A stretch of 52,127 nt of DNA, taken from a virus (lineage: Duplodnaviria; Caudoviricetes). The DNA lies in the IMG/VR virus record IMGVR_UViG_3300036979_000430, positions 1-52,127 of that record; one strand, given 5' to 3'. Position 1 is the first letter of the stretch. Each line of letters opens with the position of its first letter. This document shows, piece by piece, positions 1-52,127 of the stretch. The notes beneath the pieces are model-generated. The model did no database searches and had not been told where the DNA came from. It saw nothing but the letters and a program-made list of their open reading frames with translations. The position numbers and the translations under genes were made by a program.

Positions 1-19
1 GCATGACCTGGCCCACCGC

Positions 20-460
20 ATGGCGAATCCCGAACAGTTCCACGAGCTGGTAAGGACACTCCCGGAGTACACCCCATCCGAAGTCCCTCGGCTTGCCCCT
101 GGCGTTACCGAGAACAGTCCGCATTGGATACGGTGGACACCGGCACAGCGCCTAGCTCACGTGGATCGCGTGGCTGATGCCGTGGCCAGGTTGCGTGCTA
201 GTGCCATTGATGACGCCAGCATGATCAACGGGGGTGATGATTCGGTTATCAGCCAACTCAAGATTGGTCGCTTTTTATTTGAAAAGTCGCTGCAGGGTGT
301 TTGGCCTATGAATTTTGACACAATGAAGTCATCCGCCACCTGGGTGCTGCGAAACCCCGCATTGGCAGACGATCTGATCGCTTTGGCCCGCAGCGGTGAA
401 CTCAAGCCGGCGGCGCCTGATCGGGTGGTGGCTGAGTTTGTTGAAAAAAGGGGGGTATGA
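20..460 (+). CDS. Hypothetical phage protein
   Basis: 146-aa ORF whose TGA overlaps the ATG of the next gene (ATGA at 457-460). Confidence 0.6.
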   Translation: MANPEQFHELVRTLPEYTPSEVPRLAPGVTENSPHWIRWTPAQRLAHVDRVADAVARLRASAIDDASMINGGDDSVISQLKIGRFLFEKSLQGVWPMNFDTMKSSATWVLRNPALADDLIALARSGELKPAAPDRVVAEFVEKRGV

Positions 461-1329
461 ATGAGCTGGCACTTTTCGCAGGCTATGGAGGCGGAATTCT
501 CGGCGGCTATCTGCTCGGGTGGCGAACAGTCTGCGCCGTTGAAGTTGCCCCAGACGCCAGAGAACGACTCATGGCCCGCCAAGACGACGGCAGCCTGCGA
601 CCCTTCCCGATCTGGGACGACGTGGTCTCCTTTGACGGGAATCCTTGGGCTGGACGTGTGGATGTCATCAGTGGCGGTTTTCCATGCACCGACATTTCCG
701 CCGCTGGCAAAAAAGCAGGCATTGCCGGAAAGCAATCAGGACTCTGGAGTGAGTTTGCTCGGATCATTGGCGAGGTTCGACCCCGCTACGTCCTCGTGGA
801 AAACTCCCCAGCTCTCGTTGCTCGGGGGCTTGGAACCGTTCTCGGAGATCTGGCCACGCTGGGGTTTGATGCGCGATGGGGTGTGCTGGGAGCAGATGAA
901 ACCGCCCTCGCGACTCATTGCGGAGAGATCCCGCTCTGCCACGAGAGGGACCGAATCTGGATCGTGGGTTGCCGACAAGGCACCGACCCCGACGGTTTGC
1001 GGGAATTACAACCGCAAAGGGGCCAGTCCAACGAGTGGAGACGGATTGGCGACGTGGGTGCGGCAGCGCTTGCCGACGCCCATATGTCACGACGCCAAGG
1101 TTATGGGCCCGTCCGAGCTGGATCGAAACTCGGTGTGCCTTGCTGCAATGGTGAAGTGGCCCAAAAACAGCCAGCAACCTGGTGGTCCGCTGAACCCGGA
1201 ATGGGTCGAGTGGCTCATGGGGTGGCCAATCGGGTGGACCGACTTAGGGGCCTTGGAAACGGGCAGGTTCCAGCAGTGGCAGCACTCGCATGGGAGACCT
1301 TGGCGCAATCTTTGATTTGCGACCGGTGA
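457..1329 (+). CDS. DNA (cytosine-5) methyltransferase, main (alpha-like) polypeptide
   Basis: Motif I LFAGYGG, motif IV GGFPC, motif VI ENS, motif VIII RDRIWIVG and motif X RLRGLGNGQVP. No motif IX in this frame. Confidence 0.92.
   Translation: MNELALFAGYGGGILGGYLLGWRTVCAVEVAPDARERLMARQDDGSLRPFPIWDDVVSFDGNPWAGRVDVISGGFPCTDISAAGKKAGIAGKQSGLWSEFARIIGEVRPRYVLVENSPALVARGLGTVLGDLATLGFDARWGVLGADETALATHCGEIPLCHERDRIWIVGCRQGTDPDGLRELQPQRGQSNEWRRIGDVGAAALADAHMSRRQGYGPVRAGSKLGVPCCNGEVAQKQPATWWSAEPGMGRVAHGVANRVDRLRGLGNGQVPAVAALAWETLAQSLICDR
461..1315 (+). CDS. Alternative-frame polypeptide nested in the methyltransferase, carrying a motif IX-like segment (beta-like subunit)
   Basis: 284 stop-free codons in the +1 frame with its own ATG; contains two PTP repeats and LNPEWVEWLMGWPIGWT, which resembles C5-MTase motif IX. 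Confidence 0.7.
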   Translation: MSWHFSQAMEAEFSAAICSGGEQSAPLKLPQTPENDSWPAKTTAACDPSRSGTTWSPLTGILGLDVWMSSVAVFHAPTFPPLAKKQALPESNQDSGVSLLGSLARFDPATSSWKTPQLSLLGGLEPFSEIWPRWGLMRDGVCWEQMKPPSRLIAERSRSATRGTESGSWVADKAPTPTVCGNYNRKGASPTSGDGLATWVRQRLPTPICHDAKVMGPSELDRNSVCLAAMVKWPKNSQQPGGPLNPEWVEWLMGWPIGWTDLGALETGRFQQWQHSHGRPWRNL

Positions 1330-1422
1330 CATTGCGCATCTGTAACACCGCTTTCCAAAAGCGGCGGCCATGGCTTACGATTGGGAGACGGCAGCAGCCG
1401 GCCACCACCGCACCAAACCACG

Positions 1423-1719
1423 ATGGCAGCAAGCATCTCTTTTGATGATTTTGAAGCACACGACCAACGCATTACGCAGCTTGAGCAGGGGCTCTCAGAG
1501 CGGCCCGTTACCTACGCGGTGCAAGACAGCATCCTGAACCGTTTAGCGGCACTGGAAGACCGCCTACTAGCCCCTGACGACCAGCCCACTTACGACCAGC
1601 TCAGCACCGTGGTCTTACGGGCCGAGTATGACGCCTGGCAGCGGGTCAACCCTGGCGCCGATGTGGTGGAGTGGACGATCCATTTCGCCCGCACACGGGG
1701 CATGGGGGTGGCAGCATGA
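1423..1719 (+). CDS. Hypothetical protein (short coiled coil)
   Basis: ATG at 1423 after an ACC-rich leader and a TACGAT -10-like box; stop overlaps the next ATG. Confidence 0.6.
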   Translation: MAASISFDDFEAHDQRITQLEQGLSERPVTYAVQDSILNRLAALEDRLLAPDDQPTYDQLSTVVLRAEYDAWQRVNPGADVVEWTIHFARTRGMGVAA

Positions 1720-1982
1720 GCGGCCCCGCCTTCCCCGGCCCCCGTCGCTGGCGTGGCCACGACTATCGCATCAGGATTACCCCCGGCAACCCAAAGCCGG
1801 TCGCTCGCGTGGTTCATGGCTCTGTTTACGGGCGAGTGATTCGCGTGTTGTTCCTTTGCAATGCGGTCGCTGCGATCGCCACATGGACCATCGGTGCCCC
1901 CGTGGTGGCTCAGCGCATATTAATCGGGCTTTGGATGGCTTCCGCTGTGCTGGTGTTGATTGACGAGGTGCGGCAGCCATGA
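1716..1982 (+). CDS. Hypothetical small membrane protein
   Basis: ATGA-coupled start at 1716; two hydrophobic segments in the C-terminal half. Confidence 0.6.
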   Translation: MSGPAFPGPRRWRGHDYRIRITPGNPKPVARVVHGSVYGRVIRVLFLCNAVAAIATWTIGAPVVAQRILIGLWMASAVLVLIDEVRQP

Positions 1983-2425
1983 CCACACCCAACATTCGCA
2001 CTGCACTGGACACGTTCCAGCGGGCAGCCAATCACGGCCCCACCATTCTCGCCGCCCTGGAGCGGTTGATTGAACTGGAAGACACGGCCAGCACCAATGG
2101 CGCAGACCCTGATGCGACGGCATGGAATGACGCCGTTGCCACTGGCCGTGCCGCTCTGAAAGCGGATAAAGCCTACCGAGATCTTAACAAAACACTTAAA
2201 ATAGAAAGACCAGAACTAACAGACGTAGACCTCTGGGAATTATTGCCAAAGCAATTCAAAGATGATTTGCTGGAAATGTTGGGAATGGCAAGCCTTAAAC
2301 TGCCCCCACATTGTACCGCTGGGAGGTTGTTATTACTGCTTACTCCCAATTTACTAGCTGGAATCCGCGCCGTTATTGCTGCTGATCGTGAATTACTGAA
2401 CACCCCCACCAAGGAACAACTATGA
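1979..2425 (+). CDS. Hypothetical protein
   Basis: Coupled at both ends; ALERLIELED...WNDAVATGRAALKA module resembles the N-termini of 2422-4290 and 50092-50433. Confidence 0.65.
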   Translation: MTTPNIRTALDTFQRAANHGPTILAALERLIELEDTASTNGADPDATAWNDAVATGRAALKADKAYRDLNKTLKIERPELTDVDLWELLPKQFKDDLLEMLGMASLKLPPHCTAGRLLLLLTPNLLAGIRAVIAADRELLNTPTKEQL

Positions 2426-4290
2426 CCATCCCAACGCCCCGCGCCGCCCTGGAGCGGTTGCTCGCCAGGCTTGATGAAACAACCGACAAAGATGGTCCCG
2501 TGCCGGCGTGGATGGATTCCTATTGCACTGCTGTCCAGTCCCTGAAGGCTGAGCCGGAACTGGAGGGGCCAAGCCTCAATGATGTTGACGAGCTGTGCGC
2601 CGAGTTTGGGTTTCATCTTGACGGCGACCAGGGCGACGGTTTTGAGATCCTGCGCGACATGATCACCGCCGCTATTGCCCGCTGGCGTGCTCCGGTTGTT
2701 GAGCCCTTCACCCCGCCAGCGTCGGAGCAGGGTGATGCCTGGTGGCACGAACTCATCAGCGAGATTGCCAGGGTTCAGCATGTCGCGCAAGGCGAAGGCC
2801 AAGGGCCACGGTTTGACCTGGCCAAGGCCGTTAAGTTGTCGCGCCGTCCCACCCCGCCAGCGCCGGAGCCGCCCGCTGAATCCCTCGCGGCTCGCCCGCT
2901 ACTGGAGCAGGTATCCCGGCTGGGTCGTATCGGCGCTCCCACCATGAGCGAAATCGTAGTGATCAGCAACCGCGCCGCCGCTTGGCTGCGGCAGAATCCA
3001 CCAAGCCAGCCGGTGGCGATTGAGCCGAGGGGTTGCCCGACGCCAGGGGCCTGTTCGTGCGTTGAACCCACCCCGCCAGCGCCGGAGGTGGGGGAGTTGA
3101 GCACCGATTTTCGCTCTCTGTGTGCTGCTATGTTGTCATGGTGGGGCCTGTTGGCTCTCCCTGAATGCGCAAGGCCACAGGATCAGGCATTGTTTGACGA
3201 GCTGGGGCGACTGGCCCGCGCCGCCCTGAAGGCCGAGCCGGTGGCTACCCCCGCGACGCAAGAGCTTGACGGGGATCGCGTTCAGAAACTGGCCGCGATC
3301 ATCAGGGAGGCGGACCCCGCACGACTGCCCAGAGCATGGTCCCATCAGTTTGCTCAAGCGCTCCTGGCGCACCCAGGTTTTAGCGGCTGCTGCGATGGCC
3401 CCGCCGCCCCGCCAGCGCCGGAGCCGCCCGCCGAAGCCCTTGCCGCCCGCCCGCTGTTGGAGCAGGTAGCTGCAATGGCTGATTGCATCGGCGCCAAGAC
3501 CGTGGGCCAGATCACGGCGATCAGCAACCGCGCTGCCGTCTGGCTGCGGGAGAATCCACCAGGCCGGCCGGCGGCGATCGAGCCGACCCCGCCAGCGCCG
3601 GAGCCGGGGGAGGTGGGGGAGTTGGTGAACTCCCTCACGCTGATCGGCGACGGAATGAATGCCCTGAACCATGAGGCAGATTCGTGGGTCGTCGCCCGCG
3701 CCGCCACCCTGCTCCAGCAGCAGGAGTCCGGGCTGGCCGCCCTGCGGGGGGTGCCAGTGGGTGAGGATCTGCCAAAGCCCAACACCAAGGTGCTTGCGTT
3801 TTACCTCAACAAATTGGGCAAAGGGCGAACCATTTGCGCTATCTGGGTGCCCGCAAAGACGCGAGTAAGCGACAGCGATATTGACGAAGACCTTGAATTT
3901 GAATATGACGATGAAACAGATCAGTTCTACTGGCCTGAGGGCTGGTACGAAACAATCGAGAACTGGGAGGAATTTGGCTATCTCAAGGTTTATGAAGGCG
4001 AGGTGGTTTACTGGCAACCACTTCCAAAGTGGCCCGCCAACGCCCTGCCAGCGCCCCAGGCCGGGGAGGCCCAGCCACCCCACCCCACATTCCTAGACGC
4101 CATTCGACTGGCCCAAGGCTGCCACGACTATTCAGGCGGCCATAGCGGGCAGCAAGGGGAGGCGTTCCAGGACGGCGTCGGCACGGTTGTGGCTGTGCTC
4201 AAAAAGGCAGCAGTCGGGTCGTGGGATTCCCAGACCATGGCGGTGTTTGGTGTGGGGTCAGCGCCTCAGGCTGGGGAGGGGGAGGCGTGA
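2422..4290 (+). CDS. Modular hypothetical protein with internal repeats and a DUF551-like domain
   Basis: 622 aa; repeated PPAPE linkers, duplicated LAARPLLEQV...ISNRAAxWLRxNPP module, and an LPKPNTKVL...YWQPLP segment. Confidence 0.7.
   Translation: MTIPTPRAALERLLARLDETTDKDGPVPAWMDSYCTAVQSLKAEPELEGPSLNDVDELCAEFGFHLDGDQGDGFEILRDMITAAIARWRAPVVEPFTPPASEQGDAWWHELISEIARVQHVAQGEGQGPRFDLAKAVKLSRRPTPPAPEPPAESLAARPLLEQVSRLGRIGAPTMSEIVVISNRAAAWLRQNPPSQPVAIEPRGCPTPGACSCVEPTPPAPEVGELSTDFRSLCAAMLSWWGLLALPECARPQDQALFDELGRLARAALKAEPVATPATQELDGDRVQKLAAIIREADPARLPRAWSHQFAQALLAHPGFSGCCDGPAAPPAPEPPAEALAARPLLEQVAAMADCIGAKTVGQITAISNRAAVWLRENPPGRPAAIEPTPPAPEPGEVGELVNSLTLIGDGMNALNHEADSWVVARAATLLQQQESGLAALRGVPVGEDLPKPNTKVLAFYLNKLGKGRTICAIWVPAKTRVSDSDIDEDLEFEYDDETDQFYWPEGWYETIENWEEFGYLKVYEGEVVYWQPLPKWPANALPAPQAGEAQPPHPTFLDAIRLAQGCHDYSGGHSGQQGEAFQDGVGTVVAVLKKAAVGSWDSQTMAVFGVGSAPQAGEGEA
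2590..2706 (+). repeat. 117-nt module repeated at 33038-33154
   Basis: Both copies encode ELCAEF..H.D.D.....ILRDMITAAIARWRAPVxEP and share an identical core ATCCTGCGCGACATGATCACCGCCGCTAT. Confidence 0.85.
2711..3603 (+). repeat. Five copies of the 17-nt linker CCCCGCCAGCGCCGGAG, plus a ~170-nt duplicated module
   Basis: Copies at 2852, 3071, 3407, 3587 (exact) and 2711 (1 mismatch); 2852-3025 resembles 3407-3585. Confidence 0.85.
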
Positions 4291-5267
4291 AACAAAAAGT
4301 GATTACCCCTGCAATAGCTAATTGCGCAAGATGCGGCGCAAAAGCTGTAGCTCTTGACTGGAATTTTCGCGATAGGTGGCGGGTTCATTGTGACAATGCT
4401 CACACCTCAACTAAGGAATGTGGGACGGTCCATCGCGCAATATGCCGATGGAATAACGCTCAGGCACGCATCGCCATCGAACTGGAGCAGCGACCATTGG
4501 TGGCGGCGGGATCACCGGCGCCGCCAGTGGCACCCTGCCCCTCATCGGCACCGTCGGCTAAAGGCGTCTTCATCGCGCTAGAGGGAATCGACGGCTGCGG
4601 CAAAACCACCCAGCTACAGGCCCTGCACCGATGGCTGCCCACCAGCGGCCTAATGCCCCCAGGCGCTCGGCTGATAGTGACCCGTGAGCCAGGCGGCACA
4701 GCTCTGGGCCAGGCCCTGCGGAAGCTGCTGCTGCACCCTCCCGCCACTGTCCAGCCAGCGCCTACTGCCGAGCTGCTGCTTTACGCAGCCGACCGCGCCC
4801 AGCATGTTGCCGAGGTGATCCGCCCGGCGCTCGATCGCGGGGATTGGGTGCTGTGCGATCGCTTCACCGGGTCCACCGCCGCGTATCAGGGGTATGGCAG
4901 GGGGCTGGACCTAGAGGCGATCTACGCCCTGGAGTCCATCGCAACCAGCGACATTCCATTCAGTCTGCAGCCCGACCTGACCATCTGGCTGGATGTGTCC
5001 CTCGCCGAGTCCCGCCGCCGCCGTGGTGGCCAACTGGCCGACCGCATTGAGGGGGAGGGGGAAGAGTTCATGGCCCGCGTGGATGATGGGTTCCTGGAGC
5101 TGGCCATGCAACGGGATTGGGCCCGAGTCAATGCTGATCAGCCCGTGGCCGACATGACAAAGACCTGCCGCAACATTATCCGCACCGCACTGGAAACCTG
5201 CAGAACACAGCAGCAGTCCGGTGCTATCCCCCGTTGTCCCAGTTCAGGAAGTAGTACCGGGCCCTGA
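4287..5267 (+). CDS. tmk: Thymidylate kinase with N-terminal Lar-like zinc-ribbon extension
   Basis: FIALEGIDGCGKTTQ P-loop, TREPGGT, LYAADRAQH and DRFTGST. The N-terminus has CARCG...VHC...AICRWN. GTG start at 4287 overlaps the previous TGA. Confidence 0.9.
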   Translation: MKQKVITPAIANCARCGAKAVALDWNFRDRWRVHCDNAHTSTKECGTVHRAICRWNNAQARIAIELEQRPLVAAGSPAPPVAPCPSSAPSAKGVFIALEGIDGCGKTTQLQALHRWLPTSGLMPPGARLIVTREPGGTALGQALRKLLLHPPATVQPAPTAELLLYAADRAQHVAEVIRPALDRGDWVLCDRFTGSTAAYQGYGRGLDLEAIYALESIATSDIPFSLQPDLTIWLDVSLAESRRRRGGQLADRIEGEGEEFMARVDDGFLELAMQRDWARVNADQPVADMTKTCRNIIRTALETCRTQQQSGAIPRCPSSGSSTGP

Positions 5268-5442
5268 CGGTTCACCTATCTACCGCATTTGGGCTGGTCC
5301 CCATTGCGTCGAGGCCCCATCCGGTGGAGCCGCATGGCAGAAGCTGCGGGCCCTATGCAGGGATATTGGCATCACTTTGGCGGTTACGGGCGTTGCGGAG
5401 CCCACTGCAGGGCCCTCGCCGGTGCCTGATCCAGGTGTCTAG
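5221..5442 (+). CDS. Hypothetical protein
   Basis: 73-aa ORF preceded by GGAAACCT (5192-5199); converges on the lysin. Confidence 0.5.
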   Translation: MLSPVVPVQEVVPGPDGSPIYRIWAGPHCVEAPSGGAAWQKLRALCRDIGITLAVTGVAEPTAGPSPVPDPGV

Positions 5443-6161
5443 CTGAACAGCCACGCCCACCCGCTGGCGGGGCCCTCAACCAGCCATCTGGGATTCAAGT
5501 TCCGGTAGCTGTAGCGCTGCCCTCGTCCAGAGTCTTCGCCAATACGGCTCCAGCCACCGGCCACCAAATTGATCTCCCCGAAGGGATCGTTCACGATCCA
5601 ACTGCCGCCCTTGGTGGCATCGAACCCGTAGCAGGGTATCCAATGACCCCCGCCAGTCGGGGCGGTAACAGGACCATCCTGCAAGACGCCCATGCACAGC
5701 GGTAGGCCTGCCCTGATCTCTGCCTGAGCTTGTGAAGCCGTGCAATTTTGCACAAATCTTGCTTTGACGCCTAACGCTTTTAGTGCTTGCTGATGCGCAG
5801 CTTGGCTGGTGGTGTCCCCATAGCAATTGACCACCTTCACGTAGTCAAGATCATCACTGATCCCGCCCACCCCAAGGTACGCCAGGCACATTGCCAGGCT
5901 TGACGATTGGCACTGCCGCCATCCTTCGGGGCCGTTGTCCAGTTGCGGAAACCACGGGAAACCAGTCAATGGATTGGTGGCCTTTGGTATCAACGGTTCC
6001 TTGGGGGCAGGGTCGGCCCTGAACAGCTCCGCAAATTCCGCCACTTCAGACCCCGTCAGTTGCTCCTGCAGCCAGTTCCATGCCGCTTGCTGATGCGGAA
6101 GGATCGGGCTGGTGGTGGCCAGGGCTGCCGCGTCCAGCCTGATTGTCGGAGTTGGTGCCAT
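5439..6161 (-). CDS. C39-like cysteine peptidase, putative endolysin
   Basis: WFPQLDN...RQCQSSSLAM (catalytic Cys), GGGHW (His) and NDPFG (Asp); lies at the end of the late region after membrane-protein genes. Confidence 0.75.
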   Translation of the reverse strand: MAPTPTIRLDAAALATTSPILPHQQAAWNWLQEQLTGSEVAEFAELFRADPAPKEPLIPKATNPLTGFPWFPQLDNGPEGWRQCQSSSLAMCLAYLGVGGISDDLDYVKVVNCYGDTTSQAAHQQALKALGVKARFVQNCTASQAQAEIRAGLPLCMGVLQDGPVTAPTGGGHWIPCYGFDATKGGSWIVNDPFGEINLVAGGWSRIGEDSGRGQRYSYRNLNPRWLVEGPASGWAWLFS

Positions 6162-6508
6162 CGCGGTTTACCTGCTGCCCTAGATTTCCCGGCAAGCTCA
6201 GCAACGCCAGAGACACCGTGCCGACCGCCGCTTTCTCCTGGAGCATTCAGCGGGTATTTGCTGTGCCAGGTAAGCGCGGTCTCGGCATCTTGGGCCGCGC
6301 CTTTGACCTCCTGCCCGGTGGCACAATGCTTAACGCGCATTGCATCCATCGAGGGGTTGTTGGGGTGACGGTCAAGATAATCAGCACCACCAGGGCCGAG
6401 ATCGTCAACTCTGAGCCGGTGATCATGACCAGGGGTGACACGCTGCCTGATGACCTAGTGCCGTGGCAGGAAGAGCTGCTGAAGGCTTTCCAGGGCCAGC
6501 CGGCCTAA
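6143..6508 (+). CDS. Hypothetical protein (true start probably the GTG at 6263)
   Basis: Fills the gap between lysin and peroxidase; preceded by a GGCAAGCT variant motif at ~6191. Confidence 0.45.
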   Translation: MSELVPSRFTCCPRFPGKLSNARDTVPTAAFSWSIQRVFAVPGKRGLGILGRAFDLLPGGTMLNAHCIHRGVVGVTVKIISTTRAEIVNSEPVIMTRGDTLPDDLVPWQEELLKAFQGQPA

Positions 6509-6517
6509 GGTCAGGAG

Positions 6518-8245
6518 TTAAACGCCAAGCCTTGCCAGCAGTGAAGAATCAGCGGGCAGGTTACGGCGCACCAGGGCGTCGATGCTTGATGTTGCGTTGA
6601 TCAGCTCTAGCCCATAGGCGGTAAGGGTTTCGGTTGTATAAATTGCTTTTGAAAGAAGCGGATTGGTGTAAATTTGCGTCAAGGCGTCATAGGCGACCAT
6701 GGTAAGCATTAACGATCCGAACAAAGCGCCAGGCTGGGGATCCTCAGCAAACAGGCCCGCCACTAACTCTAGCCCATCAATGTTTCCATAAAGAGTTTCT
6801 AGCTTTTGACGCAAGTCGTTGTCTTGGGTAAGTTCCGTGAAGTCTTTTAGCTTAGCAAGGCCAAAGTTTTGGCGGTAGCTATTGTAACTCTGTAGCCTAA
6901 AATCTCTGCCCATTTCGATGGTCTGATATTCCGCCCCCATCAAGAAATCGGGGTTGTTCCCTAGGCTGATACGTCCCGCAGTCTGAACCGATGCGTTGCT
7001 GACGATGCTGGCCAGACCTTCCGCCTCCAGTAGCTCATTATTCCACCGATAGGATGAATGCTGCACGGTTGCGTCATTGACAATTAACTGGTCCGGAACA
7101 AGGCCATGCCAGCGATATAGCAGGTTGAATTCAAGTGCTATCCAGTTGGTGCGATACCAGGGCTGACTCTCAGCAAAGCTGGTATCAAACCGAAACAATG
7201 AATCCCCTGTTATGTGATTTATGTAATCTTCAATAGTCAGCTTTAGCAGTAGGCAGGTATTTATCATGCGTGCCGTTTGGAATAGTCGCTCGTCATCATC
7301 TCCCCAGTTAAGGTCAGGGATTCTGCTCAGTTCTTGGCAGATGCGGTTGTGCTCCCGCAAAAAAATGGTGCTCAGAGCCACATACCCTACCGATGAGTTC
7401 CCCCGATCAAGGCCGGTTGCATAGAGCCTATCAAGCCTGGCATTACGTTGCGCCGTGGTCAGGGTGCCAGGGGGGAAGCTCTTGTCTAGGGCTGTCTTTA
7501 CCCATTCGGTGCTGCCGTGCGGATACAGCCCCTTGCCAGGGATCGTATTGCCACTGGAATCCAAACAGCTATATTTAGCCTTAACTTGCCATTCGCCTGC
7601 TTCATTTCGCTCTCCTAGATAGTCGGGATATTCCTCCCTGTTTATGATTTGAGAGCTTAGGCGTCCTCCAGAGTGACTTCGTAAACACCGAGCTTCGTGC
7701 TCATACAACCCATATATCTGACAGAGATCAACATCATGGTTGGAAGTATTTTTGCGTCGGTCGTCGGGGTCGGTGCGCAGAACGCTGTCGGTGAACCATT
7801 GGGCGAAGAACATGAACAGAACGGATGAGCGATCCGTCTGCATTGCCTCACCCCTGGCGAAGAGGGACGTGATAGGGCCCCATTTGCCCGGTCCGCTTAG
7901 AGCGTCGTCAGGTAGTGCCGCAGTCCAGCTCTCGCAGGCAGGGGGTAGGTGACGCGCAGAGAATTGGCGATCTGTCAGCGATGGCCAGGATGTGTAATCT
8001 GAAACCGGGCCATTGGGGCCACCTTTTACAACCGCCACAGGAGACCAAAGGCTGAACGGCCTGGGGCGGGCGGTTGTGGAGCTGGCCAGCAGGTTGGTGA
8101 TGGATCGGTTGATCCACGCTCCTAGCCAGGGGATTGCCGAGGCCCGCACGAGGAGCCTGCGCAGCGACCGCGACCGTATCAGAACCGACAAGAGCATTAG
8201 CTTTTCTCCTGTGTCACGGATTGTGAGTGCGGTTTGGTACGGCAA
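6518..8245 (-). CDS. Heme peroxidase of the peroxidase-cyclooxygenase superfamily (PGHS/fatty-acid dioxygenase-like)
   Basis: FFAQWFTD, HDVDLCQIYG, FLREHNRIC, DERLFQTAR, IEDYINH and EFNLLYRWH (compare COX EFNTLYHWH, with the catalytic Tyr and proximal His), then GRDFRLQSYNSYR and ELVAGLFAE. Confidence 0.9.
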   Translation of the reverse strand: MPYQTALTIRDTGEKLMLLSVLIRSRSLRRLLVRASAIPWLGAWINRSITNLLASSTTARPRPFSLWSPVAVVKGGPNGPVSDYTSWPSLTDRQFSARHLPPACESWTAALPDDALSGPGKWGPITSLFARGEAMQTDRSSVLFMFFAQWFTDSVLRTDPDDRRKNTSNHDVDLCQIYGLYEHEARCLRSHSGGRLSSQIINREEYPDYLGERNEAGEWQVKAKYSCLDSSGNTIPGKGLYPHGSTEWVKTALDKSFPPGTLTTAQRNARLDRLYATGLDRGNSSVGYVALSTIFLREHNRICQELSRIPDLNWGDDDERLFQTARMINTCLLLKLTIEDYINHITGDSLFRFDTSFAESQPWYRTNWIALEFNLLYRWHGLVPDQLIVNDATVQHSSYRWNNELLEAEGLASIVSNASVQTAGRISLGNNPDFLMGAEYQTIEMGRDFRLQSYNSYRQNFGLAKLKDFTELTQDNDLRQKLETLYGNIDGLELVAGLFAEDPQPGALFGSLMLTMVAYDALTQIYTNPLLSKAIYTTETLTAYGLELINATSSIDALVRRNLPADSSLLARLGV

Positions 8246-8432
8246 TGCCTAGCGCTGTGGTGGCTGCGCCGGTAAGGGCAACGATTGCAACGGTGCGGCT
8301 TTCGGCGCAGGCCCTGCCGCCAGCATGTTTGGTGCAATTCCACCAGTCAAGAACGCCAACTCCTGCGGCAGCCAGTAAGCAGAAGCCGGCAAACCCAAGA
8401 CACCAGCTTACGTAGCGTGTCACCCCCTCCAC
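8214..8432 (-). CDS. Small two-TM membrane protein (holin-like)
   Basis: Two hydrophobic helices in 72 aa, located in the lysis region. Confidence 0.5.
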   Translation of the reverse strand: MEGVTRYVSWCLGFAGFCLLAAAGVGVLDWWNCTKHAGGRACAESRTVAIVALTGAATTALGIAVPNRTHNP

Positions 8433-8881
8433 CTCACCAGTGGTGGTGGCAGGATAAGGCGGGAATCCTTTTCTGGATGGCGTTCAAGCCAGGCGGGCAG
8501 GCCAGCAAACAGCGCACCCGCAACCGTGCCTACAACAGCAGCCAACAACGCATAAGCAAATACTTTTTTATCTAATTCTTCGACCTTTTCAACGGTAGTT
8601 TCGTAATTTTTTAGCCTTAACTGAATCTCCTGGATCTCAAGCTCATGTTTATGTGATTGGTTTAGGTACTGCGTTTGTAGCGCTTGATGAGCTTCTGCCG
8701 ATTTGTCTATCTTGTCTTTGATCTCTTTTTGCCCATCTTCTACTCGCTCAAGTCGATCACCCTGCTTCGCCACTGCATCAAGCTTTTCGCATAACCTTGG
8801 CAGCAATGCAACCAATAAAGACACACCTTCTGGGCTTGGCGTCTGCACTCCTTGTAGACCTTGCAGTAAATCTTCACTCAC
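8420..8881 (-). CDS. Coiled-coil protein with C-terminal TM helix (lysis-associated)
   Basis: Heptad-rich body and a VFAYALLAAVVGTVAGALFAGL helix; GTG start at 8881 overlaps the upstream small ORF. Confidence 0.6.
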   Translation of the reverse strand: MSEDLLQGLQGVQTPSPEGVSLLVALLPRLCEKLDAVAKQGDRLERVEDGQKEIKDKIDKSAEAHQALQTQYLNQSHKHELEIQEIQLRLKNYETTVEKVEELDKKVFAYALLAAVVGTVAGALFAGLPAWLERHPEKDSRLILPPPLVRWRG

Positions 8882-9005
8882 AATCCAACCTCCCCCGCAT
8901 CCAGCGCCGCACACCCGGCACCGCCGTCAGAATACCCCAGGCAGGCAGAAACAAAAGCAGATGCCACGCTGTCATCGCCAGTAGATCGTCAGGGATTAGT
9001 CTCAT
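8874..9005 (-). CDS. 43-aa single-TM protein (not in ORF track)
   Basis: MRLIPDDLLAMTAWHLLLFLPAWGILTAVPGVRRWMRGRLDCE; lies downstream of GGAAAGCT at 9053-9060. Confidence 0.45.
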   Translation of the reverse strand: MRLIPDDLLAMTAWHLLLFLPAWGILTAVPGVRRWMRGRLDCE

Positions 9006-9086
9006 CCGTCGATAATCCCAGCCATGCGTTACAAGGGTTTACGCTCTGGCTCAGCTTTCCAGATGCCGCAGCATTGCCATCAGGGG

Positions 9087-10436
9087 CTAATTTGCTGGCA
9101 GGACATCTTCAGAAACCTTGACCGAGATGAACCCATCATTCGGGAACGTCTCAACCCTGCCATCGGCATAGGTCACCCGGAACTCGGCCTCATACACGCC
9201 AGCATTGGCGGTTTCGCCCGTTTGCCACTGGTATTCCACCGTTGGCGTGCCAGTTGCGGTCACTACCACCGCCGGAGCGTCAATCACAGTGGCCCCACCC
9301 CTTGACCGTCGCGCTCTTACTTGAAACTCCACGGTCGCACCGGTTAATACCACCGTTGCCGGCTTCAGCTTGTAGCGGAGTGATGGAGATGTATCATTCC
9401 GCTTGATGTAAAACGTGTCCACTGAAACCTCGTTCACGGTGAGCCCGCCATCGCGGGACATAGCCAGTTTGCCGCCATTTGCTGAATCGCCAGGGAAGGC
9501 AAAGCGAGTGGCAATCAGGCTCGGCCCACGCCCGACAACTATCGCCACGCCTGACGCTGTACCTGTAGCGCTTGCAGTGGACCGACCGACCCCGATTGCA
9601 CCAGCTAATCCAAACGCAGCGCCTAACGCGGCCACGATCGCAGCACCTTGCCCTGCTGCCGTTGCAACGCCGGTAACCGTGGCCGCAAAGGAAAGGATCC
9701 CAGCGCCCTGCCCTGCCGCCGTGGCAGCGCCAGAGGCAATCCCGACAACAACCAGTATTCCTGTACCGCTTGCCGATGCCTCCGCAAAGCCAGCAGATGA
9801 CCCAATTCCGGCGGTAACCCCTCCGCTAGGGCTTTGCCCCTGTGCTGTTGCCCCACCCGTCGCCGATCCGGCGGCAGCAGCAATAGACGCGGCCTGACCG
9901 CTTGCAGATGCCACACCTGCCGAAGACCCAGTGGCGACAGCGCTGGACTGGCCTTGGCCAGACGTGGTCGCAGCGCCGCTCGAAACACCGATCCCGACTG
10001 CCACCGATCCACCAATGGTGCCGTCACCGATCGCGGTTGCCGTGCCTGCCGCCGATCCAGTCGAAGCGGCAGTGGACAGCCCCTGGCCAGATACTGCAGA
10101 CGATCCCGCCGAAGACCCGGTAACGGCGGCAACAGGCTGGCCCTGGCCCGATACTGCGGCGCTGCCTGCCGACGATCCAACGGCGCTTGCGACAGATCCG
10201 CCAACCGCGCCGACACCGCTTGCCGTTGCGGCACTTGCCGCTGTCGCATAGGCGGCGGCAATAGACGCACCCTGCCCTGTAGTTGTGGCGGCGGCAGCGG
10301 TTGAGCCCGCAGAGTTGACTGTGCTAGCCCCCTGCCCCTGGGCGCCGGCAATACCCGCTGAAGACCCTGCGGCGCTGGCTATTCCGGGTTCGCCACCTGC
10401 CCCTGTACCGAGTTGCGGTACCCTGATGCGCAGCAT
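9087..10436 (-). CDS. Ala/Gly/Ser/Thr-repeat fibre protein with C-terminal BppU-like domain
   Basis: About 300 aa of quasi-periodic GSSAG..A.A.GQG repeats, then FYIKRNDT...VEYQWQTGET..AGVYEAEFRVTYADG..ETFPNDG. Confidence 0.7.
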   Translation of the reverse strand: MLRIRVPQLGTGAGGEPGIASAAGSSAGIAGAQGQGASTVNSAGSTAAAATTTGQGASIAAAYATAASAATASGVGAVGGSVASAVGSSAGSAAVSGQGQPVAAVTGSSAGSSAVSGQGLSTAASTGSAAGTATAIGDGTIGGSVAVGIGVSSGAATTSGQGQSSAVATGSSAGVASASGQAASIAAAAGSATGGATAQGQSPSGGVTAGIGSSAGFAEASASGTGILVVVGIASGAATAAGQGAGILSFAATVTGVATAAGQGAAIVAALGAAFGLAGAIGVGRSTASATGTASGVAIVVGRGPSLIATRFAFPGDSANGGKLAMSRDGGLTVNEVSVDTFYIKRNDTSPSLRYKLKPATVVLTGATVEFQVRARRSRGGATVIDAPAVVVTATGTPTVEYQWQTGETANAGVYEAEFRVTYADGRVETFPNDGFISVKVSEDVLPAN

Positions 10437-10437
10437 G

Positions 10438-11172
10438 TCAGTCTCCGATCAGGGGCGGGCGGTTGCGGAAGGGATGGTTGGCGGGAAGGCTGAAAACAAG
10501 GCCCCACTTCCACGCGAGGTATCCTTCAATGGTCTTGCGCTCCCGCAAGGTTGGTTGAAAAAGTGTAATCAACACCTCTGAAATTTTCCCCCGCCAGCCC
10601 CGGTTGGCTTCGGTTCTGTCGTTTCCTATCCAAATCGTGCTCCTACTAGCGCTCGCCGCAAGATCGTCCGCCCACACAAATGGCGTCGAAATCGTGGGCA
10701 ACGGAGCTACAGTAGTCGAATCATTGCCATTCAGAAAAACCTGACGCGCCCCAAACCATTGGTTAGAAACTTCTACGAGAAAAAGACTGTCATTTCCGGT
10801 GAAGGGGTATGACAGCAGCCCGCCATAGCCTACAAACGGACTTGGCCCTTCCCAATGGGCAACACCAAAAGTCCTCCCCGCGTTAAATGCTGTGCCGGTC
10901 CAGGTCAACCTGTTATTGTTGATTGCGGCTCCATAATTTATCGCGGGCTGATTGTTTAATCCGCTCGCAGTATAGGTCGGTCGCTGCGTAGAAGTTGCGG
11001 TCAAGTGTCGCCCGTTGCCGCTCTTGTCTCGCCAGTCCGTGACCGCGCTGCTCACTGTCGCTATTGTGGCCAGATCGGCGGCGTCGTACCACGCACCAAG
11101 GCGCAGTGCATTCGGCAACCACAGCCGCCCCTGCAACCGCGCCTCGTCCACTGGCGAAAGCCCGCGTGGCAC
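10438..11172 (-). CDS. LamG/concanavalin-like virion protein (tail fibre or decoration)
   Basis: WYDAAD...VTDWRDKSGNGRH, then GKISEVLI...IEGYLAWKWG. Confidence 0.7.
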   Translation of the reverse strand: MPRGLSPVDEARLQGRLWLPNALRLGAWYDAADLATIATVSSAVTDWRDKSGNGRHLTATSTQRPTYTASGLNNQPAINYGAAINNNRLTWTGTAFNAGRTFGVAHWEGPSPFVGYGGLLSYPFTGNDSLFLVEVSNQWFGARQVFLNGNDSTTVAPLPTISTPFVWADDLAASASRSTIWIGNDRTEANRGWRGKISEVLITLFQPTLRERKTIEGYLAWKWGLVFSLPANHPFRNRPPLIGD

Positions 11173-11591
11173 TAGCTAACATCCTCGTTGTAGGTGCGGA
11201 TGTAAAGTTCGTTTCCACTTGCGGCGGTCGAGATGCCTGCGTTGTTCACGATTTGGAATATTAGTGGAAACGGATAAACCCTGATCATTTTGAACGTTAT
11301 AATTTTTGCGCTTGCGGTCGTCGTCAACCCTTCTGTATAGGTGTCAAAAGACCCGCCGTTAAGATCGGGCATGTCAACTCCATCTCCGCTATAAACGCGC
11401 AGCGTAATTGAGCCGCCCGTCAATGGGGTAAGCGACCCCAACTTGACTGTGACAATCCCATAAAGATCCTTGTTGCCGCTGTTGTCGTAGGTGATCGCTG
11501 ATCCGGCAGAGCCGTTTGCCAGCGTGTTGAACGTTGTACCAGCGAGGTTGGATGACCTGGTGCTGGGCGTTGACCACTTTGCAACTGCCAT
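11172..11591 (-). CDS. Putative virion structural protein
   Basis: Beta-rich 139-aa ORF coupled to both neighbours. Confidence 0.6.
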   Translation of the reverse strand: MAVAKWSTPSTRSSNLAGTTFNTLANGSAGSAITYDNSGNKDLYGIVTVKLGSLTPLTGGSITLRVYSGDGVDMPDLNGGSFDTYTEGLTTTASAKIITFKMIRVYPFPLIFQIVNNAGISTAASGNELYIRTYNEDVS

Positions 11592-12049
11592 CAGACGCTC
11601 CCCCGAGCAATGCCAATGTCACGGGTTGTGACTTCGCCAACCCCTTCCACCTCCGCCCATGATTGATTCACGTCTGCGAGTGCCATCAGTGCATTGCGGG
11701 TGTCAGTTGTCAAAATTCCGGCAAGAACCAGGCCGCCGAGTAAGTTAGTTATTGAATCATGTATTTCAGGCTCGCTAACCGGTATTGTTGATGTCTGAAT
11801 AATTGTGTCGCGCAAAACAATACAAGCACCGCGCACTTGTTGCGGCGCCTCAATGTTTTCGGCAGTAAGAATAACTGCCGCCCATTCAGACGTAGAGAGT
11901 AGAATCTTCCTGGCGTCATAGGTTGCTACGTCGGCCAGCCTTGTTGGCAGGCTGGGGTCTGGTGCATTGAGCGCAGCGGCGACTTCCCTTTCTGCAATCC
12001 CAGCGAACTGCGCTACCTTTGCCGCAATCTTTTGTTCTCGTGTCGTCAT
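11591..12049 (-). CDS. Hypothetical protein (fibre-associated)
   Basis: 152-aa ORF within the structural run. Confidence 0.6.
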   Translation of the reverse strand: MTTREQKIAAKVAQFAGIAEREVAAALNAPDPSLPTRLADVATYDARKILLSTSEWAAVILTAENIEAPQQVRGACIVLRDTIIQTSTIPVSEPEIHDSITNLLGGLVLAGILTTDTRNALMALADVNQSWAEVEGVGEVTTRDIGIARGSV

Positions 12050-12113
12050 CTTTCACCTATGCGAATCCGCCTTGAACGCGGCCAGACATATACCTGCCAG
12101 ATCAAAGGCATCA

Positions 12114-12551
12114 TCATTCCTCCGTGATGGCGGTAGCCGTGGTCAGTCGTGGTGTTACGCCTGCAGCAATCGCAATAGTCGGGCTGATTGCCCCCTTGTA
12201 CAGCACCAACGCGGCGCCCGAAGAAGCAACTCCAACCGAGAAGTGTGTTGCGGTCGCAGTGCCAGCCGTGCAAGCCGGGAAGTCGATATTCGCCGCAGGT
12301 GACACTGAGTTGTCCGTCACCGTGAATCCGGCACTGGATCGCGCAACCCCGACGCGGGCATAGCCGGTGTAGGACACCTCACTGGTGGCCTGCGTACCTA
12401 CCTCGCCGGGGTCTGCGGTGTGCAGGGAGAAGAAAAGCTGCCCCGCCGTTGCTGAACCCCGCAATCCGGTCGCATCGCCGATGTTGGCGATGTTGGAATT
12501 TTGGAACACCAACTGCAGATACGCCGTTTCAAAGGCATTTGACTTGGACAT
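12114..12551 (-). CDS. Tail/fibre-associated structural protein
   Basis: SLHTADPG...EVSYTGYARV...NIDFPACT, typical of phage fibre adaptor proteins; AAGGAG RBS. Confidence 0.7.
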   Translation of the reverse strand: MSKSNAFETAYLQLVFQNSNIANIGDATGLRGSATAGQLFFSLHTADPGEVGTQATSEVSYTGYARVGVARSSAGFTVTDNSVSPAANIDFPACTAGTATATHFSVGVASSGAALVLYKGAISPTIAIAAGVTPRLTTATAITEE

Positions 12552-12597
12552 GGGTCTCCTTGGAAGTGTTTAGCGGCGGGCCGCGTCGATCACTGCC

Positions 12598-12798
12598 TTA
12601 GCTTTCCGCCCACGCCTCATCAGCCGCCGTTGCCGGATCATCCGCCGCAAACCTGCCGCCTGTCACCCGCGCCCGTTTCCGGCCATGGGCGGCCTGGGTG
12701 GGCCTTGCGGGGGGATCTGCAGCAGGCCCTTGTATCTCAGGTTCAACCGCTGATTGCCGTGGACTGACTTCGTGGCCGTAGCCGATCGGGAAATTCAT
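12598..12798 (-). CDS. Small hypothetical protein with a GRFAADDPAT...EAW motif
   Basis: 66-aa ORF directly after the capsid-operon terminator. Confidence 0.55.
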   Translation of the reverse strand: MNFPIGYGHEVSPRQSAVEPEIQGPAADPPARPTQAAHGRKRARVTGGRFAADDPATAADEAWAES

Positions 12799-12810
12799 TG
12801 TGCTTCTAGC

Positions 12811-12832
12811 AGAAAGGGCCCCGAAGGGCCCT
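12811..12832 (-). terminator. Intrinsic terminator after the capsid/decoration genes
   Basis: Minus strand AGGGCCC-TTCG-GGGCCCT followed by TTCT: C(UUCG)G tetraloop hairpin. Confidence 0.7.
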
Positions 12833-12857
12833 GGGTGATCGTGAATCGCTTAGCAGA

Positions 12858-13547
12858 TCAGTCGCTAGGAACCAGTGCCACCGTGTTGGTACCCACCGGT
12901 ACGGCGGCGCCATTGGTCACGGTGCCAGTCGCCGAGGCGCTGGTGATATTGGACTGAACGCTGGCGTATTTGAAGGTGGTCGAGGTTACTTCCGTAATGG
13001 CAAAGGTGCCATTCACCAGCGGGTTAGAGCAACCCACCGTCACAACCTCGCCGACCAGCATGGTGTGAGCAGCCGACAGCGTGATGGTGACCACGTTGGA
13101 AGTAAGCGCCACGTTACTGATCGCCAGGTTGCCGGTGCCAGGACGAACCCGCACCGCAGCAACCCGCACGTCACCAGACACCGATCCAGCGGCTCGGACG
13201 GCATCGCGGATTTGCTTGCCACCAACAACCACCTCGTTAGGGTTGGATTGCCCAGTTCCAATCGCAATCACGCCAATGTTGGCGTAGGCGGAAGCGGAAC
13301 TAAGGGCAGCACCCTCAGCAACGTGAGCAGCCTGCAGGATGTAGCCACCAGCGGAGTTACTGGACTGGCCATAGGCCACCAGTCTCCAGTCATTCTGGGC
13401 TGCCAGGTTGGTAGTGAGCAACCGAGCGGCCCCGGTGCGAGTTTCAGCAACCCGGCCACGGGCCCCGGCTTTGACATCGCCGACCATGATGGTCGTTGCG
13501 TCCAGTTGATAGCCCTTTCGGGGGGCCAGTCCAGTTGCGCGTGGCAT
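12858..13547 (-). CDS. Putative capsid decoration/minor capsid protein
   Basis: Directly after the major capsid gene; C-terminal beta domain VTITLSAAHTMLVGEVVTV...NGTFAITEV. Confidence 0.6.
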   Translation of the reverse strand: MPRATGLAPRKGYQLDATTIMVGDVKAGARGRVAETRTGAARLLTTNLAAQNDWRLVAYGQSSNSAGGYILQAAHVAEGAALSSASAYANIGVIAIGTGQSNPNEVVVGGKQIRDAVRAAGSVSGDVRVAAVRVRPGTGNLAISNVALTSNVVTITLSAAHTMLVGEVVTVGCSNPLVNGTFAITEVTSTTFKYASVQSNITSASATGTVTNGAAVPVGTNTVALVPSD

Positions 13548-13592
13548 GAATCAGTACCTCAAAAAATCAGAGAATGGATAAAAAGGTGATGA

Positions 13593-14513
13593 TCAGGCTG
13601 TCACCGGTGCATTGGTGATCCCGTAGGCGCGAGCAGCACTGCGCCCGTTCATGATTGCTAGGCCGATTGACCAGTCGATTCGCGTGCGATCAACAGGAGC
13701 ATCGGAGACTTCCCCGAACTCCTTGATGTCAATCCCGTAGCCACCAGCAGAATCAGGGCCTTGGATGCCGGTAACTTCCATGTCGCCATAGGACACGCAG
13801 TAGATACTGGTGCGGTCGCTGCTGGAAGCTTCGGTGAAACCTTGGATCTGAACGTTCTGGGCGTTGGTGTCAGTAACAACAATGCGAGCATCGTTGTAGT
13901 AGGTGACCCGACGGCCAAAGGCATCCTGCTCATAAGTCATGAACCCACCGATGGCGGAATTACGGCTGGCAGCCGTAAGGCGCCGCCGCATCGTTTTGTT
14001 CATGTGCAAGACCTTGTTGTCCCCATCAACCGCGTCAATCAGCTCATCAAGACCAGTGAGCGGAAGGGCGCCGTTGATATTAATGGCCTGGGAGCAGTCG
14101 GTCGGGAGCCGCTTTCTAAGGCCGTCAAACGACCGAGGATCAACCGCAACATCGCCGTTGATCATGTAATCCTCAAATGTAAGGCGCATTGAGCGCACTT
14201 TCATCGTGATCTGATCAGCCCTGGCTTGCCGGCCCTTGTTTTTGATGATTTGAATATCCACGTCGATGTCTCCACCGAAGTAGGACAGTCGTTCGTATTG
14301 AGGATTGATGACGCCATAGCTGGGGTCGTAGGTTTCGTTTAGAGCACGAAAACCAACGCCAGGCAGTTCATCTTCGGTGCCGTAGTCCAGTCCGCCCATT
14401 ACATTGGTAAAGGGCACCAGACCGATCATCTCGCTTTCAGCAAGACCGCGAATAACGGCCACCCGCTTCTGATTTTCATCAGTTTTGGCGGCCTCCAGAA
14501 TAGTGAGTCCCAT
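13593..14513 (-). CDS. Major capsid protein
   Basis: 306 aa; LPGVGFRALNE, GGDIDVD and INGD...FDGL match HK97-fold capsids; follows the scaffold-like gene. Confidence 0.85.
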   Translation of the reverse strand: MGLTILEAAKTDENQKRVAVIRGLAESEMIGLVPFTNVMGGLDYGTEDELPGVGFRALNETYDPSYGVINPQYERLSYFGGDIDVDIQIIKNKGRQARADQITMKVRSMRLTFEDYMINGDVAVDPRSFDGLRKRLPTDCSQAININGALPLTGLDELIDAVDGDNKVLHMNKTMRRRLTAASRNSAIGGFMTYEQDAFGRRVTYYNDARIVVTDTNAQNVQIQGFTEASSSDRTSIYCVSYGDMEVTGIQGPDSAGGYGIDIKEFGEVSDAPVDRTRIDWSIGLAIMNGRSAARAYGITNAPVTA

Positions 14514-14525
14514 CGGGAAAATTCA

Positions 14526-14632
14526 GGTGAAGGTCAGGGGGGGTGGCATCACGCCAAAAGGTTCACCGCAAGGCATCACGCCGAGCTGCTTAATTTGGGA
14601 TCGGCCTAGGCATCACACCATCAGCCGATCCC
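14526..14632 (-). promoter_or_regulatory. Structured capsid leader with three GG(C/U)-GUGAU-GCC hairpin repeats
   Basis: GGCATCAC(G/A)CC at 14545, 14572 and 14609; the third copy is enclosed by the 9-bp stem 14597-14605/14624-14632. A fourth copy at 15481 precedes the scaffold gene. Confidence 0.6.
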
Positions 14633-14665
14633 TGTTGTCGGATATTTCCCGACCGTCTAAGCCGT

Positions 14666-15472
14666 TCAGTCGAACGCTGTGGAAATTGCCTGACCAGCAG
14701 GCACCGTGAGCAGATCAACTCCGCTGCTGCTCATGCGGCCATCACGCCCGGAGCGTGCCCCGCCTCCGCTACCCATGGCGGGCTCAAAGTGAAGGCCCCA
14801 GTACGGGTCCGTCTGCATCCGCTTAAACCATTTAGTCGGCTCGTACCGCAGGCCGGTTACGGAGTCGATCTCAGGATTGCCCTTGGCGTCAACGACCACC
14901 AGGGCGCCGTCTTCGATGCGGAAATTAGTGCCGAACCGACCCCAGACACCATCAAAAGGCGTGGATCCATCGAGGGGGCTGATCTCCACCCGTCCCTTGG
15001 CATTAAGGAAAGCCTTCTCGGCTTGCTGCTTCACAAGCTGCCGCTCGTGTGCCTCACGTTCGGCGATCAGCTCTTTGTTTGACTGCTGAAGCTGGGCGCT
15101 GTACTTAGCCTCAATCTGCTCTTGCGCAAGCCGTGCCTGCTGCTCAATCAGCTCTCGTCGCGTCTGCTCCTCCTTGGCCTTGGCCTCAGCCGCTCGCACC
15201 GCCTCGGGGTTGGTGGTGGATAGCTCCCGTAACTGGGCTTCTAGGGCACCCATGCGGCGCTCCTTGTCGCGGTTGGCTTCCCGTTCACGCTGCAATGCGT
15301 GCTTGACTCGGGCCAAGTCGTCGCCTTCGCCCTCGCCTTCGCCACCACCAGGCGCGGGATCGCTGCCCCCTGCAGCACCTCCAACACCACCGCCGGCACC
15401 AACACCGGTACCACCCTCGCTGCCAGTCTCAGGGCTCTGGAGGGTGAACTGTTCAATCCAACGTGTCTTCAT
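14666..15472 (-). CDS. Capsid scaffold protein
   Basis: Gly-rich acidic N-terminus, long coiled coil and GSGGG near the C-terminus; lies directly upstream of the capsid gene. Confidence 0.75.
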   Translation of the reverse strand: MKTRWIEQFTLQSPETGSEGGTGVGAGGGVGGAAGGSDPAPGGGEGEGEGDDLARVKHALQREREANRDKERRMGALEAQLRELSTTNPEAVRAAEAKAKEEQTRRELIEQQARLAQEQIEAKYSAQLQQSNKELIAEREAHERQLVKQQAEKAFLNAKGRVEISPLDGSTPFDGVWGRFGTNFRIEDGALVVVDAKGNPEIDSVTGLRYEPTKWFKRMQTDPYWGLHFEPAMGSGGGARSGRDGRMSSSGVDLLTVPAGQAISTAFD

Positions 15473-15520
15473 TTGGTCGGGGCATCACGCCCGCGAGCAA
15501 CTACGCTCAAGCTTTCCGGC

Positions 15521-15661
15521 TTAGCGATTACCCCGTGGCTTAGGTCGCTGGCGGCGCTCCTGCTCCCGTTCAGCGGCGGCCATGCGGTTGGCAAGCTGCC
15601 GGGTCTGGACGGTTTCGACCAGGGCTTGGAAGGAGTCGGGCTGGGGCTGGGGGTTAGTCAT
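15521..15661 (-). CDS. 46-aa hypothetical protein (not in ORF track)
   Basis: MTNPQPQPDSFQALVETVQTRQLANRMAAAEREQERRQRPKPRGNR fills the gap exactly. Confidence 0.5.
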   Translation of the reverse strand: MTNPQPQPDSFQALVETVQTRQLANRMAAAEREQERRQRPKPRGNR

Positions 15662-15667
15662 TTTGAT

Positions 15668-16354
15668 TTAAGAAGGCTTCCAGTTTTCAAGCGTATAGGT
15701 AAGTGTCTTATCTTCGATAGAAACAGAACCGCTACCGTTAGGATTGTTTGTATAAACTATTTTTTTGGTAAATTCGTCATCAAAATAAAAAGCAGCAATA
15801 AAAACAGGCGGAAGAACTTTGTTTTCGTAAGTTATGTTTGACAATTCAATAATTGTAACTCCTTCCGGGTCGGGTAGCTCTGTTTTGACTACGGTTACTG
15901 TATTAATATATTCTAATGTAATGCCAAATAAATTGTTTCCTGGATTAAGCGCAATTATCTCATTTAAGTCACTATCGCTTGAGGCCCAGATAAATATATG
16001 GCGTTCAACTTTTGGGGGAGGGCCTGACAGGCTTACATTTCCTACTGTCGATCCGTTTACCTTTACTGTATAACTTATGGGTATTTGCTTAACTTGTACT
16101 TGCTTAAGTCCAGGAAAACTATATTCTACATAACTAGAAAAAATAATAGCAAACACTCTTTCACTACCAATAAAACTAGGCTCCTCCCATCGTTGCTTCG
16201 CCAATATCCCATTATCTACCTGCATCACCCGCCGCAGTTCCTTGCCCTTATCCGGCTGCCGCTTCTGCTTCTTTGCCCGGTTCCTCAGAATCCGCGCCTT
16301 CACCTGTTCCAGGATTTCCCACGGCACCGGATTGATGTCAACAATCAGGCTCAT
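15668..16354 (-). CDS. Hypothetical protein with GC-rich basic N-terminus and AT-rich C-terminal domain
   Basis: 228-aa ORF, ATGA-coupled; abrupt composition switch near 16180. Confidence 0.6.
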   Translation of the reverse strand: MSLIVDINPVPWEILEQVKARILRNRAKKQKRQPDKGKELRRVMQVDNGILAKQRWEEPSFIGSERVFAIIFSSYVEYSFPGLKQVQVKQIPISYTVKVNGSTVGNVSLSGPPPKVERHIFIWASSDSDLNEIIALNPGNNLFGITLEYINTVTVVKTELPDPEGVTIIELSNITYENKVLPPVFIAAFYFDDEFTKKIVYTNNPNGSGSVSIEDKTLTYTLENWKPS

Positions 16355-16749
16355 CCTTGCGCCAGCAGTAGCACATAGCTCTTGCTCTGCCCTGCCTGCA
16401 AGGTGTCAGGCGACGGCAGTAGCATCACCCGATCGGGATAGGTGCGATTGTCCACCTGCAGCACAATCGCGTCGTAGGTGAACCCACTGCCGGTAGCTGT
16501 GAGCGCCATTGTGAACGCGGGCAGCTCATAGCGTGCATTGCCGCTGTTGAAACTGCCGGTGCCGATCGTGCCTGTTAGCTCCGCGTACCCATTTCCCGCC
16601 GCCAGCTTTACCGCATTCCAGGCGCTGATCAGGCTGGCCTGGGTTAGCACCGTGCCGCCACGCGACGCCAGGAACATCCTGTAGGTCTTCCCCTCATACG
16701 TGAGCTGAGCCTGCTTGCCTAGCGCGTCAGGCGAAATCAAAACGTCCAT
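16351..16749 (-). CDS. Tail-associated structural protein (paralog of 16779-17222)
   Basis: YEGK..R..LA, W.AV...GNGYA and SG..R.E shared with the neighbouring gene. Confidence 0.65.
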   Translation of the reverse strand: MDVLISPDALGKQAQLTYEGKTYRMFLASRGGTVLTQASLISAWNAVKLAAGNGYAELTGTIGTGSFNSGNARYELPAFTMALTATGSGFTYDAIVLQVDNRTYPDRVMLLPSPDTLQAGQSKSYVLLLAQG

Positions 16750-16778
16750 AGGTGCCCCTGCTTACCTGAGCTTTCCGC

Positions 16779-17222
16779 TCAGGCCGTCACCGTGAACCCA
16801 TCAGTAAACAGCTTCACTGTGTAAGGGCGGCTTGTTCCTGCGGCCAAGGTGACGAGGGGGTTTTCGGTTAGCACAAACGAAACACCCGTATTCCAGGTCA
16901 CAACGCCACCACCACCGATGGTGCCGATCACCAGATAGGCCGCGTTCCAGCTTAATCCCGCGCCTCCAGATGAGGCAATAAATTGGCAGTTCTGGGTTTC
17001 AGCCTCAAAACGTCCTGCTCCGCTGCTGTAATCTCCCTCAGGGATTGTCCATTCGCAACGGGCATAGCCATTACCACTCTTTTCGACGGCATCCCATTGC
17101 GCCGTGGTTGAATCAAGATCCTCTACCGTGCTTGTTGCCAGGCATAGCCTGGCTTTTTTACCTGCATAGCTGGCGGCAAAAATCCGCCCCGCCTCAAAGG
17201 GGGTTTGAATCATTGCAGGCAT
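16779..17222 (-). CDS. Tail-associated structural protein
   Basis: YAGKKARLCLA...WDAVEKSGNGYAR...SGAGRFE. Confidence 0.65.
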   Translation of the reverse strand: MPAMIQTPFEAGRIFAASYAGKKARLCLATSTVEDLDSTTAQWDAVEKSGNGYARCEWTIPEGDYSSGAGRFEAETQNCQFIASSGGAGLSWNAAYLVIGTIGGGGVVTWNTGVSFVLTENPLVTLAAGTSRPYTVKLFTDGFTVTA

Positions 17223-17286
17223 GGCATTCTAGCGATAGCTGCTGCAGCTTTCCAGTAAACAGCAGCCCATTAATTAGCGCCGGTGA

Positions 17287-17562
17287 TCAGCCCAATCCAA
17301 TAGGCCAAATATCACCGGTAGATTGCAACTTTACCGCAAGCGCAAATATAACAGACGGATCGTAGCCGGCTGTGATATTGGACACCCCTGCAGTATTTGT
17401 TGGATTTGCAAAGGATAAATTAACTCCAGCACCAACACCTGCAGACCCACTTGGGGCAACCGTTTGCTGTGGCGCCAACCCCCTGATGGCTGTAAGTGTT
17501 CCAGCGGATGACCCAGAACTCCAAGGGCCGCCGCTAACGCTTTGTGCAGTGGTGATAGTCAT
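17287..17562 (-). CDS. Small structural protein
   Basis: Ser/Thr/Gly-rich 91-aa ORF, ATGA-coupled. Confidence 0.5.
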   Translation of the reverse strand: MTITTAQSVSGGPWSSGSSAGTLTAIRGLAPQQTVAPSGSAGVGAGVNLSFANPTNTAGVSNITAGYDPSVIFALAVKLQSTGDIWPIGLG

Positions 17563-18530
17563 CCAACGGTTCTTGCAAGAAACACTGTATTGGTCGCAAT
17601 ACTGTTCACAAATCCTAGCTTCACAAGTTCTAAGATTTCATACTCTTCAGTGCCGGCGGTAACTGTTGCATTATCCTGAATGGCCATGGTGTTACTTGTC
17701 TTGATTGCAGAAAAACCAAAATCAAGCGGCAAGTCTGTCGTGTGGATGCTTGAAAGCCTGAGTCCGTTGAATACAGGATTGTAATTGCTTGGAGCTGCTG
17801 GGTTTGCAGCAGTTGTCCAGCCCGGCATCACAAACCCTTCATCACCGAAAGTCGTAGTACCGTTGGTGCCAGCATTTCTAGGCATGGAATATGAACTAAC
17901 CCGCCTTGCTGAAGTGTAACCAGTTGCAGACGTAGCATTGTTCAGGCTTGAGCCCAAAAGCAAGGCCCGTCTGGTTCTGCTCAGGCACGCGAAGCCACCT
18001 GTATAGCCATCAATGACTACTCGATAAAATCCTTCGTGGTATCCGATTGCTAGGTCGTATAAAGTCCTAAAGGTTGTACCGGCAGGATCAATCGTAAACG
18101 TAAAGTAGTCCGTACCAGTCCTGATAACAAAGAAAGTCCGACCCGATGACGTGTAGCGAGTACATGAAAACGAGACAGCAGTATTCAGCGTCAACAATTG
18201 CACCGCACCATTAAGAGCAGTTGTTACGTTGTCAAAAAAATCTAAGTATTGCGTACCTGATGGAACATCGGTCCCAGTATTCCACCCGCTTACGATTCTA
18301 ATCCAAATACCTACGGTGCTAACCGTAAACCAGTAGTAAGTTTTGCCGTAAGTCTTTGAATTGTCGTAAACAACCTCAAGCACTCGATGCTCCCGCCCAC
18401 CAGACGAAAACGAATCAAACCATGCGGTCATTAGCCCCGCGCCGATGAAAGCATCTCGCAGATCGTCGCAGACAGAAGTAGCGGCCCAGGGGGCGGCAGC
18501 AGATGCGTAAACTTGTTTGGTAACGGCCAT
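17559..18530 (-). CDS. Putative tail fibre / receptor-binding-associated protein
   Basis: Beta-rich 323 aa, AT-richer, follows the large tail-tip gene. Confidence 0.55.
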   Translation of the reverse strand: MAVTKQVYASAAAPWAATSVCDDLRDAFIGAGLMTAWFDSFSSGGREHRVLEVVYDNSKTYGKTYYWFTVSTVGIWIRIVSGWNTGTDVPSGTQYLDFFDNVTTALNGAVQLLTLNTAVSFSCTRYTSSGRTFFVIRTGTDYFTFTIDPAGTTFRTLYDLAIGYHEGFYRVVIDGYTGGFACLSRTRRALLLGSSLNNATSATGYTSARRVSSYSMPRNAGTNGTTTFGDEGFVMPGWTTAANPAAPSNYNPVFNGLRLSSIHTTDLPLDFGFSAIKTSNTMAIQDNATVTAGTEEYEILELVKLGFVNSIATNTVFLARTVG

Positions 18531-18532
18531 GG

Positions 18533-21406
18533 TTAAATCTCCTCAAGGAAAATTGTGAGGGTCAGCGTGACGAACGATGTCCCAGGACTTTGTTTGATCA
18601 ATCTAACATAAACAAGGCCATCGCTATCTCCTTGCATTACTGGAACCGAGTTTCGTACAATCGTTTGATTGGCTTGTGTCGTTACAGTTTCAGAATATGG
18701 CCTATTTTCGCCTAGGTCAATGATCGCCTGTAGGTTGCCGCCAGAAACGCTCCTTGAGTCCGCCGCTCGTTGATCACTGGTGCGATAAATCCTGACCCAT
18801 GAAGGTTCGGATACATTGACGGCTAGCAGTTTTGATAGCTTGCCAACGCTCACCGCAAAATCGGCAACACCAAATTGCGCAAGATCCGGTGTTGTGAAGG
18901 TCTTGGTAGTGCGGGACCCCATCGCTACGCTTGGGCCCATGGTGGTGATCACCCCCGATCCACTGCCAGCCATCAGCAGGGTAGCGGACTCGACCGGGCC
19001 AAGGGTGGTGATGACGCCAGAGCCGCTGCCAGCGAAGCAGTCCACCCCTCCGGTGAGCGTGCCGTATGACGTTGAGACGCTTACTAGCGAAACCGTCACA
19101 GGTCTCACGTCGTACTCTGCCGTCAGCAACCAGGCCAGCGATCGAGACACGCTCTCGCGTTGAACCACCTCTGTAACGGCACCCACAACGGTGGCTTTGG
19201 TAACCGCTGCCGCATACACGTCACTCCCCGCTCCCGCAGTCCCCAGGCTGCTCCAGATGCCGCCCGGTACCGCAGGGTCAAAGCCGCTCGGTGCCGCGAT
19301 CGTGTTTGCCAGCGCTGGGCTGGTGCTTACCGCTGGGGTCAGGGTTGACAGGTTGGTGGCTGGCACCACCATGGGGAACCAGTCAGCCCCGCTTGCGCCG
19401 GCCACCAGGCCCGCACCGCCGTCGAGCATGGCGTCACAGCCGGCAACCAGACCCTCTGCGTCAAAGCCATAGGTGATGCCATTGGCCCTGAATTTGCCAA
19501 TAGTTCCCGCCGCCTCGATAAAGAACACCGCCAGCGGTTCACTGGGGATGTTGCGAAACTCAGTGGTGATGGACTTGCCGTTGGCCATCCCCGACAGGAT
19601 CGAGTGCGCCACTCCGCCGTAGGTGTAGGCGGCAGCGCTGCTGTCACCATCTACAAACGTCATGCCAGTGCCATTGTCGCCAGCGCCATCAGCGGGTCGC
19701 AGGTAGCTGTCTGGGGCGTACTGCATGTCATGCTTGCCCGTGCTACTTGTGCCGCCCTGGCCAAACTGCAGGGTTATGAACTGAGGCTTTGTCTCACTCC
19801 TTGGGTTTGCTTTCTCTAAGCTGCTGTTAGTGGTTATGTCGTTTTGGATGTTGTCTAGTTTGTTGTTTTGTTCGTCAACTTCTTTCGGTGGGACGGGAAT
19901 TTGCCCGCGCCCTATATTGATTACTGTTTCACTGCCACTGCAAACTAGGGTGGCCATTCGATTGATTAAGCTTAAGGTGCCAACAATTCTGGCGCTATCG
20001 TTGCTGTATTTGCTAACTTTTTTCATCGTTGCCGCAGCGATCGTCTTTCCTGATGACGTTGCTCCCCAAGCTTGGTAGACGGTGGTTCTTTGTAGCGTTA
20101 TATCAGCTGCCTTGTTTTCTGTTTTATCAACTATGGTCTTTCTTATTAAGAAGTTTCCTCCAGGGATATTGACACCATCGTAGTTTTCAATAGAAAGGCC
20201 ACCAGCAAAAGCGGTCAATGGCTCATATTCTTCTGTTGCCTGCCGCGTCTCTACCGGCCCGTCTTCGGTGATCTTGTAAGACTTGGAGACCCTCGTCTCC
20301 CTGACTTGCAATGCACCAGGGTTGTAGCCAACACCAGCGCCGCTTTCACGTTTTGACTTCCATTCGGTTGCATTTACGGCACCACTGCAGGTGGTTATAT
20401 CTGATTTTGACCCGGAAAGTACGTCTTGCTTTTGACGTTTGCCATCCTTGTCCGTATATTCTTTTGTTTCGTAATAGCTTGTATTAACTGACTTGGAAAC
20501 AAAGCCAATAGAATCTTGTTTGGTTACCTTGGTATCGCCTTGCTTAATTTCGTATTCGATCTCATAGACTTGCGCTGGACTGATTGTCACTTGCATGGTC
20601 CAGTCCCTTGCGTAACTAGGTCCAGCTTCAGGATTATCAGTGTTGTTCCAGTTAACCGCCGCGTCACCCGGATTCTTGGGCTTGTAGTTCGGTGGCGCCT
20701 CAACCGCCGTGTAGTTGACCAGGATCTCATCCGGTGCTGCGGGATCACCGATCGGCTCCATTGTGATCAGGTCACCCATCACCAGCAGTGGCCCCGTACT
20801 GGCCGGCGTCCGCACCTTTCGCAACCGCAGCGTCTCTGCCGCATCAATGAAGCCATAGAAACCCATTTCGCCAAGTATCCGACTGGCAATGTCCAGATAG
20901 CCATCGGATAGGTCGATGCTGTCCACTGCCTTGGCACCCGTGATGGGAGGGTTGCCACCCGCCTCGGCGATCCCACAGCGGTTCAGGCAGGTGGCTACCA
21001 CGCTGCTCAGAAAGCAGATGTGCGGTGTTGATCCCGCCGCTGTTGGCTCAACCGGCGTCCACTGGGGGTATTCATCGGCGTAGTAAATCTCAGCCTTTAC
21101 CAGATCCCACGTCAGGGCCAGCAGGCATCCAACAGTCAGGATGGTCTGGTTTTCGATCGGGTCGCTTTCGGCCTTGATCACCCGCAAACGCCTTGGGAAC
21201 CGGGTCAGGGTGCCGCCAGGCAGCCGCACCCCCAACTCGATCTCGGTGCCCTTGGCCGGCTGGATGAGGCCGCCGATCACCACCTCCCCCTGCGTGCGCA
21301 GGAGGCCAACCCCAGGTTGCACCGGATCGTCGGATAGCTGGCCACTGATCACGGGCCCCAGATTGCAGAACACCTGGGCGCGAACATCAATGACCCCAGC
21401 TGGCAT
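18533..21406 (-). CDS. Large tail-tip/hub protein
   Basis: 957 aa, second gene after the tape measure; AT-richer central part. Confidence 0.65.
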   Translation of the reverse strand: MPAGVIDVRAQVFCNLGPVISGQLSDDPVQPGVGLLRTQGEVVIGGLIQPAKGTEIELGVRLPGGTLTRFPRRLRVIKAESDPIENQTILTVGCLLALTWDLVKAEIYYADEYPQWTPVEPTAAGSTPHICFLSSVVATCLNRCGIAEAGGNPPITGAKAVDSIDLSDGYLDIASRILGEMGFYGFIDAAETLRLRKVRTPASTGPLLVMGDLITMEPIGDPAAPDEILVNYTAVEAPPNYKPKNPGDAAVNWNNTDNPEAGPSYARDWTMQVTISPAQVYEIEYEIKQGDTKVTKQDSIGFVSKSVNTSYYETKEYTDKDGKRQKQDVLSGSKSDITTCSGAVNATEWKSKRESGAGVGYNPGALQVRETRVSKSYKITEDGPVETRQATEEYEPLTAFAGGLSIENYDGVNIPGGNFLIRKTIVDKTENKAADITLQRTTVYQAWGATSSGKTIAAATMKKVSKYSNDSARIVGTLSLINRMATLVCSGSETVINIGRGQIPVPPKEVDEQNNKLDNIQNDITTNSSLEKANPRSETKPQFITLQFGQGGTSSTGKHDMQYAPDSYLRPADGAGDNGTGMTFVDGDSSAAAYTYGGVAHSILSGMANGKSITTEFRNIPSEPLAVFFIEAAGTIGKFRANGITYGFDAEGLVAGCDAMLDGGAGLVAGASGADWFPMVVPATNLSTLTPAVSTSPALANTIAAPSGFDPAVPGGIWSSLGTAGAGSDVYAAAVTKATVVGAVTEVVQRESVSRSLAWLLTAEYDVRPVTVSLVSVSTSYGTLTGGVDCFAGSGSGVITTLGPVESATLLMAGSGSGVITTMGPSVAMGSRTTKTFTTPDLAQFGVADFAVSVGKLSKLLAVNVSEPSWVRIYRTSDQRAADSRSVSGGNLQAIIDLGENRPYSETVTTQANQTIVRNSVPVMQGDSDGLVYVRLIKQSPGTSFVTLTLTIFLEEI

Positions 21407-22170
21407 CAGGCGGCCCTCCGCTTCACCTTGACCGAGACGATGTAGCGATCAACAACAACCCCGCCGCTGACGATCCGATCCCGCTCAAGACTCAGGCCAT
21501 CCACCGGCCAGTAGTCGGTCGGGCCGGGTCGGCTGGCGATGGTGCTGGTGAACCATGCCTTGATCGTTGTCCAGCCGGCGGCATCGGTGACCCCCTTGAT
21601 ATTGCGCACTTCGCTCGCCACTAACGGGCCCCGTGTCACAAAACCGCCCGTAGAGGTCGGCTCCAGGCTTGGGCCATCCTCGTAGGCTTCTGGCTGCTCC
21701 AACAGCGCCAGGCTGGTGGCCCCCAGCGAGAATGTGCCGTAGGCAGGTAAGAAGGCATCACCCGCCAGTCTGCCTTTTTCGTTCTGCCGCAGCACAACCG
21801 CCAACTGCTGCGCCGCGTCGATCAGGGTGAAATTGACCTTCACCCATGCACCCGTTGTTTCGCCCGCTGGGGCCCCGGTGAACCAGCACCCCAGGCTGGT
21901 GACGCTCCGGCCATGGGCGGCACAGGTAAGCGACACGGTGGCACCTACCGCCCGACTGGTCAGAGTGGGTGCTTCCAGGATCTTGGCCGCCTGCCAGGCA
22001 TCAAAAATGCTGCAGCACGTCGCCCACTGCGCTGGTGTGCATAGCCCGGCCACGGTGAAACGCCGCGCCGTCAACCCCTGCTCGGTTTCCGCTTCGGCAT
22101 AGCCAAATGGCTGCGCCTGGAGGTATCGCAGTGTGAGGGTTGAGCCGCCATAGCTGAGCTGAATGCTCAT
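21406..22170 (-). CDS. Distal-tail-like protein
   Basis: Directly downstream of the tape measure gene; appears to be two similar half-domains. Confidence 0.55.
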   Translation of the reverse strand: MSIQLSYGGSTLTLRYLQAQPFGYAEAETEQGLTARRFTVAGLCTPAQWATCCSIFDAWQAAKILEAPTLTSRAVGATVSLTCAAHGRSVTSLGCWFTGAPAGETTGAWVKVNFTLIDAAQQLAVVLRQNEKGRLAGDAFLPAYGTFSLGATSLALLEQPEAYEDGPSLEPTSTGGFVTRGPLVASEVRNIKGVTDAAGWTTIKAWFTSTIASRPGPTDYWPVDGLSLERDRIVSGGVVVDRYIVSVKVKRRAA

Positions 22171-22180
22171 CAGGGCACCC

Positions 22181-25027
22181 TCAGCGGATTCGCTGCATCG
22201 TCTGCTGCAGCTTCAGGCTGGACCCGTCCCCCCGAACCCCTACCGATACGTTCCATGCTTTGCGCCGCAGCTCAGCTACCTCTTGGCTCAGGTTTCCAAC
22301 CGCCATCGCTAGATGCGCCATCGCCGGATCGGGCCCCGCACGCAGCACCCCCGCACCGCCCAGGGCCCCGGATTCCTTCAGCCGGCTGGTCACGTGGGCC
22401 GGGATGACGGTGCCCTTTGAGGGTGCCGTCCAGAGGCTGTTCATGGGGCGGTTGATCAGGGATAGGGCACCCGATGCCGACAGGAACGACTCCTGCCCCA
22501 GACTCATCCCGCTCGGGCCGTCATTGATTCGGTAGGTGCCGCCCGCATCCACCGGGCCACCAGTGAACCTCGCAGGGGGCAGGCCGGCGGCGGCATTCAG
22601 TGAGTTGTAGAACGATCGAGCAGCATCGGCAGCGTTGCTCATGTTGCTGGCCAACCCTGCGGTCTGGCTCCTGGCCTGGCCCGTAGCTTTGGCGGCATCA
22701 CCGATGAAGCCGGTGATCTTGTAATACCCCTCACCGGTGTCCTCTACCTGTAGGCCGGTGTCACGGACTAGGCCCTGGAAGGTTTTGGCTTGGTTCAGGG
22801 GTGTCAAGAACGAGTCTTGGTAGCTGTTGAACTGCTCCCTAGTGCCCCTGGCTGCTTTGAAGGTGCCATCAGCGGCTAGCGCCAGATTCTTGGCGGCAGC
22901 TTCGGCCTTGATCTGGTTCTGGGCGGTTTCGTTTGTCACCCCAGCGATCAGCGACTCTACCGCTTGAATTTTGGTCAGAGTTTCTAGCTTGGTATTGGCG
23001 GCTTGTAGGCTGAGTTGAGCTTTTTGTATTTCAACTTCTGCCTTTGCGGCGGCTACGGTATCACTTGCTAATTGGGCAGCTTTCAAATCTAAAACAGCCC
23101 TTTCTAGGTCTAGCTTTGCGCTGCTCGCCGCTGAACCGGCGTCAAGCTGTGCTTGCTCTTGCTGCAATGCCAGCAGAACCCTTTGCAACTCCTGCTGCTG
23201 TACCAATGCGTTGTACTTGAACGTAAGGGCAGCCCTGTCAATTTCGTCACCTTGACGCTTGATTGCATTTATCTCACCTTCACTTGCGCCGCGTTGTTGC
23301 GCTTGCTGTAGTTCGTATGTATTGCGATTCCGAATAATACCAAAACGCGAGTCTTCCAGGCCGATCAGCGCCTGGCCTAGGTTGATACCTGCCTGGCTGA
23401 CCTTTACCTGTTGATCAATTTGCGCCTTGGCAAGATCACTGTAGGCTCCTGCGAGCTTCCTGGCGTTTTCGTTGGCGACTTGATCCGCTAAGTTCTGGCT
23501 TCGCTTGTTGCCAAGGATCTGCCCTGCAATCACTTCTTTTTCTTTCTCTTTTGCGGTAATCTCAGCTTGCGCTTGTTTTTGTTTATCAAGCTCTGCGTTT
23601 ATTTCTTTGTTGCCGTCAAGCAACTTGTCAAGTCCAGGTATTCGTGAAAGCTCAGACAATCCCCGAAACGGGTTTAACAGTTTTTGCAATCCTTCACCAA
23701 CAGGCGTTGCAAGAACCTTGCCAATATTTGACCCTGCTATTTCTGCTAATTTTGCTGCAATAGAAATAGCCTTGGCAAGGTCAGAAAATTGTTTTGAAGC
23801 TCCGGGTAGTGCCGTATTAACTTGTCCGGCTAAGTTTTTGGTGGCATTAACAACCTGATTGAATCCGCTTGCTATTGTTTCTGATGCAATTTCGCTGGCT
23901 GCTTTCGCTTGACCGGTTTTTGTTATTTGGTTATCAAGCAGCTTGTTGTAGGTCTCAAGATCGTTCAGGATGGGCTGCAACGCAGTTTGGCCTTCGATAT
24001 TAAATAAAATCGCCAATTTATCGGCAGTGCCCCCCCCCTTTGCTTTGATCTCTTCAAGAATACCGCCTAAACCCTTGGCCTTTAGGTTTGCAAAATCAAA
24101 GCTAATTCCCAGTTGACTGGCTAATGCCTTGGCCTCTTCCGTTGGCTTAATGATTGAGCTAAGTGCTTGACGCAAGCCAGTAAATGTCTGCGCAATGGGT
24201 ACTTTCTTTAGCGTATCTGCCGCAACTGCGGCATTTAGTTCTTGATAAGAAACGCCAGCGGCTGCCGCAAGGGATGCAAGGTTGCCTATTTGTTCACCGT
24301 ATTGGGCAACAGTAATAACGCCATCGTTTTGCGTTTGAATGAAGCTATCAACAATCGCTGTAGCATCTTTTGCGGCTAACCCGTAAGCATTGATAACACC
24401 TGATACGGCTTCAGATACAACCCCAAGTTCGGCAAAGCCTCCTTTTGCGCCTAAAGCAGATGCGCGTAAAATTTCGACGTTTTCCGCTGTTGAGCTAAAA
24501 CCGCTAGACGCTACGTCGTATGATGCTTTGAGTAAATCAGCTTGGCTTACATTATTGTTTAGCTCATTTGAGAGACCCAGTAGGGCTGAGCTTAATTCTT
24601 TAGAGTTAACCCCAAGCGTGCGAACCGCCGCCCCTGCGGTGTCAAGTTCGGTGACAGCTTGACCAACAAAAGTGATTGCTTGATATAGGCCAATAAACGC
24701 GGCTGCCTGCAAAGCCACGCCTTCTACAGCCTTGCTAAAGCCGTTCATCGCGGTGGCCCCGCCTGCCATGGCAGCATCTACCTGCGCCTGCGCCTGCGCT
24801 ATTTGCCTCTGCGCTGCGACAAACTCCTTAGAGCCGATGACCGACTTCTCCAAGGTCTGATTTAGCTCATTCAGCCGGCCACGCAGCCCGGTGATCGTCT
24901 GGTCGCCGCTGCTAAACCCTTCCTTGAACTGCTGCCCCGCTTGCTTCCCCGCCTGCCCGATCTGCCGCGAGGCATCGAGCACGCCCTTCACATCGGCGGT
25001 AACCCTGACGACCCACTCGTTTGCCAT
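22181..25027 (-). CDS. Tail tape measure protein
   Basis: 948-aa Ala/Gln-rich helical protein with a TP901-type core (YDVASSGF, INAYGL, TQNDGVIT) and a C-terminal RFTGGPV...Y.IN..G.E motif. Confidence 0.9.
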   Translation of the reverse strand: MANEWVVRVTADVKGVLDASRQIGQAGKQAGQQFKEGFSSGDQTITGLRGRLNELNQTLEKSVIGSKEFVAAQRQIAQAQAQVDAAMAGGATAMNGFSKAVEGVALQAAAFIGLYQAITFVGQAVTELDTAGAAVRTLGVNSKELSSALLGLSNELNNNVSQADLLKASYDVASSGFSSTAENVEILRASALGAKGGFAELGVVSEAVSGVINAYGLAAKDATAIVDSFIQTQNDGVITVAQYGEQIGNLASLAAAAGVSYQELNAAVAADTLKKVPIAQTFTGLRQALSSIIKPTEEAKALASQLGISFDFANLKAKGLGGILEEIKAKGGGTADKLAILFNIEGQTALQPILNDLETYNKLLDNQITKTGQAKAASEIASETIASGFNQVVNATKNLAGQVNTALPGASKQFSDLAKAISIAAKLAEIAGSNIGKVLATPVGEGLQKLLNPFRGLSELSRIPGLDKLLDGNKEINAELDKQKQAQAEITAKEKEKEVIAGQILGNKRSQNLADQVANENARKLAGAYSDLAKAQIDQQVKVSQAGINLGQALIGLEDSRFGIIRNRNTYELQQAQQRGASEGEINAIKRQGDEIDRAALTFKYNALVQQQELQRVLLALQQEQAQLDAGSAASSAKLDLERAVLDLKAAQLASDTVAAAKAEVEIQKAQLSLQAANTKLETLTKIQAVESLIAGVTNETAQNQIKAEAAAKNLALAADGTFKAARGTREQFNSYQDSFLTPLNQAKTFQGLVRDTGLQVEDTGEGYYKITGFIGDAAKATGQARSQTAGLASNMSNAADAARSFYNSLNAAAGLPPARFTGGPVDAGGTYRINDGPSGMSLGQESFLSASGALSLINRPMNSLWTAPSKGTVIPAHVTSRLKESGALGGAGVLRAGPDPAMAHLAMAVGNLSQEVAELRRKAWNVSVGVRGDGSSLKLQQTMQRIR

Positions 25028-25028
25028 A

Positions 25029-25475
25029 TCAGGTCCCCGGTGTCACGACGTACTGGGTGGGGTTGGTCCAGGCGATGGCGTACTGATCAAGCACCCCCAG
25101 CCCCTCGCCTGCGGGATCCCCGCCGATCGGCACCGCACGGCAACCGGGCAGCAGGCTGATGATCCGCTGCGCCAGCGACTGCAGGGCCGTCATGTTGGCC
25201 GATGGCGACCATTCGGACACGTAAAGGCGGAACTGTGGATTGAGGCCCGTCTCGCCCGTGGCATAGGTCTCGGTGGCGTAGTCAGGATTGGCCAGGATCA
25301 CCACTTCCAGGCCCGCAACGGCCACCCCCTCGGGGAGCTTCTCATTGCGCCGCACCACTGCAATGGCAGGGATCGCCGCGCCGCCCCGTGGGGTGTAGCT
25401 GCCCAACGCCGGGGCCACCACGGCATCACCCGCCAACAAATCGAAGATGCCTTGGGCGGTGGTCGGTAGCGTCAT
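25029..25475 (-). CDS. Putative tail terminator / tail completion protein
   Basis: 148 aa; IFDLLAGDAVV-type N-terminus; directly upstream of the tape measure gene. Confidence 0.55.
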   Translation of the reverse strand: MTLPTTAQGIFDLLAGDAVVAPALGSYTPRGGAAIPAIAVVRRNEKLPEGVAVAGLEVVILANPDYATETYATGETGLNPQFRLYVSEWSPSANMTALQSLAQRIISLLPGCRAVPIGGDPAGEGLGVLDQYAIAWTNPTQYVVTPGT

Positions 25476-25520
25476 GCCACAGCTTTCCCGGCAGGCTGCT
25501 GCAAGCGGTTTGGGGGCAGG

Positions 25521-26471
25521 GTGGCGTTGCGCTTGCTAAGCGGCTTACGGATGGGGTATGATCCGATCATGCGGAACAAGCGGGGTTGCACCCCCGCCCG
25601 CCACTGGTCAACGACTGCACCCACTCGCACAGCCGCATCGGCTGAGTCTATCACCATGGAATCAAAAACAGTTCTGATCACGCCTGAAATCGCAAAAAGC
25701 CTGTTAGCTCAAAACCCAAGCAATCGACCATTTACAAAAAGCAACTTAAATTATCTAAAATCACAGCTAAAGTCTGGGCAATGGAAGTTAACGCATCAAG
25801 GAATTGCCATATCGGAAGAAGGCTTTATACTTGACGGCCAACACAGGCTTAAGGCCGTGCAAGAAACCGGCATTTCCGCCCAAATGCTTGTGACCACGAA
25901 TATCAGTGAAGACGTTTTTTCAGTTCTTGATACGGGTAAAAAACGTAATGGCGCTGATATTTTAGCAATAAATGGAGCACGCAGTACACATTGCATGGCG
26001 GCAGCGATTAAGGGCTTTCTTCTTTACAAAAACCATCCTAACCTAGTATGGACCGGCTCCATTGGTAGTCTAGCCACAAATTTTCACGTACTAGAAGAAT
26101 ACAAATTAGACCCAGAAGGCTGGCAGTTAGCAACTGCGCTAGCTGTAAAATTTCAAATGAATGGCATTGTTGTCCCAGGCCCGTTCGGCTGCTTGCTTTA
26201 CTTGGCCAGGGAAAAAGGGCATGAGCTGTCAGGGCTAGAGCAATTTGCCGAAAACCTTAAAGAAGGCGTCGCACTGCAAAAACACGATCCAATACTCGCT
26301 TTCAGGAATAAATGCTTTTTATCTTTGGGCAAAAAACAGTATCCGCAAGCCTGGCTAGCAAATTACATCAAACTGTTTAATTACAGCTTTAATGGGCAAG
26401 AACTAAGAATTTTCAAACAACAAGAGTTTCCCCCCATGCCTCCTGTCGCTAGTGCTTTCAGCGGAACTTGA
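25521..26471 (+). CDS. ParB/DGQHR-like domain protein (start probably later, e.g. ATG ~25656)
   Basis: ITPEIAK.LL..N..NR...GQW.LTHQGIAI...G.ILDGQHRL.AV, then DTGKKR; AT-rich and antisense to the tail operon. Confidence 0.75.
   Translation: MALRLLSGLRMGYDPIMRNKRGCTPARHWSTTAPTRTAASAESITMESKTVLITPEIAKSLLAQNPSNRPFTKSNLNYLKSQLKSGQWKLTHQGIAISEEGFILDGQHRLKAVQETGISAQMLVTTNISEDVFSVLDTGKKRNGADILAINGARSTHCMAAAIKGFLLYKNHPNLVWTGSIGSLATNFHVLEEYKLDPEGWQLATALAVKFQMNGIVVPGPFGCLLYLAREKGHELSGLEQFAENLKEGVALQKHDPILAFRNKCFLSLGKKQYPQAWLANYIKLFNYSFNGQELRIFKQQEFPPMPPVASAFSGT
25533..25562 (+). promoter_or_regulatory. Putative sigma70-type promoter for the + strand islet
   Basis: TTGCTA-N18-TATGAT upstream of the DGQHR gene. 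Confidence 0.45.
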
Positions 26472-26650
26472 AAGCTATGTCAATCCGCAAAGACGGCCGT
26501 TGCATGATTCAGCTCACGATGGCGCCAGACCTTTACGCAGCCGTGCGTGAGCACTGCCAAAGGCTTGACAAGCCTGTAACGGTCTGGACTCGGGATCTTA
26601 TCCGCCAGGCTCTTTCCACCGATTCACCACCACCCTCAACCATGCCATGA
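26468..26650 (+). CDS. Small ribbon-helix-helix-like protein
   Basis: IQLTMAPDLYAAVREHC....PVTVWTRDLIRQAL has the beta-alpha-alpha pattern. Confidence 0.5.
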   Translation: MKAMSIRKDGRCMIQLTMAPDLYAAVREHCQRLDKPVTVWTRDLIRQALSTDSPPPSTMP

Positions 26651-26994
26651 GTAAAGATAAAAAGCATGTCTATGAAACGAAGTTTAACGATAAAGGGCTA
26701 AAAACCCTCAATCGAGCGGCAGTATTGCTAAAGCTTGACGGAATTGAAGATGTGTTCAAAGTTGCTTTAGAAAAAGTATGCAGTTACGCAGAAGCTTACA
26801 ATAGAGGTAACACAAAAGTAATTTATTGCTTGCCCGAATTGGCAAAGCTAATGGAAGACAACCCCGAGTTCATCGAAGCCCTCTGCGAGGAAGGCGTAGT
26901 CGAATGGCTGACGCCGTTTGTCTTGGGTAAATCCAGGCAGGGCGCCGAAGTCCTGGAGGCTCACGGGCAGTCTGGTGATGCCGATCAACGCTGA
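26647..26994 (+). CDS. Hypothetical protein
   Basis: ATGA-coupled 115-aa ORF. Confidence 0.55.
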   Translation: MSKDKKHVYETKFNDKGLKTLNRAAVLLKLDGIEDVFKVALEKVCSYAEAYNRGNTKVIYCLPELAKLMEDNPEFIEALCEEGVVEWLTPFVLGKSRQGAEVLEAHGQSGDADQR

Positions 26995-27008
26995 GCCATA
27001 ATCGCCAC

Positions 27009-27035
27009 AAAAAAGCCCCAGCACTGCCGGGGCCC
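27009..27035 (-). terminator. Intrinsic terminator after the major tail gene
   Basis: Minus strand GCCCCGGCAGTGCTGGGGC followed by TTTTTT. Confidence 0.75.
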
Positions 27036-27071
27036 TATCAAATCAGTTGTCCGGGATTTCCGGAGCACTGA

Positions 27072-27905
27072 TCACAGCAGGTCAAGCCCTGGCTTGCCGT
27101 AACCGGCCAGGTTCACCGTGTACTTGATCACGGTGCCGGCTTCCTGTGCGGGCTGGTAGCTCTCAAACACGCCAAACCCGTACTCTACTTGATGCCCGTT
27201 GTAAGGGCCGATCAGGGCGTACTCCACCATCAGTTTCTCACTAAGGTTTAGCTCCTCGCATAGCCGCATCGCACGCCACGCAGAGGAGTCGAAACTGGCC
27301 GCGCCGCTCAGTGTCCAAGTCTTGTCCTTGGCGGTTGCGATCGGTGTGGCATAGCCCGCAGCCTCATCGTCGTAGGTGGTGATGGATTCCTTGGTCGTGG
27401 TGTTACTGGGCTGGGCATTGGTCAGCCCCTTTAGCTGGAATGGGTGATCGGTGCCATCCAGTACCAGCGACAGAGAAACCACGCCAGCGGCGACGGGAGC
27501 GGTGGTGATCGCTGAGCCGGTCAGGGCGTAAGACAGGGTGTGCGGGGATGTGGTAGTCACAGCCGTAACCACGAACGAGCCGTTGAGGGTGGCGAAGGGA
27601 GCGGGGAGATCCTTGACCACAATCCGCCGACCCACGGTGATGCCATGGGCGGCATCAAAGGTCAGGGTAGCGAGGCTGGTCGTTGTGACGGCATTCGTTA
27701 CCGCTTTGGTGCCAACTCCAAAAGCGAAGGTATCACCCGTGCCAGCGGTGAGAACTTTGGCGGTTGCGGATTGAATAGTGGTGTTGTCAATGAGTTTGCC
27801 AGCGCCAAGCGGGCCAAGGTTGACGCGAGTGAGATCTACCGCTGAAGACTTGAGAGGCGTGAAATAAAACCGGTAGTCAAAGGCCTGATGCCATTGCGTG
27901 GTCAT
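27072..27905 (-). CDS. Major tail (tube) protein with an inserted beta domain
   Basis: Tube-like C-terminal half (ESITTYDD.A.GYA.PIAT.KDKTWTLSG...YTVNLAGYG), followed by a terminator. Confidence 0.75.
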   Translation of the reverse strand: MTTQWHQAFDYRFYFTPLKSSAVDLTRVNLGPLGAGKLIDNTTIQSATAKVLTAGTGDTFAFGVGTKAVTNAVTTTSLATLTFDAAHGITVGRRIVVKDLPAPFATLNGSFVVTAVTTTSPHTLSYALTGSAITTAPVAAGVVSLSLVLDGTDHPFQLKGLTNAQPSNTTTKESITTYDDEAAGYATPIATAKDKTWTLSGAASFDSSAWRAMRLCEELNLSEKLMVEYALIGPYNGHQVEYGFGVFESYQPAQEAGTVIKYTVNLAGYGKPGLDLL

Positions 27906-27992
27906 GATCGTGCCGGCTATACCGGGGCGTTACCTCGCAGTGTTCCGCCATGGCTTAAGCCCTGACAGCGGCTTAGGCCGGAAAGCTGGGGC

Positions 27993-28256
27993 ATGGCCTC
28001 ATATCCTCGCGGCGTCAGCCACTGCCCCCACAATGCTCAGCGCCCGTATCAGGCGCGGGTGTGGTGGGCTGGTCGTCGCTGGTCATTGGGCTACCACCAG
28101 ACGATCCAGGCGGCAGCGCAGCAGGTAGAGGACTGCTACCGGGAGATTGAGCGATGGGCAGCCATGAGCCTGCCGCCGCCCATGCTGGCGTTGCAGCATC
28201 GGGAGCGGATGGCACAAGCAAAGTCACCACCCGCTGCGGATCATCCGCCAACCTGA
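27993..28256 (+). CDS. AP2-like DNA-binding domain protein
   Basis: YPRGVS......PYQARVWWAGRRWSLGYHQTIQAAA; GGAAAGCT 5 nt before the ATG. Confidence 0.65.
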   Translation: MASYPRGVSHCPHNAQRPYQARVWWAGRRWSLGYHQTIQAAAQQVEDCYREIERWAAMSLPPPMLALQHRERMAQAKSPPAADHPPT

Positions 28257-29348
28257 AGGCCCGCACCTGGCCGGCGGCGGTATCCTCGGCCAGCAGGAGC
28301 CCCCGCCAGCCGTCCTGATGTTCGACTGGGGCCAGCAGTAGCGCATCATCCGCCAGTAGGGCCAGCGGCGTGGGTGGGTTCACCCCTTCCCCGGCGGTAG
28401 CAAGCGCGTCGTAGAAGGCCATCGCAAAGCCTGGGATCTGTACCTGCTGCCCTTCGCAAAGAGCCAGCATCGCCGCGCCGGCCTCCGCAGGTGGCCCGGA
28501 AGTCGCTTCCCCGCCCACCTTCGGCGGTAGGAACCAGCAGAAGTCCTCCATCTCCCACGGCTCGGCCCGCTTGTCCGGGTCCCGATGCGCGTTGGCGTAC
28601 CAGGCGGTGAGGTTGGCGATTGGCCGTTCTGCTGCGTGCTTGCGCTTCCTTCCCTCTTCAAGCGCTTCCCATATGAAGGTTTCGGGGCACCAGGCAAATC
28701 GCTCACGGGCGAAGGCGGGGTTGTGGGGCCAGAGGTCGTTGAGTCGCCAGAAGATGGCACCCCAGTCGGTTGGGGCAGGTCGGGCTTTCCCAGGCTGTCG
28801 GCCATTGCCTGCAGGGCCGCCTCGGGGTCAGCCGGCGCCGCCCCGCCGCGTTGCTCCTTGAGCATGAAAACGTAGACGGCATTCCGAAGCCCCTCGGTTA
28901 ATCCCAGGGTCTGTTCGTCGGTCCACTTGGCGCAATCGGGATCCACCTTGCCCAGCCGGTACACGATCGCTGCGGTAACCAGTCGGGTGACCTGGGCTTG
29001 ATTCTGGACCGACAGGCGGTTGTCAATGTCCCTGATCAGCCGGTGCTCCCGCAGTCGGATCTGATCTTCCAAGGGCTCCAGCACCACGGGGATGCCGATA
29101 TGGCGGGCCATCAGGCGGGCGGCCACCAGGTTGGCGGTAGCCTCGGGCAAATCGTCTGCCTCGCGGATGATCTGGGCCAGCCGGTGGGTCTGCTCGGTCA
29201 CCGTGGACTGGTAGTCGATCTCATCAACCAGGATCCGCTCACCGGTCAGCAGGCAGTTGAAGACCGGGAATTGCAGGATGCCGGTGGTTGCGTCCCCCAC
29301 GTCCTCGACCGTGACTTCTGGCGGGGCGGTGACAAAGGGGAGGGGCAT
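28015..29348 (-). CDS. Tail assembly chaperone, -1 frameshifted product (gpGT-like, ~444 aa)
   Basis: The -1 frame after GGGAAAG reads ARPAPTDWGAIFWRLNDLWP...EPWEMEDFCWF without stops and joins ORF 28015-28551. Confidence 0.75.
28380..29348 (-). CDS. Tail assembly chaperone (gpG-like, unshifted product)
   Basis: Contains the in-frame slippery heptamer G GGA AAG (SLGK) at 28785-28791. Confidence 0.75.
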   Translation of the reverse strand: MPLPFVTAPPEVTVEDVGDATTGILQFPVFNCLLTGERILVDEIDYQSTVTEQTHRLAQIIREADDLPEATANLVAARLMARHIGIPVVLEPLEDQIRLREHRLIRDIDNRLSVQNQAQVTRLVTAAIVYRLGKVDPDCAKWTDEQTLGLTEGLRNAVYVFMLKEQRGGAAPADPEAALQAMADSLGKPDLPQPTGVPSSGDSTTSGPTTPPSPVSDLPGAPKPSYGKRLKREGSASTQQNGQSPTSPPGTPTRIGTRTSGPSRGRWRTSAGSYRRRWAGKRLPGHLRRPARRCWLFAKGSRYRSQALRWPSTTRLLPPGKG

Positions 29349-29382
29349 GGTGCCAGCCTGGCTTGCGGCTTAGCTTTCCGGC

Positions 29383-29823
29383 TTAGCCCCGTGCCACGGC
29401 CAGTGAGATGCGCTGCTGCAGCCTCTCGCCCAGTGGGTACGCAGGGATCCCCGGCACCTGCACGGTGCCATTTACCGCATCGGTCCACTGCCTGGCCGGC
29501 AAGATGGTGCCATTGCGCAGCCTGGCCCCCTCATGCACCGCAGTGGCGTAGTCGGCGCTCCACCGGGCCTCGATTGAGTAGGCGTCAGGGAATGAGTAGG
29601 TGCCGCTCTGGCGCAACGTGCCAAGGTCCACGATGTTGCGCGGGCTGCCGACCACCCCTACCCGGCGCCGTGTCTCCCGTGGCCATGACCATGCCGGGGG
29701 GTTGAATGATGCTTGGTACCGGGCGAACAGCTCAATGAAGGCAGCGCGGGTGATCTGCCGCAGCTTCTGATCCAGCTCTCCAGGGCTGGGGCCTGTCACC
29801 GTGGTTTCGACGCGGATGCTCAT
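29383..29823 (-). CDS. HK97 gp10-like neck/tail-completion protein
   Basis: PRNIVDLGTLRQS...YATAVHEG...PARQW. Confidence 0.7.
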   Translation of the reverse strand: MSIRVETTVTGPSPGELDQKLRQITRAAFIELFARYQASFNPPAWSWPRETRRRVGVVGSPRNIVDLGTLRQSGTYSFPDAYSIEARWSADYATAVHEGARLRNGTILPARQWTDAVNGTVQVPGIPAYPLGERLQQRISLAVARG

Positions 29824-29826
29824 GGG

Positions 29827-30294
29827 TTAGACCGCGGTGGATAGGGCGGCCTTGAACTGATCCCCCAGGGCCTCCCGCAGCTCCGCACCGATGCCGCCCA
29901 CGCCGTAGGGAAACTCCAGGATGCGCAACTGCCCCTGCTCAGCACCATCGGCCAACGTGGGCAATACCGTCAGGTCGGTCCACACCGCCTGCCCCGTGGC
30001 CCCCGGCAGCATCCCGGCAGGGCGGTAGCCGGTTTCCGTCCAGCTCAGCGAGGCGCCGGCCACCAGCCAGCTTGCATTGCCCAGCAGGGCCCAGCGGGTG
30101 ACAAACCCTTCGAGCATCAGTGACCCGGCCTGGACGCCAGGTAGATCCTGCTCGCTGCGCCCCTGAGGCTTGACGAACGCCTCCACCACCACGGCAGGGC
30201 CAGCAGCAGGCACGCCATCGCGCAGGGTGGTGATCACCCCAGGCGGCGCCCAGAGCATCCGCAGGTTGGCGTATTCGGCGAAGTCGGTGGCCAT
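29827..30294 (-). CDS. Putative head-closure protein
   Basis: Position between the adaptor-like and gp10-like genes. Confidence 0.5.
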   Translation of the reverse strand: MATDFAEYANLRMLWAPPGVITTLRDGVPAAGPAVVVEAFVKPQGRSEQDLPGVQAGSLMLEGFVTRWALLGNASWLVAGASLSWTETGYRPAGMLPGATGQAVWTDLTVLPTLADGAEQGQLRILEFPYGVGGIGAELREALGDQFKAALSTAV

Positions 30295-30779
30295 CAGCTA
30301 CGAACCAGCATTGCCTGTCCGCCGCCGACTGGTTGGATGCCCAGGGTCTGGAAGATCCGGCCTTTTAAGGTCGCCAAACGACCGGCGAGCACGGCGCCTG
30401 CCGTCCCACCAGAACCGCCGCTTTCGTACTTCACGCGCAAGAGGTCGGTATTCCACTCCAGCACGTCCGCCTTGCTCTTCAGGTCGTCGCGGGTAAGGGT
30501 CGCGCCAGGGGCGGGGCCTTCGTAGGTTGCTGCATTCAGCAGGTGCTCCCGGCCCGCCTCCACCCGGTCTGCGTAGTCCGCCTCCAGGGCCTCGATCTCG
30601 TCGATCCATCGTTGCACCTGCAGAACGGTAGAGGCAGAGATCAGCGCCACCCGGTTGAGGATGGAAGTCAGCTCGGTCTGGTTGGTCACCGACAGCGGCC
30701 AGCCGGCATAGCCCCGGATCAGCTCGCGGTCATCGCGTGGTGTCACCCGCCAGAGGCTGTTTAGAGCTGGGATTGACAT
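30294..30779 (-). CDS. Putative head-tail adaptor
   Basis: DRELIRGYAGWP...KADVLEW; first gene of the neck cluster. Confidence 0.55.
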   Translation of the reverse strand: MSIPALNSLWRVTPRDDRELIRGYAGWPLSVTNQTELTSILNRVALISASTVLQVQRWIDEIEALEADYADRVEAGREHLLNAATYEGPAPGATLTRDDLKSKADVLEWNTDLLRVKYESGGSGGTAGAVLAGRLATLKGRIFQTLGIQPVGGGQAMLVRS

Positions 30780-30851
30780 GGCGCCGCACGATCTGCTGCA
30801 GGTTTCCAGGAAAGCTCAAGCAACGGCACACCGCCCCCCCCCATAACTCGC

Positions 30852-31442
30852 ATGGCACGGACCTACAAACGCGACTCAGCTGGTCGTTTCTCTGGTGGCG
30901 GCGGTGGCGGAGGCAAAGGGAAGTCCGCAGCCGGCAACAAGGCCAAGTCAGCCAGTGGTAGCCCAAAGAGCAGCGCCGCTGCCAGCAGGGCCACCAACAA
31001 GGCACGGGCGGGTGACTTGGCGTCGAAAGGCACCAGCGGCCTGGGATCTCGCGTGAAGGTCAAGGGCTTTGCTGGTGGCAAAGCGGCTCAACAGCGAGCC
31101 GGTGGGTTGCGGGTTGCCGGGACCGCCACTGGCGGTGGCATTGCGAACACGGTGGGACGCGGCGGCAAGATGAGTGCAGCGCAGCAATCAGCAACTACCG
31201 CAGCCAAAAGGCGAGCTAACACCGAAGCAAGCCGCGCCACCAATAAAGGCGGCAAGCCGGCCCGCACCAATAAGAGCGCCGTCAGCGCTGCGAAGGCCAA
31301 GTACAAAGAACTGAGTGGTCGCAGTCGCAAGAGCAGCCCATTCCGCTCAGCGCAAGAGAACCGGACCGCCGCCGGTGCAAGCCGGAGCCTAAAATCCATG
31401 ATCGCCAAACGCGGCGCAGGATCCACACCTAAGAAGCGCTGA
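30852..31442 (+). CDS. Highly basic Lys/Arg/Ala/Gly-rich protein with an N-terminal RDxxGRF motif
   Basis: Begins MARTYKRDSAGRFS; almost no acidic residues; preceded by GGAAAGCT. Confidence 0.7.
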   Translation: MARTYKRDSAGRFSGGGGGGGKGKSAAGNKAKSASGSPKSSAAASRATNKARAGDLASKGTSGLGSRVKVKGFAGGKAAQQRAGGLRVAGTATGGGIANTVGRGGKMSAAQQSATTAAKRRANTEASRATNKGGKPARTNKSAVSAAKAKYKELSGRSRKSSPFRSAQENRTAAGASRSLKSMIAKRGAGSTPKKR

Positions 31443-31482
31443 TCACCACACCTGGAAACCCCAGGTAGTCACCGGATACACC

Positions 31483-31614
31483 ATGAACAAAGGCAAAGCA
31501 GGCAAAGGAATGGCCATGGGCAAGGCGGGTAAGGGTGGCAAGGCTTCCATGCCTGCCATGCCCAAGAAGGCCAAGGCGAGCAAGGCCAAGGCCAAGACAA
31601 TGAAGGCGAAATGA
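31483..31614 (+). CDS. 43-aa Lys-rich peptide (not in ORF track)
   Basis: MNKGKAGKGMAMGKAGKGGKASMPAMPKKAKASKAKAKTMKAK: 14 Lys, no Asp/Glu; GGAAACCC upstream. Confidence 0.6.
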   Translation: MNKGKAGKGMAMGKAGKGGKASMPAMPKKAKASKAKAKTMKAK

Positions 31615-31905
31615 TCAGCCGGCAGGGGCGGATAGCGTCTCCTGGGAGGCTTTCATTCGCCAGCCTGTTTCCTCTGGGTCGTGCGCCTCTGCCCATTCAC
31701 GCGCCGCAGCTTTAGTAGGGAATGGGCCCGCGTGTCCAGACCCGTCAAGCGCCAGGCCGCCATCCTGCGGATAGGCAACCTTGCCTTTACCAGCCCAGAC
31801 CGCATCAGGGAACATGCCCTCGCTTGCGTCCCAGCATCGGATCACCGCAAACCAGCCGTCTACGGCAGGCATCGGATCCCAGCACCAGTCAGAAGGCTGT
31901 GTCAT
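31615..31905 (-). CDS. Hypothetical protein
   Basis: Coupled to the HNH gene; contains GPFPTKAAAREWA. Confidence 0.5.
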   Translation of the reverse strand: MTQPSDWCWDPMPAVDGWFAVIRCWDASEGMFPDAVWAGKGKVAYPQDGGLALDGSGHAGPFPTKAAAREWAEAHDPEETGWRMKASQETLSAPAG

Positions 31906-32231
31906 TGCTGTGATCCTAGTGTTTCCGCCCCAAGCCAGCCCCTAATCCTGCCAGCTCGATCGGCATCAAAAAACGGCTGGGCCTCATACCAGCCCCAGAC
32001 CTCGCAATGGTTCTTGGCCACGTTGCACGGTGCGCAGGCCGGCACTAAGTTGGTGCGCTCGGTCGTCCCACCCCTGGCCTTAGGGTTCACGTGATCAAGC
32101 GTCACCTTCTCAGGCTGGCATCCGCAGTAAGCGCAGGAGCCACCCCAGGCGTCGATGATCTCGCGCCTGAAAGAGCTTTTGGTGACCCTTTTTGTGACCA
32201 GCACCGCCCCTTCGATACGGTGGCCCGCCAC
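31902..32231 (-). CDS. HNH endonuclease
   Basis: CAYCG...TLDHVNPKARGG...NLVPACAPCNVAK. Confidence 0.9.
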   Translation of the reverse strand: MAGHRIEGAVLVTKRVTKSSFRREIIDAWGGSCAYCGCQPEKVTLDHVNPKARGGTTERTNLVPACAPCNVAKNHCEVWGWYEAQPFFDADRAGRIRGWLGAETLGSQQ

Positions 32232-32420
32232 CTAGGCCAGCCTCTGCAGCCAGACCCGTGCGGATGTGTTGATCGCCCGTTCAAGCATCGTGACGACCTT
32301 GTGTCCGACCTTCACGGGCATCGTGGTGGCCACATCCCGCAGCACCTGGCGGGTGGCCTCCTCATCCCGTGCGCTTACGGTGGCGTGCAGGGTCAGGAAG
32401 GCACGCAGGTCAGGGGGCAT
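32232..32420 (-). CDS. Hypothetical protein
   Basis: ATG at 32420 (MPPDLRAFL...), preceded by a GGAAAC variant motif. Confidence 0.55.
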   Translation of the reverse strand: MPPDLRAFLTLHATVSARDEEATRQVLRDVATTMPVKVGHKVVTMLERAINTSARVWLQRLA

Positions 32421-32583
32421 GGGGCCGGGGCGTTTCCATAGCTTGCCGTAGTGGCTTAGGGAAGTGCAATGGCTTAGGATGGGGGAGCCGGGGGTCCTTG
32501 CGCTGGCGGTTCCGAGCGTCTGACGCTTATGACCGCTGCCTTGTCCCCTCCGGCACCCATTCACCACCACCGAGGATTCGACG

Positions 32584-32805
32584 ATGCAACCCAGAGCACA
32601 GCACCTGGAATGGTGCAAGAAACGCGCCTTGGCCTATGTGGATCAGGGCTACCTGCAGCAGGCGCTGGAGTCAATGCTCAGCGATCTCAGGAAGCACCCC
32701 AAGACTGCAGATCACCCAGGCATTGTGCTTGCCGTGGGCAAGGTGGCGATTGGAGACCTGGCCACGAGCGGGCAGGTGCGCGAGTTTATTGAAGGCTTCA
32801 ACTGA
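32584..32805 (+). CDS. Hypothetical phage protein
   Basis: RAQHLEWCKKRALAYVD...SMLSDLRKHP...FIEGFN; compact and protein-like. Confidence 0.65.
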   Translation: MQPRAQHLEWCKKRALAYVDQGYLQQALESMLSDLRKHPKTADHPGIVLAVGKVAIGDLATSGQVREFIEGFN

Positions 32806-32833
32806 CCACACACCCACCTATTCATCGCCACCG

Positions 32834-33463
32834 ATGACCAATCCAGAAAACCCCAGCACCGCCCCCGTTGCATGGTGCCGATCCGATGAGTTTGCTCAAT
32901 TTGCCCAGGGACGGGAATATCTTCTCGCCTTCAGTGAGCATCACCCCGACTGCGACATGCCGTTGTACGCGCAACCCCAGGCCAGCACCGCCCCAGACGC
33001 AGACCGGGCAGAAGGGCCGAAACCCGGCGATATTGCTGAGCTGTGCGCCGAGTTTGAGTACCACATTGACAGCGACGACTACCACAGTATTGGCATCCTG
33101 CGCGACATGATCACCGCCGCTATCGCCCGCTGGCGTGCCCCGGTTGCTGAGCCCGTGGCAGCCCAGGACACCGAAATAGATTGGAAGAGCATGACCGCTC
33201 GCATGGACTTCGGCATGGCCAATGCTGAGGCCAGTGCAGCTGCCGCCGCTGCCTGGAACCAGCGCAGCGCCTGGCAGCCGATTGAAACGGCGCCTAGGGA
33301 TGGGAGCCAGATCCTTGCTTGGGATGGCGACGAGCTGCTGATCGCCTGGTGGTGTGACGGCGGCAGATGGATAAGCGACAACCTGCAGCAATACCATCCA
33401 GGGGAGTACGAAAACCCAACCCACTGGCAGCCCCTCCCCAGCCCTCCGCCCATCACCCCCTAG
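32834..33463 (+). CDS. Modular protein with C-terminal DUF551-like domain
   Basis: ATG at 32834; WQPIETAPRDG...PTHWQPLPSPP; carries the 117-nt module shared with 2590-2706. Confidence 0.7.
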   Translation: MTNPENPSTAPVAWCRSDEFAQFAQGREYLLAFSEHHPDCDMPLYAQPQASTAPDADRAEGPKPGDIAELCAEFEYHIDSDDYHSIGILRDMITAAIARWRAPVAEPVAAQDTEIDWKSMTARMDFGMANAEASAAAAAAWNQRSAWQPIETAPRDGSQILAWDGDELLIAWWCDGGRWISDNLQQYHPGEYENPTHWQPLPSPPPITP

Positions 33464-33473
33464 CGACTGAACA

Positions 33474-33689
33474 ATGGACCACCCCAGCCTCCAGCCCTGC
33501 CCCCACTGCGGCAGCAGTACGATGGACCCAGCCACCTGCTTGAACTGGCGCACTGAGATTGTTGGCTCATTTCGCCGCTACCGCTGCGTCCTGCCTCCAC
33601 CCCATGGCTCCTTGGTAATCCGCACCTGCTTCGGTCCGAACGGCACCTGCGGGGTGGATTCGGCAAGCCCGGATACCATCACCCCCTAG
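33474..33689 (+). CDS. Small zinc-ribbon-like protein
   Basis: LQPCPHCGS N-terminus. Confidence 0.4.
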   Translation: MDHPSLQPCPHCGSSTMDPATCLNWRTEIVGSFRRYRCVLPPPHGSLVIRTCFGPNGTCGVDSASPDTITP

Positions 33690-34809
33690 CTGCCCGCCTC
33701 ACCGCGATCTCCCCCACGGCCTCGCTGAACGTCCGCCCACCCCTCGGGGCATCCAACGGCGTTGAGGGTTGCACACTGCGCTTGCGATCGGGGAACAGGT
33801 AGCGCTCGCTGGCGGTTGGGGCGGTCAGGGCACGCTGCAGCAGCCCCCTGGCCCGTTCTTCGCTGATCCCCTCTGCCTTAGCCAGGGCCTTGATGCCGGC
33901 TTCATGTTCACCGCGCCAGAAGTCACCATCGAGCAGGGTGTCGCGGATCACCGGGTCATCCTCCTGCACGTCATCGGCTGATAGCGGCACGGGTATGCAG
34001 CGGCATTGCGGGTGGGCAGGGATGACCACCTGATCGGCTGGGAAGATGCGGCCATGGCGGCTGAGGCACCACCGGCAGGCACGCTCATCGGTAGCGGCAA
34101 CCCAGCGAACGTAAGCAAACCCTTCGGCCAGGTTGTGACCAAGGGCCCCCTTGACATAGGCATTGGCCAGCTCCGATCGGGCAATTACCTCGGCACGCTG
34201 GCGGAGCCCCATCCGTGAGGTCTTGCCTGCCGCGTCGGTTGTGCCCTCCAGTGCTTCGACGATCTGCCGCTCCAGGCGCTTGGGGCCCCAGCCACGGGCG
34301 ACACCTTCGCTAACGATCTGGGCGATCTGATCCCTGAACCGTGCGGTTTCGCCCTCCATGAAGGCGGTAGCGGCCTGGGTGGCGGCCCTGATGGCCAGGG
34401 GATTGGCCCCAGCGAACTGGGCAGCGGCACCGGTGACGATGGTTTGCAGGGATGCGGCAGCCTCACCGCCAATGCTTAGGGCCTCAACCAGATCAGTGGT
34501 GAATGAACGCTGCCAGGCGGCGATCTCCTCCGGCGGCAGGAACTGCTGAGCATCCCGCAGGATCGCCCGGTACTTGGCGGTCGCTTCGGCGGATGAGTAG
34601 GCGCCAGGGGCTCTGATGGGGTTGCCCTCGGGGTCGGTGGCTGATGGCCCCACGGCATTGACGTAGGCCGCGTAGTGCCGCCTGAGGTCCCGCAGGATGC
34701 GATCTAAGGCTGTGCGCAGCATGGCGGCGGTGTTGGACACCATGCGCTCTTCCAGCTCGTCCAAGATGGCGGCGTAGCTGTCAACGCTGCGGATGATCCG
34801 GTCGCTCAT
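33679..34809 (-). CDS. Minor head protein (MuF / SPP1 gp7 family)
   Basis: RAEVIARSELANAY...RWVAATDERACRWC..RHG...PAHPQCRC. Confidence 0.88.
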   Translation of the reverse strand: MSDRIIRSVDSYAAILDELEERMVSNTAAMLRTALDRILRDLRRHYAAYVNAVGPSATDPEGNPIRAPGAYSSAEATAKYRAILRDAQQFLPPEEIAAWQRSFTTDLVEALSIGGEAAASLQTIVTGAAAQFAGANPLAIRAATQAATAFMEGETARFRDQIAQIVSEGVARGWGPKRLERQIVEALEGTTDAAGKTSRMGLRQRAEVIARSELANAYVKGALGHNLAEGFAYVRWVAATDERACRWCLSRHGRIFPADQVVIPAHPQCRCIPVPLSADDVQEDDPVIRDTLLDGDFWRGEHEAGIKALAKAEGISEERARGLLQRALTAPTASERYLFPDRKRSVQPSTPLDAPRGGRTFSEAVGEIAVRRAARG

Positions 34810-34812
34810 GCG

Positions 34813-36180
34813 TCAGCGGCGGCGAGCCTGTTCCATTTGACGGACGTCATCCCGAAAACGCTTATCGGCTTTTGCGCGTCGAGTTGCTGCCGCTTTTTCA
34901 CTGCGTGTCAACGCTGGAGCGGTGGAGCTTTTCCCCCTTCGCTTAAAAAGGTCAGCGGCTGAAAAATCAGGATTGTTCTTGCCTCGTCTTGCGTAACTTG
35001 CATAGCTATCTGCTGCGGATCGAAGTGAGTTGGCACGATTTACCAGCCTGCGATTAGCAGGATTGTAACGATCAACGGTATCCGCAACACGCTCAGCAGC
35101 TTTTGCCCTTTTTTCAGTTGCACGAGCGCGGCGCTCAAATGAACCCTGGCTTAGATCGGGTTGCGACCGCTTAACAGACTTAGCCGCTACCGCCTTCGCT
35201 TTACCCCCTGGCAGCGCCGGCCTCCCACCACGGATCGCCTTACCCCCCTTGCCGCCAGCCAGCTTCGGCGTCGCATCGCGCACAATCGACGCCATCTCCC
35301 GCGCAGATCGAGCATCGCTTTGCGCCAGTTCACGCAAGCCGGCCCGCAGGGTGGGGCCCACCTTCCCGCCCTTGGCGACGGCACGCACCCGTGCCCCGGC
35401 TTCCTTGGCGGCACCCGCGCCCGCTGGCGTTCGGCGGATCTTCTGGCCGGTGATGGATTCAATCTCTCGAATGCGTGCGGCATCGGCCCTGGCCAGGTTG
35501 CGCAGGGTTTTACCCAGGGTGTTGGTGAGCGATCCGGGCCGCTGCGCTGCTGGCAGTCTGGTGCTCTGAGTTGCGTTCACAGGCCCCGGCTTCTGCCCCT
35601 TCGGCTTGGCCATGGTGCCCCTCGGCATCGCCCCCTTCACCGCCGTCCGGTTCCGTTCCCTGCTGGCCTTCAGGTAGGTGCCAGCACGCTTCACCGCCCC
35701 ACGTTGCGCCGGTGATGCCCCTTGTCCCGCTTTGGCCCTGGCACGCCCCAGGCTGGCCCTTGCCGCCAGCGTCCCCCCGGTGGCCAATGGCTCCGCGCTC
35801 TTGCCGGGTTTGACGCGACCCAGCATCTGCCGTTGTATCGCCATCGTCTGCTGTCGTTGCTGCCGTGCTGCCCCGCGCTTGCCGGCGCCTTCGTTCATCT
35901 TCTGGCCCGATAGCCGAGCACGAGAGACGCCACCGGTCTTGGGGCCCCGGATCCTGGAGCCTGGGGCCTGGGTCGGCTTGGCGGTGGCGGCAGGTTTGAC
36001 GGCCCTTCTGGTCTTGCCACCCTTGCCCACGGTGCCGGCCCTGGGAGCTGCTGGCATTTGGCTTGTCTGCGTCGCCCGCTTATTCCCCGCTGCGGTCTTC
36101 AGCCTGCCGCCTCTGGCGGTTGCCCCAGTCCCGCCGCTGGCAAACCGGCCACGGTTGTCTCGGCTGTATTTCCGTGCCAC
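34813..36180 (-). CDS. Large highly basic protein with an N-terminal RDxxGRF motif
   Basis: Begins (M)ARKYSRDNRGRFAS; Arg/Lys/Ala/Gly-rich; repeated TLRxxLRxLAxxDAR module. Confidence 0.7.
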   Translation of the reverse strand: MARKYSRDNRGRFASGGTGATARGGRLKTAAGNKRATQTSQMPAAPRAGTVGKGGKTRRAVKPAATAKPTQAPGSRIRGPKTGGVSRARLSGQKMNEGAGKRGAARQQRQQTMAIQRQMLGRVKPGKSAEPLATGGTLAARASLGRARAKAGQGASPAQRGAVKRAGTYLKASRERNRTAVKGAMPRGTMAKPKGQKPGPVNATQSTRLPAAQRPGSLTNTLGKTLRNLARADAARIREIESITGQKIRRTPAGAGAAKEAGARVRAVAKGGKVGPTLRAGLRELAQSDARSAREMASIVRDATPKLAGGKGGKAIRGGRPALPGGKAKAVAAKSVKRSQPDLSQGSFERRARATEKRAKAAERVADTVDRYNPANRRLVNRANSLRSAADSYASYARRGKNNPDFSAADLFKRRGKSSTAPALTRSEKAAATRRAKADKRFRDDVRQMEQARRR

Positions 36181-36214
36181 AAAAAAGCTCAGCTAGGGGC
36201 GCTAGCTGAGCTTT
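36181..36214 (-). terminator. Perfect 13-bp hairpin plus T-tract directly before the GTG of the basic protein
   Basis: AAAGCTCAGCTAG (36184-36196) pairs with CTAGCTGAGCTTT (36202-36214); T6 on the minus strand. Confidence 0.7.
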
Positions 36215-36230
36215 CCTTTGCCTGCCGCTG

Positions 36231-36338
36231 CTACGGCTTCTTGATCGTGCCCTTGATGCTGGGGCCCTTGATCACCTGGCGTACGCCATCAGCGGGCCGG
36301 AGGCGGCGACCGATGGCGGTGACGACTGGGGCGGTCAT
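36231..36338 (-). CDS. 35-aa hypothetical peptide (not in ORF track)
   Basis: MTAPVVTAIGRRLRPADGVRQVIKGPSIKGTIKKP; ATGA-coupled to 36335-36538. Confidence 0.45.
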   Translation of the reverse strand: MTAPVVTAIGRRLRPADGVRQVIKGPSIKGTIKKP

Positions 36339-36538
36339 TCGCCCACCAAGCCGTCGCTTTCAAACTCGCCTTCGACTTCTTCGGCTTCAACTTCATCGGC
36401 AGCCAGGCCAGCCAGGGTCAGCTCAGCCTTGGTAACTTCCAGCACGCCAATGACTTCAAATACGCTGCATCCCGATTCTTCAATCAGATCAGTAACGGCC
36501 TCGTGCAGGACTTCGGCAGGGGTGATGAGTTCGGACAT
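36335..36538 (-). CDS. Small acidic protein
   Basis: 67 aa, Glu-rich. Confidence 0.55.
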   Translation of the reverse strand: MSELITPAEVLHEAVTDLIEESGCSVFEVIGVLEVTKAELTLAGLAADEVEAEEVEGEFESDGLVGE

Positions 36539-38791
36539 GGGGGTGGCTTGCGGTACGCCTTAGCTTACTGCCTCCCGCTCCCGGCGGCGCAACTTGGATC
36601 GAGCAACCCGGGCCGCCCGATCCGCCCGACCCTGGGGGGTGTGGATCCGCCAGCACTCCCAACAGTGCTCGCCGTGGGTGCCGGTGTGGAGGCGCGGGCA
36701 GGTGGCGCAGGGGCGTAGCTCTACCGGGGGCAGGAGACCTGCCTGGCGGGCGCGGTAGCGGCGCTGGCGATCGGCGGCGGTGGGGTCAGTTGGCATTGGT
36801 TGCCATGCGGTATCTAATAACCGCGTCCCGTGCGGCATGGCTGGCGTTGGCGGCACGGCGGTAGGCAGGGCTCCAGCCCTCGCGGCTTCGGATTCGATCC
36901 CCAGCCTCGATAAGGGCAAACTGGGCAGCCACTAGGGCGGCCAGCAGGTCGGCGGTGGGGTCAGTCATGGGATTGGGCAGCACTACGCCGGTTTTTGACC
37001 TGCTGCCAGAACCGGATGGCAGCTTGCTCAAATTCCCGGTACTCGGCTTTCAGGTTGGCGGCGTTGGCGCCATTCGGGTGGATTGTGGGCAGCGTGACGG
37101 GGGCGGGGGATTCCATTAGGGCGATGAATAGGGTTTGCTGTTGCGGGGCGTTAGGCGGCAGGAAATTCCAGATCCTCCCACTGCTCCCAGGTAAAAATGC
37201 CTTGATCGTTTAATCGTCGTGCCATGGCCTGCGAGTCACAATCGCAAAGCTCAAGCTTGCTCCAGATGTAGCACCACAGGTCATCAAAGGAGCCGTCGCC
37301 GTCCTCCACCATGGCGAGCCGTGGCCAGGGTTGCCCCAAGGCCAGTCTGCAGGGGTCAGGGTCAGGCATTGGAGCGCATGAGCTTGGGATAGGGCCCACC
37401 GGTCCTGACCAGCCACCCGGCACGCACCAGGTCTTCGGCGGCATCAAGAACAGATGCAACACGGAAGTAGCCGAGCAGGTCAACCGAATCAACGTGGATG
37501 CCGGGGCGAGCATCAAAGTATCCCTTGGGGGCTTCGCGGATCCACTGTGGGGATTGATTAGGCATCATCCCCCCATGGCGCCGCTTCTAGTGCATCAAGC
37601 ATTTCCTCTTTGCAAAACAAAAACCGGTGCGCCGTGCAAAGGAGCGATGCTGCCGCCGTTCCCTCTTCTGCAAGTTCGGATATAAAGGTGCCGATAAAAT
37701 ATTCCACTTCGGCGCGTGGCTTCCCTTTGGTGAGCGCCAAGAGTGCATCGGGTCCTCCTGCTTTTTTTTCAAGTTCCCAGTAAAAATCTTCCGCGTAATG
37801 GCGTCGGGCTGTTTCGAATGCTTCGGAATAATCGGCCATGGTGTTGTTCTGTCGGGTGGATAGCTGGGATGAATCCGCCAAGCTCACGGCGCCTGGCGGG
37901 TTGGGGGTCAATCCTTGAACATTTCCATGCAGCAACCGAAGGTGCCCATTCGGTTTACCTCTTTGCTAAACGTGATGGTTTGCGAGCGCTTGCCATTCTT
38001 GGATATAAAGTCGTATCCGAACGAGTTGCCTCCGCTGACATCTTTGTCAGATTTACGAATTCGCCTCCATCCATCGGACTCGGCGTCGGCGATGGTGGCG
38101 TAGCTGGTGCGTTCTTTGGTCATGGTGGTGATTCTGTCGGCCATGATTTGAAGGTGTCGATGATGAATTGAGCAGCTGAGCGCTGCAGGCTGGCCGAGGG
38201 GCAGGGCCAGCGGGCAGGGGTCAGGGGTGGGTCAGGCGGCGACGCTGTAGCCAACAGATGCAACCACTGCGCCGGGGTGGAGTGCGGCAAAGCGAGCACG
38301 GATTTGGGCTGCTTCGGGGGCGTTTGCGATCCCGTCAGCGAGGGTGGTAGTGGTGTAAACCCAGCGGTGAGCAACTTTGGCGCGAGTGGTGGCGTCGATG
38401 CGGTAAGCGGTAGTGGCCATGGCTTGCTGAGGGTGGTGGTGGTTGGTTGCCCCCGTGTCGCTGGGGGCGGAGCGGGCCAGGGGCTCACCCCTTGGGCGGA
38501 GTGACCCGGTAGCCGTGGGTCCGCAGGAGAGCCACGGCAGCGGCCAGTTCGGCCTCAGTAGCGGCGCCAGGCAGCGCCGGGGCGGATGGTTTCAGCTCGT
38601 CGGCCAGGCCCCGGTAGAGGCGGGCATCGGCTTGTGCCAGGTCCCGAAGGGTGGCGCGGAGGGTGTCGGTGATGGCGCCCATAGGTGGGAGTGCGGTGGT
38701 GGTTGGTTGCCCCGGACTACTGGGGCGGTTCGGCTCGGTTTAACGCCTGTAGCCGGCTGGCGGTTCGGGGCTCGTTTGCCCCTGCTTTCAA

Positions 38792-38812
38792 ATAGTAGCC
38801 GGTCCGTTACGG
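38792..38812 (-). promoter_or_regulatory. 21-bp promoter-like repeat, copy 1
   Basis: Minus strand CCGTAACGGACCGGCTACTAT, ending in a TACTAT -10-like box; identical to 39197-39217. Confidence 0.65.
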
Positions 38813-38868
38813 GTTGGGAGGGGAGGCGTGGGACAGTTCACAGATTGTTGTGATTGGTGGCGGGCATG

Positions 38869-38891
38869 AAAAAGCCCCTCAGGTGAGGGGC
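38869..38891 (-). terminator. Intrinsic terminator
   Basis: Minus strand GCCCCTC-ACCT-GAGGGGC followed by TTTTT. Confidence 0.75.
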
Positions 38892-39196
38892 GAAGACTGA
38901 CGCGGGCAAAGGCTCAAGCGATAGGGCCTTGGGCCAGCGCGTAACGGACAGCGGCGATGGCAGAGGGAAAGGCGCCGCCGATTTCCTCTTGTGCGTCGGT
39001 ATTTGTGACTTCCCATGCGCAACCACGGCGAGTAGCGCGGGCGGCAATCATGTAGTCGCAGCCGAAGACCCAGACGGTGCTGTCAACGACTTTGACGTTG
39101 ACCAATCCTGCGCGGCGGATGGATTCGATCTGGGCAATGGTGCTGGTCATGGCTGGCGGTTCGGTGGTGGTGGCCAGGGGCTTGCCCTGTCTCCAC

Positions 39197-39217
39197 ATAG
39201 TAGCCGGTCCGTTACGG
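39197..39217 (-). promoter_or_regulatory. 21-bp promoter-like repeat, copy 2
   Basis: Identical to 38792-38812. Confidence 0.65.
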
Positions 39218-39263
39218 CCTAACGGGATCCAGCCCGACCACTTCACAATGCGTCACGATCCGG

Positions 39264-40760
39264 TTAGTCCGAATCCTCCCCCAGCTCCACCTCATCCAGC
39301 GGTGTGGTGGTGTCGTCCCTGCCTGGCGTTGGGGCCCCCATCATCGGCCGCTCCCGGTTGATCCTGGCCATTTCATCGCCCACGCTGTTGGTTGACTTGT
39401 TGAACCCACCACGCTGCAGCGCCTCGACAGCGCTCTCCTGGCTGATCAGCTCGACGCCACCGGCCAAGGCCTGCAGTGCGGCGGCACCCTGCGCGTCCAG
39501 CGGGGCGGCGAAGGCGTTTTCATCCATGGTCAAGCCGGCGCCTACCGCCAGCTTCTCGCCGGTGTAGAGGCACCAGATAGCGAAAATGCTTTGCATCACC
39601 GACTTCTTGCGCTCGCCCATCGCCTTAATACTGACCTGGGTGCGGCCTCCCTCAAGCTGTGATTGGGTGGCGGTCTTGGCGATCTTGCTTTCCCCCGTCA
39701 AGAATCCCAGAAGTTGCTGATCAATCAGCTCTTTCACCTCCTTAAGCTGCTCCCGCTGCTCGGCCAGTGACGTAGCCGCAGGCTCGCGCCAAAAGAAGTC
39801 GCCGTCCTTGTCAACCCTGATGACCGTGTTAGGTCCAATCACCAGCGGGGCGGCAGCCTGCCCATCCATCGACGGCAGCCCACCTTTCTCGACCGGCACC
39901 GGCATGGCGCACTTGTGCGTTTTCTCCTTCAGATCGCTTCGCATCTGGTAGTACTCGATGCAATGCTCCACCACCTGCCGCAGGGGGAGCGCACCTTGGC
40001 CGAAGCCGGCCTTCTCGGCGCTGTACCAGACCACTGGGCAGATTTTCAGTGGCTGCTGCTTGGAGTCCAGATACTGCCCGTCGTCCACCTTCTGCATTTC
40101 CATGGAACCATCAGCACGCTTCACTAACCGGTAGAGCGTCCACTTCCCAGGCTCGATCACCCGGTAGCGCTCCTCGTACTCCACCCCAAAACCGCCATCC
40201 TCGCTATCAACTTCCGCCCATTCCAGGAACGTGCAACGGGTCACCACCTCAGCCGAATCCACTACGTCGGTCTTCCAGTTCAGACAGGTTGCGCGGGTGC
40301 GGCTGACCAGGTACGGGCGCCGCCTGAGTGCTGCCTCAGTGGCCCCATCGGTGGGATTGCCGCTTGGCATCTCCACCAGGATCGGGACGGCGCCATCGCG
40401 CAGGCACAAGGGGTCCACGGTGAGCCAGAAGGCTTCCAAGGAGTTACCCTCTAGGTCTACGTTGTCTTGAACCGCCTCAAATGTTGCCGGCGGATCCTTC
40501 AGCTCGGAGCGCGACAGCACCCCCGCGAAACCTTCCAGGCCAGCCCTGAAAAAGTCGCTGAACACAGCGCGACCCAATCGGCCCTCATAGGCGGTAGGTG
40601 GCTCGGCTGGCTCCGGCGGCAAATATTTGCGCTTGACACCATCACCACGCAGGCAATACCAGGCGTCATGCGCACGCTCTAGGTCTTCGTTGTGCTCCCG
40701 CAGTACCGGGTGCTGGAAGCTCGGCAGCTTGGGGTCAGTACCAGAATGCTTCGACTTCAC
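39264..40760 (-). CDS. Portal protein (DUF4055-like)
   Basis: KYLP..P.E....YEGRL.RAVF, DNVDLEGNSL and KTATQ; 498 aa, downstream of the terminase. Confidence 0.85.
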   Translation of the reverse strand: MKSKHSGTDPKLPSFQHPVLREHNEDLERAHDAWYCLRGDGVKRKYLPPEPAEPPTAYEGRLGRAVFSDFFRAGLEGFAGVLSRSELKDPPATFEAVQDNVDLEGNSLEAFWLTVDPLCLRDGAVPILVEMPSGNPTDGATEAALRRRPYLVSRTRATCLNWKTDVVDSAEVVTRCTFLEWAEVDSEDGGFGVEYEERYRVIEPGKWTLYRLVKRADGSMEMQKVDDGQYLDSKQQPLKICPVVWYSAEKAGFGQGALPLRQVVEHCIEYYQMRSDLKEKTHKCAMPVPVEKGGLPSMDGQAAAPLVIGPNTVIRVDKDGDFFWREPAATSLAEQREQLKEVKELIDQQLLGFLTGESKIAKTATQSQLEGGRTQVSIKAMGERKKSVMQSIFAIWCLYTGEKLAVGAGLTMDENAFAAPLDAQGAAALQALAGGVELISQESAVEALQRGGFNKSTNSVGDEMARINRERPMMGAPTPGRDDTTTPLDEVELGEDSD

Positions 40761-40807
40761 CAGCGCCCATAACTAGCCTGCTACTGGAGCTTTCCGCCCA
40801 CGGCTGT

Positions 40808-41920
40808 CTACAGCTTCACCGCCCTGGGATGTGGCTTGCGCTGGCTGCGGCCGAACAGCGATGGCTGCACCACCGGGGCGGGCGCGGGCCTGGGTTGCCG
40901 TGGGCGGCGCTCGCGGGGGGTGGATGCGACGGCGGGCACGTCAAAGCCGAGCGTCGCCTGGCGGAACTGCCGCAAGGTCTTGCCCCGCAGTTGGGCCTTA
41001 AGGCGGTTGTGGAATTGGGCCATCGGTCCCGACGGATAGGCCACCTGCTTGAACGGGTTTTCTGCCCAGCGCTCCAACAAGCCACGATCAGCGGGCCGCA
41101 GGTTGGCGAATGCTGCCTCGACCAGGGCGTAAAGAGCCGGGGCCACCGGGTCATCGGTCGCTTCCGGCTGGTAATCGCTATACAGGGGCAAATGTGGATG
41201 GCCATCGCCAACGTCAAGGCTGACGCTGCCCTGCTGCATCGCCCCCATCATCTCGACAATCTCACCTTCGGTGAAGGCGGGGATGGCCGCAACGACCTGG
41301 GCCAGGGTTTGACCTTCAGTCAGGAGGCGCCGCACCTTGGGGTAGTGCTCACGCCACCGACTGGGCAGCTTCACCTCGTAGCCGTGGTCCCTGATGTGAT
41401 GCTTGATTGCCCCCTCAATAAACTGGCAGACGTAGGAGCTAACTGCAAAGGGGCGACCAGTGTCAGGGTTGATCCGATCGGGGTCATAGCGCCGGCAACC
41501 GTTGATTAACCCCTCCAGTGCAAGGCCGATGAAGTCCTCAAAGGGCCTTGAACAGCGCTGGCTCCACTTAAACGCCGCCTTCTTGGCTAGGCCTTCGTTC
41601 TCGATAATCAGCCGCTCGGATAGCTCAGTACGTGGCGGGCTGCCGGGCTTGGTCGGTTGCTCTAGGGGGCCTTCACGAACAGCTCGCCGCGATCGAGTAG
41701 GACGACGTGGCTTGGCGTCAGGTGGATCTTCACCTCCGGTGATGGCGGCGTCCAGCCCCCCCCGAACCGGAACACCTCCAGATGGCTCCCTTGCGACGAC
41801 TGGCGCAGCCTCCACGTCCCCGCCACTGGCTTGCCGACCAGTTGGGACAGCGGGGCCTTGGGGAGCTTCAGGGTTGCCATCGGTGGGTTGCGGTTTGGGG
41901 ATGGTGGACGAGTTTGCCAC
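40808..41920 (-). CDS. Phage RNA polymerase sigma factor (sigma70 family, group 3/SigF-like)
   Basis: Region 2: LIIENEGLAKKAA...FEDFIGLALEGLINGCRRYDP...SSYVCQFIEGAIKHHIRD...VKLP, then SLD in region 3. Region 4 looks degenerate; the start is uncertain. Confidence 0.85.
   Translation of the reverse strand: MANSSTIPKPQPTDGNPEAPQGPAVPTGRQASGGDVEAAPVVAREPSGGVPVRGGLDAAITGGEDPPDAKPRRPTRSRRAVREGPLEQPTKPGSPPRTELSERLIIENEGLAKKAAFKWSQRCSRPFEDFIGLALEGLINGCRRYDPDRINPDTGRPFAVSSYVCQFIEGAIKHHIRDHGYEVKLPSRWREHYPKVRRLLTEGQTLAQVVAAIPAFTEGEIVEMMGAMQQGSVSLDVGDGHPHLPLYSDYQPEATDDPVAPALYALVEAAFANLRPADRGLLERWAENPFKQVAYPSGPMAQFHNRLKAQLRGKTLRQFRQATLGFDVPAVASTPRERRPRQPRPAPAPVVQPSLFGRSQRKPHPRAVKL
41662..41880 (-). CDS. 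Possible nested alternative-frame protein inside the sigma N-terminus
   Basis: 72-aa ORF with globular composition and an ACC-rich leader, overlapping a low-complexity stretch of the sigma frame. Confidence 0.45.
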   Translation of the reverse strand: MATLKLPKAPLSQLVGKPVAGTWRLRQSSQGSHLEVFRFGGGWTPPSPEVKIHLTPSHVVLLDRGELFVKAP

Positions 41921-42210
41921 TAGGAAGCCTCCGCGCCCGCTCGCGCTGCTGCATCCCTGCGAAGAACGTCCAGCGCCTCAACAGGCAGGAAGATGCGACC
42001 GGCGTCATCCTCGCCAAGCACAGGGCACGCCATCTGGTATTCCCAGTGCTTGCTCTTGGTCATTCCGTGAGGCCTTGCCCCCACATATTTAATGTTGGTG
42101 ATCGGGATCATCACCGACCAGTCCTGCTCCAACAGCCAATCAACAACCGCAGGGGGTGGCAGGTGCGGGTCGCGGGGGGTGTCCATGGGTTGGGTGGGTT
42201 GGGAAATCAT
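41920..42210 (-). CDS. Hypothetical protein
   Basis: Coupled ORF; PTQPMDTP N-terminus. Confidence 0.55.
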   Translation of the reverse strand: MISQPTQPMDTPRDPHLPPPAVVDWLLEQDWSVMIPITNIKYVGARPHGMTKSKHWEYQMACPVLGEDDAGRIFLPVEALDVLRRDAAARAGAEAS

Positions 42211-42605
42211 TCTCCTTCCTGCTCAGAATGGTTGGTCAAGTTATAGGCTTGCGCCAAAAGTAATACGCTAACAGCGTGACACGCACCAGCGGCATGTACT
42301 GCAGAAAGATCAGTTTCCAGGCATTGCGCAAGAATCCTTTGCATCAGATCCTCTTCGGGGTCCGGGTGAACATCCTGCTCAGGTTTTGGTGTCACAAGCG
42401 GCAAAGCGGCGATTCTCAGCCCCCAGTTCCCATCCTGTCGTTGATGCCATTCACCAACGCGGATACTGCGCCCGTCGTCAGTTTCAACTTCAATGAATCG
42501 GGGGCCCTCTGGCCCCGGCGGGCCGTCGAAGACGATGTTGATCGGTGCAGGGGTGTCCATGGGTTGAGTAAGTGGTTCAGGTGTGAACAAAGTTTCAAGG
42601 GGCAC
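42207..42605 (-). CDS. Hypothetical protein
   Basis: IVFDGPPGPEGPRFIEVETDDGRSI.VGEW domain. Confidence 0.6.
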   Translation of the reverse strand: MPLETLFTPEPLTQPMDTPAPINIVFDGPPGPEGPRFIEVETDDGRSIRVGEWHQRQDGNWGLRIAALPLVTPKPEQDVHPDPEEDLMQRILAQCLETDLSAVHAAGACHAVSVLLLAQAYNLTNHSEQEGE

Positions 42606-42610
42606 GCCGC

Positions 42611-42859
42611 TTAAAGCGGACGCTCAAGTCGCTCTTTTATTTTATCCCAGCCGATACCGTTATTCATCGCCAGCGCTTTAGCCGCACCCAACTGCTCAGT
42701 CGTCATTTGCTCCACTGGCACCCCTAAAGGAATTTCACCCGCAGCAGTCCAAAGAACGGTGGCGCCACCTTCGACGGCGTTGATCAATCCGTCCAGCTTG
42801 GCCAGGGTTAGGCGCGGTGGATTGTTGTCCATGGGTTGGGTGGGGTGGGTGGTGGTCAT
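42611..42859 (-). CDS. Hypothetical protein
   Basis: 82 aa; PTQPMD N-terminus. Confidence 0.5.
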   Translation of the reverse strand: MTTTHPTQPMDNNPPRLTLAKLDGLINAVEGGATVLWTAAGEIPLGVPVEQMTTEQLGAAKALAMNNGIGWDKIKERLERPL

Positions 42860-42862
42860 GGA

Positions 42863-43300
42863 CTACTTCTGATGGGTGCCTTCAACGCCGCGATCCATTC
42901 GAGCGCGGGTGCGGTTGTGCAGATGATTTTGGGCGGCCTCAAGATGGGTTAAGGCGGCGGCATTTTCAAAGCAGTTGTAAGGCCCGGCCTGAAAAGAACG
43001 AAGGCGATCAATCAAGATCGCAAGCAATGCTGTCTCGGTGATGCCGTTGACGCCTACCTCATTGATAGGGCCGTTTTGAAACAAAAAAGGGAATACGCTC
43101 GGCCCTTTATCTGAGAAGCCTATGAAGGCGGCCGAAGGATTGTTCCTGGGATTGAATCCACTGATCATATAAAAGTGATGGGCCCCGCCAGCGCCGGGAG
43201 CATCTTCAACCGTGATCTTGAGCTTGTCGTTAGCGGGGTTGACGATGTGGTCGGTGAGTTCGCGGGTCATGGGTGTGCCCTGGGTGGGTTGGGTGGTCAT
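42863..43300 (-). CDS. tad1: Tad1-like anti-defence immune-signal sponge (Acb2/Tad1 family)
   Basis: G.GGA.H.Y.I ... FQ.G ... G ... LL.I..DRL.SFQAGP....ENA.ALTH.E.A......R...R..R.V.GT matches the Tad1 pattern as I recall it, along the whole length. Confidence 0.82.
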   Translation of the reverse strand: MTTQPTQGTPMTRELTDHIVNPANDKLKITVEDAPGAGGAHHFYMISGFNPRNNPSAAFIGFSDKGPSVFPFLFQNGPINEVGVNGITETALLAILIDRLRSFQAGPYNCFENAAALTHLEAAQNHLHNRTRARMDRGVEGTHQK

Positions 43301-44865
43301 CGAAAACCGGGAATGCTGGATCGCCGCCTAGGCGGCGGCTCCGACCGGGCCGGCGGGACGTGGGTGCCGTGGCCGTAGGTGGCGGTGGTGACCCTCATCG
43401 GGCCGGTGCTGGCGCAGAAGTTGAGGGCCTGCGTGGTTTCATCCACTAGGTCGTCAAAGGTGCCGGAAGGGAAGGCCAGTAGCTGGCCCACGTACTCTGC
43501 CAGCCACGGGGCATGGCGCGGCAGGAATACGCGGCCCTGACGGAACAATGGCGAGGCGGCTTCAGCTCGGGCGGTTTTACCGCCAAGGGGGTTGACGGCA
43601 TGAACAGCGCAGCCAGATTCGCGCTTGAGGGTGTCAATGATCGCTGATCCATTGGCCTTGTCTTCGATCAACAGCTCATTGAAGCCCCACACCGGCTTCA
43701 GTAGGCGCAACAGGTCGAGGGTGTCATTGAAACCCATGCGGCGGTTCACCTGATCAATCCTGAACATCCCTTCCTGGGTTTGCAGCCATAGGCCGATGCC
43801 AACCATGTCGCTGCCGACCGAATCTTTGAAGGTGGCGTCCACTGAGGCCAACTTGCGGATGCCGTACTCAGGCAACTTGACATCCCCCTCTTCCCCCTTC
43901 TGGCCTGGCAGCAGGAAGTACCGCAGGGTGTCGCGGCTAAAGATCGTGCCAGCGCTTTCGGTTGGTGCCTGCTGATAGATCGCCTCCCAGTCACGGCGGG
44001 GGGTGTTGGCCCGCTTGCGCTCGATCCAGGTCTCATCAAAGCGGGTGGGGTCTAGTGCCTGGCCAGGGGCCCGGTCGTCCCGTTCACTGGTGACGGTACG
44101 CGGGAAGGGTTTGATGGTGTTGGCGGCCACTGCCTGGATTGGCAGGCTGACTACATGCCAGGGTTCGCATTGCGCTTCGAGCCCTTCTTTTTCCAGCTCT
44201 TCGTTTTTGGCCAGCAGGTAACCGATCAGGTCGTTGCTATGCCAGCGAGTGTGAACGATCACCACGGCGTTACCGGGCTCTTCCCGTGTTGACAGGACCG
44301 AATCCCACCAGGAGTGAACCTGCCGGCGCCAGGCGGCGGAATCGGCCATCTCGCGGGACTTGATCGGGTCATCAACGATGATCAGATCGCCAGGGTTACC
44401 GGTGCCTCCCCCGACGCCAGCGGTCCACAGGCCACCGATGCCGGAGGTCCCCCACTTCTTGACGCCACCGGAGGTAGGGGAGAGTGCGCCACCTGAGGCG
44501 GTGAAGTAGTCGCGGGCATCCTGGCTAAAGCCTTCGGCCAGGGTGGCGGTATGGCAGCCGATGCCGACCGACTTGTTTGGATACCGGCGTAGGAAGTAGC
44601 CAGGCAGGAAGATCGAGAAGATCGTGGACTTGTAATGGCGCGGGGGGAGTTCCACCATGAGGCGGCGCAGCTCACCATCGGCAACACGCTGGCCCAGGGC
44701 CACCAGGCGGTAAGTGTGGGGGCTCCAGGGAAAGGATGGGCAGACCGAGCGGATGTAGTCCTCAAAGCTGCCCACGATGGGGGGTTGAGTCTTGCTGGCG
44801 TTGGCGGTGCGCTCCAGCTCCAGCATTGCGAGGCGTGCGGATGCTGTGGGGGCGCGGGTGATCAC
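43297..44865 (-). CDS. Terminase large subunit
   Basis: Walker A region PPRHYKST, Walker B IIVDDPIK, HTRWH, YQQAP, nuclease SVDATFK, IEDKANG and DDLVD. Confidence 0.93.
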   Translation of the reverse strand: MITRAPTASARLAMLELERTANASKTQPPIVGSFEDYIRSVCPSFPWSPHTYRLVALGQRVADGELRRLMVELPPRHYKSTIFSIFLPGYFLRRYPNKSVGIGCHTATLAEGFSQDARDYFTASGGALSPTSGGVKKWGTSGIGGLWTAGVGGGTGNPGDLIIVDDPIKSREMADSAAWRRQVHSWWDSVLSTREEPGNAVVIVHTRWHSNDLIGYLLAKNEELEKEGLEAQCEPWHVVSLPIQAVAANTIKPFPRTVTSERDDRAPGQALDPTRFDETWIERKRANTPRRDWEAIYQQAPTESAGTIFSRDTLRYFLLPGQKGEEGDVKLPEYGIRKLASVDATFKDSVGSDMVGIGLWLQTQEGMFRIDQVNRRMGFNDTLDLLRLLKPVWGFNELLIEDKANGSAIIDTLKRESGCAVHAVNPLGGKTARAEAASPLFRQGRVFLPRHAPWLAEYVGQLLAFPSGTFDDLVDETTQALNFCASTGPMRVTTATYGHGTHVPPARSEPPPRRRSSIPGFR

Positions 44866-45470
44866 ACCACCGGCCCCACACGCTTGACCGCCCAGTAGGC
44901 GCCATCCCCTGGGTAGAAGCTGGCGTCAATCAACTGGGCACCCTGCAGTTCTGCCATGCGCTTGCTGGCGACGAACTGCGGGCAATCCCACCGGGCCTGT
45001 AGCTCGGCCATGGTGAGATGCGGCGTCAACCCTGCGCGGATGCGTGGCCCCAACCAGTCAGCCAACTCCAGGCAGTCCAGCAGGGTTTCAGATGGCACCA
45101 GCCGGCGGCGGGACAGGAGGCTGCGCACCAGGTCGGTCATGCTTCCCCCCTCCGGCGGAACCACTCGCAGGGGTGCTGGCCAAAAGCCGTGGCGTCGCAA
45201 CACCTCACCGCCTACAACCTCGTAGCGGGGCAGCCTTGACGGAAACCGCAATCGGCCTAGACGCCAGTGGTAAGCATGGCTAAATGGATCCTTGACCCAC
45301 AGCACCCTCAGCCAAGCCTTAGCGATCCACCCCGTGTCGCAAGTAATCACCTCCCCTGTCTCTGGGTTGCAGGCCATTACGTTCCTGATCTTGCGACCCG
45401 TGGCGTCGTAGACCGTGGCGCCGAATCCATAGGCAGCCCAGAACTCCCTGGGATAGATCATCGCCATCAT
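44862..45470 (-). CDS. Hypothetical protein with C-terminal winged-helix-like domain
   Basis: TMAELQARWDCPQFVASKRMAELQGAQLI; lies between the two terminase subunits. Confidence 0.55.
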   Translation of the reverse strand: MMAMIYPREFWAAYGFGATVYDATGRKIRNVMACNPETGEVITCDTGWIAKAWLRVLWVKDPFSHAYHWRLGRLRFPSRLPRYEVVGGEVLRRHGFWPAPLRVVPPEGGSMTDLVRSLLSRRRLVPSETLLDCLELADWLGPRIRAGLTPHLTMAELQARWDCPQFVASKRMAELQGAQLIDASFYPGDGAYWAVKRVGPVV

Positions 45471-45961
45471 GCTTCCCCCTCGACAGCAGGCATCTCAAGG
45501 CCACGAGCGTTGATCTGCAACAATACCCGGCTTTCATCCTCCGGCGTCAAGCCAGCGGCGGCGATGGCATCCACCACGGCGGCAATGGTCTTGCGTTCGG
45601 TGCGGCGTTCGGCGGCGGCATCGCTGAAGTGATCACGCAACCTGGGGTGATGGGTTAGCAGCCAGGTGGCGGCCCAGGCGTTTGGTGCTATGCCATTTGC
45701 AGGGTCTCCAACTGCCGCAACCTGCAATCCAGATAGAAGGTTTTGGCACTTTTCAGCATCTGCCAGGAAAATAGCTTCCCGAAATTGATACTCAAGGCTG
45801 TCTTCGCCTTTCTCGTCTGCGTTTTGAATCCAACGACTGGCAGTTGATCGGCCAATCCCAAGCCGATCTGCGATTAAGGCGACAGGAAAACCATGCCCCG
45901 CCTCCAGCTTGGCTTTTGCCACCAGTTCGGTGGTGAGCTTGCTTGGGCGACCAGCGGGCAC
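45467..45961 (-). CDS. Terminase small subunit (HTH)
   Basis: GTG start (M)PAGRPSKLT, HTH IADRLGIGRSTASRW, then AWAATWLL. Confidence 0.75.
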   Translation of the reverse strand: MPAGRPSKLTTELVAKAKLEAGHGFPVALIADRLGIGRSTASRWIQNADEKGEDSLEYQFREAIFLADAEKCQNLLSGLQVAAVGDPANGIAPNAWAATWLLTHHPRLRDHFSDAAAERRTERKTIAAVVDAIAAAGLTPEDESRVLLQINARGLEMPAVEGEA

Positions 45962-46082
45962 AGGTTGTAGTGGTGGCGAATGGTTGCCGGATGGGACGCC
46001 CCCTGTAGATGTACCCCACAAGGGCCACCCGGCCCCCACATCATAAGCCATTGCCGCCGTTTTGGAAGGGCAGCAACGCAGA

Positions 46083-46769
46083 TCAAGCCTTCGCCAGTGT
46101 CACCCCAGCATCCTGCATTTGGTACTTGCCATCACCGTAGGGGGCGTCACAGGGCGCCCCTTCGTAGAACAGCGCCTGACAAATGCCCTCGTTGACGTAG
46201 ATGCGGCAGTCTGCCCCGCTGCTGTTGCTGATCTCCAAGGTCAGGTGTCCCTCCCAGCCGGCTTCGCCGGGGGTTGTGTTCACAATGATGCCGCAGCGGG
46301 CGTAAGTGCTTTTGCCGATGTAGACGGCTGTGACGTTAGGGGGTAGCTTTTGTCGTTCGAGCGTACCGCCAAGCCCGTAAGTGTGAGCGGGGAGGATGAT
46401 AAAAGATCCGGCCCGTTCGTCATGGTGCAGCTCTGCCGGCGCCAGACAGCGATCATCAAACGCCTTGGGATCCACGATCAGGCCAGGGACGTGCCGGAAG
46501 ACGCGGAAGTCGTGCGGATCTAGGCGTAGGTCGTAGCCGTAGGAGCTGGTGCCGTAGCTGATGACCTTGCGCTTGGAGTGGCCGTAGGGAGCATGGCCCG
46601 GAAGTGGGTTCTCCACCTCCCGGATCTTCCCCGGCTCAAACGGGCTGATCATGCCCTCGGCGGCGAGCTGACGGATGCGCCAATCGGGGATGGAGCTGGC
46701 TAGGTGCGGATTGCGGATAGTGCCTATGCCAGGGAAAAAAGCCTCTTGCTGCTCGGGTGTGGCGGTCAT
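46083..46769 (-). CDS. dcd: dCTP deaminase
   Basis: GMISPFEP, ISYGTSSYGYDLRL, GKSTYARCGIIVN.TP.EAGWEGHLTLE, NEGICQ and KYQ; ATGA-coupled start at 46769. Confidence 0.93.
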   Translation of the reverse strand: MTATPEQQEAFFPGIGTIRNPHLASSIPDWRIRQLAAEGMISPFEPGKIREVENPLPGHAPYGHSKRKVISYGTSSYGYDLRLDPHDFRVFRHVPGLIVDPKAFDDRCLAPAELHHDERAGSFIILPAHTYGLGGTLERQKLPPNVTAVYIGKSTYARCGIIVNTTPGEAGWEGHLTLEISNSSGADCRIYVNEGICQALFYEGAPCDAPYGDGKYQMQDAGVTLAKA

Positions 46770-48776
46770 TTGGTGGTGGGGGTGATGGGTTCGTAGATGA
46801 CGCGGGCACGGTGCTGAGCGATCTGGCGTAGGTCCGTCCAGAACGGTGCTTCGTGATCCGGGGGCAGGATCAACGCCTCGGGGACGCCAGCGGTGTTGCG
46901 CACGTTGAGGATACGCAGGCCCCAGCCGGGGGTCTTGGGGGTGGTCATGGCTGGGGCAATACGTCGGGCGGGCTGACGCGCAACCAGGCGGTTTCCATAT
47001 CCCGCCCAATGTCACGCACACCGCGCCATTGGGTGTTCTTGGGCTTGGTCACACTGCGCAGCCTGGCGAGTCCATTGTCGATCTTGTCAACCTGCCAATC
47101 CTTCAGGCGCGGAGATCGCCAGACCTCGCCAAGGCGGAAGCGGTCGGCAGGGGGTGGGGCTTGAGTTTCGCAGGGGTTCATCAGCCAGTCAGGGGTGAGC
47201 ATGGGGAGTAGTGGCGGGTGGCCTCATCTTCACAATCTCCTCCAGCTCAGATCGAGCCCGGTCCAGTTCGCGTTTTTGGCGTTCAACATTTTCATTGGCC
47301 TGCTTCAGTAGCTCAAGGTACGCGGCTTCCCATGTCTTGTGATACTTGTCAGATTTTTTATGCTGGGAAGTTAATGTCTCCGCCACATTGTCACGACTTC
47401 TCCACTCTACCTTGATCCACAAAAACTTTTCGGTTTCTTTGACCACTAAAACAGGTACAATTCTCGCTCCCCATCCTTCGATTTTCCACCAAGTCGCGGT
47501 TTGCTGCTCAGTGGTGTTGGTGTTGGTCATTCTGCTTCAGTTTCGGTGGTGTAAGTAAATACAGCGTGGCGAGTTATTGTGTAATCCATGTCACATTCCC
47601 CGCAAGTTACTTCGGCGGTATCACATAGCTCAAAATCATGGTCAATATCCCAAGGCTCTGTATTGATTGCCCCGCAAATCGGACAGACGGGGTTGGGATT
47701 GTCGCGGCAAGTAATCATGGTTCAATCCTCAATTCACATTCAAAAGCAATAATCGGCGGCGGCTCAACCACCCCATCAGTCGGGCCCGGCCTAGCGCGGC
47801 GCTGACAGTCTGCGCAGCCATAGGCCCAATCAAACTGCCCGTCTTCCTTGACGCCGGCACCGGGGCAGCCGAGCACCTCCCAGCCGTGGGCGCGGACGTG
47901 GGCGGGGCGGTTGGGGCCATGGCGATGAAACCGGATGCGGCCGTCATGGCGCATGGACTGGAGTCTGTAGTCAATTCGAGCCGCCTTTGATCCACCCCAA
48001 TCTCCACCAGGAGGCGTCAAATTGGGGTCAGAAAACGGATGCAGGTCGCTATCCCGCAGCGACAGCCAGATCAACCAGTCCAGCTCGTCGGTGCTCACGG
48101 GGTCAGGCATTGGGCCTCCGCAGCTCCCGGCCAACGGCCAGTGCCATGGACTCCCTCCCTGGGTCGATCGGTTGCCACCCTGCCTGGATCTCTGGCTGGT
48201 GGCACCCGACCGCGTAAAGAACGTCTGCAGTGGTGCTGGCGCCCCCGTACAGCTCGCTGAAGTAGGCGGCGATTTCGTGGGCCGCCGCTGCTGCACCATC
48301 GCGGCAGGTTGCGCACGGGGTCGAGCAGGGCCGGGCGCCGTCGCCGTCGCGGTCTGGGGCCATGGCAGCGCAAAGGGCGCGGGCGATGCGATCCGAGAGG
48401 GTGGGGTCAACCGTGGCCGGCTGCTCAGTGTGCGTGGGCATCGCCCACGGCGCTGCCTTCTGCGGCGCTGGCATGTCACACCAGGGGCCAGGCTTGTTGC
48501 GGTATTGCCAGGACCCGTCGGCGTTCTGTCGGACTGTTGAGCCTGCTGGGATAGGGGGGAATTGATCGCTCATGGTTCAGACGGCGGCGGGCTTGGGATG
48601 CGCTCGCCGAAGTAGGGCTGGTAGCCACCAATACGCTGAGGCCTGATCGGCAGCGGTGGACTGCTTCCCCGGCGGCGAGCATTGAACTCGCGCCAATGCT
48701 CATTCCGGGTTTGAAGAAACACAAAAATCCACGTCGAAGCAGATATGGCTAAAAGGCCAAGCAGGAGATCAGCCAT
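46766..48776 (-). other. Run of small coupled hypothetical genes (46766-46948, 46945-47202, 47189-47530, 47527-47718 zinc finger, 47715-48110, 48103-48573, 48570-48776 TM)
   Basis: Consecutive overlapping stop/start junctions; CPICG...CGEC in 47527-47718. Confidence 0.6.
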
Positions 48777-48978
48777 TGCTCCCCTCCAGTTCGGTGGCGA
48801 TGGCGAGCAGTTTTCTGTGATCCTGCACAAATTGCATAAGGGGCGCGGCGGCGCGGATTGCCGCGGCGGCAACCACATCCGGGCTGGCGGAGAGGTTGCG
48901 ATACTGATCCCAAAATGCTGCAATGACCGCGTCTTTCAATTTCTGCGCGGCGGGGCTCAGTGGCTTGGGGGTGGTCAT
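48769..48978 (-). CDS. Small helical protein (LSPAAQ...LLAIATELE), in frame with the unshifted FGE ORF
   Basis: Internal ATG at 48978 ([12 protein letters not shown]); paralogous to 49764-49940. Confidence 0.6.
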
Positions 48979-49018
48979 AATCCAAAGGCAAAGAATTAAA
49001 GGGCAAAAGGGTAAAGAA

Positions 49019-49767
49019 TTAGTCCTGGGGGAGGCAACAGACGCGGAAACCGATGTAGTTGTAGCGGTTGACCGGGAGGATGCTGAAGCGGCAGGCCGAA
49101 CGGCAGTACGCGGGGTGGTCGTTCCACGCCCCGCCGCGCAGCAGTCTTTGGACTTTCCCAGGCTGCAATCCTCCCAGGCACTGCCGTCATTGGGGGCGCC
49201 TTCGTAATCGCTGTGCCAGTGGTCCTGGCACCACTCCCAGACATTGCCGTGCATGTCATGCAAGCCCCAGGCATTGGCGGGGTAGCTGGCCACATCAACA
49301 GTCTCGGAGTCGTTGTAGTTGGCCTGCTCCGGCGTCAACGTGGCCCCAAAGTAAAACGGTGTGCTACTGCCGGCACGGCAGGCGTATTCCCACTGGGCTT
49401 CACTTGGCAGCCCGTAGCGCTTGCCCGTGCGCTGGCTCAGGCGGCGGCAAAACTCCTGCGCGTCGCGCCAGCTCACCATCTCTACCGGTCGCTGGTCGCC
49501 CTTGAAACAGGAAGGATCGGGTTCCAGGTCGCGCTCCACCTTCGGCCAACCCGCCACCGTCCGCCACTGGGCCTGGGTGGTCGGTGTCTGGGCCATCCAG
49601 AAGGCCCTCAGCGTCACCTGATGCTGGGGGCCTTCATCGTCGAACCGATCCGGCTCGCTCTCTGGAGAGCCCATCAGGAAGCTGCCGGCAGGGATCGGCA
49701 ACATGGTGATGGCAATTCCATCCCACCCTGGCTTTAGCTCTTGCTCGAATGTCATGGGGTTGGTCAT
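49019..49767 (-). CDS. FGE-sulfatase/C-type-lectin-fold protein, DGR-target-like; completed by a -1 frameshift at 49153-49159 (~249 aa)
   Basis: [31 protein letters not shown] and [16 protein letters not shown] in frame 0. The canonical end [17 protein letters not shown]......R...[11 protein letters not shown] is in the -1 frame. Confidence 0.8.
49022..49145 (-). other. Candidate DGR variable region (VR)
   Basis: Non-scaffold codons are nearly all NNC (AAC GAC CAC, TAC, TGC, TTC AGC ATC CTC, GTC AAC, TAC AAC TAC ATC), as expected for A-mutagenised AAC-type codons. Confidence 0.6.
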
Positions 49768-49940
49768 GGATCAAGTTCCTCGGCGATTTGATGTAATTGA
49801 TTTCGATCCAATGGCATCCTGGAGCAGCCCAGAAAAACCATTGCACGCAAGGCTTGGGCGGCAATTTCGGGGGCGTTAGGTCCGTACCCCTTAATAGCGG
49901 CCAGGATTGCTGTGGCTTCAGGGCTTAAAAGTGCGGTCAT
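49764..49940 (-). CDS. 58-aa small helical protein (not in ORF track)
   Basis: [16 protein letters not shown]...AAQALRA...[10 protein letters not shown]; ATGA-coupled on both sides. Confidence 0.6.
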
Positions 49941-51447
49941 GGGGTGGTTTCCGGGGCTGACTGCACAACCTGGCGGAGAAACTCAATTTCGCCCTCCTGT
50001 AAATCCTCACTGACCACGTACCCAGCGGGCTTGAGCGGATCGAGGTCTTGACATTGCAGTGCTTCGACGGCTTCGGCATCAGTATCAAATGTCATGGGGC
50101 CTCGTTGGGTGTGAAGGTTGGCGCCACCGGGGCGGGCGGCAGCCGGGAGAAGTGGGTGTGGTGACCGGGCCAGTCGTTGTCGTTGGGGGTGCCAGCCCAT
50201 GGCGCATCTACATCCATGATCGGGAACAACCACCACAAGGCCGGCCCATCGTCCTCGTGCCATTGCTCGGCGGGGATAGCGACCTCTGGGGCTAGGGCTT
50301 GGCGGGCTTGGTGCATGGCCTGGTACCAGTCGTTGGTCCACTGCGGATCGGTCCCGATTTCAAATCCCGTGGGCGCCTGATCGTCCAGTTCAACCAATCG
50401 GGCCAAGGCGTCATGGACGGTGGGGATGGTCATGGCCTAACCTCCCGGTCCTGCGGTTCCGCAGCCTGCTGCAGCAGCTTGGCCTCCACAGCCTTAGCCC
50501 ATCGCCAAGGGCTCTGGCCCGCTTCCATTCCGGCATTGAACATATCAACAAGCAAAGAATACATCTCGATTTTGTCTATAATTGTAAAGTCAATTTTGTC
50601 AAGTTTGCGGTCTTCCATCATGCGATCAAACCACGGCTCAAAAGCAGCAAAGTCGCGCAAGTGGCCATCAGCGGGATCACCCTTGCCCCATGGACTAACA
50701 GGCCAGCCTGCGCTTTCGTCAGGCCAGGATTCACGCCAACCGCAGCGGCCAGGCCGAAAGCTGGTGAAGAATTGGCCATAGGGCAGGAACAGCCCACCCT
50801 GGCCGCTGTTGTCCCACCAGAAGCGACCGATCTGGCCGCCGTTGGAGTCGATGCGGAAGGTCATAGCTTCACCCCCAACGCAGGCGCCTGCCCGGCCAAC
50901 CACTCTTCCACAGCAGCCAGCGCTGGCGAGGGAATTAGGTGGCTGCCGACAGGGCACCAGAGCCACCGGTCCCTGTCGGCAGCAAAACCGAGGGGGCTCC
51001 AGGAACAGGTTTGATCAAGGAGAACGCGCTTCCCAATGCGTCGGCGAAACCGCACTACCCAAAGACGGGGATCCTGGCCATGGGCCCAGGCGGTGACGGT
51101 AAGGCCGATAGACGGATCGGCATAGATGGTTTGCTCAAGTGTGCTCATGGCTTCACCCCCCTAAAGTCGAGCCCAGGCACAACCGTGGCAGTCACCACAC
51201 GGTTAGGTACCGGCACGGGGTTTGCTTTGAGCCAGGCCTCGGCAATGGCGCGGGTCTCACTGTCTGCTAGCGGTTGCCACTGGCGCAGCCCCCACCCAAT
51301 CTTGTCAATCCAGGTGGTGTGCCGGTCCTTTTTGCGCCCGCTAGTGGTGCTGTAGGTGAATTTCAGGGCCCAGCGACCCACGGCGGCGCGGGCGGTGATG
51401 GTCAGGTGCCAGCCGTCGGCGGGGCCGGTGTAGATGGTGGTGTTCAT
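49937..51447 (-). other. Run of small coupled hypothetical genes (49937-50095, 50092-50433, 50430-50864, 50861-51148, 51145-51447)
   Basis: ATGA junctions at every boundary; 50092-50433 contains WHEDDGPALWW...HTHF.RLP. Confidence 0.6.
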
Positions 51448-52127
51448 GGCGAAGAATGGGTTGATACGGGTTCAGCAGCCTTGCGGCGGGGTTTCTTCTT
51501 AGCCACCTGCTCAGGCAGCACCTGCCCCTTGATGCGGGCGTAGCGGGCGTTGACGGCGGCCCAGACTTCCTCATCCAGGAACTCAAAATGCACCGTGCCT
51601 TTGAGGTGTGCTTTGAACTTGAAGAATCCCCAGGTGTACCACTCACCAGGCCAGAAGATGCCATCACCGGCTGGTTTCTCGGGTTGAGCCACCTCGTCGT
51701 AGCTGCGACCCGTGATGAAGCACAGCGCCTTGATCAGGTCGCGGATCTCATCGCTTTGGCTGCCGTAGGTCTTGATGTTGACGCCACGGTTGTCCCAGGC
51801 ACGCTCCGCCATGTAGGCGCGGATGAAGCGGCGGTTGAGCATGTAGCCGCTGTTCGTGACCCAGCCCTCCACACCCCAGCGGTTTTCCTTGGTGTGCTTG
51901 GTGAGGCTGTCGATGGCTTCCTCTACCGCACGATCAACCCGCTGGTCTTGGGTGCCGGCGACGATCTGGAGCATCCGGTAGATGTTCCGTTCAGTAAAGG
52001 GGATTTTGCTCTGCTGCTCAACAAAGGCATTGATGTCCTTTGCAAGCTGGCTGGTGGCCATCTGCGCGGGCAGGAACTCGGCAAAGACGTGCTTCCAGGC
52101 TGTCTTCTGCAGATCCTTGCGAAAGCG
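51444..52127 (-). CDS. DUF4942-like protein, 3' part (gene runs off the window edge)
   Basis: IPFTERNIYRML, DLIKALCFITG and WGFFKFKAHLKGTVHFEFLD; the frame stays open to the window end. This domain often follows a methyltransferase domain. Confidence 0.65.
   Translation of the reverse strand, partial: RFRKDLQKTAWKHVFAEFLPAQMATSQLAKDINAFVEQQSKIPFTERNIYRMLQIVAGTQDQRVDRAVEEAIDSLTKHTKENRWGVEGWVTNSGYMLNRRFIRAYMAERAWDNRGVNIKTYGSQSDEIRDLIKALCFITGRSYDEVAQPEKPAGDGIFWPGEWYTWGFFKFKAHLKGTVHFEFLDEEVWAAVNARYARIKGQVLPEQVAKKKPRRKAAEPVSTHSSP

Follow-up and report, generated by a model that had tools for sequence, protein, structure and literature searches.

A lectin-like gene of a freshwater cyanophage carries the variable end of its protein in the -1 frame, directly behind a correctly phased slippery heptamer. 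The best reading of this arrangement, which we consider moderately probable from the sequence, is a programmed -1 frameshift by which alternative variable C-termini are selected, and frameshifting probably lets one lectin-like gene make proteins with different binding tips. That ribosomes actually shift at this site, the rate at which they do so, and that both isoforms function, is what we infer from the same material. The window, i.e. the whole stretch of DNA analysed (52,127 nt), is the record of a whole siphovirus-like cyanophage, a virus of freshwater cyanobacteria.

Results

A frame break at a slippery heptamer

The start codon of the gene (ATG at 49767) shares ATGA with the stop of an upstream 58-aa ORF and opens a frame-0 core of 205 codons (49767-49153, minus strand, ending with AAG at 49155-49153), which has the FGE-sulfatase/C-type-lectin fold. 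The C-terminal module lies in the -1 frame (49019..49159, minus strand); it comprises 44 residues followed by TAA at 49021-49019, and its codons show the pattern of a DGR variable region. The Pfam profile PF03781 (FGE-sulfatase) aligns with the frame-0 part through positions 4-209 (E 9e-43) and with the -1 part through positions 210-253 (E 6e-4; 19.9 bits, which alone is below the 23.3-bit cut-off), and this division locates a clean break at the heptamer. Residues 42-244 of PvdO (5hha) align to the core and 249-283 to the -1 module, to which the C-terminal residues 254-294 of TvpA (2y3c) also align. The contiguous homologue L011 is collinear with both parts, its residues 1-191 being 73% identical to the core and 189-232 being 55% identical to the module. 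These matches bear out the first-pass annotation, which had placed an FGE/C-type-lectin core in frame 0 and the canonical ending of the family in the -1 frame, up to the stop at 49021-49019. It was also right that the switch falls on a correctly phased GGGAAAG: the frame-0 codons at the site are AGC CTG GGA AAG, so that G GGA AAG (49153..49159, minus strand, context C CUG GGA AAG) is phased X XXY YYZ. An SD-like GGAGG (49170..49174, minus strand) is found exactly 10 nt 5' of the heptamer.

Only a -1 shift at C CUG GGA AAG can attach the 44-residue module to the 205-residue core, and the predicted shifted product has 205 + 44 = 249 aa. The frame-0 continuation past the heptamer (48769..49152, minus strand) has no family match and is stop-free into a downstream 69-aa ORF (ATG 48978, stop 48769-48771, minus strand), itself without a Pfam or PHROG match, so the unshifted ORF is 332 aa long. 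This ORF, earlier taken for a second product of the gene, is read-through into the next gene and no designed isoform. A TTG is present in the -1 frame, but its SD spacing is unusable.

The frame break is not an assembly slip. A 1572-nt contig from an independent assembly of the probable source run matches 48400-49421 without a single difference or gap, and the -1 configuration recurs in contigs of at least 16 datasets. The comparison, which addresses a possible indel at 49150-49165, was made on Logan contigs instead of raw reads, the best-matching sample being the probable source. Two further contig sets touch the locus. In X2, from a different sample, the flanks are identical, the heptamer is uncovered and the contigs break up within the module; X24 (RNA) covers only 48443-48803 and 49229-49277, with mismatches. 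Both are neutral on the frame break.

Frames and heptamers among relatives

Among 141 distinct gene copies in which a first module can be recognised, it is in frame 0 in 125, in the -1 frame in 16 and in the +1 frame in none. Ten of the 16 -1 genes, against 7 of the 125 frame-0 genes, have an in-phase XXXYYYZ between the core and this module. A looser search added two -1 genes, which gives 18 distinct phage genes (window gene included); these are kin, and heptamer, phase and -1 offset may amount to few events. Ten of the 18 have GGGAAAG and one (L033) has AAAAAAG, both in phase, while the other seven have the non-canonical GGGGGAG with long spacers of 15-21 nt. According to the accessible parts of two studies, G_GGA_AAG and A_AAA_AAG are among the three most efficient -1 motifs of E. 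coli (PMC4066793, PMC5009743). In L033, A AAA AAG stands at the equivalent place and the last -1 stop is 6 codons before the module, with no start codon between. Including this gene, four of the 18 (L013, L017, L033 and L281) have no ATG, GTG or TTG from the last -1 stop to the module. The in-frame sister of L007 (L011, support 95/94) has a single module and GAGAAAG with one extra base, i.e. no slippery heptamer. For the idea that homologues would conserve both the frame break and GGGAAAG the picture is mixed: the -1 break occurs in 18 genes, 11 of them with a canonical heptamer, and L011 lacks it, but 7 of the 18 carry GGGGGAG.

A wider scan for heptamer plus module start gave no new single-module genes among the matches listed. 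An unrelated 21-mer recurs in viral contigs that share one dataset prefix. In four shortened relatives (L025, L027, L030 and L037) no intron or other Rfam family accounts for the early stop; the scan left out L032, which is shortened likewise. The A/G differences near the heptamer are unlikely to reflect DGR adenine mutagenesis, since the 17 genes show just two discrete states.

Cassette geometry and module arrays

In 13 of the 18 -1 genes, GGAGG precedes the site by 10 nt. The complete arrangement GGAGG-N10-heptamer-N6-GCGGCGG stem is present in L004, L007, L007b, L017, L018 and L033, while L014 and L015 have the spacer of 6 with the SD-like run 5 nt upstream; the stem conserved in the window gene lies 6 nt past the heptamer in 7 canonical relatives. 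All 16 tabulated relatives have their second module in frame 0, and the frame-0 ORF ends precisely at the stop of that module. The spacing from the -1 to the frame-0 module is 124, 127 or 130 nt, always 3n+1 (14 of the 14 genes so arranged). Two relatives have arrays of 3-5 -1 modules with a heptamer before each, spaced by 150, 144, 144 and 153 nt and by 144 and 144 nt, all 3n, and a stop of its own follows GFRV by 2-6 codons in every -1 module. Some modules depart from this order: -1 modules of L007b, L015/L016 and L281 miss otherwise invariant scaffold residues, and the arrays of L015, L020 and L159 contain modules duplicated identically or end with a +1 module, which no -1 shift can reach. 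The duplicate and +1-frame modules look like flux, rather than design.

The family order is core, SD-like GGAGG, in-phase heptamer, hairpin formed by the module scaffold, and -1 module with its stop. As the -1 module with its own stop usually precedes another module in frame 0, this family architecture would provide one core with alternative variable ends, reached by standard decoding or by a -1 shift. One mRNA could in this way yield a set of proteins with a common core and differing hypervariable ligand-binding ends, and in the two relatives with arrays the heptamer-plus-module unit recurs 3-5 times.

RNA signals at the window site

A GC-rich irregular hairpin is predicted at 49079..49146 (minus strand), its base 6 nt past the heptamer, with an MFE of -32.1 kcal/mol. 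The conserved GCGGCGG/CUGCCGC stem is located 15 nt 3' of the heptamer in the window, compared with 6 nt in relatives, whose cassettes have a consensus hairpin of -28 kcal/mol. The window fold, -32.1 kcal/mol over 93 nt, is of shuffle-level stability (z = -0.01), so the downstream GC-rich hairpin proposed at first is foldable yet indistinguishable from chance; at five sites the z-scores range from -0.78 to +0.32. No Rfam match was obtained in 47000-52127 at E up to 1. The hairpin shows no covariation because its pairs are invariant, and GGAGG is inseparable from coding constraint because the W-E-D/G codons encode it. Coding or the variable-region scaffold accounts for the stem, for the SD-like run and for the lack of stops in the alternative frame, which are therefore not independent signals. 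Transcriptional slippage at the site is ruled out, the runs being only 3 nt long.

DGR character of the module

The variable positions of the window module are NNC codons, as in a DGR variable region. Across 41 distinct standard-register modules there are about 15 variable codon positions with 4-18 codons each (at least 10 at 10 positions), where the third base is C in 59-100%, and the scaffold codons are invariant or nearly so. Pfam and PDB matches place the variable region at the C-terminus of a C-type-lectin/FGE fold. The DNA identity of the window module to variable regions of Cyanobium/Synechococcus host genomes reaches 87%, and it is 80-87% for many variable regions in host genomes that have DGR reverse transcriptases and template repeats; RVT_1 is present in 4 of the 5 host genomes.

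None of 11 phage records, the whole 52-kb window record among them, gave an RVT_1 match, a host DGR reverse transcriptase as query matched 0 of 5, and neither RT, Avd nor TR was detected in the window phage or 10 related records. No repeat of the module that could act as a template occurs anywhere in the window, and the cognate VCCLPQD-type template repeat was not found, the pattern scans of five host genomes giving only the related VVCLPQ type. In the viral scan a single TR-like module turned up, on an unrelated contig without RT. The label of a DGR-type target therefore stands for the NNC signature and the likeness to host variable regions, but not for the machinery: the window locus is not a DGR locus. 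Host DGRs may instead diversify the phage modules in trans.

The window gene as a collapsed array

Exactly one 130-nt unit separates the window gene from L002, and by this comparison its module is chimeric between modules 1 and 2. The frame-0 module, kept in 16 of 16 tabulated relatives, is missing only from the window gene. Its two nearest relatives retain that module and have GGGGGAG, from which the window GGGAAAG derives by parsimony with L003 as outgroup; the slippery heptamer of the window thus appears newly derived. About 11 changes fall on the window branch, 3-4 of them within 13 nt at the site, in a cluster of G-to-A changes. In 188 codons there are 3 synonymous and 5 non-synonymous changes, which gives no sign of purifying selection, though on numbers too small for a test.

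Loss of 130 nt between modules 1 and 2 would have left a single chimeric -1 module. Since this lone module is in the -1 frame, the complete domain would come only from shifted ribosomes, and unshifted ribosomes would continue into the next gene. The phage may have regained the heptamer after the collapse, keeping its sole module expressed. In the accessible part of a study in E. coli, the best heptamers shift at about 0.3% when free of stimulators (PMC4066793); at such a rate most of the window product would be a truncated read-through fusion. Because the window gene arose when a tandem-module array collapsed by 130 nt, what was at first described as gating of the variable end may be rescue or decay.

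A second GGGAAAG in a tail-chaperone-like gene pair

Another G GGA AAG (28785..28791, minus strand) is the putative shift site in a gene pair that resembles tail assembly chaperones (28015..29348, minus strand), in which a G-like ORF runs from 29348 to the heptamer and a T-like -1 extension from 28791 to 28015. The pair sits between head-tail genes and a tail protein plus the tape measure (22184-25027). Its T-like -1 part matches phrog_34388 from residue 47, before the first start codon (residue 81), and is 77% identical in a related phage, which keeps the heptamer exactly at the start of that part. The G-like part has no family match, a tail-protein gene intervenes before the tape measure, and frame 0 stays open for 135 codons past the heptamer. 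The bare heptamer GGGAAAG occurs 6 times in the window against 8.4 expected, i.e. without enrichment. The 13-mer CAGCCTGGGAAAG, which the first-pass annotation had reported as identical at both sites, does have two occurrences in the window (at 28785-28797 and at 49153-49165, each on the minus strand; 0 expected from 100 shuffles), but only the 10-mer CCTGGGAAAG remains common once the tail gene of a related phage is compared.

Discussion

Alternative explanations

The frame break could stem from a one-base error of sequencing or assembly, or from tandem modules that the assembler collapsed, given that the record was assembled from a short-read metagenome, that scaffold blocks of 12-21 nt are common to modules, and that contigs, not raw reads, of what is probably the source sample were compared. 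This is nevertheless very improbable, since 17 other genes from many datasets have the same -1 junction, the 1572-nt contig of the other assembler is identical over 48400-49421, and the identity at the crossover of the L002 modules is shorter than the 31-letter index words of the Logan contigs. Equally improbable is a split protein, in which the module would be made by internal initiation at TTG 49168, after GGAGGA, and join the core non-covalently. That TTG does belong to the -1 frame and precedes the heptamer by 3 codons, beside the SD-like run, but at an SD spacing of 0-1 nt; moreover, the shift window of 4 of the 18 genes (L013, L017, L033, L281) is devoid of ATG, GTG and TTG, and the fold, which is contiguous in 125 homologues, would need a separate 49-aa piece for its completion. 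We also find it improbable, if less so, that the -1 modules go untranslated, as leftovers or reserves from duplication or faulty DGR homing, with the frame-0 module alone expressed, after a 40-aa linker, and the heptamer a relic of the first-duplication junction. The 3n+1 spacing requires selection on the frame-0 module only, the make-up of the scaffold by itself keeps the alternative frame free of stops, DGR homogenisation could preserve silent modules, duplicate, degenerate or +1-frame modules exist, and 7 of 18 genes miss the canonical heptamer. However, silent modules leave unexplained why a top-efficiency in-phase heptamer stands right at the junction, with another such heptamer swapped in by L033, why it is lost in the in-frame sister L011, and why the GGAGG-N10 / N6-stem geometry and the match to the phage's own tail-gene frameshift site exist. 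They also leave unexplained the absence of genes with a frame-0 first module followed by a silent +1 copy.

The main rival, which concerns the window gene itself, is decay: recombination of module 1 with module 2 (or aberrant retrohoming) would have removed 130 nt, and with them the only in-frame module, leaving a recently broken gene that is being lost, with an inherited or incidental heptamer and shifting at background. The exact deletion relative to L002 with its chimeric module, the frame-0 module absent here only, the stop-free frame 0 fused with the next gene, the stem at the poor distance of 15 nt, and the 3 synonymous against 5 non-synonymous changes are what this would produce. We judge it unlikely all the same, because parsimony has the slippery site gained on the window branch, amid the G-to-A cluster and from nearest relatives with GGGGGAG, because GGAGG is retained at 10 nt, and because the module is intact and ends at the normal family stop. 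Programmed frameshifting between alternative variable ends is accordingly the reading that we retain. A fuller version is only tentative, being possible but doubtful: an RT-less phage family would have a dnaX-like cassette before each of 2-6 modules, diversified in trans by host DGRs, and the window heptamer would have re-evolved after the collapse.

Significance and comparison with known systems

If programmed frameshifting is correct, it would represent a new use of recoding, the choice between hypervariable binding ends, with several successive sites in some phages. Phages without a reverse transcriptase would carry DGR-type variable modules of their hosts' kind, which raises the question whether host DGRs act on phage genes. 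The family would also offer a natural allele series, ON (GGGAAAG, AAAAAAG) against putative OFF (GGGGGAG with long spacer), and its short GGAGG-N10-G GGA AAG-N6-hairpin cassettes suit direct reporter testing. For annotation, genes of this family are now miscalled, as fragments or as long fusion ORFs.

One mRNA giving two products with a common N-terminus is familiar from the T7 capsid proteins 10A/10B, the Listeria phages PSA and A118, and OrfAB of IS3/IS911, where the products are set by a heptamer with or without stimulators. These systems add an extension or fuse ORFs, and to our knowledge none of them chooses hypervariable modules or has serial shift sites. Recoding and DGR diversification are each well known, and we found no report of a link between them; Supplementary Table S1 and Data 6O/6P of PMC5758913, on TR-to-VR indels and frameshifts, may list comparable cases. 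In the consulted portions of DGR surveys, frameshifts appear only as TR/VR indels or broken RT genes.

FGE-sulfatase/CLec variable-region proteins are the largest class of DGR targets, as stated in the part of PMC5758913 available to us. With targets of the Treponema denticola TvpA type the phage genes share the fold, the C-terminal variable region and NNC codons on an invariant scaffold; the phage modules are, however, in tandem, in different frames, and behind a slippery site, an arrangement that the consulted portions of DGR papers do not describe.

Six relatives share with E. coli dnaX the order GGAGG, 10 nt, heptamer, 6 nt, hairpin, and L033 has the dnaX heptamer A AAA AAG itself. In dnaX the SD is 10 nt and the stem 6 nt from the heptamer. 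In dnaX, as in about 56% of IS elements, the 5' SD is a major feature, according to the section of PMC5009743 that treats it. In contrast to the dnaX shift, which truncates the protein, that of the relatives would supply the end of the fold, and in the window the stem is 15 nt off.

A further parallel is lambda G/GT, which has the same heptamer in the same phase and a -1 ORF that carries a conserved domain without a start of its own; G GGA AAG is described as highly shift-prone in the accessible text of PMC5009743 and PMC4066793. The window phage has a G/GT-like site of its own, in the same 10-13-nt context. Unlike lambda G/GT, the window gene is no tail chaperone and its frame 0 has no nearby stop. 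Whereas the lambda shift adds a domain, the shift in the relatives would exchange folded C-terminal segments inside one domain.

A frame break at a slippery heptamer

The minus-strand lectin-fold gene at 49767-49019 encodes its core in frame 0 (49767-49153, minus strand; Pfam FGE-sulfatase positions 4-209) and its C-terminal piece in the −1 frame (49168-49019, minus strand; positions 210-253), and the frame switches at the slippery heptamer G GGA AAG (49159-49153, minus strand), phased as X XXY YYZ. The first-pass annotation had proposed a lambda-type −1 frameshift gating a variable C-terminus, and its sequence statements all hold on re-examination of the window. The position it gave for the switch, exactly on the in-phase heptamer, is confirmed by collinearity across 49159-49153 with Pfam, with PvdO and with L011, a contiguous phage homologue. 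On the solved structure of PvdO, residues 42-244 align with the core and residues 249-283 with the −1 piece; in L011 the corresponding ranges are 1-191 and 189-232. The −1 piece has a second structural match, residues 254-294 in the variable C-terminus of Treponema TvpA. The predicted shifted product of 249 aa agrees with the sequence; the 332-aa frame-0 ORF proposed alongside it exists, but only through frame 0 lacking a stop and merging into the next gene.

Out-of-frame modules in the gene family

Viral, genome and metagenome collections were searched with the core, and the first C-terminal module was placed relative to the core frame for each distinct gene copy. Among the 141 copies that match both the core and module patterns, the only ones tallied, this module lies in frame 0 in 125, in −1 in 16 and in +1 in 0, and all cellular copies have it in frame 0. 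Two further genes, missed by the strict pattern (L281 and the second paralogue in G002, a related complete phage record), bring the −1 total to 18; the contigs that carry them come from no fewer than 16 dataset ids. In 16 of 16 tabulated relatives the −1 module has its own stop, 2-6 codons past GFRV, and the frame-0 ORF passes through it as an Ala/Ser/Thr/Pro-rich linker of 40 residues, terminating exactly at the stop of a later frame-0 module. The spacing from the −1 to the frame-0 module is 124, 127 or 130 nt, always 3n+1, over about eight different junction sequences. Consecutive −1 modules, all 3n apart, are found at two loci, five in L020 (spacings 150, 144, 144 and 153 nt) and three in L159 (144 and 144 nt); every one of these modules has an in-phase C CTG GGA AAG of its own in front, and the array is followed by a frame-0 module. 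At L014 (3745-4470) and L016 (761-1285) frame 0 continues past the usual module stop for about 190 residues, to which no Pfam family corresponds, so that shifted and unshifted isoforms would differ there also by a whole extra C-terminal region.

Two paralogous genes of the lectin kind lie about 1.1 kb apart in G002 (L007 4562-4990), both with G GGA AAG, a −1 module and a frame-0 module; the second has lost the invariant CRSA motif from its −1 module. Five viral loci (L025, L027, L030, L032 and L037) stop about 30 codons (~90 nt) past the core motif, with the ending ...AWLDGDAK, and continue into AT-rich sequence, with no module in any frame within 1.6 kb; an Rfam scan of four of them (L025, L027, L030 and L037) found no intron.

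Slippery sites and possible stimulatory elements

Homologues had been suggested as a check on whether heptamer and frame break are conserved, and the answer is divided: the −1 configuration recurs in the 18 genes, but a canonical in-phase heptamer is present in 11 (G GGA AAG in ten, A AAA AAG in L033), and the other seven have GGGGGAG instead, with stems 15-21 nt away. By comparison, any in-phase XXXYYYZ between core and module occurs in 7 of 125 in-frame genes. Both canonical motifs belong to the top three for −1 shifting efficiency in E. coli (PMC4066793, PMC5009743). At L033, six codons (CAG TGC AAA AAA GTC CTG), none of them a start codon, lead from the last −1-frame stop to the module, and L013, L017 and L281 likewise have no start codon in this interval, so that internal initiation is excluded as a general way of making the module. 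On the core tree L011 groups as the sister of L007 (support 95/94); it has a single module, in frame, one extra base past the site, and GAGAAAG where L007 has GGGAAAG.

An exact layout of GGAGG, 10 nt, heptamer, 6 nt and a GCGGCGG/CUGCCGC stem is common to six genes (L004, L007, its paralogue L007b, L017, L018 and L033), and L014 and L015 depart from it solely in the upstream element. The stem is made of the module's own conserved codons, and the consensus hairpin (−28 kcal/mol) has pairs that never vary, and thus no covariation evidence. The junction elements cannot readily be disentangled from coding or from the scaffold of the variable region. Because the −1 genes are related, only a few independent events lie behind them, namely the junction heptamer itself, the motif that took its place in L033, its disappearance from L011 and the window changes.

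Probable mechanism and origin of the window copy

We favour, with moderate confidence, programmed −1 frameshifting as the most likely mechanism; in the family it would yield at least two proteins that differ in their variable ends, and in the window it would be the sole way to a complete protein. An artefact is an unlikely source of the frame break; the indel at the heptamer that the first-pass annotation advised looking for is absent from a contig (not raw reads) of the probable source run, produced by a different assembler and identical to the window across 48400-49421. The main rival, which we consider rather unlikely, sees in the window copy a gene recently broken when the array collapsed.

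Aligned with its nearest relatives L002 (core 93% identical) and L003, the window gene lacks exactly one 130-nt unit between nearly identical flanks, and its module is chimeric, with a 5′ end like module 1 of L002 and a 3′ end like module 2; it is thus a collapsed two-module array whose surviving module is in the −1 frame. Both relatives have GGGGGAG, and with L003 as outgroup the GGGAAAG of the window would by parsimony be derived, the opposite polarity needing two parallel losses. Of the ~11 substitutions on the window branch (in ~640 nt), three to four are G-to-A changes clustered in a 13-nt stretch at the site. This cluster is compatible with selection, or with a conversion tract, that brought slipperiness back after the in-frame module was lost; the remaining changes, two synonymous and four non-synonymous, are too few to separate function from decay. 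GGAGG is retained 10 nt from the heptamer, the conserved stem is 15 nt away, and the minimum-energy fold begins 6 nt past the heptamer.

The next rival, which we regard as improbable, holds that −1 modules are silent cassettes throughout the family. At GGGGGAG good re-pairing could be possible for the P-site tRNA only, and the −1 modules of these genes may be expressed weakly or not at all. Some −1 modules lack otherwise invariant residues, and some arrays have identical duplicate modules or end in a +1-frame module, which speaks for a rapid, partly non-adaptive turnover of modules.

Across 49138-49159 the window differs from L002 and L003 always as A versus G or C (GGGAAAGTCCAAAGAC versus GGGGGAGTCCGAAGGC and GGGGGAGTCCCAAGGC), a pattern that may stem from selection, from a conversion tract, or from adenine-directed mutagenesis that extended into the site.

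The variable module and its possible source of diversity

The designation of the gene as a target of a diversity-generating retroelement (DGR) stands for the module, which has the variable-region signature, but not for membership of a DGR cassette. In 41 distinct modules of the family, scaffold codons vary little or not at all, and about 15 positions are variable, with as many as 18 codons at a position, almost always of the form NNC; in the window module every variable codon has C as third base. The window phage has no repeat of the module, RVT_1 is absent from it and from 10 related phage records, a host DGR reverse transcriptase used as query has no match in it, and a cognate template for a window-type module was not found; the module is therefore of DGR type and outside any DGR cassette. 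In 5 of 5 picocyanobacterial genomes tested, the window module has 7-18 DNA matches per genome, with identities of up to 87% and all within in-frame genes of the same kind. RVT_1 reverse transcriptases are present in four of the five, and an all-Asn template repeat of related type in three. We infer that the module may be diversified by host elements in trans.

A template-repeat-like module with Asn at nearly all variable positions is found at L399 (1959-2290), on a 26.8-kb viral contig fragment (CheckV 31%) with no reverse transcriptase; a diversified module follows 162 nt after it in the same frame, both within one 205-aa ORF without the lectin core. In X2, a second sample, the window phage flanks occur with 0 differences (48649-49034 and 49429-49733) and the module region 49026-49144 is covered only by diverged contigs (16-18 differences in 119 nt), a hint that populations of this otherwise identical phage may differ in the module, the link of these contigs to the phage being uncertain.

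The phage and its second heptamer site

The window, an entire IMG/VR virus record (52,127 bp; CheckV estimate 100%, without terminal repeats), encodes the large terminase, portal, head proteins, a tail protein and the tape measure, all on the minus strand, and the nearest cellular relatives of the lectin-fold gene in the core search are freshwater Cyanobium/Synechococcus genomes, which together mark it as a siphovirus-like cyanophage. The ATG of the gene overlaps the stop of the preceding ORF, and its neighbours are small genes of unknown function, with a dCTP-deaminase-like gene and the terminase downstream. Elsewhere, ORF 2422-4290 (622 aa) contains, within 2849-3586, a 65-nt direct repeat (88% identity) and a 100-nt one (80%), with copies spaced 555-558 nt apart, and a 144-nt repeat of 80% identity links 2563-2706 with 33011-33154. 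At least about 100 viral contigs (L284-L363, mostly of one dataset id) carry a nearly invariant 45-nt stretch with CTGGGAAAGTATGCGCGGCGG, unrelated to the lectin gene; it is present in 99 of the matches listed, and the reading frame is uninterrupted through it.

A putative tail-chaperone-like frameshift pair (28015-29348, minus strand) comprises a 185-codon ORF, G GGA AAG at 28791-28785 and a −1-frame continuation. The continuation matches phrog_34388 from residue 47, ahead of its first possible start codon, and a G002 homologue of the −1 part (77% identical) starts exactly at a conserved GGGAAAG; on both counts the window lineage probably already uses G GGA AAG for a tail-chaperone-like frameshift. 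The 13-mer reported as identical at the two heptamer sites indeed recurs once, at 28785-28797, with 0 expected by chance. Since the heptamer context common to the tail genes of the window and G002 is shorter (CCTGGGAAAG), three of the thirteen shared bases are probably a coincidence. The pair is atypical in that frame 0 stays open for 135 codons past the heptamer, with no early stop; its G-like part has no family match in PHROG, and a tail-protein gene (27075-27905) separates it from the tape measure (22184-25027).

Comparison with known systems

The sections of the DGR and recoding literature that were covered give no account of a variable region of DGR type gated by a frameshift site, or of tandem out-of-frame variable modules. 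The GGAGG upstream of the heptamer in six family genes would be the counterpart of the 5′ Shine-Dalgarno stimulator of dnaX, whose element distances match the 10-nt and 6-nt layout of these genes. Such a stimulator is a known major feature of dnaX and of many IS frameshifts (PMC5009743).
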